The notes under the pieces were generated by a model. It had not been told where the DNA came from, made no database searches, and saw only the letters and a list, made by a program, of their open reading frames with translations. Below, piece after piece: positions 1 through 64,000 of a stretch of DNA of 64,000 nucleotides. Positions within the stretch are counted from its first letter, which is position 1. Each line of letters opens with the position of its first letter. The translations under genes and the position numbers were made by a program. The stretch is taken from contig OU015568.1 in NCBI GenBank assembly GCA_907165135.1, positions 6,634,001 through 6,698,000 of the forward strand. The letters are read 5' to 3'. Origin of the DNA: Oikopleura dioica. Lineage: Eukaryota > Animalia > Chordata.

Positions 1-234
1 GTACTTGTGTATAATCTGGCCATTCTCGAACGACTCACCCATCCCATCAAGAAAATTTCTGAAAAGCAAACATTCTAGCATTTTTGTTTGGTCCGTACAA
101 TACTTTATCATAACTGGAACGTTTTGGAAGTATAAATGGGCAGTTAGTTTGAACTAAAAATTTGTAACTACTGTAACAGGCACTCTTCTCCTTGCATTTT
201 AAATTTTCCTGTTTTCTTGTGTTTCTTCTTTTTT

Positions 235-1691
235 CTAGAGGCAGACGCAGCGGGACTTCTTCTTCATGCCTTTCTTGCCCATCAAAGCCGAGGTGGTTGC
301 CATTTGGAAAACCCCTAAATAAACAATAACACCGATAACCTCTTTGTACAAGGCAAACAGGGCTAAATCGCGGATCAAGACACGAAAAAGGACAAATCTG
401 ATAAGGGTGTGATCTTCAAATAATGATAAAAAAGCAGCTAGATTATACATTTTCCCAGAAGATTTGAAGTAAAAAAATCCAAATTTTCGACTTCTTTCCC
501 TTCTGATTCGATGATATTAAACATAATCGCGTTTGATTTGCTAAAAAACCCCATATAGGAAAAATATAGGCAAATATTAGTGGCCATAAATGCCATTTAT
601 AAGTAAAAGATTTTTGCCCTCTTGATCAATTTATAATAGAAATATACGTACGGATTTTAGAAGCTGATTGTTAAATAAAGACTTCTGATCTCATTTTATC
701 ATTGAACATAAAAATTACTCTCAAAAATTGACAAATTTCAGCGTCTCCGCAAGGGCGTCATAAAGCAGAATATGTCAATATTGTTTCTTTTCACTTACGC
801 TCTACGCCATCGTTTGTCAAAGCGGAACACTCGGCAAATCCAGCCGCGCCGATGTCCTGGCTCAAGCGCTCTCCAGAAATGTACGAGACGCAGCCGGACT
901 CGTTCTTCTGACTGAAAGATCTAGCGTTATTCTTTGCTTTTCTGCCGAAGAGGAAGTGATAAAAGCGGTGATAAAGAAGAGATTGGTGTGTTAAATGAGA
1001 TGAGCATGCATGTGAGTGACTAGGGCTAGCAACAAAATGAGTTGTTTTTGAGAAACTCGTTCTATTGCTAACCCTGGAAGTGAGTGATTTAGGAATTACC
1101 GGAGGTCTTTTTTGAGACCGACAAGAATAATCGGGACATTTGGGCAGAAGTGCTTCACTTCTGGATACCACTTTTCTACACAATGATTAGCAAGACTGAG
1201 CGGACTTTACTGGCTTTGATTATCTAGCAAAATCATGTTCTAGTAGCTGGAAATGTCTACTACTGCCAAAAAGAGGAAGAAGAAGCGTACCTCGGATGTT
1301 GTCAAAAGAGTCTGGGTTGGACATGTCGTAGCAAATTAGAATGACATCAGTATCTGGGTAGGACAGAGGGCGAAGACGGTCGTAATCTTCCTGGCCAGCT
1401 GTATCCCAAAGTCCAAGCTCGACGTGTTTGCCAGAGTGGACATCGATGACGTCGGCGATGTAGTTTTCAAAGACAGTGGGCACGTAGGCTAAAAGAGTCG
1501 ATTATCTTGATCTCTACTTACCCAAACCCAAGGGACCCTCTAAGTACTCCCGATAAGTACTCCCAGTCCCATTTATTAACTGTATAACTCGACTTACACT
1601 TTGGGAACTGATCTTGCGAGAAAACCATGAGAAGACATGTCTTTCCGGAGCATCCGTCTCCGACAATCACTAACTTCTTGCGTACACTCAT
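235..1691 (-). CDS. RHOA: RhoA-like small GTPase (spliced, 5 coding exons)
   Basis: Joined exons read [41 protein letters not shown]...[22 protein letters not shown]...[26 protein letters not shown]...ECSALT...[25 protein letters not shown]. Introns are GT-AG and the protein ends in a CAAX box. The exact paralog is uncertain. Confidence 0.9.
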
Positions 1692-1845
1692 TCTAGAGAC
1701 TGATAATACTGTAATTTGCAAAACTACTGTATTTGATTTGTACAACTATATTTGTTTTTGTTTTTATCAAATAAATAATATTCATACTATTCAGTACTGC
1801 TCAATCGCTGTTAGAAGAAAAAAGGGTTGAAGAAAAGTTTAAAGT

Positions 1846-3557
1846 CTACATAATTTTTGTGTACTGCGGTCGACCATAAATACAGTCTCTCTCCCTCGAG
1901 CGCACATTGAGCCGAGGGATGAAAACACTGAGAAATGCTAGAATTGGATAAGGACCGAAGATGAGCCGTAAATTAAACGCGCTGCCCTTCGAGTAGCTAA
2001 AGTTTTTCTTCCGATGGTCGTAGTCAGTTTGATTGTTGAGAATTAGTCGAAGTTGGTGTTGAAAAAGCGCTTCAAATTGGTGCTAAACTTATCTCTCTTT
2101 TCGCAAATTTTTAAAGATCAAGTTGGAAATCAACGATAAATACGAGGGGCTCTAGAAAGAAATCTTTGCTGAACCAATTCCTGAAGCAAATAGAAGCGAA
2201 GCAAGCTGAGCCGCCACAGTGACCATCACAAAGCTCCCAGACCAAGTTGAATAGCCAAAGAGAGGCATGAAAATGTAGAAGGGCGGCAAGAAATAACCAA
2301 ATAACACGCGCCAGGACAATTCTAGCGGCATGTAGTGCTGCTTTTGTTACTCATGTTAATTCTTAATTCATAGAAAACTCGATAAATACCGTTTTATCAG
2401 ACCTTTTAATGAAAATATCGATCAAAAATCTGTAAAAATCTCGTATTAGTGGGTTTATTAGCGGTAATTTATTGATTTTGAGAGCTTATTTCGTTATTAA
2501 ATGATTCCTAATTGCATTTGAAAATGACTTATCCAAGGATTTCTTTGAGTTGGAAAAGTATCTCTTTTTTGACTATCTGTTTTCTTGTTTTTTTTTCTTC
2601 AAAAAATTGATGTAAAAGCACCTGAGCTTGAAGAAAATGCGCATTGATTGATGGATGGATGTATTTTGTAAATGTATTTTTGTGGATGAGTAACTAGCCT
2701 TGGATAAAAGCGGGGCGCATAGAAGTAGCCCATAGCAGCAGGCTAATATGATCCAGAATAAAAAGAAGACGAAGTTGCGCTGATTTCCCAGGCCAATGCA
2801 GACCCCGGTGAAGTGACAATGATGATTGCGCTAGTGTTCAAAATAAGAAGAAGGGCGTAATCGATAGCTACCCACCTTGAGAATGCAAGCGTCACAAAGG
2901 GGACAGTGGTGGCTGCGTGGCGGCCGATGCGTGTGACAAATGCTGCAGAAGTCCCAACCTCGCGGCGGGTTGTCGAACCAGACGCTAGAATTATTTTTTT
3001 AGAGAAATTGATTGTTTCAAATAGCTCTTTTCTCCCATATTTCTAGCCCTTATGTCTGGGGGCCGTATTGTGCCAAAGACATAGACCCAGCTATTGAGCC
3101 AATCAAAAACGAATATTTCGATCTACAGCCAATCAAAACCCACGATTTCTAGATCAATAGCGCACCTTATTATCCCAAAAATCGAACTTGATTTTGAACT
3201 TACCCGTCATTGAAAAGAGGTTGAAGTCTTCGAACTTGTTTCCAGTGTGAATAAATTTGAAAGAGAAAGATGCAGTGAAGAAAAAAGTGAAGTGTTTGCG
3301 AGTTCTTTGAAGCGGTTGGCACGTTGAAGAGGTTAATGACGAGCAGGGAGGCGAGTATCACCCCGCAAATGACCCATTTTGAGCAGAAGAAGAGCCTGAA
3401 TCTCACTTTGAGCGCTAGAAATAGAGCAAGAGACGCACCTGCGCCCTTCCTCTGGAGTTTGAGCGTTCACAATCCTGCGAGTGCGACGCAAGCAGCCCCG
3501 CGACCTGTGTGTCTTTTTCGAGCTTATCGCGACATCAATGACGGTGTCTGCATACAT
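1846..3557 (-). CDS. DHHC-family palmitoyltransferase, ZDHHC22/24-like, with NHHC motif
   Basis: Exons read CSICHTHRPPRSHHCPLCDACILK|RNHHCHFTGVCIGLGNQRNF. Hydrophobic helices flank this, and the C-terminus is NQTDYDHRKKNFSYSKGSAFNLRLIFGPYP...TKIM* (stop 1846-1848). The 5' end is not resolved. Confidence 0.8.
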
Positions 3558-3785
3558 CCATGTGCGATTTTTGGGTTATCGACAAGCGAACTTATGCTAG
3601 CAAATACTGATAGCGCGCGACAGGGACAGAACTGGTATTTTATGCAACTGAGAAATAATCAAAAAAACATTCTAAAGTTCATTCTTTTTTGACTTTGGAA
3701 AAAGGCGACATTTGAAATGTTGAATATATTCATGTGTGTAAAGCAGTATTGCACGATAAAAACTGAACTGTCAAAAACAAAAAAA

Positions 3786-4515
3786 TCAGATCCAGCCGGA
3801 ATAAAATAAAATAAGAATAATACAAAAGCCTATGACGACGCCCATGATCAAGGAGTCGCGTCTCTTGCGGATTTGAATTCGCCCTATGAGACTGTTCAGC
3901 ATCGGGAACTTTTGGCCCAGCTCGAGGAAACGTTTGTTGATGCCCTTGTACAAACTGCGCTGGAAACGGAGCGACTCTTGCGTGTCCATAGCGATCTTGA
4001 TTGCCTGATCGGCTAAATTGTGGCTGCTGTTTTCAGAGTTTTTAAAATCGACTTCAACAAATCAAATCAACAATTTTAAACCCTTTCCTTTTCAATTTAT
4101 CATTTTCTTTATTCAAAACTTGTTCGTTCGAAAACGACTTGTTGCGATAGGCTTCGATATCATTTCTGACTGATCCGAGTAAATCAACCCTATTCTTCGA
4201 TGCTCTTGATTTCTCCTTTGCCCTCTTGAATTGCGAGTAGTAGTCGGATAAGACGTCTCTGTGGCGTGAAACTTTGTGCTGCAGCGCGACTAGAAGGCAC
4301 TCCTTAGAAATTTTGGAAATCAAGGAAGACTTACATGAAGGCGAGGATGATATTTTTTGCTCTGCTCCGTCGATTATTTCGGTTAGTTCGTCTAGCAGTC
4401 GATTTATGTCGTTCTCGAGATGGTCTACGTTCGCGAAACTCTGTGGGTTGAGAAAAGAAGCGAGTTTTATGTCGAGCTGAGCTTCTGTCTTGCGAAACTG
4501 TATCTCCCAACTCAT
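3786..4515 (-). CDS. GOSR1: Golgi SNARE GS28/Gos1
   Basis: MSWEIQFRKTEAQLDIKLASF...QHKVSRHRDVLSDYYSQF...KFPMLNSLIGRIQIRKRRDSLIMGVVIGFCIILILFY, with a C-terminal TM anchor. Confidence 0.9.
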
Positions 4516-4718
4516 TTTCTATTTTTTTTTTCTGAAGACGCAAAAATTATAAAAGAATCAGACACAATTTTCAATCTCAACAGATTTTTATATTCAATCA
4601 GAGTTCAAAAGTCAGGAACAGTTCAGTGGAGTACTGTAACATTACTGTAGCAGATCTGGAGATTACGTAGGGAGCAGTTTTTCTTTCTAACATTCGAGCG
4701 GGTCGACATTCCGACGAT

Positions 4719-5360
4719 TTAAACAGAACAGGCGGTTGGGAGCTTCTGGATGTCCTGAAAAACGAATGAGGGGCTGTTATGACTGGGCAAGTTACCTTGA
4801 TGGCCTTGCCAAAGTCGCTCATGTACTCCTCGCCGGGCTTGACGAGCAAGACGCAGGTGGGGCGTTTGGAGCCGATGGCAGCTCCGAGATCGTGCTTCGA
4901 AGGAACGAAAACGTATGGAATGTCGTTGTCCTCAAAGATGCAAGGCAAATGGCTAAAAAAGTTGTTCAAACAAACGTTGTCGTATTGCTGCTTTACCAGT
5001 AAACATCGATTGGGAAGGTGTCTCCAGCAAGGACGGCGAAACCCTTCTCGCCTTTCTTCACGTACTTGATCACATCCTAAAACCGAATTAACCTGTTGAA
5101 ACGGGTTAAGAAGTGCTCTACCTTGACGCCTCTTCTAAGGCATGTCTTGTCCTTTGATGCTTTCTTCGAACACTTGAAGATGCGCTTGCAAAGCTTTTTC
5201 GAAGCAACAGGCTTGGCGATGTCGTTCATCAAGCCGAGTTGCTCTAGAAACCCCCTGTAATCATTCTTACGATCAAGCCTTTTTTACCTTCGTAGCTGAT
5301 TCCTTCAGTCTCCTCGACCATAGATTCGTCCATTGTGGCTTCTTCCTCTCGTGGTGGCAT
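4719..5360 (-). CDS. NHP2: H/ACA RNP subunit 2 (L7Ae family)
   Basis: Exons give IAKPVASKKL...RRGVK|DVIKYVKKGEKGFAVLAGDTFPIDVY...HLPCIFEDNDIPYVFVPSKHDLGAAIGSKRPTCVLLVK. Confidence 0.9.
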
Positions 5361-5761
5361 TTTTAGTCAACGAATCAAATCTTCGAAAAAAGGGTTGAAA
5401 ACATGAGATTTCACGATTTACGAGAATTTCGTTATACATTTGAATAGAAATAGTTTTACAGTCGAAGATAGGAATAAATCCAACTGGGCTCTTGTTGAAT
5501 AAAACGGCCATAAAAGAGAATTATCAAAATAGAACAGAAAAGAGGGTAAACAAGCTTCAAATTTCTATATACAGGAAACGTTGGGATTTGACGAAAAAAA
5601 GACGGTTGAAGATAGAAAATTATGAATTAGAAATAGTTTTAGCGAAATCCCAAATTAGGACCTTTTACATGTATTTACAACATGAAAGTGGACGAAAACG
5701 GAACTAAACGAAGAGAAAAAAATATCGCCTATTTTAGTTAAAAAGGGATGATAATGACTCA

Positions 5762-7659
5762 TCACGACCCGACCATCCCATGGAGCCGGTCACAACTCGG
5801 CCTGGGCATGTTCTGCGCCTGTTTGATCAGATTCTGGTCGCGGTAGATTTGCGCGCGGCGTAATTTTTGCTCGGCTGAAGAGGAAAGGTTCGGGAAGTTG
5901 TGGAATTCAATGGCTTACCATTTAGCGTTTCTTGATAACAATTCATCCTCAAATTCTCCACAAAATCATGTCGCACTTGTCGTTCCACATCTTTCCTCGC
6001 CTTCGAGTTCGCTGGATACGAAGAAACAAAGTCCGATTTGGTCCAGTAATAAATAGGAGGATCTTCTTTTGGAAGCGCGTGCTTGATCACATAACCCCGG
6101 TTTCTGAACACAATCAGAAAGGGAGAACAGAAGGTGGAGACTTACACAGACTTGTGAAGAGAAAACGTCGGGTCGGGCGTCATCAAATTTGAAAATAAGG
6201 AAAGAGCGATGAGGACCAAAAGCGGCATAAATTGAAGCCAGACTCCAGCGCTCCCAGTGTACTAAAAATACGTTAGCATAATAAAAACGGCTACAAAGGG
6301 CTCTCTGGATAACGAATGCATCCATGCGAAGCCTGATTGGATCAAAGGACACGGAGAATGAATTCGTTATCAGTAGACCTTCGTGAAGAAAGAGAAACCA
6401 ACTCATGTTTTTAGAATTTTTAACACTCTAGTTATCGAAAGAAAGAACTACCTCTTCTTCCTCCCTTCTTCTAGTTTCCCGCCGCTAGAATTTTTAGGTG
6501 GCTCGCTTGAGCTGACTTTTTGACTTACTTCTTGTTCATACTGTCGTTGTTGGTGATGTCTTCGTTGCTGATGATGGTTGAAATTGTGGCGGAAATGGTG
6601 CGTTCTGCGCATTCTTTGAGCTGAAAAAGTAGGTTAGAAAAGTGGATGAAAGGGCTTCTTACAGGGAAATCCGCCGCCAAAGAACATGTTAAAGATTTCA
6701 TCGGGGTTGATGTGATCCTCGTCGAAGTGAAAGTGATGGCCTCCGTGACCACCACCGCCACGTGATTGCGTCGCGCCGTCGGCACCGTATCGATCGAAGG
6801 CGGCTCGTTTGTCCCCGTCGGAAAGTGTGTTGTAAGCCGCGCCGATTACTGAAAATAACAAAATCAGATTCTGAACTATTGATCAATAAACATGGGTTCT
6901 TTCTTGATTTCTGAAGGGCTAAGAAAAACAGAAGAATGGTCTTTTTTAGCGCTCACCTTTGAAAGCTTCATCTGCTCTTGGCGCCTGATTTTTATCCGGA
7001 TGCATTTTCAAAGCCAGTTTTCTGTATGCTTTTTTGATGTCGCTATCGCTCGCGGTCTTCTCAACTCCGAGGACTTTGTAGTAATCTTTTCTGGCGGAAA
7101 GAATCTTGTTGACTTGAGAGACTTGTTCGGGAGTGTAGTTCTTTTGCACGGGTTCTTGGGTGGCGGATGCGGCCGATTTTCGTTGACGAGTTGTGGAAGG
7201 CACGGAAGAGGATGATGGCTCGTTCTGAAAGCAAATTTGGGAAGAGGAAAATGTGGAAAGAATGATACCATGATTTAAAAAGTCTCTATTTTCGTCAAAA
7301 AAAGTCAAAAAATAGCGACGATAAAATAAAGCCACGTCGCCTTATGAAAAGCTCAAAATGACGAAATTTTCATTGAATAACCGAAAGATAATCGAATGGT
7401 TCTTTCGTTTAGACATTGTTTTTATTGCTGTTGTATTTCGTTTTGTTACTTACAGTCATATTCTTCGCTTTTTCGAGCAAATTCTTTGCTTGATCCGTTT
7501 CGTAAAGTCTTATCGATTTCTCTATCATTCTTATCGCTTTGTCCTTATCTCCACTTGCGATGCAGCTCCTCGCTCTTGGAATTTTTATCAATTTTTATTC
7601 AGAAATAGAATTTTTTACCTCCGCAAACATTCTTCTGCTGCTTCTTTATTTGAATCCAT
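5762..7659 (-). CDS. DNAJB12: ER DnaJ co-chaperone DNAJB12/14-like
   Basis: N-terminus [40 protein letters not shown]; J-domain with LKMHPDKN; G/F region [15 protein letters not shown]; lumenal C-terminal domain [19 protein letters not shown]. Confidence 0.9.
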
Positions 7660-7739
7660 TTTATGTTTTCTTTATTCTCTTTTACTAATTAATGCCCAAT
7701 TCTGACTATCAAAATCCAAGTCGACGAAAAAACAATTAT

Positions 7740-7870
7740 CCGATAAAAATTCCTGACGCTGGATTGGCGTCGCGCTCGCCAATCAGCGCCGCGGAAAAAT
7801 GAAGTATGAGTCACGCTCATTGATCTCGCCGCGCTGACTCACAGACGCAGTAGTAATCGAGCTCAAGAAA
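7740..7870. promoter_or_regulatory. Candidate bidirectional promoter core
   Basis: Lies between divergent ATGs at 7659(-) and 8319(+). Contains opposed ATTGG...CCAAT boxes, a TGACG half site, and TGAGTCA / TGACTCA sites. Confidence 0.5.
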
Positions 7871-8318
7871 TTCCGAATTCGCCAAGAAGAATGAAAATTT
7901 ACTAAAATGAAACAATTGAAGGAAAAATTCACGTACGGCTAGTAATTCTCAGAGAAAATTCGACGAGATTTTGCTTTGAGAAAATGAAAATAAATAAAAA
8001 TTAATAAAAAGCTGTTTTATTTTGAAATTTTATTCATCAACATCGAAGTTATCAAAAAAAAAAAATATAAAATGAAGCCACTGATATAGCGATATTGGTA
8101 GTTACTATCCCCAGTGTTTATCTTCCCTGGAACATTCTGACTGTACTCTCTGTTACGTAACTCTCTAATCTCGTGCCAGAAAACAGTTCTCTGCTCAATC
8201 ATCCTTTCAAAAAATGACGCGTTTTTCTGAATTCAGAGATTCGCCAAATTTCCCTCTGGATCAAGAAAAAAAAGAAGAAATAAAATCTAGAATCAACGAA
8301 TAAAAAAAATACAAAAAA

Positions 8319-9075
8319 ATGGCCGACGAAGTGAAGGAAGAAACCAACTCGATCGTTTTTCTCATGGTCAGGTACTCATCAAATCCGCCATTTTTCTACT
8401 TTTTCATCCTTTTTTTCAAAGATGGAAGAACAAGACAATCTATTTGGACGCAAAAGAATCCGACACCGTGGAAGTCATCAAGAACCAAATCGACAATTTG
8501 CTGGCCGTAGAAAAGTCCAGCCAGCGACTCTTCAAAATGGACAACGGAAAACCGAGCCAGGAAGAACTCATTGATCCCAAATCGCTCGTCAACTGCGGCA
8601 TCACCGGCACTGCTACTACTGCTTATCGGTTAGTTTTGAAATCAAGGGCCATAAAATGAAGTTTCTTCCCATCTTTCTGTAGTTTTCCGTGCACTCTAAA
8701 GGCATTTATAGTAAAAAAAATAACAGTCATGGAATCATACGAAAAGATAGTGACAAATTTCTGAACCCCTTAAGGGATAATATTCTCAACCAAATTCAAG
8801 GCTCAAGGAAACCTAAGTCAGGGTTTGACAGATGACCTGGATTGTTCAGAGCGTCTTTCAGACCCTGACTCGGGTTTTTAACACAGGTTTCTCCGCCCAG
8901 AATCAGGCCTTATTTGAAGAGTCCCAGTTTTAAACCACTTTTCAGCCCGTTCGAAATTTGCCTCTCCCCCGACTTCGGAAACGGCTTTGAAGAAGCGGAA
9001 GTGTGTCCTTACTCCTCGCCGCCTGATCTGCCCGGCGTTTTCATCCCCGACAAGACCGAATCCAAAGAAAACTGA
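8319..9075 (+). CDS. ELOB: Elongin B
   Basis: VFLMVR...IYLDAKESDTVEVIK...QRLFK...KSLVNCGIT...YSSPPDLPGVF, matching the Elongin B ubiquitin-like fold and SSPPELP tail. Confidence 0.85.
8798..8900. mobile_element. Foldback MITE family 1, degenerate copy (ELOB intron)
   Basis: aaacctaagtcaggg...ccctgactcgggttt inverted arms. Confidence 0.6.
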
Positions 9076-9327
9076 TGAGAAAGAACCAACTTCCTTCAAT
9101 TATTATTATTCGAAATTCGAATCGTTCATTTAGAATTAGGATTTGCGTATATTCTTATTCACCCTCCTTTTTTATATATTTTTCCTCGAAAAAACTCACG
9201 ATTCCCTGGATTCTTACATGTATTTTTTTTGTTCAACAGTTACAGTTACTTTTTTTCGGACCTTCACAAAACAACAACAATCCTTTTTTTCTTCGGAATC
9301 AAGAGTTTTAACCAGCAGCTTTAGAAG

Positions 9328-10313
9328 ATGTCAGCCACACTCGCTCCTTATTTAAAAGCTGTTCGATCGAGTCTTACTGCCTCTATGTGCATTCAAAATT
9401 TCGACTCTCAGGTACTATTTTCTTAGAAGAAGAAAAATATAAGGATAACTTAATTATCAGCAAATTGCCCAAAAAATTTGGACAAACCTTGAGGATAGTC
9501 CCTAAATTGTCGACTTCGGATGGTCACGTACACACTGATCATACGTGATCATCCAAAATGGACAATTTAGGGGCGTTCATCGAAGATTTATCCGAACTTT
9601 TGGAACGATAATCGAAATTTTAGTTCGGCCCCTAAGTTGAAAGTTTAAACCTGAGATAGCAATAGAAGAAAAAAGCGGTCTTATCATCGACCTTCTTACC
9701 TAGTTCTTGACATTTTCCGTTCAGCTCGTTGAGCGATACAACAAGCCAGAAGTTGAAATATCAAGCGGCAAAGAAATTGAGCTGACTCCTCTTGTTATCG
9801 GTATAAATTTAATAATATTTATAATTTCGTGGCTATACAAGCTCCAACTCACTTCCCCACACCAAATTGAAATCCATTTACAGCGCGAAATGAAAAAGAG
9901 AAAGTCCTCATCGAATCTTCTTTCAATTCCATCCGCGTTTCTATCATGATCAAGCAGGCAGATGAGCTAGAAGAAATCCTAGGTAGATTACATGTACATA
10001 GAATCAGGGATGATATGATCTTTAGTGAACAAATTCAGCAGAATTTTGATGCAGCGAGCAGAGAAATTCGCGATTATGAGAAGAAAACCCGTCCCTGGTT
10101 ACACTATTTCCTTCTTGATCACCAATATCCATACTGAAGGTTGCTAGAGTCATCAGAATGTCCCTAAAATATTCTTCAGACATGTACAAAAACAAACTAG
10201 TGGACTTCATCATCCAATTCATGGAAGAAGTGGACAAAGAAGTGTCCGATTTGAAGCTCGCCGTCAACGCGAGAGCCCGAATTTGCGCCGCCGAGTTCCT
10301 CAAAAACTTCTGA
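9328..10313 (+). CDS. ARPC4: Arp2/3 complex subunit 4 (p20)
   Basis: [16 protein letters not shown]...[10 protein letters not shown]...[11 protein letters not shown]...[43 protein letters not shown]. Confidence 0.95.
9474..9600. repeat. Imperfect inverted repeat in ARPC4 intron 1
   Basis: ccctaaattgtc...ggatggtcacgta / tacgtgatcatcc...gacaatttaggg. Confidence 0.65.
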
Positions 10314-10598
10314 GCAAAAAGAAAGACCAAGAAACTAAAAACATGCAACTTTCCTGAAATCATGATTCGCCAAGAGCTTCAACCTAAATCATCAGTATCC
10401 AGAATACAACTTTGAAAAGAAGCAACTTATCACATTTTTTGTGTGCCCAATTATATTTTTTTGTGAATGCGCTCTGTTTTTCAACACTTTCCTATTGTTT
10501 TATTTCTTCTTATTTCCTTCTCAATTCCAACTTCAACAATCAAAACTACTCAAAACAGCCGAAAACTAAACATTTTTCAGGGTTTAGGAATCGGCCGG

Positions 10599-12544
10599 AT
10601 GAAGTGTCCCTTCGTTAGTAGTGTGTCCACCGGATTGTTCAAAAGAAGCAACATCACTCTCGCTTCCGCACTCAACCACTGTCCCTTTATCAGGTATTCC
10701 AGCTATCCTCTTTCCCCTGATCTTAATCCATCTTTAGACAGCAGCGATCACTGAGAATTACCCCCGAAAACACCCTTTCCTCAAAAACCCAATCGGCTAA
10801 AAGAGAGACGGGAGAAAAGAACTGTCCCTACATTCACGGACAGACAGTAGAACGGCCCCGATGTCCTGTTACCAATATCGAAACCGCAGATGTGCCCAAA
10901 TCCGATGTCTTGCAAAATATTTACCAGGAGACACCGGGAAGTATACGAAAGAATCCCGTGCCTGGTAAGACCCTTGATTGATGTTCTGATTGTTTTATCG
11001 AATTTAGGGAAGATACCGGAAGTTTGGGCAGAATCGATGCATCTCCAGCTGCAGAAAAAGAAAGATGACGGAACTTATCGCAATTTAATGACTTTAAACA
11101 AAAGTAAGTGACTGTAAGAAAAGACGGTATTCAAATAACTGTTTTAAGGCACCCAAAGAGCGCCTTTGCTAGACAAGATCGACTCTAAGGTGGTTTACCC
11201 TCTCGTTCGCGAAAGCTACTGCTCCAACGACTACCTCAATATGAGTTCTCATCCAACCGTAATCAAGGCAGCTGTGCAAGCATCTGAGAAGCACGGAACT
11301 GGCGCCGGCGGCACTCGTAACATTTCTGGAACATCAGAGTTAACTGTCGCTTTGGAGAGGGAGATTTCTTCGTGGCATCAGTCAGAAGATGCCTTGATTT
11401 TTAACGGCTGCTATCCAGCGAATGACGCGACGCTTTCTACCCTCCTGGGCAGACGCTTTCCAGGAGCGCAGTGCTTTTCCGACGCTGGAAATCATGCCTC
11501 GATGATTCAGGAAGGATTTACAAGCCCCTCTTGATCCATCTGAGATGGGCTTCTCCCAGTCTTACACTCAGCTGTGTCGTAGTTTGATTCTCCTCCTTGT
11601 TTCCCCAAGTTTTGACTTTGTTAATAAAATCCAGTAAAGGGCATGTTACGCGGGAAGCGAGAGCAAGCCGATCCTTCCAACCGCCTCTTTACCTTCCGAC
11701 ACGATTCGCCTGAGCACTTGGAGAAGCTCCTCCGCGAAGAATACCTCAAGGATCCCTATCTTCCCCGAATCGTCGCTTTTGAATCTGTTCACTCGATGGG
11801 CGGAAACATCCAGCGCATTTCGGAACTCGCTGATGTTGCTCATCAATATGGAGCGCTAACTTTTTGCGATGAGGTTCACGCTGTTGGCCTGTATGGGCAT
11901 ACTGGTGCTGGTATCGCGGAAGTCGAGCGAGTGAGGAATAAAATTGACATCATTTCCGGAACGCTTGGAAAGGGCGTCGGCGGATTTGGAGGTTACATCA
12001 CTGGACCTGCTTTGCTTATTGACCAAATTCGGCAACACGCACCAGGTAAAAGTTCAAAAAAGGCTGCACATTTTCAACTCTTTTAGGCTTCATTTTCACG
12101 ACTGCGATGCCTCCACCTGTCCTTGCTTCAAACATCGCCTCCATTCGCATCCTGAAGGGTCCGGAAGGACGGCAGCTTCGGGAACAACACTGGGAGGCGG
12201 TGAACGCACTGCGAGATGAACTGGACGACTTAGGGATCGAGTACAAGAAGCCCTCTCGTGCGAGCCACATCACGGCTGTTGAACTCGGCTCGACCTGGCT
12301 AGCTGATCAGGTCATGGAAGAACTGGATAACCGAGGGTTCTACGTTCAAGGTAAAAAATGAATCAATCTTGCATCCTTCCTAACAAAACGTGTCTCAGCT
12401 ATCAAGAGCCCAACAGTTCCCATGGGCGAGGAGATGCTCCGACTGACCTGCTCCCCTCGCCACCTGCGCAACAAGCAGATCATCCCCCGATTTGCATCCG
12501 AGCTTTTCAGCACCATCAATGCCTATCAACAAGTTGCTAACTAA
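10599..12544 (+). CDS. ALAS: 5-aminolevulinate synthase
   Basis: [55 protein letters not shown] (PLP lysine), [17 protein letters not shown]; N-terminal CP motifs. Confidence 0.93.
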
Positions 12545-12945
12545 CTCCAGCTTCTATCGAAGACATAGCATATGCTTCAGTTGAAATTGATTCTTTCTCT
12601 TCTTTATTTCTAGCCTTCAAAAAGCTTACTTAGTCTTTCAAACCTTATTTATTATCCAACCTCGGTGTCCAAAATCCTGGTGATCCACTTTTGAACCGCT
12701 ACTACTACCGGAACGAGTTGTTGTTGAGTCAAGTCGAGTCCCGCAGCCTGGTGTGGCCAGCGTGTTTTTTCAGTTTTCCTCTCTTTTTATAATAAAATTA
12801 ATTCAAATCAAGTTCCTATTTATTCCTCTTTTCTTCAATCAAGAAAGTAAAAAAGCATCAATCAAAGCACTAATTCTAATTCCAATAATTCAAAAAATAC
12901 ATTCTCAAAAACGACTTTTTCAGGAAGATATTTTTTCAGACAACG

Positions 12946-14688
12946 ATGACGGTACCAAGTGATGATTCTGGAGGCACGGAGCTGCCGGGCAACCGCGTGC
13001 CAATTTATTACTTTGATCCTGTTGTTGGCGCGTTTCATTATGGACCGAGGCATCCGATGAAGCCGCATAGAATTCACATCACCCACTCGTTAGTTCTCAG
13101 TTATCGGCTGCAAAATCACATGCATCTGTACAAACCGAAGTTGGCGACGAAATATGACATGTGTACTTTTCACACAGAAGGAACGGTTGATGAGTCTTCC
13201 TTGATTTCAAAAAGCCTTTTTTGACAAAAAATCAACCTCCATAAGAATACATCGATTTCCTGAGCAAAGTAACGAATGACAACTGTAGCCAATTTAGCCA
13301 AGGTATTCGTCAAAATAAAGATAGAGGGATAAAAAGTATTAAATTAAGAACTGAAGCAATTTTCCGTCGGAAGCCCAAATGGCGATTCTCCTGTTTTCGG
13401 AGGCATGTACGAGTTTTGCCAGAGATTTTGCGGCGGAAGTTTGACCGCAGCCCAGCACATGAATCAAGGTCTTTCTGATGTGACAATCAACTGGGCGGGT
13501 GGACTTCATCATGCGAAAAAATCAGAAGCGAGTGGTTTTTGCTACGTGAATGATATTTGCGTCGCTATTCTCGAACTTCTCAAGTATCATCCAAGGTATT
13601 TTCAATAACCTCATTTTTTTCTTCAATCTCTTGTCAGAGTAATGTATCTCGATATTGATGTTCATCACGGCGATGGAGTTCAAGAAGCGTTTTACCTGAC
13701 AGATCGAGTGATGACCGTCTCGTTTCACAAATACGGTCGTGATTTCTTCCCGGGGACGGGGGACATGTACGAAATCGGCGAGCAGCAGGGAAAGTACTAT
13801 TCAGTCAACGTCCCGCTTCGGGTAATTTTTTGTCTTCCTTTTCAACTTCAAAAGATGGCTTTAGGATGGAATCAACGACGAAACCTACCACGATGTGTAC
13901 AAGCCGATAATGGACGGAATAATCAAGTACTACCGGCCCACAGCTCTGGTTATGCAATGTGGCGCAGATTCGCTCGGGATGGATCGTCTTGGAGTCTTCA
14001 ACCTGTCCATCGGTGGCCATGGAGAAGCAGTCAATCATATGAAAAGGTTTGGTTCTTTAGGTGAGTATAAAACTCACCTGTTGTTTCAGCTACGGAATTC
14101 CCATCATGTACCTTGGAGGCGGAGGCTACACTCTCCGAAATGTAGCGCGCTGCTGGGCCTACGAAACCTCCATCATCGCCGGTCGTCGGGTTGGCAACGA
14201 TATTCCCTACAACGACTACCACGAATTCTTCATGCCTGATTACAAGCTTCAGCCCACGATCACTTCCAACAAGGTATCTTTGATCAGCAATCTTTCAAAT
14301 TATCTCAACCTCTTGTAGCCGGATAATTTGAACAAGAAAGAGTACATTGAGTACATAAAAGAATCAACACTGCAAAATCTGAAACGACTACCTTTCGCTC
14401 CTTCTGTTCAAATGCACGATGTTCCGCCAGATCTCTACTACTACGATGACTTTGAAGACCGTGAGTAGCCCAGTCCTGTTCCAAACCCGCTTCAAACTAC
14501 TGATATTTCTAGCTGATGACACGCACATGGACGAAAGCGGAGTAAACATAGGCCCAGGCCAGATGCAGCGAAGACCGCATTATCATGAGCATTACGATGA
14601 AAATGCACCCGATGTGGACAATAGTGACGAAATGCGGCGACACAAGACGATGGGGGAATGCTACAACGATCATCTCAAATCGCTCTGA
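12946..14688 (+). CDS. HDAC3: Class I histone deacetylase 3
   Basis: [86 protein letters not shown]. Confidence 0.95.
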
Positions 14689-14874
14689 TTGAATGAATTA
14701 AGAACACTTCATGCTGCCATTCCTACTTGATTTTTACTGCTGCCCTGTGTCGTTCCACTGCCCAAAATAACAATATTCAAAGTAGAAATTTCGAATAAAA
14801 CGGTGAAAATTCAAATTTTATCGACTTCCGGGAACTCGAATTTATAATGCAGCATTTTGCGAGCCCCATCAGTT

Positions 14875-14948
14875 GTCTCTATGGCGCAATTGGTTAGCGC
14901 GTTCGACTGTTAATCGAGAGGTTGCTGGTTCGATCCCAGCTAGGGACG
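14875..14948 (+). tRNA. tRNA-Asn (GTT)
   Basis: Acceptor stem GTCTCTA/TAGGGAC, D-arm GCGC/GCGC, anticodon loop CT-GTT-AA, T-arm GCTGG-TTCGATC-CCAGC. Confidence 0.97.
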
Positions 14949-14952
14949 CTTC

Positions 14953-14957
14953 TTTTT
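14953..14957 (+). terminator. Pol III terminator (T5)
   Basis: TTTTT run 4 nt after the tRNA 3' end. Confidence 0.7.
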
Positions 14958-15009
14958 CATCCTTTTTGCAAAGTTTATTTACAGTAAGCGCAGTTTCACA
15001 AGAAGGTGT

Positions 15010-16514
15010 CTAGCCATTGTAGTAGCCCCCGTTGTACGCGCCATTGTTAGCGGGGTAGTTGGAGTAGGAGGCAACAGTATGAGCATCTGTCGAGTTCCAC
15101 TCTTGAGTCGTGTCTGGCTCGTTTTGGAACCAGTCGAAGTTGCATTTCGAAGTTCCACAGCATTGCCTGCAAGTAGAATGATTCCATTGCAGCAGAGCAG
15201 GCCATGTTGAATCTTCAGGGAAGCACTAGAAAATCAGAGTTGAAGTAGGAAGCGATTTGAACGTGGATTTACCTGAGGATGGTAGCCAAAATTGAACTTG
15301 TGCTCTGTCTGACAGCTCTGCATCTGCTTGCATCCCATCTGCACTTTTTCGATGTACCAATCTCTGTATCTATTCATTCTTCGGCTTCTGACAGTAATGT
15401 CGCACCCGATCGAGCCTCCATCGCACTGAACCATTCTCCCTCGATTTCGACAGTCATCAAAGGAGTTGGCGGACAAACACTCCCAGCATTCGAACGCTGG
15501 CGCACTGTAGGAGTTCTGGTAGTTGCCGTAGTTTTTCTGGTTTTTCTTCTTCTTTTGGTTCTTTTTTCGTCGCTTTCTTCGCTTTTTCTTCGTTGGTTTT
15601 CTCACTAAAACGAGATTTTATCGAGAAATCGTCAATTATCGAGCTTATTACTTCCAAGATCGTCGTAGTAAGAGTCATTTTCGTCGTAGTAGTATTCGTA
15701 GTAGTACTCGTACTCGTCGGACGCATCACCCAAGTCACCAAAATTGGGCTTTGGTGCGGCGAAAAGACCAGCTTTGAGGTTCGAAAGGTGCGCTGGAATT
15801 TGAAGCCCAGCTGGAAAACTGAACTTTTGAGGCTTCACTTGTTGCGCTGTCTCTTCTGTTGTGTAGACCAGAGCTGGCGTTGTCGGCCACTAGAAGGAGG
15901 GGATAATGGTTGAGCAAGGAATTATTATTACTGGAGTTGTCTCAGGGACGTATCGTTCTGTAGTCGTCGTTTCTTTGATCTTCCAGTCTTGAGGGTAGAA
16001 GTAGTAGTCGTCGTAATTCTGCGCCACGGAAGAAAATTCATCGAAAAATGTTGTCGTCGTTGGAGGAGCAGTCGTCGTTTTTATTTTCTGAAAAAGGTTC
16101 GATAGATGTTACCTCGGAAAATGAAAAGAGACCTTGGGCTTTGGAAGCTTATTTTTGTTCCTGTTTTTGTTCTGAAGAAATTTTAAGCTTGGGTTGGAAA
16201 AGTTGGTTCTATACCTTTTTCTTCTTCCCTCGTTCAAGTTCTTCTAGTGACAAAACTACTGGATCTGCAGCTTGTTTGAGGTTGATTTTCGGAGCTGGTT
16301 GGGCAGACTGGACTTTGTACTTTGGCGTGTAGTCGGATTCGATTAATTTGATGAAGGCTAGCGCGAAGTTTTTGACGAAAAATCTCGATTAACAATTTTC
16401 AAAGCGTTTTTTTGTTCGAAAAAATTTCAAAAACTTCTCTTCAAACTTTTCATCCGACCATCTGAAAGCCTGTGTTGATCCCAAACTCAGCGTCGCAGCT
16501 GAAAAAAGCTTCAT
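15010..16514 (-). CDS. Secreted protein with acidic Tyr-rich and poly-basic tracts and a C-terminal Ly6/LU-like Cys domain (oikosin-like)
   Basis: Signal-like MKLFSAATLSLGSTQA; EYEYYYEYYYDENDSYYDD; RKPTKKKRRKRRKK; ECWEC...C...C...C...GC...C...|CF...CRQCCGTSKCN. The joining introns are GT-AG. Confidence 0.7.
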
Positions 16515-19080
16515 TTTTTTCTGAGTCTGAAGCATTTTGATCCCAACAACGTGTAATATCGAGTAAATGTTTGGAGCACTGGGCCTAAGAGAACGTCTAA
16601 ACCGATATTTGTTTCTTTCTAAAACTTTTCTTTGTTTTGATCTTCTGCAATTTATACCCGGAAAAAAGGGTTGAGGATCGTTCAAAGAAGGATTGATGGA
16701 GCCCGGTTTTGTGGCTATCGATTCAGCACTCGAAAAAGCACTTGATCAAATCCCCCACAATGAGGATCTCAATCAGAACTTACGTAGTAGCCACTAGCTC
16801 TCGGAGCTTTTTTTTTCTTGGAAGCGATTTCAAATTATTTTCTTTTTGTTTTTCGCAAAATTAAATTTGCGAGCTCGCGTGATATTTTGTCAATGAAAGA
16901 GCTTCAAGTCAGCGATTTTGGATCCTCGGCTCATTAGAGTTGATGGCGAAACAAATATTCTGCCAATAACGTTTGTTACCTAATGACGTTACTTTCTTCA
17001 GCTAATCAAACTACCTGATGAAATTATTAAAGGTCACAATCATTTTACTTTAGTAACACCACCAGATCGAAAGTTTCTTGAGTACTCTGGAGGATGTCCT
17101 CAGGAAGTGGCGAACGGACGGTAAGATTAATGACGATAGAAAAGACGTCTGGACGCTTTTCCAGTGCTTGCCATATTTTATTCATGAAGCTCCTGAATCA
17201 TTCAGAATAGTCAAATTTCATGAGCTTCTTCCATATGTCCGGTAATACTACGAGTTCCGGAGTAAATGGCTTTTCCAGTGATTCACATACAGTAGTCGAA
17301 AGTTTCGACTCGAAACACAGATACCAAAAGGTAACTAAAAGAACGCCATAAAACCTCTGTAGCCTTTGTCAACTCCCTTTCCATTACGGATAAGTTTCGG
17401 ATAAAAAAGGAAGTTATCCCAGACAATTTTTGCGTCAAGCATGAAACCTTGTCTCAGACAAGTTGTCTGGCAATCGTCTGGAAGCTTGATTCTCATCCTT
17501 TCCTATTGAAATACTCAACTTCCAAGGTAGCTCAGCTAGTGTGAGTTTCCATGACTTGTCAGCCTTTATCCTAAATCAGCGGTACAAATCAGCGTCTATT
17601 TGATCCAAATTCTTCGCTTTTCCCCAAAAATCCCTAACCCTAACCCCTTCCCTTGTCCCTCTTATTGCCTCCTCAAATCGAAAAGTTTATTTTCGCTCCA
17701 AAAGAGTCGTTTGATTCCGTGGTGTTTCCAGTAATCCAGTTGGCGTTATGTTTCTTCTGTTTAGTTCATTAAAATGACAGAAGATGATGCATTATCTATT
17801 TGATGTGATAATATATAAAAATATAAATGCCGAGGTGTTGTTGGGTAATTTTGATATCGCGCGCAGTGGTGCTGGAACTAGACTTGCTGGCGGTGGAGCT
17901 GGCCACGACGAGTTTACTAGACTGCGCCGCTACTCGGAAAATGGCGTGGGATCCCTAGCCACCAGTCAGAAGCAAATTCAGAGAGTCATTACGCAATACA
18001 GCCATATCTTATCACCCCTTCCATAAATCGGTCTTGACACGGCTGCTCCTTCCTCAGGTTAATCCAACAAAGAAGCTCAGGCCACGGACTTGAGTAATTC
18101 TCAACGATAAAGACCAGAAAACAAAACGAAAAAACCGTCTGTGAAAACTATCATCAAAATTCAGGGTTAAACCAATTTATTGAAGTGATTTTGTGGATCA
18201 GAGTTTTGATTGGCCGGTAGGCCAAATACAGCAATCTTATTGGTTATCCGAAATTCACTTCAATTAATTGGTTTAGTCCATAATTCTGACCTTGTACTCT
18301 TCAGATCTCGAAATTAAGATTAAGGGGATACCCCCTTTAAAAAGGATATGCTCAAATTAAGGTGATAAAGCCGCGATTCTGTGAACTGAGCGGATCAACT
18401 GTCAACGATCTCAAGTTCCATTTTCGAACTTCTAAAAAGAAAGAAAGATTTTAAGAAATCTTATCCCTCAAAGAAACCATCTTGCAATCTTCCTACTAGC
18501 CCCTTTTTTACAGTAAATTATCGTGAGAGAGAACTCGATCCATTTCTTCATGCTTGGAAAAATTCCTCGCCCTGCAAAACAATCGTCAATCGACGTTTAT
18601 TTTGATTTTTGAGTTCAGTCCTTTCTTGGCCCACAAAAAGCGCGGGGAAGATTCACGCTCCGGTTAAAAAGTTGCATCTTCGAGAGGTACTCGTGCACCT
18701 GGCGCGCTACAAAGAGCGCGAATTTCTTTCTTTTTCTTTTTTTTTCTAAAATCTTCCGCAGATTGAAATCTGCCTTAGAACTCCTCCTATTGAACTCAAT
18801 AATGAAAGATCGACTATCCTACTGTATCTTTTACTGTACCTTCTTTTTCGTCAATTTGTTGTCGTCAATTTTTTGAAGGATTTGTTAGGCCCCTCTTTTG
18901 GCTAATCTCAGGAGAACACGAAAAGTTCCACATTGAAATTGACGCACTTTCCATCGCGAAAATAAATCATAAGCTATAAATTTAGGAGGCGAGTCCGCCA
19001 AAATTTACGTCATCGGAGGAGAGAAACTCCTCATTACTTTCCTTTCTACCTTCTTTTGCCGCTAGTAAAGACACTGATAT

Positions 19081-19423
19081 CAGAGTTGCAAATTTGGCTT
19101 TATTTTCGCTGAGCTGAGCTGGCCTATTTCGGAGCTCACTGAGCTGAGCTGAGCTGAGCTGGCCATTTTCAGAGGTCATTGAGCTGAGCTGAGCTGAGCT
19201 GAGCAGACCTTTTTTAAGGTAGTTGAGCTGAGCTGAGCTAGGTGAGCTGATTTGAGCTATTTTTTACTGTTTTTTAGTAGTCAAATTGTATTAAAATCAT
19301 TGAGCTGAGCTGAGCTGAGTAATTATTGTCTGAGCTGAGCTGAGCTGAGCAGATAAATTCATTTTCGAAAATCAGTGAGCTGCAGTCGCTCAGCTCACTC
19401 AGCTCAGCAAATTTGCAACTCTG
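19081..19423. mobile_element. hAT-type non-autonomous element with internal (GAGCT)n array
   Basis: 16-bp perfect TIR CAGAGTTGCAAATTTG / CAAATTTGCAACTCTG and perfect 8-bp TSD ACTGATAT at 19073-19080 and 19424-19431. Confidence 0.88.
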
Positions 19424-19949
19424 ACTGATATCGATTTTGAGGACCGTTTTGGAATGTTCTTTTTCAAAAAAAGATCTTTTTAAAGTTCGGTTTGAGGAAG
19501 GTGCTTAGTAAGGGCGAGGAGGGCAAAGAAATGATCTTGATTCTTGGCAAGAGGATGGAGCTGAAGTTGGCTTCGTTCCAGTTTTGGCGGCGGTGGTTGT
19601 CGGGAAGAGCGTCGCTTTCTAAGAAGGGCGCTGCTTCGCCGAATTTATTTCTACCTGCCTCGATTCTGGACCGCTAGTTGGCTTTTGGAGGTGCCACCAG
19701 AGCACCACACCGCCGCTCCTCCACGTAGAATTTTCAGACTTATGTAATGTGCAGTCAATAAGGCTGACGAGCGCTTTAAAGCGAAACACGCGTAATTCTT
19801 TTGACTCTCAAAATTACGGAAGACGCCATATTCAAAATTATGGAATGCTAAAAGTGATGGTTTTTTCGTGTTAAAGGATTACAACTGTTACAGTTAGGCT
19901 GCCATTCCTTCCGACATTCTTCAACATGACTTCAATTGTCTGTCAGACT

Positions 19950-20232
19950 GTGTCGGGCTCTAAAGAGCTTGAATAAAAAGCCGCGGAGCGGCTTTTCTTA
20001 GAAACGAAGCCGCATAGCGGCTTCGCCAAAAATAAGAAAAAAACTGAAATGGTAATGCTTCGCGGCTTCGTTTTTTAAAAAGCCGCTACGCGGCTTTCGA
20101 TTCAAGTTCTTTAGAGCGGCTTTGGAGCATTACCATTTCAATCTTTTTTTTGGCGAAGCCGCTATGCGGCTTCGTTTCTAAGAAAAGCCGCTACGCGACT
20201 TTTTATTCAAGCTGATGAGAGCCTGACTAAGG
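19950..20232. mobile_element. Foldback MITE family 1 copy
   Basis: Inverted arms with AAGCCGC-nn-GCGGCTT sub-hairpins. Confidence 0.7.
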
Positions 20233-21532
20233 CTTTTGAGTTCAGATAGAGAATCTGATATCTAATGGTATTTTGAAAGCGTTAGCATAAAGAGTTAAAT
20301 TAAGCGATTGTAATCAAAGTTAACTTTTTCGAGTTTCAGATTTCCTGAATAATTTGTTGGAAATCTGATCGATGGTCTTATTTCGAATCTGAAAACGAGT
20401 CTGATTTTCCGGAGTTTTGTCGAAGAGCTTGATTGACGATCGCTCGCGTGAATCAGGAATCAGATCGGAATCACTCCGGAAAATGGACCAAACGTAGATC
20501 CAGGATCTGTTGAATCGACAAGGTTCGCGACTGACGGTCAGACGTAAGGGGACTGTCTGCCAGACAGAGTCTGAAAGACGGTTTTTTTCTTTCTTTTTGA
20601 AAATGGCTTTTCTTCCAAAGAAAAGGGTGGATAATAAAGTTAAGGCAAATTTAAGCGTAATTAAATTGTTTCTACGTGAGTAAGGAGTCTAGAGCTAGTT
20701 GCGGTTTGGTTTTAGATCGCCGCGGAAATGTATTGCGCAAGTTTTTTTTCGCGGCGCTTCACGTTGAGAAGCGACTTCACGTTAAAAGGCGCCCTCAGCG
20801 AGGCCCATCTCAGAAACGGCCCTCTAATTTCCTGGTACTTGCACCGCGCTAGGGTGCGCCACCTCCACCCGAAGGATTATCCAATTTCAGACTAGCGCGG
20901 AGCCAGCGCTCGCCGCCCAAAATCTTAAAATCGCGTTTGAAAAGATTTTAAGAGGGCTAAAATTTGATCAAAAATTTCCTACTGACTTATTCTTAAAAAA
21001 TATTCTTTGAAGGGAATTATTCGAAGCTGAATTTCAGTCAACTTTCATTAAAAATAGTGTCAAAAGATGGAAATCTATTCGATAAGTCGGAAATATTCTC
21101 AAAAAATTAAGGGTTTCAAGTTGAAAACCACAAGACCCATGATTGAAAAAGTCACTCCAACTTGAAAGAGGGTCCTTAAAATCATGAAAGGAGTTGGTTA
21201 CTCTTCCTTGATTTCAACTTTCACGATTGATTTTTGCATCTAAAACTCAACCAACTTAATCCTTTTCCTTGAATAAAAGTTTGATTCCAAAGCTGCTAAA
21301 CTCAGAAGGGCTGACACCCTAGAAGGATGAGGTGTGTTCGGTGTAGTGCGTTTCAGAAATTCTAGGCTTTGGCGCCGCGCTTTTGAGCGCCATCGCGTTT
21401 TTTTCCGCCGAAGCAACATGAGTAAAAATGGCATCCAGATTTACAATTTCGAACTAAAGCAGAAAAACCAATTCTTAATTCGAAAAAACCTTCAGAGAAA
21501 CAAATCCCACAAGAGATCAAAAACGCGAAGAA

Positions 21533-23402
21533 ATGGAAGCACAAAATCAGCAGCAGCAGCTTTTACTGCAGCAGTATTTACAGTACCAAAGCCTACAACA
21601 GCAGCAGGCGGCTCAACTTCCGCAGCTGCCGGAAGACGCGATGCTTAGGATGAATTTGTTGATGATGGCTCAGCTTCAAGCGCAACAAGAGCTGCTCAAC
21701 AAGCAAATGATGTTCTCCAGAGTCGACCAGGGCTACTACACTTCCAGTGCCAGTTCGGGCTCGTCCCCAGTGCGCGACTTGGAGAGCCCCCCTCCCGCGC
21801 CAAAGAAAAGCCGGAAGCGGCAGAAATCCAAGGATGAATCGAAGAGCGCTAGAAAGCAGCAGAAAAGCTCCAGTCAGGAGAAACAAACCTTCCTTGGCTT
21901 GTACGAAGTATACGGCGTCATCGGCGTCGGAGGAGGCGGAATGGTCTACTCCGGCCGAAGAATCACGGACGGCCTGCCCGTCGCCATCAAACGCGTCATG
22001 CGCGAGAAGGTTAAACGATGGGAAACCGTCGACGGCCACAAAGTCCCCCAAGAAATCGCCCTCATGCTCCGGTAACAATCTAATTTCAGCCGACATCTAA
22101 TCCGCCGCCGAATATAATCGGCGATCATTATCTACAATCTTAAATCTAACTCCCAAGAGTTTATTTTTGCCGCTCCGAGTTCTTCTGTTTTCATGGGTCG
22201 GTGATTTTTCTGCTGCTCATTGAGCAAGAATCTGGAACTTTTTTTTGCAAGAAAAACTTGCCCGTGGGGCATTTGGCGCCAATTCTGAATTGCCGATTTT
22301 TGCGCGAGTTCCAACTTGTTTTCCTTTGATCTTTTAACTCTTGCTTTTTGGCAGAAAGTCAACCTCAAAGTTGATTCTAGTTATCTCTCGTTTTTTGACT
22401 TGGCAGTCGTTCTACTAGCCTTTTACTCTAAAATACCGTATCGATTCGAAAAAGAGTTTAACATTTCTTTTCAGAGTTTACGGTCACCCGGGTGTAATCC
22501 GCCTCGAAGACTGGTACGAATGCATGGATTCCTTCATCCTCGTGATGGAACGTCCCGAATCCGCCGTCGACCTCTTCGACTACATCCGCGAATCAGGGCG
22601 AATGGGCGAAAGCGAGGCTCAGGACGTCTTCAAGCAGGTAAAGCGTCCTTCTCAAAAGAGAGAATCTCCTTGGCTGGAGTGCCCAGCCTTCGAGTCCACT
22701 CAGACGCCCGCCAATTTAACTTCAGAAATTCTAGAGCTTCTTTCTAACGCGAAAAGTTTTCTAAAAGCAATCTTTTCAGATCGTCGTCGCAGTCGCTCAT
22801 ATTCATTCCCGCGGCGTCGTCCACCGTGATATCAAGGATGAGAACATCATTCTTGAGCGCGAAACTGGCGAAATCAAGCTCATCGATTTTGGCTGTGGAA
22901 CGATGCTCAAAGAAAGCGCTTACCGAGACTTCTCCGGGACGCCCGAATTCTACCCGCCGGAGTGGTTCACTTCCAAATACTATCACGCTCGGTACAGTAC
23001 AAAGAGAGTACTCCTCAGACAGAGTCCACCAGACAGCGTCTTCGCGACAGCCAGACGAGATAGTCTCCCAAGTATCTTTTCGAAAGGCCTTATTAGTAAA
23101 CTAATGATTCAGAACTGCAGCTGTGTGGTCTCTCGGAATCCTCCTATACGACATGCTCCTTGGCGAGATTCCCTTCAAATCGAAAGAAAAGATCATCGAA
23201 AACCAGCTGCATTTCAAGGTAAGAAATCACTGGATGACTCCCCCACACTCATTTTACGAAACCTTACGAAAGCAAATCTAAACCGTTTCTTCAGCACTCG
23301 ATCTCCGATTCCGCGCTGGACCTAATCCGCTGTTTGCTCCAGTCAGACCCCGAACAACGTCCTCCTCTCGAGCAGATTCTGCTCCACCCCTGGTTCCAAT
23401 AA
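21533..23402 (+). CDS. PIM: PIM-family Ser/Thr kinase with Q-rich N-terminus
   Basis: [20 protein letters not shown]-type hinge [50 protein letters not shown]; five exons with GT-AG introns. Confidence 0.9.
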
Positions 23403-23638
23403 GACGCTCCTCATTTTGGATCTCGACTTGGTATCTTCCACCTTCCAACAATCACTGCTGCCACAATCACTGCTCGCACCCTTCACTGTACAATTATCTC
23501 GACTGACAAGGTTGAACCGCGCCCTTTTCTGTACACTCTGAATTTCTTCAAAAAAACAGCCTCCGTTCAGATTAGTTACCTACTCAATACATTTTCTGTT
23601 CCATCAAAAATCAGTCTTTCGTCAATTCTCTTCAGAAA

Positions 23639-23805
23639 AACCTGTGTAGAAAACCTGAGTCAGGGTTTGAAAAATCTTTAATGAAAAGCCGCATAGCGGC
23701 TTTTTCTTAAACGAAGCCGCAAAGCGGCTTCGCAAAATAAATATTCAAGTCTACTTTTACTCAGGTTTCCTGACTCAGGTTTTGTGCACAGGTCGCCGAG
23801 CTCAG
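23639..23805. mobile_element. Foldback MITE family 1 copy
   Basis: aacctgtgtagaaaacctgagtcaggg...cctgactcaggttt...caggtcgccgagctcag. Confidence 0.75.
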
Positions 23806-24873
23806 ACAGACAGAATACTCACTCTAGAATTAAATTTTTATTATGCAAGAATGGCAATAAATGTCTCTTTTCTTCTGAAAACGCAACGAACAACTTGACT
23901 CGTCCAAATATTTGGTCGATCGAACAAGCCACAGTTAACAAGACCGAGCGGACTCCGTTGGATAGTCAATTACATTATTATTAGGAATAATAAATGATGT
24001 TCTTTCTATTTTGCTTACTGTCAAAGTAAGTCATTTTACAAGATGAAAATCAACACTCAAGAGCCTCTTCTAGTATCATCGACATTCTAGTCGATTGCTT
24101 CCCAAAAAGTATGCTTCGGGATAAAGGATGAAAAAACCAATGGAAACTAGCACTTGCGCAACTCAAAGTAGTTGAACTTAATAAGGAAGAAGAATAAGTT
24201 TCCAGACAATTTCCAGACAAGGTCTCATAATTGACGCAAAAATCGTCTGGGACAACTTCTACTTGTACTCCGAAACTAATGGAAAGGGACTTAATGAAGG
24301 CTGGAGGTTTTATGAAGGCTTTTTCGTAATTTGTATTTGGACTAAAACTTCGCATCGAAAATTGCTATTTAAGGCTTCCGCTTCTCGTTTCTTTCTCAAA
24401 TTGGTAGCTCAGTTTTTTTCAACTGGGGGCTGCACATCTGCTATGTGAATCATTGGACAAGAAGATTAAGAAATAACTGAACAGATGGGTATCCTTTTTT
24501 AGAAAATGATGCTTCTCTTCAGTGGGTAAAAATCCTCTACTTCGGAATTCGATTTATTTCCGTACATAAACATATGGGCGAAAGATTCAGCGGATTCCGT
24601 AAAGATGGATCCCAACTTGATAGGAAAAATACATTCATGAACAAAAAAGGGCAACCATTTTGAAGCACTGATTATGGAAAAGGTTACGGTAATTATTAAA
24701 TCATTCCATTATGGAAAACCCAATTTGACTTTCTGAAGCTTTCAGTAGAAAAACATCGCTTTCGTTTTCAAGCCGTATAATCTTTATTCACATATACTGT
24801 AAAATTGAACAGGCTTTGAGTAATTGTGAAGAATTAATCCAGAATTCTTATTGTCAGTTTTGAAGAGATTTGT

Positions 24874-27800
24874 TTAGACCGGGCAAGTTAGGGAGTAAAA
24901 GTTTCCGCGAATATTCAGTTGATCGTTGGCTTCTGGTTCCCAAGAAACTGGCTCGTCGTTCATGTAGAAGTCTGTCAGACAGCCGGAGAGACGCTTGAAG
25001 CTGACGCTGCCGTCGAGAACGGTCATGTGATCGCGAAGAGTTTGTTTCTTTGTGGAATCGTTGACCTTGAGAATCACCTGCTCGTCACTGCCTTCGTTCT
25101 TGAATTCGACTGAAAAGAGCGGTTATTCGCTGAAAGATGGAAGAGAAAACTCACCTGAAATTTCAATAGGTTGAGATCTGCAGTCTTTGTTTCTTACAGA
25201 AACGCGAGCTACACCCTTAGCGATGTAAATGTAAGCGACGACTTCTTCTTTTTCGACTTTGATTTCCATTCGCTCATCTTAATTGATTTCAGCTAGATTT
25301 GGGCAATTTAAATTTTGTTTTACCTTTTTCAGTGTTGAAAATTTCTACAAGCTCGAATTTCTCGTCTGTGGGAGTGAGCGTGACTTCGAATTTTTCAAGA
25401 CGTTCTTTGAGAGAAAAATCAATGGCGGTTCCTCGAGGAGAGAAGAAACCAACATCGCCGGGTCGAGAAAGAATGGCGGGAGAGTTCTGGATTCGCTTTG
25501 GATTCATTTCTCGATCGTTCATCTTTACATCGAAGACTGCTCCGCTGAAGCCCTCGACATTGTCCATGGTGGAAGGGCATTTGAGAGGAGTTTCACCGAT
25601 GAAGAGAGTGCTCAATGATTTCTTGGCAATTCGCAATCGCTTGTTTTCGGAATATCTGTCGAAACTCAAGATGAACTTGGTTTTTCCGCGGCTCATTTCT
25701 CTCGCTTCGATTCTGATCTGCACGCGCTTGTTGACTGGCAAGTTCTTCTTGAGATCCACTGTGTCTATCTCTTTCTGCCCGTCGGAGATGTACAAGCTTG
25801 GCTGCTGATTGACAACGACCAGGGAAACGTAAGCACTGCAGTCGTCATTTGTCAATTTGGCGATAGTTCCGTCTTTCTCTTCAATTTCAACGTCGAGATC
25901 GAGTTCGAACCGGTTGATCTTTTCGCCGTTGCGGAGGTTGAATTTCAAGAAGCTATCTGGTTTCAGCATGAATTTCTCAACTTCTGGGATTCGTTGATCA
26001 AAATGCTCGCACTTCTCGTGGTGGACCTTTCTCGAGCGCTGGTGTTCCCGAGAGCTGGCAGAATCGACCGACATCTCGACGACATGAGTGGACATCAAGC
26101 TTTGAGGAACATTCGCGTGGCATTCGTTGAAGCGCAATTGCCCCTGGCAGATGTTTCTGGTCCTGTCGTGGCAGAGGAAGCCGTCAAGAGCAGTTGCCAG
26201 GAAGACGTTCTTCTCATCCCGGAGATTTTCGATGAAAGGAACTGTCATGCAGCCGAAGAACGGTTGCTGGACGCGCTGGTTTTTCACATTTCGACCGCCG
26301 AGAGTCAGCTCGATGCTTTCATTCTCCACTTCTGCCAGTTCAAGTGCTTCGAATTTTTCTTCGTGGCCGTTGATGGAAACGAACAATCCCTCGCCATTTT
26401 TGCGTTCGATGGAGACAGCGATGTTCTCTTCCGCGACGACACGAACTGGGACGGAGAAGGTTTCTTCTTCTTTGTTAGTTTTGATGAAGAAGTTGGTTTG
26501 ATCGCCGTTTGGTGTGATGCCGAACTCAACGAATCGCTGGCCGTTTGGATTGTGAGCGCGGAGAAGGACGGAGTTTCGGAGATTGTAACCAGCTAAACAA
26601 GTGATTGATAAAGGTTTTGAGGATTTTTCTCTGAATTACCTTGGATAGTGAAACTGAAGACGGCTCTGAAATTGCTCAAAGTTCCCTTCAAGTTCTTTCG
26701 AATAATCGCTTCGTTTCCGTTGAATGAGACTTTCTGGAGATTAGGGGTTTTGCACCCAGGCAAGATTCCTGATTTCATGACAGAAGAACCAGGAGCGAGA
26801 TCCAAAGGCTTGTGATTGATAGCTGTTTTGCCGAAGCAACCGGTGTATCGCTTGTTGTACATTGGAACGTATTCTGACAGATGGCTCAAATCGCCGTAGA
26901 TTGGTTGGAAACCACCGAGATGAATTTGGTTGGAGATTCGGAACTCGCAGCCGTGGCAAGTCTTGCTCTTCTTTTTGATGTAGAAATCGTTTTCAACAGA
27001 GACGACTTTGTTTACGTTCCATTCTTTTACCGACAATCCAGCGACGCCACCAACCATGCCGATTCGAAGAGTGAGCTCGTTTGACTCTCGTTGGATTCTT
27101 GTCACGTGCTCTGGCTTCATTCCGAATGCGGTAGGGATGTAAGGATCGTTCGTCTTTGGTCGCTCAAGTCGGACTGCATTTGGTCCTGCTTTGTAACCAA
27201 GATTGTATGAGAAGACAGGCTCGCCATTTTGCAGTTCAAGGGCGAGGAAGTAATCTTTTTGAAGTGGATCGCCGATGAAGAAGATCAGCGCATCAGCTTG
27301 GGTAGTCGCTCGAAGCTTCATCTGGAAAACGATAGTTCCGGAGTCCTGGTTGACCATGTATTTTGAGTGCGATTCATCATCGAGATGAGCCCATGAATTC
27401 TCACCGGAGAACTGGTAGCAACCGGCTGTTTCCTTGATCGGCGAAGTTTCTAGAATCTGTTCCCAGTTGAGATGCTGCTGTTCTCGGCTGAAATCCTCAG
27501 CTGCCTCGTCGAAATTCCAAACAAAGATTTCGCGACCGTTGAGGACGACTTCTGCGAGTTCCATTTTCGTCGAAGTACTCTTGACACCATCAAGTGATTC
27601 GGGGAGAGCACCAAGAATCAAGGTAGTTTTATTGGAAACAAAGGTATTTTCTTGCGTTGGGAAGGTTGCGAAAACTTCAGAAGATCTCGATGAATCATCA
27701 AGCTTGGAGACATGGAGGACTAACTGATCGACGGATCGTCGAACTCGGATTTTCTGCCAGGTGCTGTCGGGTCGGAAAACTTCAGTGTCTGATTTCAAAA

Positions 27801-30800
27801 TGACTGAATCGGCATCAGCGGTGTTCTTGAAGACGACTCGGGGCTTTCCTTCCAAAATTTCAAGAGTCAAGAAGCTGGAATCGGACTCGAACAGAGTGAA
27901 AACATGAGCAGATGGCTTACGAGGCCGAACAAGGATTTCAAGATTGACTTCGTCGACAAGCTCAACGGGGAATTTGACCTCAGAGATGTCGTAGATTGTA
28001 TATTCATCGTCCTTGATCTGGAGAGGAATCTTGTTGGAGATGTAGTTTACGAGAGTCTTTGACATTTCAATTTGCTCCATGATCTCGTCAATGCTCTTTT
28101 GCATTTCTGCAAACATATCATCAGTATCCTTGGCGATCTCGTTGATTTCATTATTAATCTCAGCGAAGTTGTCTTCGTTGACACCGGTGGCGATTTCGAC
28201 AACCTTGTCGCCGCACGATTTCATGATGTTTTCGGTTTCTTCAAGCATCTGCGTTGCTTCTTCAGTGTATTTCGAAATGTGATCGTACGAAGTTTTGACT
28301 TTTTCAAGATTATCGTTGATTTCTTTGCCGGTCTTGAAGATGTCATCGACTGGAACTGTTTTATTTATCTCGTTGAAGATGTCCAAGTTGTCAATTAGAG
28401 TTTGATAGGCTTCCATATCAACAGGTTCGTTGTAGATTTCATCTAGTTTCGCAAACTGAGCATCAAGAGGGTCTTTTTCTTTGATGAGGAGATTCAGATG
28501 GTTCTGAGTTTCATCAAGTTTCTTGTCAGTTGCGTAGAGAGATTCAAGCACTCCGCTGCAGGTAGATTCAGCTTCTGATTTTTCAGTAATTGATGGAAGT
28601 CGCCCATCAATACCATCGAGCAATTCCTGGGCAGACTCAATTTCGGCGAAAGAATTTTTGATAACTTGGTCAATATTTTGAGCACGCAACACTTCAATTT
28701 GCTTGTCAAGTCCAGGAGAGACTTTAGTGAAGAAAATCTCATAATCGCGGTGAATTTGCTCAATCTTGGCAGCGTGTTTTCCAGCGTCGGCAACCCAGTC
28801 TCGCTCTTCTTCTCCAATCTGCTCGATGACCGCTTTCGATTTTTCCATTCGCTCTTCGATTTGTTCGAGTCCTGAAATGATGGTCGCATCATTGTTGAGT
28901 CGGTAGATGGAATTTTCGAATTGAGCCAATGGATCTTCACCAGATAGGGTAGAGTAATCATGGCGAGTTCCATTGTTCATGATGTTTGCGTCATTGAGTA
29001 TTTTGGACGTTTCATAGTAGCTGGCTTTGTAGTCGTTGGCGTCCGAGTGAATCTGCATGATCGTCTTGTTGTTGATTTCAGTCAAATCCATGACATAAGA
29101 AAGATCTTCAGTGATTTGATCGAGAGTTTCTTTGAACTGATCGAGTTTGGCTTTCTTTTCCTCGATTTCTTCAATCAGAAGACCTCCTCGGGAAGAAAGC
29201 TTAGTGACATTGTATCGTCGATTAACATCTTCCAATGTCTCTGTCGCTAGAATTTGCTCCTCAACTGTGGCTTCGTTGTTTTCGAGACGCAAAACTTCGT
29301 GATAATGGATGTTTGTGATGTTGAAAATAATCTCTTGGGCAGTTGGAACCCAGACATTGTCGAATTCATCGAAGTCAATTTGCTTCTTTCTCGCGATTTC
29401 CATAGCTCGGAAGCTCAATTCATCCAAATCTGTCGAAAGAACGGTCGACTCCTCGAATCTATGCTTGGACTCATCAGTCGATAGTTTTGTTCTGACTTCG
29501 TATTCATGAACGTCGTGGCAAGTTCCGATCATTGAGTTGTACATCTTTTCGAATTCGCGAACCTGATCGCCCGAGGAGTAGCCCATGAGATTTCGTTCCA
29601 ACGAGTTCACATGATTTTTGAGTCCCTTGAGCTCCTTGTCCATGATATTTAGTTTCCGATAAGCAAGGCCACCAGCTTTTGTGACTTCCAGATCAGTCAG
29701 GCGAATCGACACTTCAGTAGTGTACATATCGAGAGATTTTTCATCGTATCCGAGGAATTCATCCCAGTCTCCTTCTGTTCGAGGACCGAGAAGCCAGTCA
29801 ATGCAAGATGAGCACGGTTCGCATTTGGTGTTTAGTCCTGATAGACGAGTAACTGCTCGTGGGTTTTCGCATTGATCGCATTGCGCGCCAATTACTCCTG
29901 GAGGGCACTCGCATCGGCCGGTCTGAGAGTCACATGGAAGACCAGGTGGACAATTGCACTGCTTGCAGCCGGAAGAAGTCAGATCATAGTGACCTTCTTG
30001 GCATTTGTCGCAGTTGAGTCCTTCAACACCAGGCTTGCAAGTGCACTGTCCAGTGAGTTTGTCGCAAACATCAGATGTAGAACCGTTCTTGTCACAAGCG
30101 CAAGTTTTGCATCCAGTCATGTGACAGCTATCAAAGTCCCAGAAGCCATCAGCACATTGATCACATGTCTCGCCAACGACGTTTGGTTTGCACTGACAGT
30201 CGCCGAAGATGTTGTCACATCCTTGAGAGCCGCAGATGTTGCAGTTGCACTCCTCGCAAGACTTTTCAATCGCGTTTCCAAAATAGAAAGGAGCGCATTT
30301 TTCACAGTGTTTTCCTGCAGTGTTGTTGATGCAAGCGAGACAAGTTCCATCTTGATCATCGCACTGAACGTTGCCGGTGGAAAGGTCAGAGTTGCCATTG
30401 CAATCGCACTTTTTGCACTCTTGGTTGATCATATTTGGGCGACCGAACCAACCAGCATCGCATTTTTCACAGGCAGCGCCGGTGTATCCTGGCTTGCAGT
30501 TGCAAACAACGTCGAAATCATCCTTTTTATCAGGGTTGAAGATGTTTGTAAAGTCCGTGAACTCAGAGTAGTCGGCAATCTTTTCATCCTTGACTTGGTG
30601 GAAGCAAGAGATGGAGTGCGAGTTGTGCTCGCTTGGGCAAGGACAGGGTTTGCAATCGGCAGAAGTTCCACCTTTGGCGTATCCAATGAATCCCTCGGCG
30701 CAGAACTCGCAGTTTGTGCCCATCGTATTGTCAAGACAGGTTGAGAGCTCAATTGTACTCTCGGCCAGTTTCATTGCCGAATCTTGAATGTAGATTTCGC

Positions 30801-33800
30801 TGCCGTCTTGTTCAACACCTTCAATGTATTGGCTAGAAACATCGCTGGTAACATTGTTCAAGAGGATGAAAGTTTGCTCGCCAAGGAGAGACGAGGTATC
30901 CCAGTATCGAGGGTAGCCGTCTTCGTCGCATTCATCGCAGTGGTTGTTGCATTTGCATTTCTGGCAGCGCTGGTATCGAGAACCTTCAGTATTTGACTTA
31001 TCCCAGTAGTAGCCTTTATCACACTCCTCGCAACTCGGTCCCACGTGACCTTCTGGGCAAGTACAGACTTCGACGCGGGAGCGGTGAGCGTATCGAGAAG
31101 CTTCAGAAGAATCAGAATATGGCATCTCAAGTTGGTCGGTAAAGTCGGTATCTTCGAGGATCAGATTGGAAATTTGAATTTCAGAGACGGCAACGGGATA
31201 GGAAGCTTTCATTTTGATGCCGGTCAAGTCACGAAGAACCTTGAGCAGTTCGTTTCGAGAGATAGGTTGGTGAGTGAGGGCCGAGAAGAAACCGTTTTCC
31301 ATGAGTGGAACTCGGACGGTCATTGAGTTTGAGTCGGATCGATGTTCGTCGGATTTCCAGTAGATGCTGAGTCCATTACCGTCAAGATAGAGATCTGGAT
31401 CAGTGTTGAGCGACGAGAAAGCGCTGTTTGCAGCCTTGTCGTGCTCTTCTTCGTCCCAGGTGATTGTGTACTCAAGGAATCCACCGTAAGCGCCAAGTCT
31501 GTTACCGCCGTATTTCTTCACAGGAGCGACCCAGTAAAGAGGCTTTCGAGCTTGAGAGTCGGATCGAAGAGCTTGGCCACCTGCTTTATTGACTTCCAAG
31601 GTGATGGAGTTTTCAAAGGCAAAGAGGGCTTTTTCGTAGTTAGGCGAGATCATTCCTTGAACACGCCAGTCTTCAGCTGTAGACATGTCAGAAACGGAGA
31701 GAACAGCAAAGTCGGATGGTCGACAATCAGCATGACCGGTCTCGAGTTGGATTAAACCGGAGCAGTAGCAGGAAATGCAGCCAGCTGGATTCTGAGAATC
31801 GAGGAAGAAGGAACCGGCTTTGCAGCGAGAGCAGCTGGTGCCTTCGACGTTTTCTTTGCACTGGCAAGCTCCTGTTTTGACATCGCACTGGTTATTGTCC
31901 CCGATGGTACCGCGCTCATCGCACTCGCATTTTTTACAGTTGGGGAATCCGTAGTAACCAGGGAGACATCGATCACAGCTTTTACCAGTGATGAAGGGTA
32001 GGCAAGCGCATTGACCGTTGTGGTCGTCGCAGCTTTCAGAAGCGCCGATGGTTCCTTCAGCGTTGCAGTTGCAAAGCTTGCATCCTGTGATATGATGGTA
32101 TCCGTAAGCATCATCCTGGCAGCTAAGGCAATCTTCAGATGTATTTGCTGGGCAGAGACATTCGCCAGTGCTCTCGTCGCAGACCGTGTTTCCGACACAA
32201 TTGCATTTTCTGCAATTTGGCCAGTTGTAGTAACCAACCTCGCATCTTGAGCAATCGCGTCCGATGACATTTGGCTTGCATTCGCATTGACCGCCGTAGG
32301 CTTCGCACTTTTCGCTGTATCCAACTGTTCCGGCAGTGGCACACTGACACTGCTTTGGATTCGAGTTCGACATGACGAGGGTCAAAGCGTTGTCTTTGCA
32401 CATTTTTGGAATATCGTCGTCACGTGGGTCGATCAAGAAGCCGCAGTTTTTAATAAACCAGTCGGCGTGGTTGAGTTCGGCGAGATCAAGTTGTTCAATT
32501 GACCATTTTGTCTCCGGGATGACGATGAAGTTCTTGATTCTGAGAGGTGAGTTTTCTTCGAAATCGATTGAAAGAGTGATTGCTTGTTCTGTGAAAGGGA
32601 AGACCTTATCGCCATTTTGGAGATAAATAATCGCTCGGCAGCCAGATGTCAATTGGCAGTATTCAATTCGGACGGTGCCATGGAAAGACTCAACAGCAGA
32701 TTCGATGAAAATGGATGTGTTGTAGCTCAGACTCTCTTCGTTGTAGTAGTGGATGACAACGAGACTTGGCTCCTCTGCGTGAAGTTCAGTGGAGACATGA
32801 ACCTTGGTTCCATTCTCTGGAGGCACGAACCAAAGACTGTCTGACAGACGAATTTCAGTAGCAGCAGCTGGAGTGGATGGATAGACAGATTCATCAGGGT
32901 TGATAAACTTAGGGCCGTGGCTAGAAATTCCTAGTTTCTTTGGCTGAACAACTTCGATGGACCAATCTTCAAACGGAATGACATGGATTCTCCTGATAAA
33001 GAGCATTTGATCGTCTCGGATTCTTCCTTCGTGGCTGATGGAAAGATAGATCGGACCGGCATCCATATCAATCACTGAAACTTCTCGGTTGAGAGTCACG
33101 CCAACTTGTCGGCAAGAGAAGAGATAGTTGCAAGCATAGGCATTGTAATATCCGGGCTCGACGCGCTCGATTCCGTGTTTTCTGTAGGTGACGTCGATTC
33201 GCACTTGTTGGATTCGCTCAACTCTGTTGACGTAGTCCATCACGAGGACGTACTTGCCTTTTGTTTGAATGTCGATCTGAGCGTAGAGGTTTTCCGCTTT
33301 GGTTCCGTCCAACATGAGCATCTTTTCAAAAGGCTGTGTTCGTCCAGCAACAGTATTGTAGACCATGGGAGGGATGATTTCAAAGTCGCCGGCGAGTGGA
33401 AGTCGGAAAGTTGAGTATTCGCGGACAACAGTTCCGATCGGAAGGGGGAAGTGATCATACATCATGCATTTTGACCCCTTGGATTCAGAGAATTTGCATG
33501 GCTCGTCAACTTTTTGCTTGAGAATTCGCGGCTCATAGTAATCTGCTGGAAGAAGAGCGATGTAGTCAACCAAGACACCTTCTTTTTTGAACTCGGCTCC
33601 TTCAGTGTCGATTTCAAGTCGGAACTTGTACTCGCCTTCAGAAAGAACAGCATCAGTGTTGAAGGAAACGGTAGACGGCTCTGCTGATTGAGGAAGCTTG
33701 ATCTCGACGATTTGTGGAGCTTTGCCTAAAAAGAACGGTAAGTCAATTGTTTATTGAGAAAGGAAATGGGTTTGCTTGTTCAAAAAACTTCGATTTCCCG

Positions 33801-36800
33801 GTGAAAAACAAAAACGAACTTGAACATGTTTTTTCCTCTGACTCGATGTTTCGTCTTTTTCTACTGTTCTCAGAAGAAGAGTCGTCAAAAGTTATCGCAT
33901 CCCTAGAAGAACTAGGAATGAAATCAACCATTATTGGTTTCTCGTCAATAATTTCTTCATTGGCAAAGGAAGCGCATCCAGAGTAGCAATCCTGCTCCTC
34001 AGCTCGCAAAAGATGCTTTCGACCATTTATAATTGTCGTTGGACACCCTGATCACGGTTTTTGATTCTGATAAAAATACAATAGACTATGAAATGGTTAA
34101 AACCGAAACAGAGTAGCTAGAAGATAAACAAGTAAATTTTCTAGTTCGTTTTCCTCCGTCAATAGAACATTCGCACGCTGTCCATTCTGACCAACCCTGA
34201 ATCTTTTGTTCTTGAGTGGTTTCGATTTTTTGTGTAGTCGTAGATGTCGAAGAAGATTCTGTTGTTCTTCTTGTCGTGGTAGTTGTTGGAGGTAAATTTG
34301 AGCCTGGAGAAGGCCAAATAAGATCAGCACTGAAGGATGAGTCAACTGATTCTGGAAGAGGCCACACAGGGTCTATTGAAGACTCTGTTGTTGTCGTTGT
34401 TGTTGTGGTAGTTGTTGGAGGTAAATCAGAGCCCGGACGAGGCCAGATAGGATCAATACTGAGAGACGGGTCAACGGATTCCGGAAGAGGCCAAACAGGG
34501 TCTATCGAATTATCAGACGGTACTGTTGTTGTGGCTTTTGTTGAGCTTGCTGCTTCGCTAGTTGCTCGTGGAGGCGGGAAAACAGTGGCGATATTTTCTC
34601 CGGTGATAGGTTGGGGCCAAATTGTTGAAGATTCTGTCGCTTCTGGTTGTTCTGTTGTTGTCGTTGTGGATTGTTTTGTAGAAGTCGTTGTTGTAGTCGT
34701 AGTGGTAGATGTTGATGTAGTCGTAGATGTTGATTTAGTTGTAGATGTGGTCGAAGTTGTCGAGGTTGAAGTTGTGGTTTCCACCTTCTGATGAGCTGTA
34801 GAAATCATCCTCTCAGAAGTCATTCCTTCTTCTGGCATTGAAGTGGAGGACTGATAACCTGGTGGTTTCGGCCAAATGGATTGATGAGCTTGAGTTACGA
34901 TCGGCTCCCAAGTTTGAGTTGTGATCTCTGCAGCAATAGTTTTTGCCGTCAAAGTTGTAGATCTTGTAGTCGATATTCTTGTTGTGATAGTGATTTGTTG
35001 CTTTTGTGTGGTAGTTGTTGAAATTACGGGTTTCGATGTCAGATGAGGATCATAATCAGAAAACTGCTCAAAATATGGATGGCTGTCTGATCTAGGCGGA
35101 ACATTTGAAGAAAAACTACTTTCCTCAATGATTGGATCATTTTTATGAAAAAATTCTCGAGTCACTCTTTCCTCCTCCTCTTCTTCTTCAATACAGTCAG
35201 TCCCGATCTTTGTCATGATCAGCCTCCCTGTTAGCGTAGAATTTTCAGTATTTCGATAATGAAGCATAATTTTGAACAAGCTCTCCCCTTTCAATTCGAC
35301 CTTTCCACCAAAGCCCACATAATTCTAAAAAACTTACATTTAACGACGAGATCATCAGATTCAACGCACGCCAAATCGGAAATGTTCAATCGCGCGGTGA
35401 TGAGTTTCGTGGTCGGATTCACGAACCGGATGAGAACTTTGTACAGTGGAATCGCGTTGGGAAGAGGTTTCTCTATTTCCCCGTGGGTTACCACTGCTGG
35501 CTGGGTTAAGGAAATTTGTTAGATTTTCTGGTTAGTGAGTTTTTAAGGTACCTGAATGTCTGAGAGCTCAGCATAGCCTCGGAGAGAAAAGTCTGGGAAG
35601 AGAGCTTTATCGACTCCGTATCGAACATGTTCTCCAGAATCGAGATATCCATCCTCAGCCTCGAATTTGTACTTGTACAATGTTGGGAAATACCAGCCAG
35701 ATTCGACATCGTCACATCTTCGACCTTTCACGTGATCTTTGCAAGTACATTGGCCATCGTTGGCTTCGCATTGAGCGAGAGCTCCTCCTTGAGTTCCGCC
35801 AACATCGCAAGAGCAAGGAACGCAGCCGAAGTAGTCCTTTTCTTCCAATCCATAGAATCCATCGAGACATTTGGAACATTTTCTGGTGCAGACATGATTT
35901 TTGCAGTTGCACTGTCCGTCTGAGGAAGCGCAGTCTTTTATTTCGTTGAGCAAACCAGCCCGGAAACAACCGCATTCTTCGCAGCCGTCTGGATTGCTTC
36001 CTTGCAGATTCCAGTGTTTGTTCAAGCACTGCTCGCAGTACATGCCCCCAGTAGCTCTCTTGCAAGTGCAGCTTCCAGTTTCGAAGAAAGAGCAATAGGC
36101 CTTGTCAGGGTTGGCGATTCCATCAGGATGGCAAGGGCAGCTTTTGCACTCCGGAAAGTTGAAGAAGCCCAGCGCGCAAGAGTTGCAAGTTCGCCCAGTT
36201 GTTTGAGGAAGGCCGAGAGAAGCTGTTTCTTGCGATGTTCGGCACTGGCATTGTCCGGTAACCTTGTCACAATAGGCCGATTCTGCGCCATTGAGATCGC
36301 ACTCGCAGGCTTTACAAAAGCCACTCTCGTCCATGTAGTAGTTGTCAGCGCACTGGTCGCACCTGACACCCGAGTATTCTTCTTTGCAAACACATTGGCC
36401 GGTGTAAATATCGCAGGGCTCGTTCTTAACGCTACCGATCTCTGAGCAGGTGCACTCGCCACAGTCCGGGAAGGTGTGGTACCCGGCGCGGCATTTTTCG
36501 CACTTGGCTCCGTCAAATCGCTCGTCGCAGAAACAGGAGAGGGTGGAAAGAGTGGAATTGCAAAACTCTTCAGTTGTTCCGTACTTTGAGCAGAGGCATC
36601 GATCGCAAGCGGGGTAGTTGTGATATTGTGTAGCACATTGCTCACAGCTATCACCATCAAAAGCTGGTTTGCAGACGCAGGCGCCAGTTTCCTTGTCGCA
36701 CGGGGCTGTTTTCACTGCTCCAGGCTGCTGTGCGCACTCGCAGGGAACGCACTCGGGGAAGTTGAAGAAGCCGTCGGCGCATTGGTCGCACATTGGACCA

Positions 36801-38918
36801 GTGTAGTTTTCCTTGCACTCGCAGATTCCAGTTTCTTCATCTGGTCGGCATTGTCCGGAAGCTTCTTCAGTCGATTTGGTTCCCGCGTAAAAGCATGGGC
36901 AAGGATTGCACTCAGGAAAGTCCATGAATCCTTCGGCACAAGAGTTGCACAAATGGCCAGCGTATTTCTCCTTGCACTTGCAGGCGCCCGTGTCGTGATC
37001 GCAAGTAGTGTCGGTGTAGTTGCTTGGGCAGTCGCACTCGAGACAGGCGTTCTCGTCTATGATTTCAGCAGCTGGATTTCTGTAAAATCCATTTTCGCAC
37101 CGTTCGCAGTTGATGCCAGTAGTGTGGTGTTTGCAGTCAACGCAGACTCCGCCACCTTCATAGATGCCATCGATGTTCATGGAGCGGCCTTCGCGCTCGA
37201 CGTTTTCGTCATAGTAGCACGCATCAGCGTGTTGATGACAGTTGCACGCGACACACTCGTTTTCGTGGTCGCGCTCGGCGTGTTTCCATTTCCGCTGGTT
37301 AAAGAGCGGCATGCATTCCTAGTTTCATGGGCTCCAAAAATGTACAATTTCAAACATATTGTACGTAATAAGAGGAAGTTCAGAAGTTCCACTACCGAAT
37401 TCCTAATTAACTATTTCGTCATGACAAGTTCAGCTATTTTTGGATCCCTTTCCTGGCAGGAAATTCCAGCAGTGTTGTGCTTGCAGTTGCATCGAAGCTT
37501 GTAGTCGCCAGAGTTCTTGTCCGCTGAGCACTCGTCCGCGTGACCGTTGCAGTCGCATCTGCCGCCGATGGAGATATCCTTGATCGAGTAAAAATATCGT
37601 CGCGTAACTGACTCGTCGTTTTCCATGATTCCCATCAAATGGCCAAGAAGAGTTTTCGCCAGCTCAAATCGAAGTCGAATCTTGCGAGCTTTGGTCCACG
37701 CTTGAAGAGTAGGACTGGACCAGAAGTTGACAGCACCAGGTCGACCCTTGATCAGCGAGACGATGATTTCTCCATTCTCGAGCGGCGGAATTTCGGAAAA
37801 GTCAGAAGTGCATCGAACCTCGTCATCGATAGAAACCCAATCGTTGGCGCCAGTGTGTTGAATTCCAAAGTTCGGGGGACAGTCGCTGCCGTGGTTGGCG
37901 AAGTATTGCCAGGGATGGAAGTTTTCTCCGTCCAGCGATCGTTCCAAAACCCATCGGCCAGCGCGAGGAGAGTTGGCAAACTTGATCACAATGTAGGCAA
38001 CATGAAAGACCTAAAAACAGTTGAACTTTTTGTATTCCAAAAGAGAGCGAAAAAGACATTTCGCACCCGCAAAAGATGAATTACGCTTCCCTTGATTGAT
38101 CTCCCACGAGCTAATCATCCCCCTTTTACGACGAGTTTACCCCATAGTCACGTCACCAATAAACCCATAATTAAAAGGACCCATAAATAGGTTGAAAGGG
38201 CGCTTAGAGTGCTGAATTTCCATTCTTCCCTTTTCCGCAACAATAACAATCGGCCCCTTATTCGAGGCTTTGTTCGTCAATAGAGCGGGTTTACTCGAGT
38301 CCCATTGAAAATTTGCACAGTTGTTATTGTTTTTCATCCCTTTTTAGGTTTTCCTGGGCAAATTTGTCTTACAAAGGATTGCTCAAAAAGCTGGTTTCTG
38401 AGACAAAACTGTCAATTTACTTTTGAAAGTTCGAAAATTCCACTCAAAAAGTTGACTCAAATTTATTACCTGTCCAAGATCGATGGTGACATTGACCTTG
38501 TTGAAATCCTTGTCCAGGGTATTCGAGCTGAGGGGAGGACTTTGCCACCAGTTCTCAGTTCCATCGATGGCATTCTCGATCGGATGAGCTCGGGCAGGAT
38601 TGGTATCGTCGCAGAGGTCACAGAATTGACCACCGGTGCCAGTTCCCAAGTAGCGGATGAGGGCCTCGTCGGGATCTTGAAGATAGTCGGAGCCGGCGGA
38701 GAGTTTACAAAACACTTCCGGTTTGAGAGTGCCGCATGTCGCAGTTGCTTCGATCTTCTTCCCCGTCGCCAAGTTGAAGTACTTTGGGGCGAGGACGCCG
38801 TAGTCTTCAACTTTCGTCTCTTTTGCCTGAAGAAATTTTTAATCGAGGAAAATCTTATCAAAAATCTTACCTGACTAGCAAAAGGGCCAAAAGCTGCTAG
38901 AAGCAATAATAAACCCAT
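24874..38918 (-). CDS. LAMA5: Laminin alpha chain, alpha3/5 class (LN-LE-L4a-LE-L4b-LE-coiled coil-LG1-5)
   Basis: Signal exon MGLLLLLAAFGPFASQ; LN domain YFNLATGKKIEATATCG...NAIDGTENWWQSPPLS...IKFANSPR; many LE repeats; heptad region; LG domains ending FYSLTCPV*. Confidence 0.93.
33826..35324 (-). CDS. Laminin alternative exon block B (homologous L4a segment + mucin + TSP1-like repeat + RKRR)
   Basis: Phase-0 acceptor ttttag|AAT. Reads NYVGFGGKVELKGESLFKIMLHYRNTENSTLTGRLIMTKIGTDC, then S/T/P-rich tract and WSEWTACEC...RTR. After a probable intron at 34048-34117 it continues to RKRRNIESEEKT with phase-1 donor T|gttcaa. Confidence 0.7.
35338..35500 (-). CDS. Laminin alternative exon A (short L4a segment)
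   Basis: Phase-0 acceptor cccag|CCA and phase-1 donor AAAT|gtaag. Encodes PAVVTHGEIEKPLPNAIPLYKVLIRFVNPTTKLITARLNISDLACVESDDLVVK(C). Confidence 0.8.
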
Positions 38919-39645
38919 TTTAGGGGTAATTTCTTTTTTATTTCTCCCAATAGAGGGTAGGATTTTATCAAACTCCTCCCTTCTTTTTTTCTATTTTTCG
39001 TTTTCCTCTCTTTTTCGTCGAGGGGGAGTAAAATGATGAGGGAGGACGGGAAGGAGAGTTTTTATAAAAAGGAATCGGCGCTGGCCGGGCACTCCGGGAG
39101 CGACACCTCGGACACAGCTGATTCGGGCGCCCCGCCGCATTTCAAAGAAATTTTACGCCCGTCGCAGGGAATGAACTCTCCTCTGACTCCTGCTGCGATT
39201 CACACTGCTTTGTACTTCGAAATGGTTCCTTCTCGAGTTTGGCCCAGATATGAAAAACGTATTCCTTTTGTCTATTTTGCAATTATTCCAGCCATGAAAG
39301 TCATTATTCTCATCGTGTTACACTTGTACAACATCGATAGAAAAACAGAATTACGAATTTAAAACCTTCCGTTATATTTGAACATAAATACTGGCCAGAT
39401 TCACGGCCGCGTGCGCATAATAAAGTTTGACCTGCACTTTTCTTTTTGTTACGAAATGCGTATTAGAGTAAGGCTAATCCCTTTTTTCCTAAAGTCGGCA
39501 TATTTGTTCATGCCAAAATAAGTGAGGGCATGGTAATTATATCTAACGCGAGTTGTTAGCGGACTATTTGCCCAGAGGTTAGATAGGTAGTGACCCTCTT
39601 ATTTTTATTAATAAGAGGCACAAAGTACAGCAAACAAGGACCTTG

Positions 39646-39759
39646 TAAGCTCGGCAACCTGTGTAGAAAACCTGAGTCAGGGTGTGAAATATCTTTAATG
39701 AAAAGCCGCGCAGAGATATTTCAGACCCTGACTCAGGTTTTCTACACAGGGTGCTGAGT
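39646..39759. mobile_element. Foldback MITE family 1, internally deleted copy
   Basis: Same TIR arms, short loop. Confidence 0.75.
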
Positions 39760-40551
39760 AAAAGGTACGATGAAAGTGATGCTTTATCATTCGTACTCTT
39801 AACAAAATCGAATTTCAATCAAGCCTGCTTGTTATCAGATGGAACCTGTTGCGGCAAACATTTCCCTTCTTACCAACCGCTAGCACTTTCCACCCTTGTC
39901 AGATCTTTACCATCACACACTTGTGGATATTTATTTCCACCAAGTCACAAGTTAGCAGCCAACTAGCGTTCTAAAATGATGGCTCTCCCGAGTTTTCGAT
40001 TATTTAGTTGAGCCTCTTGTTGCATCAAGGAATTCATCTTCTTTGTTGTTGCAAAGCTGCGTAATCTTTCGTGCTTCCTGCGGCGCAATTATTTTGCGTA
40101 TACGCGTAAGAAATTGAGGAGAGCAGGGATGAGCTCTAACTGCTTGGGTAGCCAGAAAGAAGAGGGCAAGGAGATGTCCAGCGCAGAGCGAGATTCTATG
40201 ATGCTTGGTAAACTGAAATAACTGCATAGCAAATGCATCATTGGAGAGAAGTTCAAGGAGCATGAACATACATTCTAAGAAATGATCATTTCTAGAGGCG
40301 CGATCTTGAGATTATCATATTTTATTCATGGCGTTACGTACTGTAATCATAATTTTCAACGAAGTACCTCTTTGACTCAGGGACAAAGTAATATTTGGCC
40401 TAAGATGACATTGTCTCTTCGAGATAACAAATTATCGACATTCTCTGATGAGCTACTACTAAACGCAGTTACAAGCATCTCAAGATTAACTTTTTCCAAG
40501 GTCAAATTTCGTAACTGTTTGAAATGCTTATTTTGATCGACAAATCCTACG

Positions 40552-40752
40552 CTAAGCTGAGCAACCTGTGAAGAAAACCTGAGTCAGGCTCTGGTAGCGG
40601 CTTTTTCAAAAACGAAGCCGCAAAGCGGCTTCGCATAATTACCATCCCAATATATTTTCGAATTTCGGCGAAGCCGCTTCGCGGCTTCGTTTTTGAAAAA
40701 GCCGCTGCGCGTCTTTTCATAAAGGATCTTTCAGAGCCTGACTCAGGTTTTC
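40552..40752. mobile_element. Foldback MITE family 1 copy
   Basis: Same arms and four sub-hairpins. Confidence 0.75.
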
Positions 40753-41765
40753 TATTCCGCTTCCCGAGCGCAGGCTCTTCTGGTAGTCCAAAAAGGTGTG
40801 ATCACCAGTCGAGATTTTTTACAAAGCAACAACTTCGCAATTAAAAAAAAGAGGGGCCCTTCTTGACCCCAATGAAAGCCGAAGAAATAGAAGAGCCCGC
40901 TTGTTTGTCTAGCGGATTGAGTAAATCTACGGCCGGAGAAAAGGTTTTTTTCTTATTTTCGAGCAAATAGTCTTGGCAAATTGTAAATAGCGGCCCGCTT
41001 CGGTGGTGCTATTTATGGAGTGGAAAATTTCCACTGGAAATTATTTATGGAGACGGGAAGAGAATTAGATCTATCACAATTATTGTCAGTGAAAATTTTT
41101 GACTTGAGGTCAAGCAATTTTCCTTCCTGCATCATGATTCATCTGTTTCTGTTATTCTTGACACGTGTGGTAATACTCGAGTTTATGCAGTATTCAGAAC
41201 AACGGATCTAGCGCCGAGCTGAACCAGCAGTTACCGGCTTCAGTTGATCCGCCCCCTGTTCGCTTGAAATCGAGGAAACAGCTTAGAGTGCGAATTCTTA
41301 CACTCCTGAGAATCTCGACTGAGATATCTAATAAATACTGTTCACCTGAGACTATAATTATCTCGCGACATTTTTTGACTAGATGCAAATTACGCGGTTT
41401 AGATAAAACCACGGCTTACGAAGGTGATATAACATTCTTGAGTAATTTTATTGGCTTTACTAAGGTTCTTTTAGTTTCAACAAGAGTTGGCGTAAATGGG
41501 ATCATATTTTGGGGTCGAAAAGTTTGAAATTTAGGTCAACAAATGGTCGATGTACGGCCTTGTTGAAGTTGCAAAATTCATTAATTGATACGAGAGTTTA
41601 TTTATCACCATGGCCCCACTTTCCTAGCTGAGGAAATTTTGTTACCTGTAGGATTTTCAGTGTAGAATTTTTGCGCAAGTCTTGACAGTTTGACAAGAAC
41701 TGAAACAAAATGCAAGGCCGGAATACAGACTACTCTTCTCAGATCAAGAACGAGTCGCAACAAAG

Positions 41766-43189
41766 ATGCGTTTTCTATTTTTGCTATATTTTTGCGAAGC
41801 AGCTATTAAAAGGCAGCAACGCTTCCAACAAAAAGATACCAGTGCTGTTCATCGTTGGGCTAATCTCTTTGGACTTCAATATTTTGGAGAGAGATATTGC
41901 ACGTAAGAATAATTTAACAATTATATGATTTATTAAACTAATAAAGCGACGAGGATCTTCACGACCAATGCCTTTCAAGATGTAGAATTGACTACGTTGA
42001 TTGTATTGCTTCATGTGGTGATTCTTCTAGCTGCCAGAGTCAGTGTCGGATAGATTTTGCAGGTAGTGCAAAATCAAAAATAAAACTGATACGATGAAGG
42101 TTGTGATGCGTCTTGTCCATGTGGAGTTGATTGTCCCTCTGGTTGTGATGGGTGCCCACATCCACTATGTGATAAGTGTCGTGATGCTGAGATTTCAAAT
42201 GAGGAGTATAAAAGCTGTATTGTCTATCAATTAGACAAACAGGTAATTCCAAAAATAAAAATCAAATGGAATTTTTATAAGAATACTTGCATCAAAAACT
42301 GCCCACCAGATCTTTACTGCATGGATCGATGCTATGATGCTTATAGGATAAATGTTCGATCATGTCCATGCATTGAGGGACAGGTATTTAAAATACATTT
42401 AACCATGATAAATATATATTAATCGAAAAAAGCATACGACATCTTTGACGAGTACCAAAACAACGATTTACACAACGACATCAACAACAACAGTCAGATC
42501 AACAACATTTCCCACAACAACAACAATGATGGTAAAATTTAATTCAATGTTTTGTCTGAAACCCACGGAATTGTCAGCCTCAAAGTTTATACCGTTTTCC
42601 CTAAAATCTACGGAATTGTCCGCTTAGTCTGTAATTATTACAGTATAATTTTTATCGTCAATTTGAGACTTATCTTTTTAACTTTTGAATTTGATCGCAG
42701 CAAAGCTTTTAACGGGATAATTTTTTAATGTAGACAACGATTTCTTATTTGGAATACACGACAAGAAGTGATCCATGTAATCCTAATCCATGCGGGCCAT
42801 GGGATTCGAATGGTTATCCCATATATGACAAAGGCGAATGCTACTCAAATGGGTCTGAAGACTTTGTTTGTTATTGCAAACACGAAGCTTGGACTGGTAA
42901 AAAATGTGAAATAACTCCTTGTACTACGTCCGAACCTTGTCTTAATGGAGGAACATGTAAGCCAGATAAATACGGCTATGATTATGAGAATGATTATCCT
43001 AATGGTTATTCATGTTATTGCAATACGGGATTTCATGGTCATAATTGTCAATATTCTGTGTGCGACAATAATCCATGTTTGAATGGTGGAACCTGTACAG
43101 AAGGATCTCAATCTAACAACATCAGCTATACATGCTCATGTCTTGAAGGATTCTGGGGAAAGAATTGTGAGCTCACAGCATCTGATTAG
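41766..43189 (+). CDS. Secreted Cys-rich repeat + Thr-rich + EGF-repeat protein
   Basis: Signal MRFLFLLYFCEA; CTDEDLHDQCLSRCRIDYVDCIASC...CPCGVDCPSGCDGC; TTST linker; about 3 EGF repeats (CLNGGTC...CYCNTGFHGHNC). Exons join in consistent phases. Confidence 0.75.
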
Positions 43190-44006
43190 ATCTCTTTTGG
43201 ATGTTTTCAACAATTTGATTCATAGTAATAAAACACATATTATTCCTGCAGATAATCATATTCTTGAAAAATGGCTGACAATAGCACGGAGTCAAGAAGG
43301 ACTATGCATTTCAAATTTAGAAAGTTCGTATCAGCTGCTTGCACTTAATTAGGACCCTCCTTCAAGGTTGTTCTCCGAGACCATCCCTCCAGATTCGTTG
43401 AATTTAATTTCGCGAAAGAATACACAGGCCATCATAATAAAAGCACAGATGACGTTGGCGTTGCATTTTTGTTGTGTAAGTTGACGTATTAAACTGACAC
43501 GGGTCAGGTGCATTGAGCGAGCGATCAAACTAAACTCGAGTGTCGGCGGGGATCATGACGGCCTGAAACTAACACTTTCGAGTATAGAAGGTGAAGGTTC
43601 TACTTAGGGTTTGCTTACTTTGTTTACAAGCGAAAAATGCTCTCAGGAGTGATAAAAAGAGAGTAGACATTGTCTCTTTCTTATTTCTCGAAAGAATTTG
43701 TGTCCTCCTTGAATTGAACTGTACTGGAATTTCTGTAACAAACAGATAAAAACTCTTATCTCGCCCTCCTAAAGCATCGACTGGGCTCCGCCCAGACAAA
43801 AGGTGAAGACGGGGTTGTTCTTGTACTGATGCAATTTTCCGAAAATAAGCAACTCCATTCCCCGGCTTAGGGAAACAATTGAAAGATAATGAGTGCTCTT
43901 ATCGCGTCGTCAGTATTATCACACAAATATTAACTGAAAAATCGGGTTCACTGCTTTTCACGAATATTGTAAAGTTCTTCGAAGAACAATAGTTCTGCAG
44001 AAAAGT

Positions 44007-44252
44007 CTGGGCTCGGTAAGCTGCGAAGAAAACCTGAGTCAGGCTCTAGAAGATATCAGATGAAAAGCCGCGTAGCGGCTTTTTAAAAAACGAAGCCGCA
44101 GAGCGGCTTCGCAAATTCTACGATCAAAATCATTTTAAAAATTCAAGCGAAGCCGCTTTGCGGCTTCGATCTTAAAAAAGCCGCTACGCGGCTTTTCATT
44201 TACTATCTTTCAAAGCCTGACTCAGGTTTCCTACGCAGGTTGCCGAACCCAG
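44007..44252. mobile_element. Foldback MITE family 1, full-length copy
   Basis: CTGGGCTCGG...CCGAACCCAG; flanks AGAAAAGT / CGAAAAGA (6/8 TSD match). Confidence 0.85.
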
Positions 44253-45272
44253 CGAAAAGACTGGAAATGTAATCGAAGATTCTGGTCGCTCTTTTTTGGT
44301 CAATAAAACTCAACAATAAAAGATACGAAAGAGCATAATTCCAATTCATGATGTCTAACCTCTGCGTCGCAAAGTCTGCATTTCTAAAAAATAAAACGAT
44401 AATTTCTCAACAAGTATCGAAAAGTTTTTAACTTGGAGCACTCTTTCTCTCTTTGGACTTCTTGTTTAATTTGCTCACAAGCACTTAGCCGACCTTCAAA
44501 GCTTTCAACAGAGCAACTCTCCAAAATGCTTGTTTTGAAACGAATCAGTGAACTAAAGATGATCTCTCTCTTTTTCGCGGTGACCTTGTGAGAGGGAGAA
44601 TCAGTGTAATTTCATAAATTACAACGCAGACGTGCGTCCTGCATGAAATCGCGAAAATCGCGAAACGGGACCGCCGCTCTCGACCGTTTCTGCTCTTGTG
44701 TAAGCTTGAACACGAAAGATAATTACCAGTTTGCATAAGAGGATGATGAAGTGACCGGTTTTAGAGAAGAGCGCGAAATTGAATATAGCAAAGTTCTTCA
44801 ACTCTGGGCGAGAATTTCTCGGCATGAGGGCTTCTAGCGCGAAAAAGTGCGACTTCTAAGCGTGCTAGAATTTCTATTACTGTATTGCTTTGTTGCTGAA
44901 AGTTGAGTTGTTGTTTTTTAATTTGAAATTTGAAAGTTCAACATGTTTTCCAAAATTGCACCAGGCGACCTTCCGTCGACCTGCTCCTCCACCGCCCGTT
45001 ACCCAATCACAGTTTACGCTTGCGTGGTGGCCCTTTGTCAGAAGTGAGTGAAACACTCCACGCTGCATCTGCAAACGCATTTAGATGAGACTACCAGCTA
45101 TGCGACTAACTATTCCTCGTCTTTTTTCGCGTTTTCTAAGCTGCTTCTTATTAGTATGTTTGCAATTTTTTTCATTTTGATCGAACCATGTTCTTGTTTT
45201 ATTTTCAATTGAGAAGTTTATTTTGAAGAGCAGAAGAAATTTTCAATGGCAAGAATTTTTGTAAAAGAACAA

Positions 45273-46920
45273 TTAATTAGTTGGAAGGGATTTTTCGATA
45301 TCAAGATAGAAATTGAGACAACCAGCACAAACATAATTGTCGTGCTCGCCAATTTTTTCACAGTCTTTGCAAAGAGGGCAGTCATTTCGACTCGCAAACT
45401 TGCTACCCGGAAGAGTATGACCAAGCGGCTTCGGCCTTCTCAGCACTTTTTGGCATCTTGGATCCTCACGGAAGCACTCTTTGCAGATCCAATCATTGAA
45501 GCTACCGAATTCGTGCTCGTCGTCTTCGTAATAGATGCACTCGGTGATAGCTTTTCTAAAAAGATATGATCAGAAAGAACTTTGTGATCTACTGGTTCGT
45601 ACGTTGCTGGCAATTCTGTTACTTCTTTTCTTGGCTGACTACCCCACGTCTTCTTGTTGCTGTTGTCGTTGTTGGTCGAGTGAAAGGTTGAAGTTGGCCA
45701 ACCTTTGTTGTCTTCTTTCTTTGGCTCCTTCTTTTCCTTCTTTGATTCCTTCTTTCGCGAAGGAGAAGCAGCGCGAGAAGAAGTCTGAGGAGGTGGAGAT
45801 GGAGCTGGGCGAACGTAATATGACGGGCGTGATGATGGTCCTCCTCGTAAATGATTATGAACAGTAGTTGCAGCGTTGTAAACATGTCGGACTGCGGGTG
45901 GAATGCAACGCAAGACTGAGGAAAAATGTTGGATAAAGGAACTGGGCTCGGCAACCTGAGTCAGGCCCTGGAAAAGCTAAAATGAAAAGCCGCGCAGCGG
46001 CTTTTTTTAAAACGAAGCCACAAAGGAGTTTAAAGAAAATTTATAGGGTTTGTTTGCGAAGTTGCTTTGCGGCTTCGTTTCTAAAAAAGCCGCTGCGCGG
46101 CTTTTCATTTTAGCTCTCCCAGAGCCTGACTCAGGTTTTCTACTCAGGTTGCCGAGCCTAGTAAAGGAACATTTGAATAGAAGTACCTGTATATCCAGTT
46201 TTCGTAAGCGTAATAGTCGTGTCCATGATTCCCTCGCACAGGGCAGGCACATACTTGTCGGGTATCTTGTTCAACTGCTTTCTTCTCGCGGCTCTTCGTG
46301 CATTAATTTTTGCTTTTCGTGCAGCTTTTTCCGTTCTGGTGCGGGCGCAATTCTTCGCGCTACATTTTGGGCTGGAATTTGCGGAAATTAAAGTCGACAA
46401 AGGAGTGTCTTGAACATTGCCACTGCGGGAGGACCTGATGGGTCCTTGATCAGCACGATTACTCGAAACGTACGCCAGCCAATTTGCGTTTCTGGAAGAT
46501 GACTCAGTAATTTTTCGACGAGAAGCGTCAGCAATCGCTCTGTCGAATCGAAGGTCCCATTCTTCATCCCTTTTCCTTTGCGCTTCTCGTCGTTCTTCCC
46601 ATCTTTGTCTATTCCTCTTGGCCCTCGTCTGCTCCAGTTTCTAACAAAGTTGAATAAGGGAACCCCCGCGTCCAGTAATTATAATCATGTTACAAAGATG
46701 CTGTTCTTTTTTGAGTACTTACGTCAAAAATGCAATATCCGACGCAGAGGATTACCACCAAAAGAGCAAGTAAAGCAAGAAGGGAGAGGAGGAGAATCGT
46801 GATTGGATTGAGCCAGAATTTCGGAGGAAATTGAAAGCCTAAATTTTCAAGGAATATTATTCGCTAGTTCGTAAAATAACCTGAAGTTGTCTGATTCTTT
46901 AGATCCGTCAGGAGGGGCAT
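45273..46920 (-). CDS. Orphan single-pass membrane protein with Cys-rich C-terminus
   Basis: Five exons join in frame: MPLLTDLKNQTTS|GFQF...ITILLLSLLALLALLVVILCVGYCIFD|KLEQ...GYT|VLRC...LPAT|KAITEC...CKEC...CPLCKDCEKIGEHDNYVCAGC...*. Confidence 0.6.
45942..46161. mobile_element. Foldback MITE family 1, full-length copy with perfect TSD
   Basis: CTGGGCTCGGCAACCTGAGT...ACTCAGGTTGCCGAGCCTAG flanked by TAAAGGAA on both sides. Confidence 0.9.
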
Positions 46921-47879
46921 CTTCAATTCTCTTTCTTTTTGTTCTGAAAATGAAAAATGAAGCTGATTAGTTCATTTTGTGATGCCCTGAATGAAGCTCT
47001 TCCTCTAAGAGCGCTCGTGATAAGGCGCGATTTAGCGGTATTTTTCTGATTTGAAAATCGCTGTCAGGAAATATTACGCATGAAAAACAACGTGATTGAA
47101 TTCGAAAAGCCTTATCGAACAGAAAGGTGGTGATAGCGATTCAAAGAATAGGATTTGCTTGTGAAATGAGTATGTTGAAGATCAGCTTGAAGATTTTCCG
47201 GGGGTTACTGCAGCAGAAACATTGATTTTCGTAAAAAAAGATACGTCCACTGAACATTATCTTGAAGGCTTCCTCGCTGTTCTTCAAGAATGCCGGGTGA
47301 TATGAATTGAATTACAGAACTTATCAATATCGAGCAAATAACCACCTTGTTTTTCCCTGGTCTGATGGAATATTTTTTCTTCGTGGAGCTTTGAAACCGC
47401 TTTTTGAGGTTTATAAGTTGAGATTTCAAAAATCATGATGAATAGTCTTAAAAAAGGATTAAATTAGGTACGGGTAAATATTAATCTGACGCCCTTATAG
47501 ATCAAAAAGATGCGTCAAAGCTACAGTAAGTCAGTAAACTTAAATTTGAGCTTCAAAAATTATCGTGGAAAAAGCTCAAAAAAGCTCTAGATCAGAAGTT
47601 TTGCAGCTTATCTTTCAAAAAAATGTTTTTCTCAAAACTCAGCCCGGATTCCGGAAATATACACAGAGAAAGAGCATTTGAGCGGTTTTAGAAAAATCAA
47701 GCTTTGGCGATGGCGAAATTTACTGATGCGTTTTGGTCGGCTCGATTGGAACTGGCTTTTCGGGAGATGCCGTGGAGCAAGATTAGCTTGGAAGAGATTA
47801 GAATTGGCGTTCAAGGAAAAGTTCTGAAAAGAAACTTTTGACGATTTTGTTAATTTTTCTGATTGAACTTTTCTGGTGA

Positions 47880-50800
47880 ACTTTTGTCAAAGTGAACCAG
47901 GGAGAAATAATAGAAACCGCGCTTGAAAAGGAGGAAAAGGAGTACAAGGTAATTCTGACAGCTGCCCGGCTAGAGGGGCTTACATTACCGACCGGTTTTT
48001 ATGTCGACTTTAGGGAACACTTCTGATTGAGTCGCTGCAGCTGTTTGCGTGTAAGTAAACCCACGAATTTCTCAATTTCCTAAAACCATGAAATTTCAAT
48101 TCTAAGGAAGATTAGATTTTCATCTTAGAAACAGCTTAGCTCGGCGACCTGTGTAGAAAACCTGAGTCAGGGTTCTGACTCAGAGATTTCGATTTTTCAA
48201 TTCCTTTTTGAACTTCCGGCGAAGCCGCTTTGCGGCTTCGATTTTAATAAAGCCGCTACGCGGCTTTTCCTTAAAGATCTTAAAGACCCTGACTCAGGTT
48301 TTTTACACAGGCTGACGAGCCCAGATTCCCCTATTTTCAGCCGAAAACGATGTCCGATTTGATTTGAGCGAAGATTTCAAAAACCAAGAATTTCAACTTT
48401 GCGTTGATAAATTTGTGGAAAGCATGGTAGCTGCTGATGAATTCGGAAAATACCCAACAGAGGATCAAATTAGCGGGACAATTCGAGTTTATGGCCCCTC
48501 TCAGATAAATGAAAAGTTCGAAACGATCATTGGCGAGCTTCGATGGACCATTTCGTTGATGACGGTTCCGGCCGAAAAGCCAAAAGAGCCCGTGAAAAAG
48601 GTCGAGAAGCCAAAAGCAAGGAGAGTGACACGAGTGAGAATCAAAGTACGGTCGTTCTGAAATTGCATTAGCTCTAACTCAGCTCTTTTAGCCAGTAACG
48701 AACCCTGACGTGCCTGCCGATTGCCGCCAGGTAAGCAGCCATTTTAATCCGATTACAGGAAGAAGAAACTCCTCGCCGATTTCTCCGTCCACGCGCCCGG
48801 GGGCACAGCGAGTATTTTTCGAGCGACGTTTGATTCTGTTTCGTTTTTGAAGAGTTTATTTTAGGATCCGCGAATGGCCAACTCGATTGTTTCGCAGGTA
48901 CAGCTAGAAACGAGTCGAAAAATAATGTATCGAACATTTACTAAACTAAAAAACTCCCAGGCAGGAATGGAAGAGATAGAAGTCCTTGTTCACGGAGCAT
49001 CGAACTTGTTCAAACCTGGAAAGGAACGACTACCACCGCGAAGGGCTCAAGAATTTCAAGAAAATTCAAGAAATAGGAAATTCAAAAAAGTGTCGGGAAA
49101 ATGCATTTTAATGAAACGAGGTGTCAAATTCAGGGCTTACAACGATAATATGCCTGTCAGAGATAGTGCTTCCAAGATTGCCAGCCTCTAAAATGAAAAT
49201 GTTACGTCTGCTTCCCGTGTACGTAAAATTAGCCCGTTCAAGTTCTATGAACAGGTTTAGAATGACTCTTTTCAGGAGATAGTCGATTTCGTGAAGATTA
49301 ATTTTCAAAATGACTTTTTCGCGAAAAAATTTCACTGAAAAATCGCGGAAACGATCTCTTACCCTGACTCAGGGTCCCTGAGCGCGACAACCTGTGTAGA
49401 AAACCTGAGTAGAAAACCTGAGTCAGGGTCTGAAAGATTTTTTGAAAAGCAGGATTGGAATGTTTTTGATTCAAAATCTTTCAAACCCTGACTCAGGTCT
49501 TCTACACAGGCTGTTGAGCTCATCCCCCAACCCTTTAACTTTTCAATCACAGTATAATGCCAACTAACTCTTGTTAAACCACAGAGCTACATTAGTAATC
49601 CCCCCTGTAAGCTTCCCCCTTTCGATTGAGCACAACATACGTAACACTAGAATACGTAATGGCCACTCTGAAGAGCAAAGTAGTTGCAACTTGCATTCTC
49701 AAAAACTGCCACGGACTGACCTTCAAAATTATTCTTGAGTCCAAGAGCAGCGTGCTTTTGTCTCATTCAAGAGCGAGTCCGACTTCGACAATAATGTTCC
49801 AGCAAAGTCATCAACCACAGTCGCGAGGAAATCATCAGCGCCAATTTGGGCAGAAGTTGTGCAACTCAAGGCCCGTGTTGTATTTTCATCGCTATTACCG
49901 TATTAGAGAGATATCTAATTATCAAAAAACATAATCCAAAAACGCATGCTCCGTCAAATGTATTAATTAATTGAGGGTAAACAAAACACCGATGATCTCT
50001 ATTTCGAACGGTTCTTTTTAGAGGTCAATCAAAGGCAAGCACTTTTTTTTCCAACGCGTTTTTCAAGTTCAAAGCCAACCAAGAAATCACGGCGATTCTG
50101 TCAATCATCGACTACGACAGCAAGGCGGTCCTCTCAAAATTCAAAATTCCTTCCCAGCGACTCCAGCCCTTCCAACAGTACCACTTAGAACTCGTCGACA
50201 AGGTGTCCCAACAACTAAAAATGTGCGATTCTAATCCTGTTTTCATTCACATAGGATACGAGCTGTTTTGTATCAATTCGTCGAAAGCAGCATTTGTGCC
50301 CTGAGAAATCGCTCGAATTTGTCCTTTGCGAGATGAGCGATGAGATCAACGACAACGAGCTTGACGGCTTCACCGGTAAAGAGCGCTTCAGAACTGGGCT
50401 CAGCAACTTGTGTAGAAAACCTGAGTCAGGGTCTGAAAAATCTTTTATGAAAAGCCGCGTTTTATGAATTCCGCGGCTTCATTTTTAAGAAAGCCGCAAC
50501 GCGACTTTTCATTTAAGATTTTTCAGACCCTGACTAAGATTTACCACACAGGTTGCCGAGCCCGGTTCTGAAATTTTTTAGTAAAGATTTATCTTTTCAG
50601 CTATTTTCCGGCCTATTTCTGATATTCTTCATTACCGGGAAAGCTACATGCAGGAAAGAGCTGCTTATAAAATAAGCTCGGCAGCCTGTGTGGAAAACCT
50701 GAGTCAGGATCTAAAATAATTTAAATAAAAAGCCGCTTAGCGGCTTTTAAATAATGAAGCCGCGAAGCGGCTTCGCCAAAAGTACCATTTGAATCCATTT

Positions 50801-53800
50801 TGAAAACTTAGCATCTCTCAAATACTCTCTCAAATACTGACTCAGGTCTTCTACTCAGGAAGTTCGAAGCAAGATTCAAGTAAAATGAGCTCTGTCGCAG
50901 CTAATCTTCGAAGGTCAAAATCGCAACGTTATCGACTTCCAGCCAATCGACTTGTTCAGCGAGACGCCGCGGTCGCCCTCCGACTCACCGGTTGGATTTC
51001 CTCAAGGAATGTTTTGTTACATCAGATAACCTAAAAAATACCCACGATAACGAAATGGTCGTTCAAGAACTCTCTCGCTCATGTTCCTGCCAATTTTTTA
51101 GAAGATTACACATCGCGCAAAAAATATTAGAAGCGTTCTACTCAAGTTTGGTTTTGACAGGCGCAGTTATGTAAATTGATTAATGATATTAAAAATTAAT
51201 ACAACATGCTAGTACCGGTAGTAAGCGGAGTGATCTGGGCTTAGCGCCTCAGCAAGATGATACTAGTGCTGATGATGGTTTTAATAGAGCTTGTAGTTTT
51301 CGTCATTTTCTTCATGTTTTCGCGTAAATTTGTTAGAAATAAGCTACTACTGTCACAGCAAGCCTGAGTCAGGGTTCTTGATGAGCTTTTATAGTAGCTG
51401 CGCAGCGGCTTTTTTCGAAATCAAAGCCGCAAAATGGCTTCGCCATGACTATCATTTTAATCTATTTTTGCAATTCTGGCCTGAATCAGGAAACCTGACT
51501 CAGGTTTTCCACACAAGCTGGAAACCTTACGAAAAAATAGACTAAAATGGTAGTTTTGGCGAAGCCGCGGAGCGCCTTCGATTTTAAAAAAGCCGCTGCT
51601 TGGCTTTTCATATAAGATCTTTCAGACCCTGACTCAGGCTTGCTACACAGGTCGTTTTATTCGTAGAATTCTTTTTCTAATTTGAAGATAGCAAGAGGTA
51701 GACCTTCAAATGCAGTAACAGATCTTTTTTTCAAAACAAGAAAAAAGCGATTCCAATGAGCTTCCGTGTCGCAAAAGCATCTCTTACTCGGCACTCATGG
51801 TGGCACAACGTAATCTTGACGCCAAGACATTGGTTACGACATTGAAGCACTTATTGAGTTACAACTGCACTTGTCGAATATCGAATATGTTTATTCGAAT
51901 ACGCAGATCACCAATTTGCGGGCTAAAAATAGCTCCTCTTAGAAAGAATACATAGAGGTTAACTCAGTAGAATTTGGCTTGAGCAAACTCTGGAACGATT
52001 TTAGAAATTAGCATTAGTAGAAGAATAAGTGGCATAGTTATTATCTGAACGTGGTTTTGCATGATGTTCTAAATCGCGCGTGGCATTTTGCCTTTTATTT
52101 GCGCAATGAACCTCATAATCATGTACCTTCTTGGCCGAGAGAGTTTTTTCTAAAGACAAGCTAAAACTTTGCTTTTTCTAAGAATCAGCAAGCTTCTATG
52201 CTCGGCAACCTGTGTAGAAAACCTGAATCTGAGTTTGAAATATCTCCTTTGAAAAGCCGCAAAGCGGCTTTTTTAAAAACGAAGCCGCAATTTTTTTTAT
52301 CAATTTTGAAATCTTAGAAAAGCCGCTTCGCAGCTTTGTTTTTGAAAAGCCGCTTCGCGGCTATTGTTCAATTAAGCTCGAAGCCGCAAGCGGCTTCTCG
52401 ATTCCAACAAGTTTACAAGCACCAGTAACCAATGAAAAGATATTGCGAAGGACTGTTCAATCCAACTTCCGGCTGCGTTGTGGAAATCTACAGAAATAGC
52501 CTGTTGGAAGAAACGGACACTGCTCTTTTGCGTTATCGAAAGGCACGGTTTCGGAACACGTGAACGTGAAAGTAGGAGCTGCGCATCTCCCCAATAACAA
52601 GAGCGAACCAACAATTACTTATTGTACAGGCAGGTAGACGATTATGCGACAAAAGTGAAGAATTTGATTACTCTGCGTTTATTCCGACGCGTAATTTACA
52701 ATTACGCAAAAGATCACCATCACCTTGTTGATTTTAGGCTAGCCAGATTGTTTTTTCTAAGGATTCTAGCGCTCTAAAAGGTATTCTTCGTCTCGAAACC
52801 GTTTAAAAAGCCATTTGGTTACGCTGAAATTACGATGCAGTCGGTCGAAGAAAATATTTTACAGCGGATGGAAGGAACGGAACTAGATAGCTAAAGACTT
52901 CTCCTGGCTCGGCAACCTGTGTAGAAAATCTGACTCAGGGTTCTGAACAGCTCAAATGAAAAGCCGCGTATGAAATAGTGATATTGCAAAGCCGCGACGC
53001 GGCTTTTCATTGAAGCTCTTCAAAACCCTGACTCAGGTTTTCCACACAGGTTCCTGAGTGCTACCTGTATTAGCCAGGAGTTTGACGGAACTTCTCTCGG
53101 GTCCGTTTTCTTACTAGTTCCCCTGCGAAACAGACGGTGTTTGCTTTACGAACATCCCGTTTCGGCAAATCCATCTCCAAGGGCCCGTGCTGCCGAAATT
53201 AAAGGTTGCATTCCGTCTGCTCCAGCGCGAGTCGTCGTTTCAGGAAAACGTGCAAAATTGCCTCTTAGTTGGCCCAATAGCCCGTTGCGGTCGACTCCTT
53301 AGTTTTCTAAGCCATAGGATCGAGGGTTCATGCGTAAATACTGAAGTTTCCGTTCCATTCCGGTACGTGGCGAATTTTTTTACCATCCGTCGGGAGCCGC
53401 AAATATCGAATTTGGAAGTAATTAAACGAACTTGCCGACCTTTAGCTTTTCAGGAACAAAACCGGTCGGAAACTAAGATAAAAAAAATTTCAAGAGGAGG
53501 GGGGTCCCTTAATTATCGTCTTTGATATTGTGATTGTACTGGGAACCCAGATAGATAAATTGCTTCCTTGTTTATCTCAAAACGGTGATATCGTGTTTTT
53601 TTGGTAGAAATTCTTGAGTTGGCAAATTTGCTTGGTCGGATGCCTATTTTTTGCCAGAAAATATTTGTGGAGGAGCCACAAAATGGAGCTAAAAATGCAT
53701 CAGAAATGGAGCTGATCTGGATCAAGTTTATAAAAGGAGATTAAGGGTGTCAACAACGATTTCACCAAAATTTTGACATCTGTTGTTGACACCCTTAAGC

Positions 53801-56800
53801 CTTAAGGGAACCCCCCTGAACTTTCCCTCCCCCTGTTAGAATGCAACTACCAAGATACCGTTAAGTAAAGAAATACTTGTGAAATATTCAGCAACAAAAA
53901 AAACTGGCACTTAGAGTGACTCGCCTCTTGCTTTTCAAGCGTTTAGCCCGCTGTTCAATTCTATAATTTTCAAAACGCAGATTGTTATACAAGTGACTTA
54001 TAACAACTTGTAAATTCAAAACATGGCAGGCACGTCAGCAATGAGCATTTGAGGATTTCCTTCCTCGCTTTGCTCCTCTTGCTTTCCTGTTGCACTCCGG
54101 ACTCCGGGCATTTTCGCGGTCGCCCTAAAATCCCCTTGATCTTGCTTTTTCCAAATCAAGGATTGGAGGGTTTCTGATATACAGTCGGACTCAGACTGTC
54201 TGAGGCCCAGGTTCTGAGCTCGGCGACCTGTGTTCAAAACCTGAGTCAGGGCCTGAAAGGTCTTGAATGAAAAGCCGCGCAGCGGCTATTTTGAAAACGA
54301 AGCCGCAAAGCGCCTTCGACGAAATTACTATCTGTATCTTTGCGGCTTCGTTTTCAAAAAGCCGCTACGCGGCTTTTCATTCGGGCTTTTTCAGGCCCTG
54401 ACTCAGGTTTTTGACACAGGTTCCCTAGCCAGTGCACCGTATATACAGTACTTTAATGTTCTTACAACAACATCTCTCCTTTTTCTTTCTCCACCCGGAT
54501 AATATTAATACCCCCTTCTTTATACAGTCACACTTCGTTTTCACAAACTTCGTTAAATTTAAGCACGGTTCAAAAGCTCGAGCCCGCAACAATCGGGCAG
54601 CTATTGTCCATTGACGTCGTCTCCCTGCTCAATCGTAAGTTACTTTGCTTGGGCAAACGTTCTATTGATTCGTAAAAACCGGAACTTGCCCCGACCCCGT
54701 TACTCAGGTGATGATCACTTCGGCCATGTTTCCTGTGTGTGAAAAACCATGTGTGTGCCTAAGCGAATCTCAGAATAGTATATAGAAACTAGAATACACA
54801 CGCGCCAAGAGACGCCGAAAACTGTCGCGCTTGGAACTTTTTTGATACAGATTTTTTGATTATAAGAGAAAAAGAGAAATATTCTAGTGTTCTAGCAACA
54901 TGTTCGGTAGGTTTCCGAATTTCTTACAGAAGCCGACTTCGATAACGAATTTTCCCATCAATCATCTGATTGGTGAAAAAATTTTTTTTTTGATTAACCA
55001 ATCAGATGTAGGATGAAAAAAATCGTTATTGAATTCGTACAGGAGCGGTCTTCGATAACGAATTTTTCCATCAACCATCTGATTGGTCGAAAATTTTTTT
55101 TGATTGACCAATCAGATAGAGGATGGTTTCTTTCAATAACGACTCTTTCCATCCTCCATCAGATTGGTCGATCAAAAATAAAATCTTTCGACCAATCAGA
55201 TGGAGGATGGAAAAAATCGTTATTGAAAGAAGCCGCTGTAGAGTCCTTTGAATAGCCAAAAATACTTGAAAAGTCAAGTGCAAAGGGAAAGAATAGGAAA
55301 TATTTTGAAGAGTCTTGATAATCGAGATTGAGATTAACTTTCATTATTTTTTTTTCAGTTCGAATGGGCAACTCCTCCGGGAGGCGAAAAGGACGAAGAG
55401 ATCAAGTTGAAGGTAAGATATGAGAAACAAAGAGGGCCCTGCGTAAGAATAAGCCGAAGCAACGATCAATTCCTCCCTTGGATTAATTAAAAAGCCGACT
55501 CGGCGGCTTCAATTTGAATATTTTTCGCGAACGGATCAGTATTTTGCAACGTGGGTGAACCCGACTTTGTACCTTAGAAAGCGAGAAAATATTTTCTCTA
55601 GCGATGATCAGATTCTGAGCTGGTGGTGAATGTTATGTGATGGTGACCAAATTGAATTTGGTCGGGGGTGTTTATTTTTTATTGGAAATCGTGATTTTGT
55701 TGCGGCGAGATCAATTTGTTCTGCATCAAGGTTTTTTCTAAAAAAGGGGATGGGAATCATGACTAGACAAAAATCTGTCTACAGGGCTCGGTAACCTGTG
55801 TTGAAAGCCTGAGTCAGGGTCCTGAAAAAGCTCTGCATCTGATACTAGGAAATAGAGTGGACCTTTAATTTGCGGCTTCGTTTTAAAAAAAGCCGCGCAG
55901 AGCTGTTTTAGGACCCTGACTCAGGTTATTAACACAGGTTTTTGACCCTGGCTGCACTTTTTTTGTGAAATAAACTCGAATTTATAGCCAAAATTGAAAA
56001 TTATCAATAAAAAAGCACCCAAAAAAATCCTTTAAAAATAAGATGATTTTCAGATGCTCCGTATCCCACCGACAGCGCCGTGTCAGACTTACTAGCGAGA
56101 GCGTACGAAGAACAGAGCGGTCAACCCGGACGCGACCTGGTCCGTGATCTATCTCCTTCACCAAGTCAGCTTCGCCGCGCATCGCTCAACGAACATGAGC
56201 GACAACAGGAAAGGGACTTCATCATCACATTTTCAAAGCGAGCAGGGAGGCAGGGGGTTTTCTTTTAGAAAATAGAATACCATTCTTTCCTCGCCCCTGT
56301 TATTAAATTCGCTGAGAAAGAGATTCCACCGCTTCTTTTTTTTAAAAAGAAAACGTTTTTAGGGTTTTATCAAAAGCGGAATGTGAGGTTCATCAGGTAC
56401 TTCAGCTCGCCGTGGACAAGATCCTTAAAAGTCGTGAAGAATAAAAGATTTCCGCTATCCAGATCCATGTGAAAGTATTTTAAGTCCCTTCCAAAGAGAG
56501 CTCTTATGAGAATGTCCGCAGATCTTCTAGCGGAAAGAAAACACAGCAAAGGTTTACGAAAATTCTTTCCCCAAAAAGGTTGCTTTGCTGGCTGTTGTTT
56601 GGACCCTCTAAATGGCGAAATAATAGCCCGTTTACGGGTCAAGAATAAGATTTGATTTAGCAGAGATTTGTGACAATGGCAAGTCGTGTTGTATCAAGTG
56701 TATTTAATTTTGAGAAAGATGACAAATGATCTCGCTGTCATGTGTTTTGCAACATTGAAGTATCTGACCTACTACTTGCAAAATTATTTTTAACTTCATT

Positions 56801-59800
56801 TTCCAAGTATTCGTCAAGTTCTATCACTAGAACTGAGAGGACAGGCGACTAGGAGGTCCACTTGAAAATGACTTTCTTTTTTTAGTGATGCGTTCAGATA
56901 TTACCTGGGTAGATTCCTAACCCTAACCCTCCCCGGTAGAAACGAAGGGCTATTTTTAACAGAAAAATTAGGATGCTTCCATTCTGACGGATTTTTGCTT
57001 CCTCCTTCGTAGATGTAAAATAGGGGGTCCCCTAGTTCATCCTTGACTTTTAACGTTTGATACCCTAGTTCATCCCGCCCACGCAGTCTTTCTTCTCTTC
57101 AACAATCTCGAAAAAAGCGCACAAACCAGCTAAAAGACTGCATGGGCGGGATGAACTAGGGTACCACACGTTAAAAGTCAAGGATGAACTAGGGGACCCC
57201 CTATTTTTTATTTTTGGCGTTATGAGAGTTTCTAGAACAAATTTGTTTACTTAAAAAAAATAAAAATTTTATTTTTACTGATAAAATAAAAGGGGATTGT
57301 AAAAAGAAAAATTTTTAATTCTTAAAATAAACAAATTTGTTCTAGAAACTTTGGTAAAAATTCGTTAAAATGGCTACTTTTTGAAGAATAATAAATCGTG
57401 GATTTTCAAGTCATCTTCTACGCAATCAAAAACCGATCGATCGCGCTGAACAACTTCCCCTTATCGTAACGTATTTCTAAACCAAAAAGATAGAGAAACT
57501 CTCGAAGATCAAAAATTCGAGCTTGAAGAACAGCTCAACCGCATGCAACGCGATTTGCAGCTCAGGTAACAAAAGCTATCTGACCAAAGGAGCAAAGTTC
57601 GTTTTAGACATACGCTGGTTCACGATGGGCTGGAGGGTGCTGCGCCGGATGAAATTGCTTCGCGTTTTAGTAAGTTGCGGGAGGGAATGAGAATTTCACA
57701 AAATTAAGAGGGAGGGGCTTCAGCTTAGAGGGTTTTTAAAGGTCAAGGCTTGACAACCTGTTTGGTAAACCTGAGTCAGGGTTCTAAAGAGTTTCAATGA
57801 AAAGCCTAGTAGCGGCTTTTTAAAAATCGAAGCCGCGAAGCGGCTTCGCAACATGATTATTTGAATCTATCTTCAAATACCGGCGAAGCCGCTTTGCGGC
57901 TTCGATTTAAAAAAAAGCCGCTACGCGGCTTTTCATTTAAGCCTTCGGAACCCTGATTCAGGCTATTTTAGCAACCCTAGGGCCTAGGCTTAGCAAAGAT
58001 CTTTTAGTCCTCCAGGGGCCAAAAAGCTTAGTGAACAGCTAAAAATTAAAATTCAACAAACAAGTAGATTTGCTATGCACGTCGTCAGCTCTGCTTCACG
58101 AAAGACCACAGATGGCATATCTCATCCCCTACGCGTCGTGTTTTTGTTTTCCTTAAAAATTTTTTCATAAAAATTCAAATTTTCTGCCAGTACTTTTCAG
58201 ACAGCAATTCAACAGTACTTTTCGCCCGGTCAGCAAATCACCTTTTTGAACTTTTTGCGTTGTCGGATGTTTATTTACCCGCGCTTTTGGGTGTCACCAG
58301 CTAAAAGCAGCTTTCCTCTAAAACGCGTGGCTACGGTAACACCGCTTTCGCGAATTTCTCGACAAATGAACTGGCTTTTGACTTTCTCGATGGGCTTACA
58401 CGTTGCTCTAAATACTCCTTGTCAAGCGAATAATTTGCTATTTTCTTCCACCTGCGACGCCTGAAAACGTTTTTTCACACAACTATTCAACTCTTAGTGG
58501 TTATGCGCGAAAAGTACAAGACAAGTTTGGCAGCAAACGAGAAGCTAAAAGAAAAACTGCGGGAAGTTTCGGACTCGATAACACGCGGAGAAGGGCAGAA
58601 AAACAACCTGCTTAATGAGCTAAAGCGGTAATTATTATTTTGACGATCATATTTACGCGTAATACTCAAATTCGAGAGAAATTAATTTTGAGTTCTGACA
58701 TGATCTTCTAGACTCAAAAACCTGAGTCAGGGTCTGAAAGAGCTTGAATGGAAAGCCGCGCAGCGGCTTTTTCGAAATCGTAGCCGCGAAGCGGCTTCGC
58801 CAGAATAAAAATTAGAAATTAATATTAATTTTGTTTATTAATTATTAAATTAATTATTATTAATTAATTAAAATCTAGAATTATTTTTGTAATACTATAT
58901 TTATAATATATATAATATATTTTTTATCAATTAAATTTTTTGTAATTAATAATTAATAATAATTTTCTTAATATTAATATTTCTTTCTAACTTTTATTCT
59001 GGCGAAGCCGCAAAGGCTTTTTTTTCAAAAAAGCCGCTACGCGGCTTTTCATTCAAGTTCTTTCAGTTTCCCCTGACTCAGGTTTTGAACAAAGGTTGCC
59101 GACTCTGCCAGCGGTATTGCCGCTCATAAACACCTTGTTTTAGATAGTATAGTAGCGGTAGTAGTATTGTTATATAATTTTTTGCAGCGGTTTATCTTTC
59201 GAACTAATCGTGACGTTGTGTTTGTAACATTTTTCAAAATTGTTAGAAAGTCATTTTCAAAATATCGCTCATTCAAATGCTTTCAATGTTCTCGTGGTGA
59301 ATTTTTGAAATTCGTGAACACGCAACAGCAATTTTTAAATCAATCTTGCTCAGTAAATGCCTTCAAATCGTTGCTGGAAGCTGAAGGTCAATCTTGGATC
59401 AAAACGAAAATGATTCATATTCATTCAAATAGATTTCAATCCACTTTTCTAGTGCTTCGGATCAGTCAGACAAACATCTTGAAGAGCTCAACCGGATGTC
59501 AAGAAGGGTAAGTACTACTTACTAAGTAGTTAAGACCTAGGGTAGTAAGGGGAGTGGTACCCCCAGTTGAAGCCCCCAAGTTGAAAATTAGTCCCCCCCC
59601 CCGTCTGGGGGTCCTCCTAGAAGTTGCCTACCTTAGGTTCCTAAAAGACGGTTCCCCTCAAGGTACTTACAGTAATGATTACATACAGTTGAACATGATC
59701 CGAACCGAACTCGTCTATCTTCCCGAAAAAGTGACTCGCAATAAACACGAGCTGGTAAAAAAAATGTTTTCAAATTCAATCAAATCGGAGAAAAGAATAA

Positions 59801-62038
59801 AAGTTTCGAAATTTCCTTTTAGCCAAACCCAAAATATCTAAACGCATAATCCCTAGACACCGAAAATTCATCATCGCCTGTTACACCATCCATACATCAA
59901 CAGTAGTCCTTAGTCGTAGTCGTGTTTTGGATAAATCGGAAGCGATAAAAAGCTGTTCTGAATTTTTGGCACGTTTAAAACGCACGGATTATTATTTCAA
60001 TGCCTGAATTCTGACTACAGGAGCATGAAGAGTAACAAAGTTTTCTAGCTAAAAGACCAGAAGAAACTGGAAGACCTGTGCAAAGAGCAAGAGAGGATCA
60101 TTTCAAAGCTAGAAGAATTATTTGCCAAAACGAGGGTCAACGTTGATACCAGTAAGTCCTTTTTTCAACCCATTTTTGATGTCATTTTTGTCTCAAAGAC
60201 AAATTAAACTTAATGCTAAACTTGGTACCCCGGAAGTATAGTTACCCGTGTTTTGGGTACTTAGCAATGGTGTATGTTTCTAATTATCGACACAGAAAAG
60301 AAGGTGCCCCGCTGGCTCTTATCACCGTCGCTCGGCTGGAGACCCAAGTCAACAAAGAAAATAATTAAACTTTCTAATACAGACGTTTTATCTCTGCCTG
60401 GGCAGGCTTATCGGACGAATGGGGTGATAAGGACGAGGGTAACCGTGGACAGATGGTTTCAAAATATTAGGAGGACTTTAAGGATCTTCCAATAATTTGA
60501 AGGGGAGAAAATGGGCGAAGAAAGATCAGGGAATTAAGGGTCTACCCCCTCGTAATTAAAAAGTCTTCATAAAAAATCCATTTTTTGATAAGAATCTTGA
60601 TCAATTTCTGTTTCTAGGATGGAAAGACGACGTGGACCGGCTGATGCACGCGACCAAAACCAGGAAATGTTCAAATACCGTTCTAGGGATGTATTACCGT
60701 CAATTCGAATTCCAAGGAATTCGACTAAAAATGTCCTTTTCTAGCCGAAATCTTATGTGAAACGCTCTATTATTCCGATAGCTGATGACTTGTTCGAGTT
60801 TTACCTTACCGCATCATCAAATTAGATCGAGTTTTTTTGAGAACAAAGTCAAGAGAAAAGTACACTCCTGGGAACTACGCTTTGCCGCAATATTCTGCTG
60901 TCCCTGGACTCGCTCCGCCCAATTCAAAAGCTCTTCCTGGCTATCACATGCAAGAGGAAATCGAGGCACGTATTTTCAAGCGCTCCTTGAAATGAGCAGC
61001 TTTAGAACAGTTTTCCTGGTAGAAACAAAAATACCGTCGAGTTGAACAAAAAATCATAAACGCTTCTCTGCGGTCGCGGGCACTCAACACGGGGAAATCA
61101 TTTTCGGGGAATTAGAAGAGTCTCTAAACGCGAAACTGTTGCCGTTCTTTTTTTCGATCCACTTAATTCTTCCCCACTAATTATTTACCAATTGACCCTC
61201 TTGAGACGTCAACAGAGGTCAAGAACCTTCGAAATTTCAGGGGCAAGTTTTTGCGTCAATCACGGGTCTGCTTCGTCAACCTGTGTAAAAAACCTGAGTC
61301 AGGGTTCTGAAAAGCCTTAATGAAAAGCCGCGTAGCGGCTTTTTTTTTCAAACGAAGCCGCATAGCGGCTTCGCAATATCACCAGTTCATACGCGGCTTT
61401 TCATTTAAGCTCTTCAGAACCCTGACTCAGGTTTTCTACACAGGTTGCCGAGCCCAACTAACGGGCCCATCGTAACTTTATTAAGGACCCCCCCGTCAGT
61501 TTTTTCCTTCGAAAAATGGAAATTGAAAATGGAAAATTGATTTTTCGAAAAAAGCTGAAGGGGGGGGGGTCCTTAACTAGCAAAACAATAAATAGCTTTG
61601 AATTTGAGCTCGTAACAAAAAAGGGTCACTTCCAGACCCGAACCGCTGAGGCCTGAATTTCTAATACCGTAAAAGCCCCCATCGCTATTATTCTACACAC
61701 AGTGCGCTGCACACTAACTAACTAGCGTTATCTTCACTAATTGTGGGAAGCGTCTCCCTTAAACCGACCGTGGTATTTACTCAACGTGGGTCCGGGATGC
61801 ATGATGAGGAAATTTTCGGCATCTCTAAATAACCGCTCGTTTTCATGTAGACGGAGAGGATGAGAACGGCGATGCTCGAACGACAGATCAACGAAATGGC
61901 GAGGGAACACGCGAGGGAAAAGCAGGATCTTGTCAACAGAATTGAGGAAATCAGGTAAATGAAAAAAAATCTTACCCAGCAACTTTTGCATAAAAAAATG
62001 AAGGATCAATCAGCTTGAAATTCCAAAGCATGAAATAA
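47880..62038 (+). CDS. CCDC33: CCDC33-like C2-domain/coiled-coil protein with many exons and long MITE-filled introns (5' end uncertain)
   Basis: Dispersed exons resemble CCDC33 as recalled: EEIEVLVHGASNL; LSIIDYDSKAVLSKFKIPSQRLQPFQQYHLELV; KKLEDLCKEQERIISKLEELF; LERQINEMAREHAREKQDLVNRIEEI. Confidence 0.65.
48135..48324. mobile_element. Foldback MITE family 1 copy
   Basis: Same arms. Confidence 0.75.
49378..49522. mobile_element. Foldback MITE family 1 copy
   Basis: Same arms, with internal duplication of tagaaaacctgag. Confidence 0.7.
50394..50565. mobile_element. Foldback MITE family 1 copy
   Basis: Same arms. Confidence 0.75.
50673..50840. mobile_element. Foldback MITE family 1 copy
   Basis: Same arms, right arm deleted. 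Confidence 0.65.
51346..51654. mobile_element. Foldback MITE family 1, nested or rearranged copies
   Basis: One left arm and two right-arm cctgactcagg ends. Confidence 0.65.
52197..52400. mobile_element. Foldback MITE family 1, truncated copy
   Basis: Left arm plus multiple AAGCCGC/GCGGCTT hairpins. Confidence 0.65.
52904..53059. mobile_element. Foldback MITE family 1 copy
   Basis: Same arms. Confidence 0.75.
53741..53798. mobile_element. Tiny TTAA-flanked MITE
   Basis: TTAA-GGGTGTCAACAAC...GTTGTTGACACCC-TTAA (13-bp perfect TIR). Confidence 0.7.
54214..54428. mobile_element. Foldback MITE family 1 copy
   Basis: Same arms. Confidence 0.75.
54938..55227. repeat. Three tandem hairpin units with CATCTGATTGGT/ACCAATCAGATG stems
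   Basis: Units start at about 54938, 55051 and 55131; each is an inverted repeat. Confidence 0.75.
55782..55950. mobile_element. Foldback MITE family 1 copy
   Basis: Same arms. Confidence 0.7.
57023..57201. mobile_element. MITE family 2 (~70-bp TIR, TA-flanked)
   Basis: TA-GGGGGTCCCCTAGTTCATCC...GGATGAACTAGGGGACCCCC-TA. Confidence 0.75.
57227..57350. repeat. AT-rich inverted repeat (probable MITE)
   Basis: AGTTTCTAGAACAAATTTGTTTA...TAAACAAATTTGTTCTAGAAACT (23-bp perfect arms). Confidence 0.7.
57744..57963. mobile_element. Foldback MITE family 1 copy
   Basis: Same arms. Confidence 0.75.
58717..59105. mobile_element. Foldback MITE family 1 copy with ~190-bp AT-rich loop
   Basis: Arms flank an almost pure A/T spacer. 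Confidence 0.75.
61268..61457. mobile_element. Foldback MITE family 1 copy
   Basis: Same arms. Confidence 0.75.
61481..61576. mobile_element. TTAA-flanked MITE with GGACCCCCCC termini
   Basis: TTAA-GGACCCCCCC.TCAG.TTTTT...AAAAA.CTGA.GGGGGGGGTCC-TTAA. Confidence 0.7.
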
Positions 62039-62288
62039 GCTTGCCAGTTGAAGGGTCTGTCAAAAACAAATTCTTGGTACTCACATGAACAATTTCGAAA
62101 GTTAGACATTTTTTGCACAACAGGACAATATCTTTGTATAGGCGGACAAGTTATCGAGAGAAACAAAAATTTCAAGTGGCGAATTTGACATTTTAGCAAG
62201 GGGCGAACTTGGCCTCAATTTTGACTCAAAATTTCAAAATCAAGTTATTAACCCATTTTGTTCGAAGATAAAATTAAACCAAGGGCAT

Positions 62289-62360
62289 ATTTCGGCCAAT
62301 TTTGGGCCATTTTCGGCCATTTTTCGGCTATTTTCGGCCATTTTTCGATCATTTTTGCCT
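62289..62360. repeat. Short minisatellite (TTTTCGGCCA)n
   Basis: About 6 degenerate 10-11-nt units. Confidence 0.6.
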
Positions 62361-63020
62361 TTTTTCCAACCTTATCCGAATCCGTTTGTCTACATTTAAC
62401 TCTGAAACAAGGAACGCCTTAGTTGCTTTTGATAACTTTTCAATTGCCCAACAAAGAACACTTAATTGAAAATATAGCTATGGTACTATCATCTTGGTAC
62501 TACCAAGAAATTGATCAACGAAAACGTTTGCCTGTCATATGCCAAGACAAACGGGTTTAGTTCAAGTGCTCCCACTTTTTCCCCGCAGGTGATTGTCGTT
62601 GACGCTTTTTTGCCCCTTGAAAATTGCTTGGTAGTACCAAGTTACATAAAACCCCCGCTCAGCAATACATCGGCAGCAAACGGTTTAATTTGTGTTTTCG
62701 GAAATAAACTGTGTTTCCGGCCACGTGGAAGTTCAGAGGTTGAATTTGTTCTGAATCCAGAACCGGGCAAATTTCGCGTTTATTCTAAACGCCGTTTACA
62801 ACAAATACGGATTATCATCGTGGCCAGGAGCGGCGACCTTCGGCTACACATGGGTCAGGCGCAAAAGTCCGGTCAGAATGGGTTATTTTATCACAAATTG
62901 TATTTTCCTCTTAGCCTTTTAAATCTCTGCTTTTTAGAACCGGCTACGCACCACCTCGAGTTCCTTCAAGATTCCCAGAAATTGGCGGAAACGGACCAGC
63001 TGGCGACACACGATCGAAGC

Positions 63021-63129
63021 CTGGGCTCGGCAACCTGTGTAGAAAACCTGAGTCAGGGTCTGAAAGATCTTTAATGAAAAGCCCTTTCAGATCCTGACTC
63101 AGGTTTTTTACACAGGTTGCCGAGCCCAG
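63021..63129. mobile_element. Foldback MITE family 1, short copy with TSD
   Basis: CTGGGCTCGG...CCGAGCCCAG; flanks ATCGAAGC / ATCCAAGC (7/8). Confidence 0.88.
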
Positions 63130-64000
63130 ATCCAAGCCTTTTGATCTGGGAGACCCTTATGGAAGACGATATTGAATGACCCCCCTCCCTTAAATTTCGA
63201 CTGTGTATTTCAAAACTTTTTCTCTGAAATTATTGCCTTTCTCTGAACTTTTCGAAATAAAAAAAATCTGATGAGACTTCAAGTGTAGTTGACCTTATTT
63301 CTAGGATCCCAACTTGTTTTGGTGATAATTTATAATAATTTGTCTAATGCAAAACTAATGATAAGGAGGGCTCATTTCTGTGAAAAAGTGGTAGTAAGTT
63401 CCAATGGTAGTGGCTCTAGTTCACGATCACATGATTGGAGAGTGCGATTAGCCTCCGTGTACATCCGGGATCATCCTTGTTGATAATCGCGCGTCGTCCA
63501 CCCTGAGCTGTCTTGTTTTCGCTGATGAGCGCAGCAGTCTCATAATAGCCAACCCTAACCGTCACAACAAATTGCCAAGGTCACCGAAGCCACTCCACTC
63601 TCCCCGTCAGCCCAACTTTCTAAAAGCAAATAATCATCATTGAAAAGAAGAACAAAAAAAGCAATCAGCCAACTTCCGACTTTGCCCTTATTACCGCTTC
63701 GAACTTTTTTCAAAAGTTTTTTTCAAAGAAAAAAAATGTTTTTCGAAATCTCAAAATTTCAAATTTCAACTATTTATTTGAAACATTCGGTAATTGTTTC
63801 TGGTGTTTACTAGAGCACAGCTTAGCTTATAATTCTTCAAGCGACACGTTTTACGCTGGTCATTGCCTTGGAGTCAAATATTTAGTGACAAAAGAAAAGC
63901 ATTCTCTAAAAACAATTTATTCTAACTGACCGGTATCTCACAGCTGTCTCAGCTTTTTTTAGAATCGTAGCTCTTAGATTTTGGCTCAAAAACCTGTGTA

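Follow-up and report, generated by a model that had tools for sequence, protein, structure and literature searches.

The L4a region of a laminin alpha gene in the planktonic tunicate Oikopleura dioica is probably built in two ways, either with a short exon A (path A) or with two predicted exons, B and B2, that replace A (path B). Because A and B cannot be joined, two products are probable from this gene, a short one that is common and a long one that is rare. A spliced RNA contig proves the use of path A, and we infer that path B is used as well. The gene lies on the minus strand of the window, which is the whole 64,000-nucleotide stretch analyzed. Joints were read from X1, a metatranscriptome, and from X5, whose type was only guessed, as "DNA?", and which was taken as RNA from its spliced contig. 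Comparisons were made with L003, one locus from a JGI metagenome scan that is without the 5′ end of B, and with L001, the only relative showing the start of B. The features are listed below; a slash marks an exon–intron boundary.

35552..37312, minus strand: upstream laminin exon, LE repeats and start of L4a (Pfam EGF_laminin, 10 stretches, E 3.6e-72)
35501..35551, minus strand: intron before exon A, 51 nt (joint skipping 51 nt in X5, depth 267, and in X1)
35338..35500, minus strand: exon A, 163 nt, 54 codons plus a phase-1 T; major form (X5 spliced contig)
35325..35337, minus strand: 13-nt spacer gtaagttttttag (sequence; its donor is used in X5)
34130..35324, minus strand: exon B, predicted, 1195 nt, ending in a phase-1 T (open frame, L001 comparison, X5 cover)
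34048..34129, minus strand: B-B2 intron, predicted, 82 nt (donor T/GT, acceptor AG at 34049-34048)
33826..34047, minus strand: exon B2, predicted, 222 nt (ORF kept in L003; X5 cover)
33726..33825, minus strand: intron before the shared exon, 100 nt; also the 3′ end of path A's 1612-nt intron
26596..33725, minus strand: shared downstream exon (Pfam Laminin_B, EGF_laminin, Laminin_G_1, Laminin_G_2)

The laminin alpha gene and path A

The gene showed Pfam matches to Laminin_N (E 2e-34), EGF_laminin (E 3.6e-72 and 2.7e-61), Laminin_B (E 8.5e-23), and Laminin_G_1 and Laminin_G_2 (E 1e-14 to 1e-15), so that the LN domain, LE repeats, L4 domain, and C-terminal LG domains of a laminin alpha chain are found within one gene. 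Chains of the laminin alpha3/alpha5 type run in the order LN, LEa, L4a, LEb, L4b, LEc, coiled coil, and LG1-5; this gene resembles them in carrying Laminin_N, many EGF_laminin, Laminin_B, and Laminin_G in the same order. The upstream exon terminates in ...AELSDIQ at 35552 and is followed by a phase-0 GT donor at 35551-35550. The shared downstream exon opens with the GC (33725-33724) that completes a Cys codon and continues with the remaining L4a, LE repeats, L4b, the coiled coil, and the LG domains. To our knowledge, neither an alternative exon pair nor a mucin-like insert has been described for the L4a part of any laminin alpha chain. Laminin is not mentioned in the human catalogue of mutually exclusive exons. 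A protein search with region 1-400 of a 2376-residue laminin reference gave no matches among proteins of 1300-4150 residues.

Path A was observed directly. In X5, a contig (record 17, depth 267) joins 36094..35552 to 35500..35337 and then to 33724..33479; donor 35551 is spliced to exon A and donor 35337 to the shared exon at 33725, removing 1612 nt. The joint 35552/35500 was also present in X1, where cover was confined to the path-A exons. Exon A translates as PAVVTHGEIEKPLPNAIPLYKVLIRFVNPTTKLITARLNISDLACVESDDLVVK, followed by the phase-1 T (35338). In the spacer gtaagttttttag, the consensus donor of A is followed by a T-run and then by the predicted AG acceptor of B. These splice signals overlap, with the donor of exon A, GTAAGT, lying within the 3′ splice-site region of B. 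The sequence and an ORF check bore out the coordinates, frames, and phases of A, the spacer, and B given in the original prediction.

Homology and predicted layout of exons B and B2

Open frame B spans ~398-410 codons, starts at 35324, the first base after the AG of the spacer, and begins NYVGFGGKVELKGESLFKIMLHYRNTENSTLTGRLIM. BLASTP gave no alignment of A with B, the sequences being short and composition-adjusted; therefore, Smith-Waterman alignment with shuffles was used. The local BLOSUM62 score of A against the start of B was 47, compared with 18.6±3.3 for shuffles, none of which (0/2000) scored as high. When exon A was compared with 2152 six-frame segments from the window, B was also its top non-self match (runners-up, 39 and 36). 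Against the B start of L001, A scored 40, a value reached by one of 2000 shuffles, in an alignment that includes YK and TARL. Both exons have a similar lead-in (15 residues in B versus 18 in A) and the first Cys in common, with a common strand reading LFKIMLHYRN... in B and LYKVLIRFVN... in A. By these alignments, A and the start of B are homologous, as had been proposed.

The first ~45 codons of exon B correspond to a copy of exon A as far as its Cys. We suggest that B is a tandem copy of A in which the nine-residue Cys-to-Cys loop has grown to ~430 residues. Such an insert would contain an acidic run, a Thr/Ser/Pro region of mucin-like character, a WSxW module rich in Cys, and a dibasic RKRR site. 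Beyond the A-like part, exon B encodes the acidic run, the Thr/Ser/Pro-rich mucin-like region, and WSEWTACECS..RTRKFT; exon B2 encodes CPTTIINGRKHLLRAEEQDCYSGC..., a variable stretch, SRKRR, and ...EEKT before its phase-1 T (33826). The predicted path-B segment (473 residues including the closing Cys) consists of 20% Thr, 13.5% Ser, and 8% Pro, a composition that would class it as a mucin-like (Pro/Thr/Ser-rich) domain. It carries a 129-nt tandem duplication and shows large in-frame length differences from L001.

In path B, donor 35551 would skip A and use the AG at 35325, removing a 227-nt intron of which 35501-35551 is the first part; B and B2 would then be taken in, and B2 spliced to the same shared acceptor at 33725. 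B, B2, and the shared exon read through in frame without any stop. As originally predicted, both paths enter in phase 0 and exit on a phase-1 T (35338 or 33826) that completes TGC with the GC at 33725-33724. The view of A and B as an exon pair held for their homologous start, but the partners are not like for like: exon A has 163 nt and 54 codons, whereas the path-B segment would consist of two exons of 1195 and 222 nt with 472 codons.

The 82-nt B-B2 intron is the only frame-keeping donor/acceptor pair common to the window and L003, with the donor T/GT in the window and T/GC in L003 and L001. The conserved TCGGTTT offers phase-0 donors, but these were rejected since all acceptors of that phase lead into a stop, and another candidate, A/GC at 34118, is without a counterpart in L003. 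A thrombospondin type 1 label for the B/B2 module is not supported by Pfam: with the module joined across the predicted B/B2 splice as the query, only TSP1_spondin was returned, at E 1.6 and with 9.5 bits, below the cut-off of 41. For the module of L003, there were no Pfam matches, and the resemblance is limited to the WSxW..C.C..G..R.R half. Exons A, B, and B2, run singly against Pfam, returned no families. A protein search with the whole of B found P0001 as its sole match and one with B region 1-100 found none, and an exhaustive profile search with the start of B gave only P0001 plus three repeat proteins that are non-relatives.

Conservation, read cover, and competing explanations

Between the window and L003, the shared exon showed pS 0.65 and pN 0.063, indicating saturation of neutral sites. 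In L003, the B2 ORF is retained, with whole-codon indels only (1, 4, and 1 codons in the protein; 3, 12, and 3 nt in the DNA), at pS 0.53 and pN 0.27 (pN/pS 0.50, dN/dS 0.35). SRKRR, the terminal EKT T/GT, and the AG/G acceptor of B2 are kept, and B2 rejoins the shared exon in frame in this deeply diverged locus. B is open in L001 over >330 codons, with pS 0.72 and pN 0.31 over 312 codons and pS 0.73 and pN 0.25 over the N-terminal 90 codons, giving pN/pS of 0.34-0.43. Counted by hand in the 20 codons that open the A-like strand, differences numbered 6, 5, and 11 at codon positions 1, 2, and 3, respectively. Together, these comparisons support a coding role for B and B2. The start of B showed neither a conserved ATG nor a signal peptide between the window and L001; B would therefore have to be entered from an exon upstream, for which the 35551 donor alone preserves the frame. 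In L001, an in-frame TAA stands five codons ahead of the conserved B strand, TGA replaces the window's TAG acceptor, and no AG occurs between the TAA and the strand. A 42- or 48-nt in-frame intron (GTGAGT...AG) would take out this stop but would also delete the conserved LHYRNTE.

For a non-coding sequence, the 100-nt intron at 33726-33825 shows unusual conservation: the window and L003 agree in 81 of 104 aligned columns, whereas 65% of synonymous sites differ in the flanking exon. The indels of the intron are not multiples of three. A docking/selector-type pairing of the A/B-start region with this intron was rejected (duplex −40.4 versus −39.8±4.6 for shuffles).

X5 covered B at 34132-34959 (depth 2.8-5.3) and B2 from 33827 (depth 4.22), next to the predicted exon end at 33826; record 18 stops at 34132, compared with the predicted end of B at 34130, although contig ends can also come from graph branching. 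At the predicted B-B2 intron, depth was zero at 34065-34119, and bin arithmetic gave zero cover over 34073-34131. Cover was likewise zero in the 51-nt intron before A, in the 100-nt intron before the shared exon, and over 34960-35336, the A-like 5′ part of B. The low-depth cover of B/B2 amounts to ~1-2% of A, contig depth being a poor measure of abundance. Of the junctions that the original prediction named for checking, 35552>35500 and that from A to the shared exon were seen in X5, whereas 35552>35324 and 33826>33725, like 34130>34047, were found in none of the contigs or reads examined; nor was an A+B form among the contigs. Its claim of two very different alpha chains is partly supported: path A is shown and B/B2 is conserved coding sequence, with B rare in the one RNA-like data set. 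X4 and X7 behave as DNA of 5-7% diverged haplotypes. Within B2, X7 shows three gaps (2, 1, and 1 nt) that would break the frame if real, and 7 of the 12 within-species differences listed in B/B2 are silent third-position changes.

B and B2 may instead be an optional insert used alongside A, with the A-like start of B a relic, which we consider unlikely. Such an insert might be entered, for example, from A's phase-1 donor to the AG at 35229-35228, a phase-1 acceptor in B's frame (T+GG), or directly at B2. Since A plus B2 without B is also in frame, B2 need not accompany B only, and both the uncovered stretch 34960-35336 in X5 and the TAA that blocks the B start in L001 would fit. However, the A-like strand of B is conserved as protein with an excess of third-position changes, as the values for the N-terminal 90 codons indicate, and the AG at 35228 is without a pyrimidine run, whereas 35325 has TTTTTTAG. 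A cassette form would also add a third Cys to a two-Cys loop, and such a joint was absent from the contigs examined.

A decaying duplicate, whose RNA would be splicing noise or an unproductive transcript yielding no B protein, appears improbable. The scant X5 cover of B, the in-frame stop in L001, and the X7 gaps are in its favor; against it, the frames stay open in three lineages despite saturated synonymous divergence, with whole-codon indels and pN/pS of 0.34-0.50, the B2 splice sites are conserved, and the listed within-species differences are mostly silent. A separate nested gene, encoding a mucin-like secreted protein from a promoter or spliced-leader acceptor of its own, appears improbable as well. 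An ORF of this length in a 1612-nt intron, long against the ~49-nt median (PMC8008620), and the low RNA cover of only part of B would suit it. Yet the start of B offers no conserved ATG or signal peptide and is homologous to a laminin exon, the ORF opens right at an acceptor whose phase matches that of the laminin donor upstream, and B2 ends in a conserved phase-1 T/GT, beyond which a 4-nt indel in L003 breaks the frame of the read-through tail.

Replacement of A by B and B2 remains the probable reading. We suggest only tentatively that the overlapping splice signals act as a switch giving a mucin-bearing short arm in few cells or stages, with the dibasic site cleavable, the Cys-Cys loop holding the pieces together, and the conserved 100-nt intron controlling the A/B choice.

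Probable mutual exclusion of exons A and B and its implications

Exons A and B are neighbors on one strand with matching entry and exit phases and homologous sequence. The 13-nt spacer compares with a median O. dioica intron of 48-51 nt (PMC8008620). As predicted, joining A to B gives an immediate TAA, and with the 13 nt retained the frame runs into a stop after 15 codons. From its length, the spacer is unlikely to be removable by the spliceosome. Recognition of the A donor or of the B acceptor should block the other, and any branch point for B would have to fall inside exon A.

Exclusion by a sub-minimal intron, invoked in the original prediction, is an established mechanism. In C. elegans, egl-15 exons 5B/5A lie 14 nt apart and let-2 exons 9/10 lie 30 nt apart; against a minimum of ~40 nt, these introns are never found excised and are too short to act as introns, so that the two exons are never joined (PMC4165533). 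The arrangement here resembles egl-15 (an FGF receptor) and let-2 in its tandem alternative exons with a sub-intron spacer, and let-2 (collagen IV alpha2), like laminin alpha, is a basement-membrane gene. Unlike their like-sized pairs, a 163-nt exon would alternate here with a two-exon module of 1195 + 222 nt carrying a ~430-residue insert, and the use of the second partner, B, is one that we infer. In mammalian alpha-tropomyosin, exons 2/3 are kept apart by steric interference between the donor and a distant branch point (PMC4165533), a class that makes up ~9% of human clusters (PMC5740500). There, too, the donor-branch point spacing is too short for spliceosome assembly, which prevents double inclusion, but the intron is long and only the branch point is near the donor, whereas here the whole interval is 13 nt. 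On this comparison, the exclusion mechanism appears to be of an already known kind, that of C. elegans egl-15.

Another O. dioica alpha chain, Od-laminin alpha1, is on record (PMC3034685), and the suggestion that the two forms replace paralog diversity found no support. Gene models at this locus would best carry two isoforms, and the conserved 100-nt intron is a ready target for splicing reporters. If path B is unused, the laminin gene has an intron of unusual length, and the conserved ORF inside it needs another explanation. If path B is real, the locus would be a clean chordate example of alternative exons made exclusive through splice signals 13 nt apart, in which a duplicated exon gained a mucin-like region, a Cys-rich module, and a dibasic site while the main product was left undisturbed. 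O. dioica, an animal built around secreted matrices, would then possess a core basement-membrane protein with a second short arm of very different make-up.

Layout of the A/B site

Pfam domains placed a laminin alpha gene on the minus strand. The coordinates, frames and layout that the original prediction described for a small exon A and a following open frame B were all present in the sequence, between the first LE repeat block and the remainder of the L4a domain.

Features of the laminin alpha gene and its A/B site
37414-37989 and 38386-38772, minus: Laminin_N, in ORFs (Pfam)
35552-37312, minus: EGF_laminin, ten stretches (Pfam)
35552, minus: 3' end of the upstream exon (...AELSDIQ), with GT at 35551 (sequence)
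Between upstream exon and A, minus: intron of 51 nt (sequence)
35500-35338, minus: exon A, 163 nt, phase-1 T at its end, then GTAAGT
35337-35325, minus: spacer gtaagttttttag, 13 bases, between A and open frame B
26593-33573 and beyond, minus: EGF_laminin, Laminin_B and Laminin_G_1/2, in a 2326-codon ORF (Pfam)

The frame of B (predicted exon 35324-34130) opened at the first base 3' of the AG and ran 412 codons up to TAG; its sole in-frame feeder in the window was the phase-0 donor at 35551. As predicted, a straight A-to-B join was out, with TAA at the joint, and keeping the 13 nt in the RNA led to a stop 15 codons on. Skipping both A and B shifted the frame. The proposed homology between A and the start of B was also borne out (local score 47 versus 18.6±3.3 for shuffles, 0 of 2000 as high). 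Across the 64-kb window, read in six frames as 2152 segments, B was the top non-self match of A, by a modest margin (47 vs 39). Independently, the start of B in L001, a contig from a relative, matched A with a score of 40, which 1 of 2000 shuffles reached, YK and TARL being identical. The correspondence comprised a lead-in of 15-18 residues, the strand and the first Cys; from there to the shared Cys, A has nine residues versus about 430 in B. The A/B architecture is real and very likely a tandem exon duplication.

RNA evidence on path A and the predicted path B

Both joints predicted for path A were found in one X5 contig (record 17, depth 267), which mapped as 36094..35552, 35500..35337 and 33724..33479, with 51 and 1612 bases skipped. 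The 51-nt intron had zero X5 cover, and the 35500|35552 joint was present also in X1, a marine metatranscriptome. The kind of run X5 was given by an automatic guess only ("DNA?"); since the record 17 contig is spliced, X5 behaves as RNA. Path A is therefore in use.

Path B would run from the 35551 donor through B and a predicted exon B2 (34047-33826) to the shared exon starting at 33725. None of the joints listed for the mapped runs led into, within or out of this path. The borders of its cover were calculated by bin arithmetic on the X5 depth table. The mean of 110.2 in bin 33685-33781 equaled 267.3×40/97, indicating cover on 40 exon bases only. The mean of 2.26 in bin 33782-33878 (4.22×52/97) indicated that cover starts at 33827, one base off the predicted B2 end; point depth was 0 at 33743 and 4.22 at 33829. 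In bin 34073-34169, the mean of 1.1 (2.8×38/97) corresponded to record 18 alone, from 34132, the predicted B end being 34130, and depth was 0 across 34065-34119. Overall, low-depth cover (2.8-7.3) lay over B2 and over B at 34132-34959, with none in either predicted internal intron. Unspliced RNA, lariats and contaminating DNA were considered as its source, and the pattern does not fit them; it would be expected if spliced B/B2 transcripts were present at about 1-2% of the path A level. Cover was zero over 34960-35336, the most critical part of B, where holes at such depth are indecisive either way; the X5 mapping left out the low-complexity stretch 35164-35195. The predicted use of path B is accordingly favored by exon-shaped low cover of B and B2, while the joint entering B was absent among those listed. 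A third in-frame form, A plus B2 without B (35338 > 34047, T+GG = Trp), may also be possible, because the A donor and the B2 acceptor are phase-compatible.

Coding evidence for B and B2

One of the two relatives recovered is L003, a JGI metagenome contig of 4.6 kb. It spans the last part of B, then B2, the intron and 4 kb of shared-exon sequence. In the shared exon, pS was 0.65 and pN 0.063 between the window and L003, indicating that neutral sites are saturated. In B2, pS was 0.53 and pN 0.27, and the frame was intact, with whole-codon gaps only, of 1, 4 and 1 codons in the protein alignment and of 3, 12 and 3 nt when nucleotides were aligned. Common peptide parts were CP.T.ING.KHLLRAE.QDCYS, SRKRR and the final EKT, and the splice sites were kept (donor T|GT after EKT; acceptor AG|G[GC]TGTCCA). 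The read-through tail past the B2 donor was not conserved in L003, owing to a 4-nt indel immediately 3' of the donor, so the coding sequence must exit B2 via that donor; this exit fits the shared exon in frame. The dibasic RKRR within SRKRR (33847-33858; about 548-559 in L003) is conserved 8-9 residues from the B2 end. Separately, L003 has an intron of ~69 nt at 2335-2403 (GTGAGT...TTTTTTAAG) after ...HHITG, where the window exon is unbroken (about 32080), indicating intron gain or loss between lineages; introns come and go.

For the B-to-B2 intron, a single donor/acceptor pair kept the frame in both window and L003. The donor interrupts the Cys codon 3' of RTRKFT after its initial base, as T|GC in L003 and L001 and as T|GT in the window, and the acceptor is the AG at 34049-34048, giving a predicted intron of 82 nt in the window and 80 nt in L003. 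Non-GT/AG introns make up 11-12% in O. dioica (PMC8008620). Joined across this intron, the predicted module is ...RTRKFT[W/C]CP...QDCYS(G)C. Its only Pfam match in the window version was TSP1_spondin, at E 1.6, and the L003 version had none; "TSP1" is a resemblance, not membership.

The other relative is represented by L001 and L002, identical 1.2-kb ENA contigs spanning most of B. In L001, B was open for >330 codons (pS 0.72, pN 0.31 versus the window). Conserved islands included LHYRNTE, TARL/TGRL, KIG..C.EEE, FF..DP.IEESS, PHLTSK, QSIWPKPPGY, ATVFPPP and QGWSEWTACECS.DGG.RTRKFTC. A hand count over the initial 20 codons of the A-like strand gave 6, 5 and 11 differences at codon positions 1, 2 and 3. 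Of 12 within-species differences listed in B/B2, 7 were silent changes at third positions; in the constitutive exons, all 28 of those listed were silent. Neither an ATG nor a signal peptide was conserved at the start of B between window and L001; as read from the sequence, B cannot be a free-standing coding unit.

L001 has TGA (24-26) at the position of the window's TAG acceptor, and 12 extra nt at 75-86, AAAGTGAGTTAA, supply both a perfect donor and an in-frame TAA. The TAA lies five codons 5' of the conserved A-like strand, and no AG lies between this TAA and the strand. These L001 differences possibly reflect a null allele, a recent lineage change or an unseen entry into B. An in-frame intron of 42 or 48 nt from GTGAGT is also possible, and would take out LHYRNTE. 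The mucin-like region of B contains a tandem duplication of 43 codons (129 nt) at 34252-34509 (2.0 copies, 82% identity; IDPVWPLPESVD...IWP.PGS.LPPTTTT); the unit is single-copy in L001. Joints skipping 99-100 nt in DNA runs X4 and X7, with short sides only, hint that copy number differs. An X7 DNA haplotype, about 5-7% diverged, had gaps in B2 (33829-33887), of 2, 1 and 1 nt among those listed, and more gaps clustered at 34065-34119, inside the predicted B-to-B2 intron; X4 lacked the B2 gaps. The second copy, B, has very likely expanded to form an alternative module that is conserved and coding and is rarely used.

Proposed exclusion and choice between A and B

The consensus donor of A lies between the acceptor AG of B and any B branch point, which would itself have to be inside exon A. 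Recognition of GTAAGT and of TTTTTTAG would block each other, so that each transcript would commit to A or B; we infer that the two are exclusive at this locus. Introns under minimum length stay unexcised, the basis of several mutually exclusive pairs in C. elegans, among them egl-15 5B/5A with a 14-nt spacer and let-2 9/10 with one of 30 nt (PMC4165533). In O. dioica, intron length has a median of 48-51 nt (PMC8008620). The 100-nt intron at 33726-33825 (minus) was identical to L003 579-680 at 81/104 positions (78%), whereas synonymous sites of the flanking exon differ at 65%. Its indels (4, 1 and 1 nt) are not multiples of three. This intron is a strongly conserved non-coding element and a candidate control element for the A/B choice; its pairing with the A/B region was not above chance.

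The proposal that the switch replaces paralogs was unsupported. Another alpha chain, Od-laminin alpha1, is described in O. dioica (PMC3034685). Mutual exclusion through a sub-minimal spacer is already known from egl-15 and let-2 of C. elegans; if true, the tunicate laminin A/B pair would be a new, lopsided case of it.

Follow-up and report, generated by a model that had tools for sequence, protein, structure and literature searches.

A laminin alpha gene whose alternative exons probably exchange a cysteine-bounded short-arm loop for a mucin- and TSP1-like module

The 64-kb stretch of DNA analyzed here (hereafter the window) carries on its minus strand a gene for a laminin alpha chain of the alpha3/5 type, in which LN, LE, an unnamed globular domain, LE, Laminin_B, LE, a coiled coil and LG domains follow each other. 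Laminin_N was found on the two LN exons in profile searches (E 2e-34 and 1.4e-17), tandem LE repeats and an L4 domain were recognized through EGF_laminin (E 3.6e-72 and 6.6e-68) and Laminin_B (E 1.7e-22), and the C-terminal LG domains matched Laminin_G_1 and Laminin_G_2 (E 5e-15 to 1.6e-16); a match to Laminin_II stayed below threshold at 17.5 bits. A PDB sequence search with the globular domain gave no match, and an Atlas feature search with it returned weak CBM6/35-like leads only. The surrounding genome, most likely that of an Oikopleura, is very compact, its introns are tiny, and many of them are non-canonical. The part of the gene with which we are concerned here lies within the globular domain and comprises the following features:

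35338..35500, minus strand: exon A, the short alternative exon, 54 codons plus 1 nt, phase 0 to phase 1
35325..35337, minus strand: 13-nt spacer separating the donor of exon A from the B1 acceptor, gtaagttttttag
34118..35324, minus strand: exon B1 as modelled in the first-pass annotation; its ORF continues to a stop at 34086-34088
35193..35324, minus strand: N-terminus of B1 resembling exon A (aa 1-44), with the first flanking Cys as its last residue (codon 35195-35193)
34200..35024, minus strand: mucin-like tract (B1 aa 101-375), with 81 Thr, 42 Ser and 28 Pro among 275 residues
34252-34509, minus strand: tandem duplication of 129 nt (two copies) within the mucin-like tract
34128..34193, minus strand: TSP1-like N-terminal half, W378-C399, WSEWTACECSIDGGKRTRKFTC
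34048..34117, minus strand: putative B1-B2 intron of the first-pass model, GC...AG, 70 nt
33826..34047, minus strand: exon B2, 222 nt, phase 1 to phase 1
33851..33862, minus strand: RKRR, a proprotein-convertase consensus (R-X-K/R-R), 8 residues before the closing Cys
33726..33825, minus strand: intron between B2 and the common exon, donor GTTCAAG, acceptor TTTTAG
26596..33725, minus strand: common downstream exon, encoding what remains of the globular domain together with LE repeats, Laminin_B, the coiled coil and the LG domains

The sequence strings quoted in the first-pass annotation are all present on the minus strand, in the places that it gave. Isoforms A and B, as we use these terms, are gene models and not observed transcripts. 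For comparison, we relied on the window and on two metagenome contigs, L003 and L004, which stem from diverged sister lineages (dS ~1-2); dN/dS values were calculated by the Nei-Gojobori method. L003 retains the upstream exon, exon A, the spacer, the full B1 ORF (P0003, 369 aa) and the start of B2, and L004 retains the C-terminal part of B1, all of B2, the B2 donor and the common exon, the last being 87% identical over 196 aa with a dN/dS of 0.06. Word-based protein searches yielded no match for the B1 N-terminus, for the opening 400 aa of the common exon or for a 240-aa fragment.

Exons A and B1 both start in phase 0, and exons A and B2 both end in phase 1 with a t. Exon A, whose donor is GTAAGT at 35337, ends in ...LYKVLIRFVNPTTKLITARLNISDLACVESDDLVVK(C), that is ...ACVESDDLVVK followed by this t; the common exon opens with gc (33725), and these two bases complete the closing Cys. 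Exon A contributes a loop of the size of a beta-hairpin closed by two Cys (C-x9-C), and it is strongly preserved, with 51 of its 54 residues identical in L003 and a dN/dS of 0.06. The layout in L003 is that of the window, with a spacer of 15 nt (gtaagtttcgtttag). Since the 13-nt spacer is too short for an intron, A and B1 cannot both be retained, and because B1 starts 13 nt after the exon A donor, it is usable only if A is skipped. The first approximately 45 residues of A and B1 are homologous: their Smith-Waterman score is 47, against 18.4 +/- 3.3 for shuffled sequences (z ~8.7; 0 of 5000 shuffles reach 47), while a BLASTP comparison of exon A with the N-terminus of B1 returned no alignment. 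Within this B1 segment, LHYRNTE is identical in L003, with synonymous changes only. Two homologous exons of equal phase thus lie here whose donor and acceptor are too near each other for splicing, and judged by their shared phase and their distance of 13 nt, A and B1 look mutually exclusive.

Exon B1 is a 1.2-kb open exon with an ORF of 410 codons, for which the chance of meeting no stop is (61/64) to the power of 410, or ~3e-9. Neither a conserved in-frame ATG nor a signal peptide is present in the window and its sister lineages, so B1 must be joined by splicing to the exon preceding A (donor 35551, phase 0). The ORF reads ...TDC-IEEEEEEE..., continues into the S/T/P-rich tract, and then reaches QGWSEWTACECSIDGGKRTRKFTCLSS. 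The tract itself is there as the first-pass annotation had described it, although it measures 275 and not ~330 aa; S, T and P together make up 55% of it, six WPx motifs and one WEP occur, [ILV]WPxP is repeated, and the DNA carries short periodic repeats of Thr codons with periods of 3-36 nt. Its composition and tandem repeats are those of a mucin-like (PTS) sequence, and the ortholog is Thr-rich as well: L003 keeps this character together with SIWPKPP, WPxP and ATVFPPP, and has a single copy of the 129-nt unit.

Downstream of this tract, B1 displays the pattern WSEWTACEC..GG.RTR.FTC. A TSP1-like unit had been proposed here, for which a Pfam TSP_1 scan was to provide the check; the WSEW...RTR half does align with genuine TSP1 repeats as well as with the N-terminal half of TSP_1, but the C-terminal 41 aa of B1 reach 14.6 bits against PF00090 (profile positions 2-25 of 49), which is below the cutoff of 21.6, and B2 alone gives no TSP match. 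The TSP1_spondin profile scored this half at 15.4 bits (positions 3-24 of 52), and Pfam searches with B1, B2 and exon A separately gave no match at E values up to 1. A search of 1.84 billion proteins with B1 retrieved two matches, the orthologous ORF (E 3e-40) and, as the best non-orthologous one, a protein with 16 bona fide TSP1 repeats (P0002; E 1.7e-11). WSEW is identical in all three lineages, the R-x-R motif reads RTR in the window and L003 and RSR in L004, and the dN/dS of the TSP1-like half is 0.06. No paralogue of B1 or B2 was found by tblastn in the window.

Exon B2 encodes CP..ING..HLLRAE.QDCYS(G)C, an acidic and Ser-rich tail, SRKRR, and EKT followed by a t; in the window it reads (R)CPTTIING...QDCYSGC...NSRKRRNIESEEKT plus t. 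This final t and the gc of the common exon rebuild the second Cys. The module consequently sits between the same two Cys that bound the 9-residue loop of exon A, which bears out the earlier proposal of an insertion into a Cys-bounded loop. The suggested furin-consensus site fared equally well: the R-X-K/R-R motif falls in what would be an accessible secreted segment, and SRKRR is identical in L004 despite differing flanks in an otherwise variable acidic tail. Like SRKRR, EKT+t has been conserved between lineages, as have the acceptor and the donor of B2. All of B2 can be compared with L004 (dN/dS 0.35) and its first 34 codons with L003 (dN/dS 0.10); its indels, of 3 nt and 12 nt, are in frame, and its dN/dS range of 0.10-0.35 stands against 0.01-0.06 in constitutive exons.

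The join between B1 and B2 is less clear-cut. The first-pass annotation had placed a GC donor at 34117, and a GC in phase 1 does lie at 34117-34116, with an AG acceptor at 34049-34048; however, this donor is weak (TA^GCTACT, with ^ marking the splice boundary) and missing in L003 and L004, which read g^at. The sole phase-1 donor starting with G in these two contigs is t^GC in the codon of C3. Other candidates in the window are a phase-1 GT at 34129, in the C3 codon, and phase-0 GTs at 34108 and 34102. The B2 acceptor AG^G(G/C)TGTCC is conserved in the three lineages, among which we found no conserved canonical phase-1 donor for B1. With the modelled join, each lineage has eight Cys in the module, three of them in the TSP half of B1 and three at the start of B2. 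The intron between B1 and B2 would be short and probably non-canonical. An alternative acceptor, ttttatcag^AAT, through which a truncated form might have been reached, is not conserved in L003 or L004.

The two parts of the module have been maintained as coding sequence. Exon B1 has a dN/dS of 0.18 overall and of 0.17 in its N-terminus, its indels are all in frame, open frames of 369-410 codons have been kept at a dS of ~2, and all Cys of the module are retained in the sister lineages as far as each contig covers them. Comparative sequence analysis therefore supports the view that the module is genuinely coding and that purifying selection has acted on it in three lineages. One variant contig (L001/L002) begins with an unrelated 5' end in which a TAA lies in frame; we reject this stop as evidence for a broken B N-terminus, since L003 carries no such break and L001/L002 part from L003 upstream of their own position 90.

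The intron between B2 and the common exon is unusually conserved, with 83% identity to L004 as compared with 40-47% at synonymous sites. Its positions 33758-33785 are complementary to positions 35270-35297 in B1 (inverted repeat I1), and the duplex of the two arms is predicted at -31.2 kcal/mol versus -13.7 +/- 4.1. This conserved long-range RNA complementarity would bracket the B module and may loop it out, thereby favouring isoform A.

We regard as fairly probable, though by no means secure, that this laminin alpha gene possesses homologous alternative exons, A and B1-B2, and that the B form replaces a Cys-bounded loop by a mucin- and TSP1-like module. B1 would keep the first Cys and add ~360 residues, consisting of an acidic run, the mucin-like tract and the first half of a TSP1-like unit; a short intron would lead into B2 within the same mRNA, providing three further Cys, the acidic tail, RKRR, and the t with which the common exon restores the second Cys. 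Putative features of this form are C-mannosylation, O-glycosylation of the Thr/Ser/Pro tract, cleavage, a disulfide tether and a possible role in network spacing. The flanking Cys would be disulfide-bonded, and a local bond can fairly be assumed because every other Cys of the globular domain comes in a sequence-local pair. A furin-like convertase would cut at RKRR, and as this motif lies inside the Cys-bounded region, cleavage would leave two chains held together.

Other readings of the locus deserve to be weighed. B1 might be a truncating exon, either ending at the stop at 34086 or leaving through the GT at 34108 or 34102 and meeting a stop six codons into B2; its product would be a fragment of the short arm that is secreted and consists of LN, LEa and a mucin tail, following a logic like that of LaNt alpha31 from LAMA3. 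We consider this unlikely. The missing canonical phase-1 donor is in keeping with it, as is a stop shortly after a conserved Y-S-V-S/L-V tail in all three lineages, where the phase-0 GT donors and the conserved acceptor likewise produce a similar short tail with a TAA in the same place; moreover, the 10-nt GTTTCGGTTT at the tail of B1 is identical in the window and L003. Truncation would, however, leave the coding conservation of B2 unexplained (the CP... frame, the in-frame indels and a dN/dS of 0.1-0.35), it would strand three Cys of the TSP-like half although B2 starts with exactly three Cys, it would cut the globular domain after ~100 of its ~480 residues, and no conserved AATAAA follows the stop. 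Distinctly less probable still is that B2 serves as an independent phase 1-1 cassette behind exon A, with B1 as a separate alternative and the six-Cys TSP1 unit as an accident. B2 is indeed symmetric, with 222 nt and phase 1 at both ends, and the t that closes exon A in phase 1 would form a Cys with gc in L003 and L004, giving an even Cys count; in the window, by contrast, the junction t+gg would encode Trp and the Cys count would be odd. A productive B1 would still need a phase-1 exit, and it would have to be a coincidence that the TSP N-terminal half lies at the very end of B1 and that B2 opens directly with three Cys.

We attach very little probability to the idea that exon B contributes nothing to the laminin, being either a duplicate that is decaying or not expressed, or a nested gene of its own. 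In its favour, B evolves much faster than exon A, the 5' end of the L001/L002 variant is disrupted, and four RNA runs yielded no reads on the unique parts of B: they gave one read on exon A (run X4, ~35330-35503), no junctions, and on B only noise in poly-Thr codons (34386-34417 and 34680-34770). These runs left the constitutive exons uncovered as well, so the missing B reads say nothing about B. Against decay, the frames of B1 have stayed open at the divergence and constraint given above with in-frame indels only, and the acceptor, the phase and the flanking Cys are conserved. A nested gene with its own start is rejected by the missing conserved start codon and signal peptide.

The preferred reading, a B1-B2 module exchanged for exon A, can be carried a step further, albeit tentatively and with doubt prevailing. 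The short arm may be switchable, from a surface hairpin of the first globular domain to a heavily O-glycosylated brush of ~430 residues with a TSP1-type unit, which a furin-like enzyme would cut 8 residues before the closing Cys and which would yet stay disulfide-tethered, with the choice set by the 13-nt steric lock and by a conserved long-range RNA duplex that loops out the 1.5-kb module. In every basement membrane, the polymer node is built by laminin short arms, whose domain plan ranks among the best conserved in animals. A lineage-specific exon under selection that brings a mucin tract, a TSP1-like unit and a convertase site into a globular domain of the short arm would represent a natural experiment in the tuning of the spacing, hydration or ligand binding of the matrix, in an animal that relies on secreted matrices (notochord sheath and house epithelium) for its biology, and a compact case of mutually exclusive splicing that combines a steric lock with conserved RNA pairing. 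Should B1 truncate the chain instead, an independent origin of a LaNt-like laminin fragment would be at hand.

In its domain order, the gene agrees with alpha3B/alpha5-type chains such as vertebrate LAMA5, Drosophila LanA and C. elegans EPI-1, which share with it Laminin_N, many LE repeats, a first globular domain unnamed in Pfam and interrupting an LE repeat, a second Laminin_B (L4) domain, the coiled coil and the LG domains. To our knowledge, no mucin-like tract, TSP1-type unit or convertase site has been described in the first globular domain of a laminin short arm, and our literature searches found no description of such a laminin form; here, these features occur only in an alternative exon and are restricted to this lineage. 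With TSP1 repeats (PF00090, PF19028) the B1 half shares WSxW, the following Cys pair, GG and the R-x-R layer, aligned at profile positions 2-25. It differs in that C1 and C2 are spaced C-x-C and not C-x-x-x-C, so that the POFUT2 motif is missing, in a C3-C4 spacing of 4 or 0 residues according to the donor used, in a second half that resides in another exon and has no score alone, and in a score of the B1 half below the Pfam threshold. If B1 ends at its own stop, it resembles LaNt alpha31 in joining LN and LE repeats to a novel tail through alternative processing, although the tail would here be mucin-like and ~400 aa long, and the conserved B2 argues for the full-length form. As in furin-cleaved, disulfide-tethered extracellular proteins, such as the heavy-light chains of integrin alpha3/alpha6 or laminin alpha chains cleaved in their LG3-LG4 linker, R-X-K/R-R falls within a flexible, acidic part of a Cys-bounded region, whereas the putative site described here lies in the short arm, 8 residues from the closing Cys. 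Tandem homologous exons of the same phase, 13-15 nt apart, recall sterically mutually exclusive exons such as exons 2 and 3 of alpha-tropomyosin, and the conserved intronic element complementary to the start of an alternative exon recalls the docking and selector elements of Dscam and 14-3-3zeta. Unlike in these three genes, 54 codons are set here against ~475 codons in two pieces, and in contrast to Dscam and 14-3-3zeta, pairing would not choose among many variants but loop out the B module in its entirety.

The short arm of a laminin alpha chain carries a genuine, selected and lineage-restricted coding insertion, made up of exons B1 and B2. The first-pass annotation had proposed an isoform B in which a mucin-like tract, a TSP1-like repeat and a furin site are inserted into a laminin disulfide loop; all strings that it quoted are found in the window, and its observation of the module sequence is confirmed there. 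Its interpretation is supported in part: it holds as far as a selected, lineage-restricted coding insertion with mucin-like, TSP1-like and RKRR features is concerned, but the GC donor on which it relied is not conserved. The relevant pieces of the gene model are:

~38918 to 26593, minus strand: laminin alpha gene
3' end at 35552, minus strand: upstream exon, ending in phase 0
35500-35338, minus strand: exon A, 54 aa, ending in ...DLACVESDDLVVK plus t, with a GTAAGT donor
35324 (opening in phase 0) to 34086 (frame closes), minus strand: B1, an open frame
34200-35024, minus strand: mucin-like tract, 275 aa with T81, S42 and P28 (55% S+T+P)
34047-33826, minus strand: B2, 222 nt, phase 1 to 1

Pfam places Laminin_N on both LN exons, ten LE repeats within 35552-37312, and further LE repeats, one Laminin_B domain, a coiled-coil region and LG domains on a 7-kb downstream exon; a globular domain of ~480 aa sits between the first and second LE blocks. 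We take this order (LN-LE-globular-LE-Laminin_B-coiled coil-LG) to be the layout of alpha3B/alpha5-type chains. The first short-arm globular domain (32500-33725) found no name in Pfam, a PDB sequence search or the Atlas and no relatives in a word search, and the Atlas feature search returned weak CBM6/CBM35-like matches only. Introns in the window are typically ~50 nt long, which, like the GA...AG intron described next, fits an Oikopleura dioica-like appendicularian. Protein continuity suggests a non-canonical GA...AG intron of 134 nt (37319-37452) in the first LE repeat, as ...NTAGISCQ/ECMPLFNQRKW is readable only with this segment removed and no GT is on offer there; non-canonical introns make up 11-12% of introns in O. 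dioica (PMC8008620).

The common exon opens with gc at 33725, which completes, with the final t of exon A, the closing Cys of a C-x9-C motif; the final t of B2 restores the same Cys. An AG lies 13 bases past the GTAAGT donor of exon A, directly before the B1 frame, a spacing that would act as a lock between the two exons and that was checked against the 15-nt spacer, gtaagtttcgtttag, of the sister-lineage contig L003. The first 44 residues of B1 resemble exon A (Smith-Waterman score 47 versus 18.4 +/- 3.3; 0 of 5000 shuffles reach 47), a likeness that BLASTP did not detect. As similarity between exon A and B1 is absent at the DNA level, the duplication is old. Beyond the conserved Cys, eight acidic residues lead into a unique segment of B1, and the mucin-like tract is followed by QGWSEWTACECSIDGGKRTRKFTCLSS. 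B2 encodes, in order, CPTTIINGRKHLLRAEEQDCYSGC, an acidic/Ser-rich tail, SRKRR, NIESEEKT and the final t.

When the spliced model was searched exon by exon, the C-terminal 41 residues of B1 aligned to the N-terminal half of Pfam TSP_1 (positions 2-25 of 49), but at 14.6 bits, below the cutoff of 21.6, and B2 scanned alone gave no TSP match in Pfam. TSP1_spondin matched the same B1 residues with 15.4 bits (positions 3-24 of 52). An HMMER search with B1 returned two proteins with E < 0.001 among 1.84 billion; the second, P0002, carries 16 TSP_1 repeats (E 3.5e-107), and each of them aligns to WSEWTAC..GG..R..T of B1. The end of B1 is thus a credible N-terminal half of a TSP1 repeat, and the whole unit a candidate.

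The first match, P0001, and its cluster mate P0003 represent an orthologous ORF from marine metagenome assemblies. L003, a Tara Oceans assembly contig of 1632 nt, opens within the last part of the upstream exon and continues, in this order, with an intron of 51 nt, exon A (51/54 aa identical to the window), the spacer, the full B1 ORF, the post-stop region and the first 34 B2 codons. When the start of the common exon was back-translated into a pattern and scanned against JGI metagenomes, a third lineage, L004 (87% identity over 196 aa), was retrieved; it covers the last 86 B1 codons, the whole of B2, the following intron and the common exon. Synonymous divergence between the lineages, dS ~1-2 by the Nei-Gojobori method, is consistent with the deep cryptic species in O. 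dioica (PMC11067885). In two independent metagenome assemblies, the variant contigs L001 (97.7% identical to L003 over B1) and L002 (which stops at 1161) share an identical 5' end; in L001 its 89 nt (1-89) are unrelated to L003 and carry an in-frame TAA, and the last 10 nt (1189-1198) diverge as well. Structural variation, a paralogous copy and a chimeric assembly are all conceivable sources of this variant.

By the same method, dN/dS was 0.009 for the upstream exon and 0.06 for both exon A and the common exon, compared with 0.18 for B1 overall, 0.17 for its exon-A-like N-terminus, 0.06 for its TSP half, and 0.35 (window versus L004) or 0.10 (L003 versus L004) for B2; values for the mucin tract are rough owing to uncertain alignment and near-saturated dS, those for the N-terminus, TSP half and B2 being sounder. 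Wherever B1 or B2 differs in length between the lineages, the difference is divisible by three. Judged by these comparisons, we conclude that B1 and B2 are in all probability translated in the three lineages, and constraint on them is weaker than on exon A. Neither a conserved in-frame ATG nor a signal peptide was found in B1, which therefore appears to belong to the laminin transcript as an internal exon; a nested gene was rejected on the same grounds. Three bulk and one single-cell RNA run carrying the same species label leave the constitutive exons uncovered too, hence they are uninformative for B; one read lies over exon A, and the rest are low-complexity noise on poly-Thr codons.

The weak point of the model is the B1-B2 junction. 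The B2 acceptor AG/G(G/C)TGTCC is kept in all three lineages, and read upstream from it the B2 frame meets a stop after one to two codons; B2 therefore should begin in phase 1 at 34047. The GC donor proposed in the first-pass annotation (a/GC at 34117) preserves the frame in the window, yielding FTCLSS-R-CP, but L003 and L004 have g/at there. Past the conserved coding block, their sole G-starting phase-1 donor is t/GC in the C3 Cys codon (FT-C-CP); the equivalent site of the window (34129) reads t/GT and would yield Trp. The module contains an even number of Cys (eight) with a/GC in the window and t/GC in the sister lineages, and an odd number with the window's t/GT. The canonical GT donors at 34108 and 34102, within a 10-nt block GTTTCGGTTT identical in the window and L003, are in phase 0 and after six codons of B2 would run into a TAA common to the three lineages. 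This outcome, and the conserved Y-S-V-S/L-V tail ahead of the B1 stop (2/3 substitutions between L003 and L004 are synonymous), would suit a truncated B1 product, alone or alongside the full-length form; we give it a low but real probability. In principle B2 might instead be spliced after exon A, which ends in phase 1 with a t as well; this strikes us as more improbable still.

The choice between A and B may be influenced by RNA structure. The unusually conserved 100-nt intron that separates B2 from the common exon shares 83% identity with its L004 counterpart, against only 40-47% at synonymous sites. In the minus-strand RNA, its segment 33758-33785 shows complementarity to 35270-35297 at the B1 start, with a 12-bp perfect core (GCUUGUUCAAAA/UUUUGAACAAGC), and the B1 5' window is the intron's best duplex partner among 183 regional windows (-31.2 kcal/mol versus -13.7 +/- 4.1; z ~ -4). 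Across lineages, the L004 intron (579-680) pairs best with the L003 B1 5' region (391-430; -31.0 kcal/mol). These arms bracket the entire 1.5-kb B module; the duplex would loop it out and bring the exon A donor beside the common acceptor, and such conserved pairing may favor exon A. Another complementarity, of 17 nt at 88%, joins 34136-34152, coding for the TSP half at the B1 end, with 33811-33827 in the B2 donor region; L004 does not preserve the arm in B1, so this pairing may be chance.

All Cys of the globular domain occur in sequence-local pairs (C-x9-C at the exon A junction, C-x10-C, C-x6-C, C-x5-C and C-x15-C), and the pair flanking the insertion is retained in both alternatives and all lineages; we infer that it forms a disulfide loop. 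Splicing of the upstream donor at 35551 to the B1 acceptor at 35325 would skip exon A and exchange a 9-residue hairpin for ~430 residues bounded by that Cys pair. After the Thr/Ser/Pro tract, presumably O-glycosylated and extended, would come the TSP-like unit and then the acidic tail. A convertase might then cut after RKRR, eight residues ahead of the closing Cys, while the disulfide would keep the insert tethered.

Between the window and L003, B1 has kept NYV.FGG.VELKGESLFK, LHYRNTE, the Cys, the acidic run, FF..DP.IEESS, NPHLTS, SIWPKPP, other WPxP sites, ATVFPPP and QGWSEWTACECS.DGG.RTRKFTCL. Conserved elements of B2 are CP.T.ING..HLLRAE.QDCYS(G)C, VD.IP, ITF.D.SS, SRKRR and EKT plus t. 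The mucin-like tract contains seven Wxx sites, mostly [ILV]WPxP, a motif for which we know of no function. It occurs six times in the Thr-rich tract (B1 aa 139-339), two sites lying inside a 129-nt unit, and L003 has WPxP-type sites at matching and extra places (SIWPKPP, TIWPKPS, TLWPHPS, ISWPTY). The 129-nt unit is tandemly duplicated in the window's lineage only and present as one copy in L003, and the Thr-rich stretches cannot be aligned between the two. Unalignable Thr-rich stretches and a changing repeat number are the usual behavior of mucin-like tracts, and B1 conforms to it.
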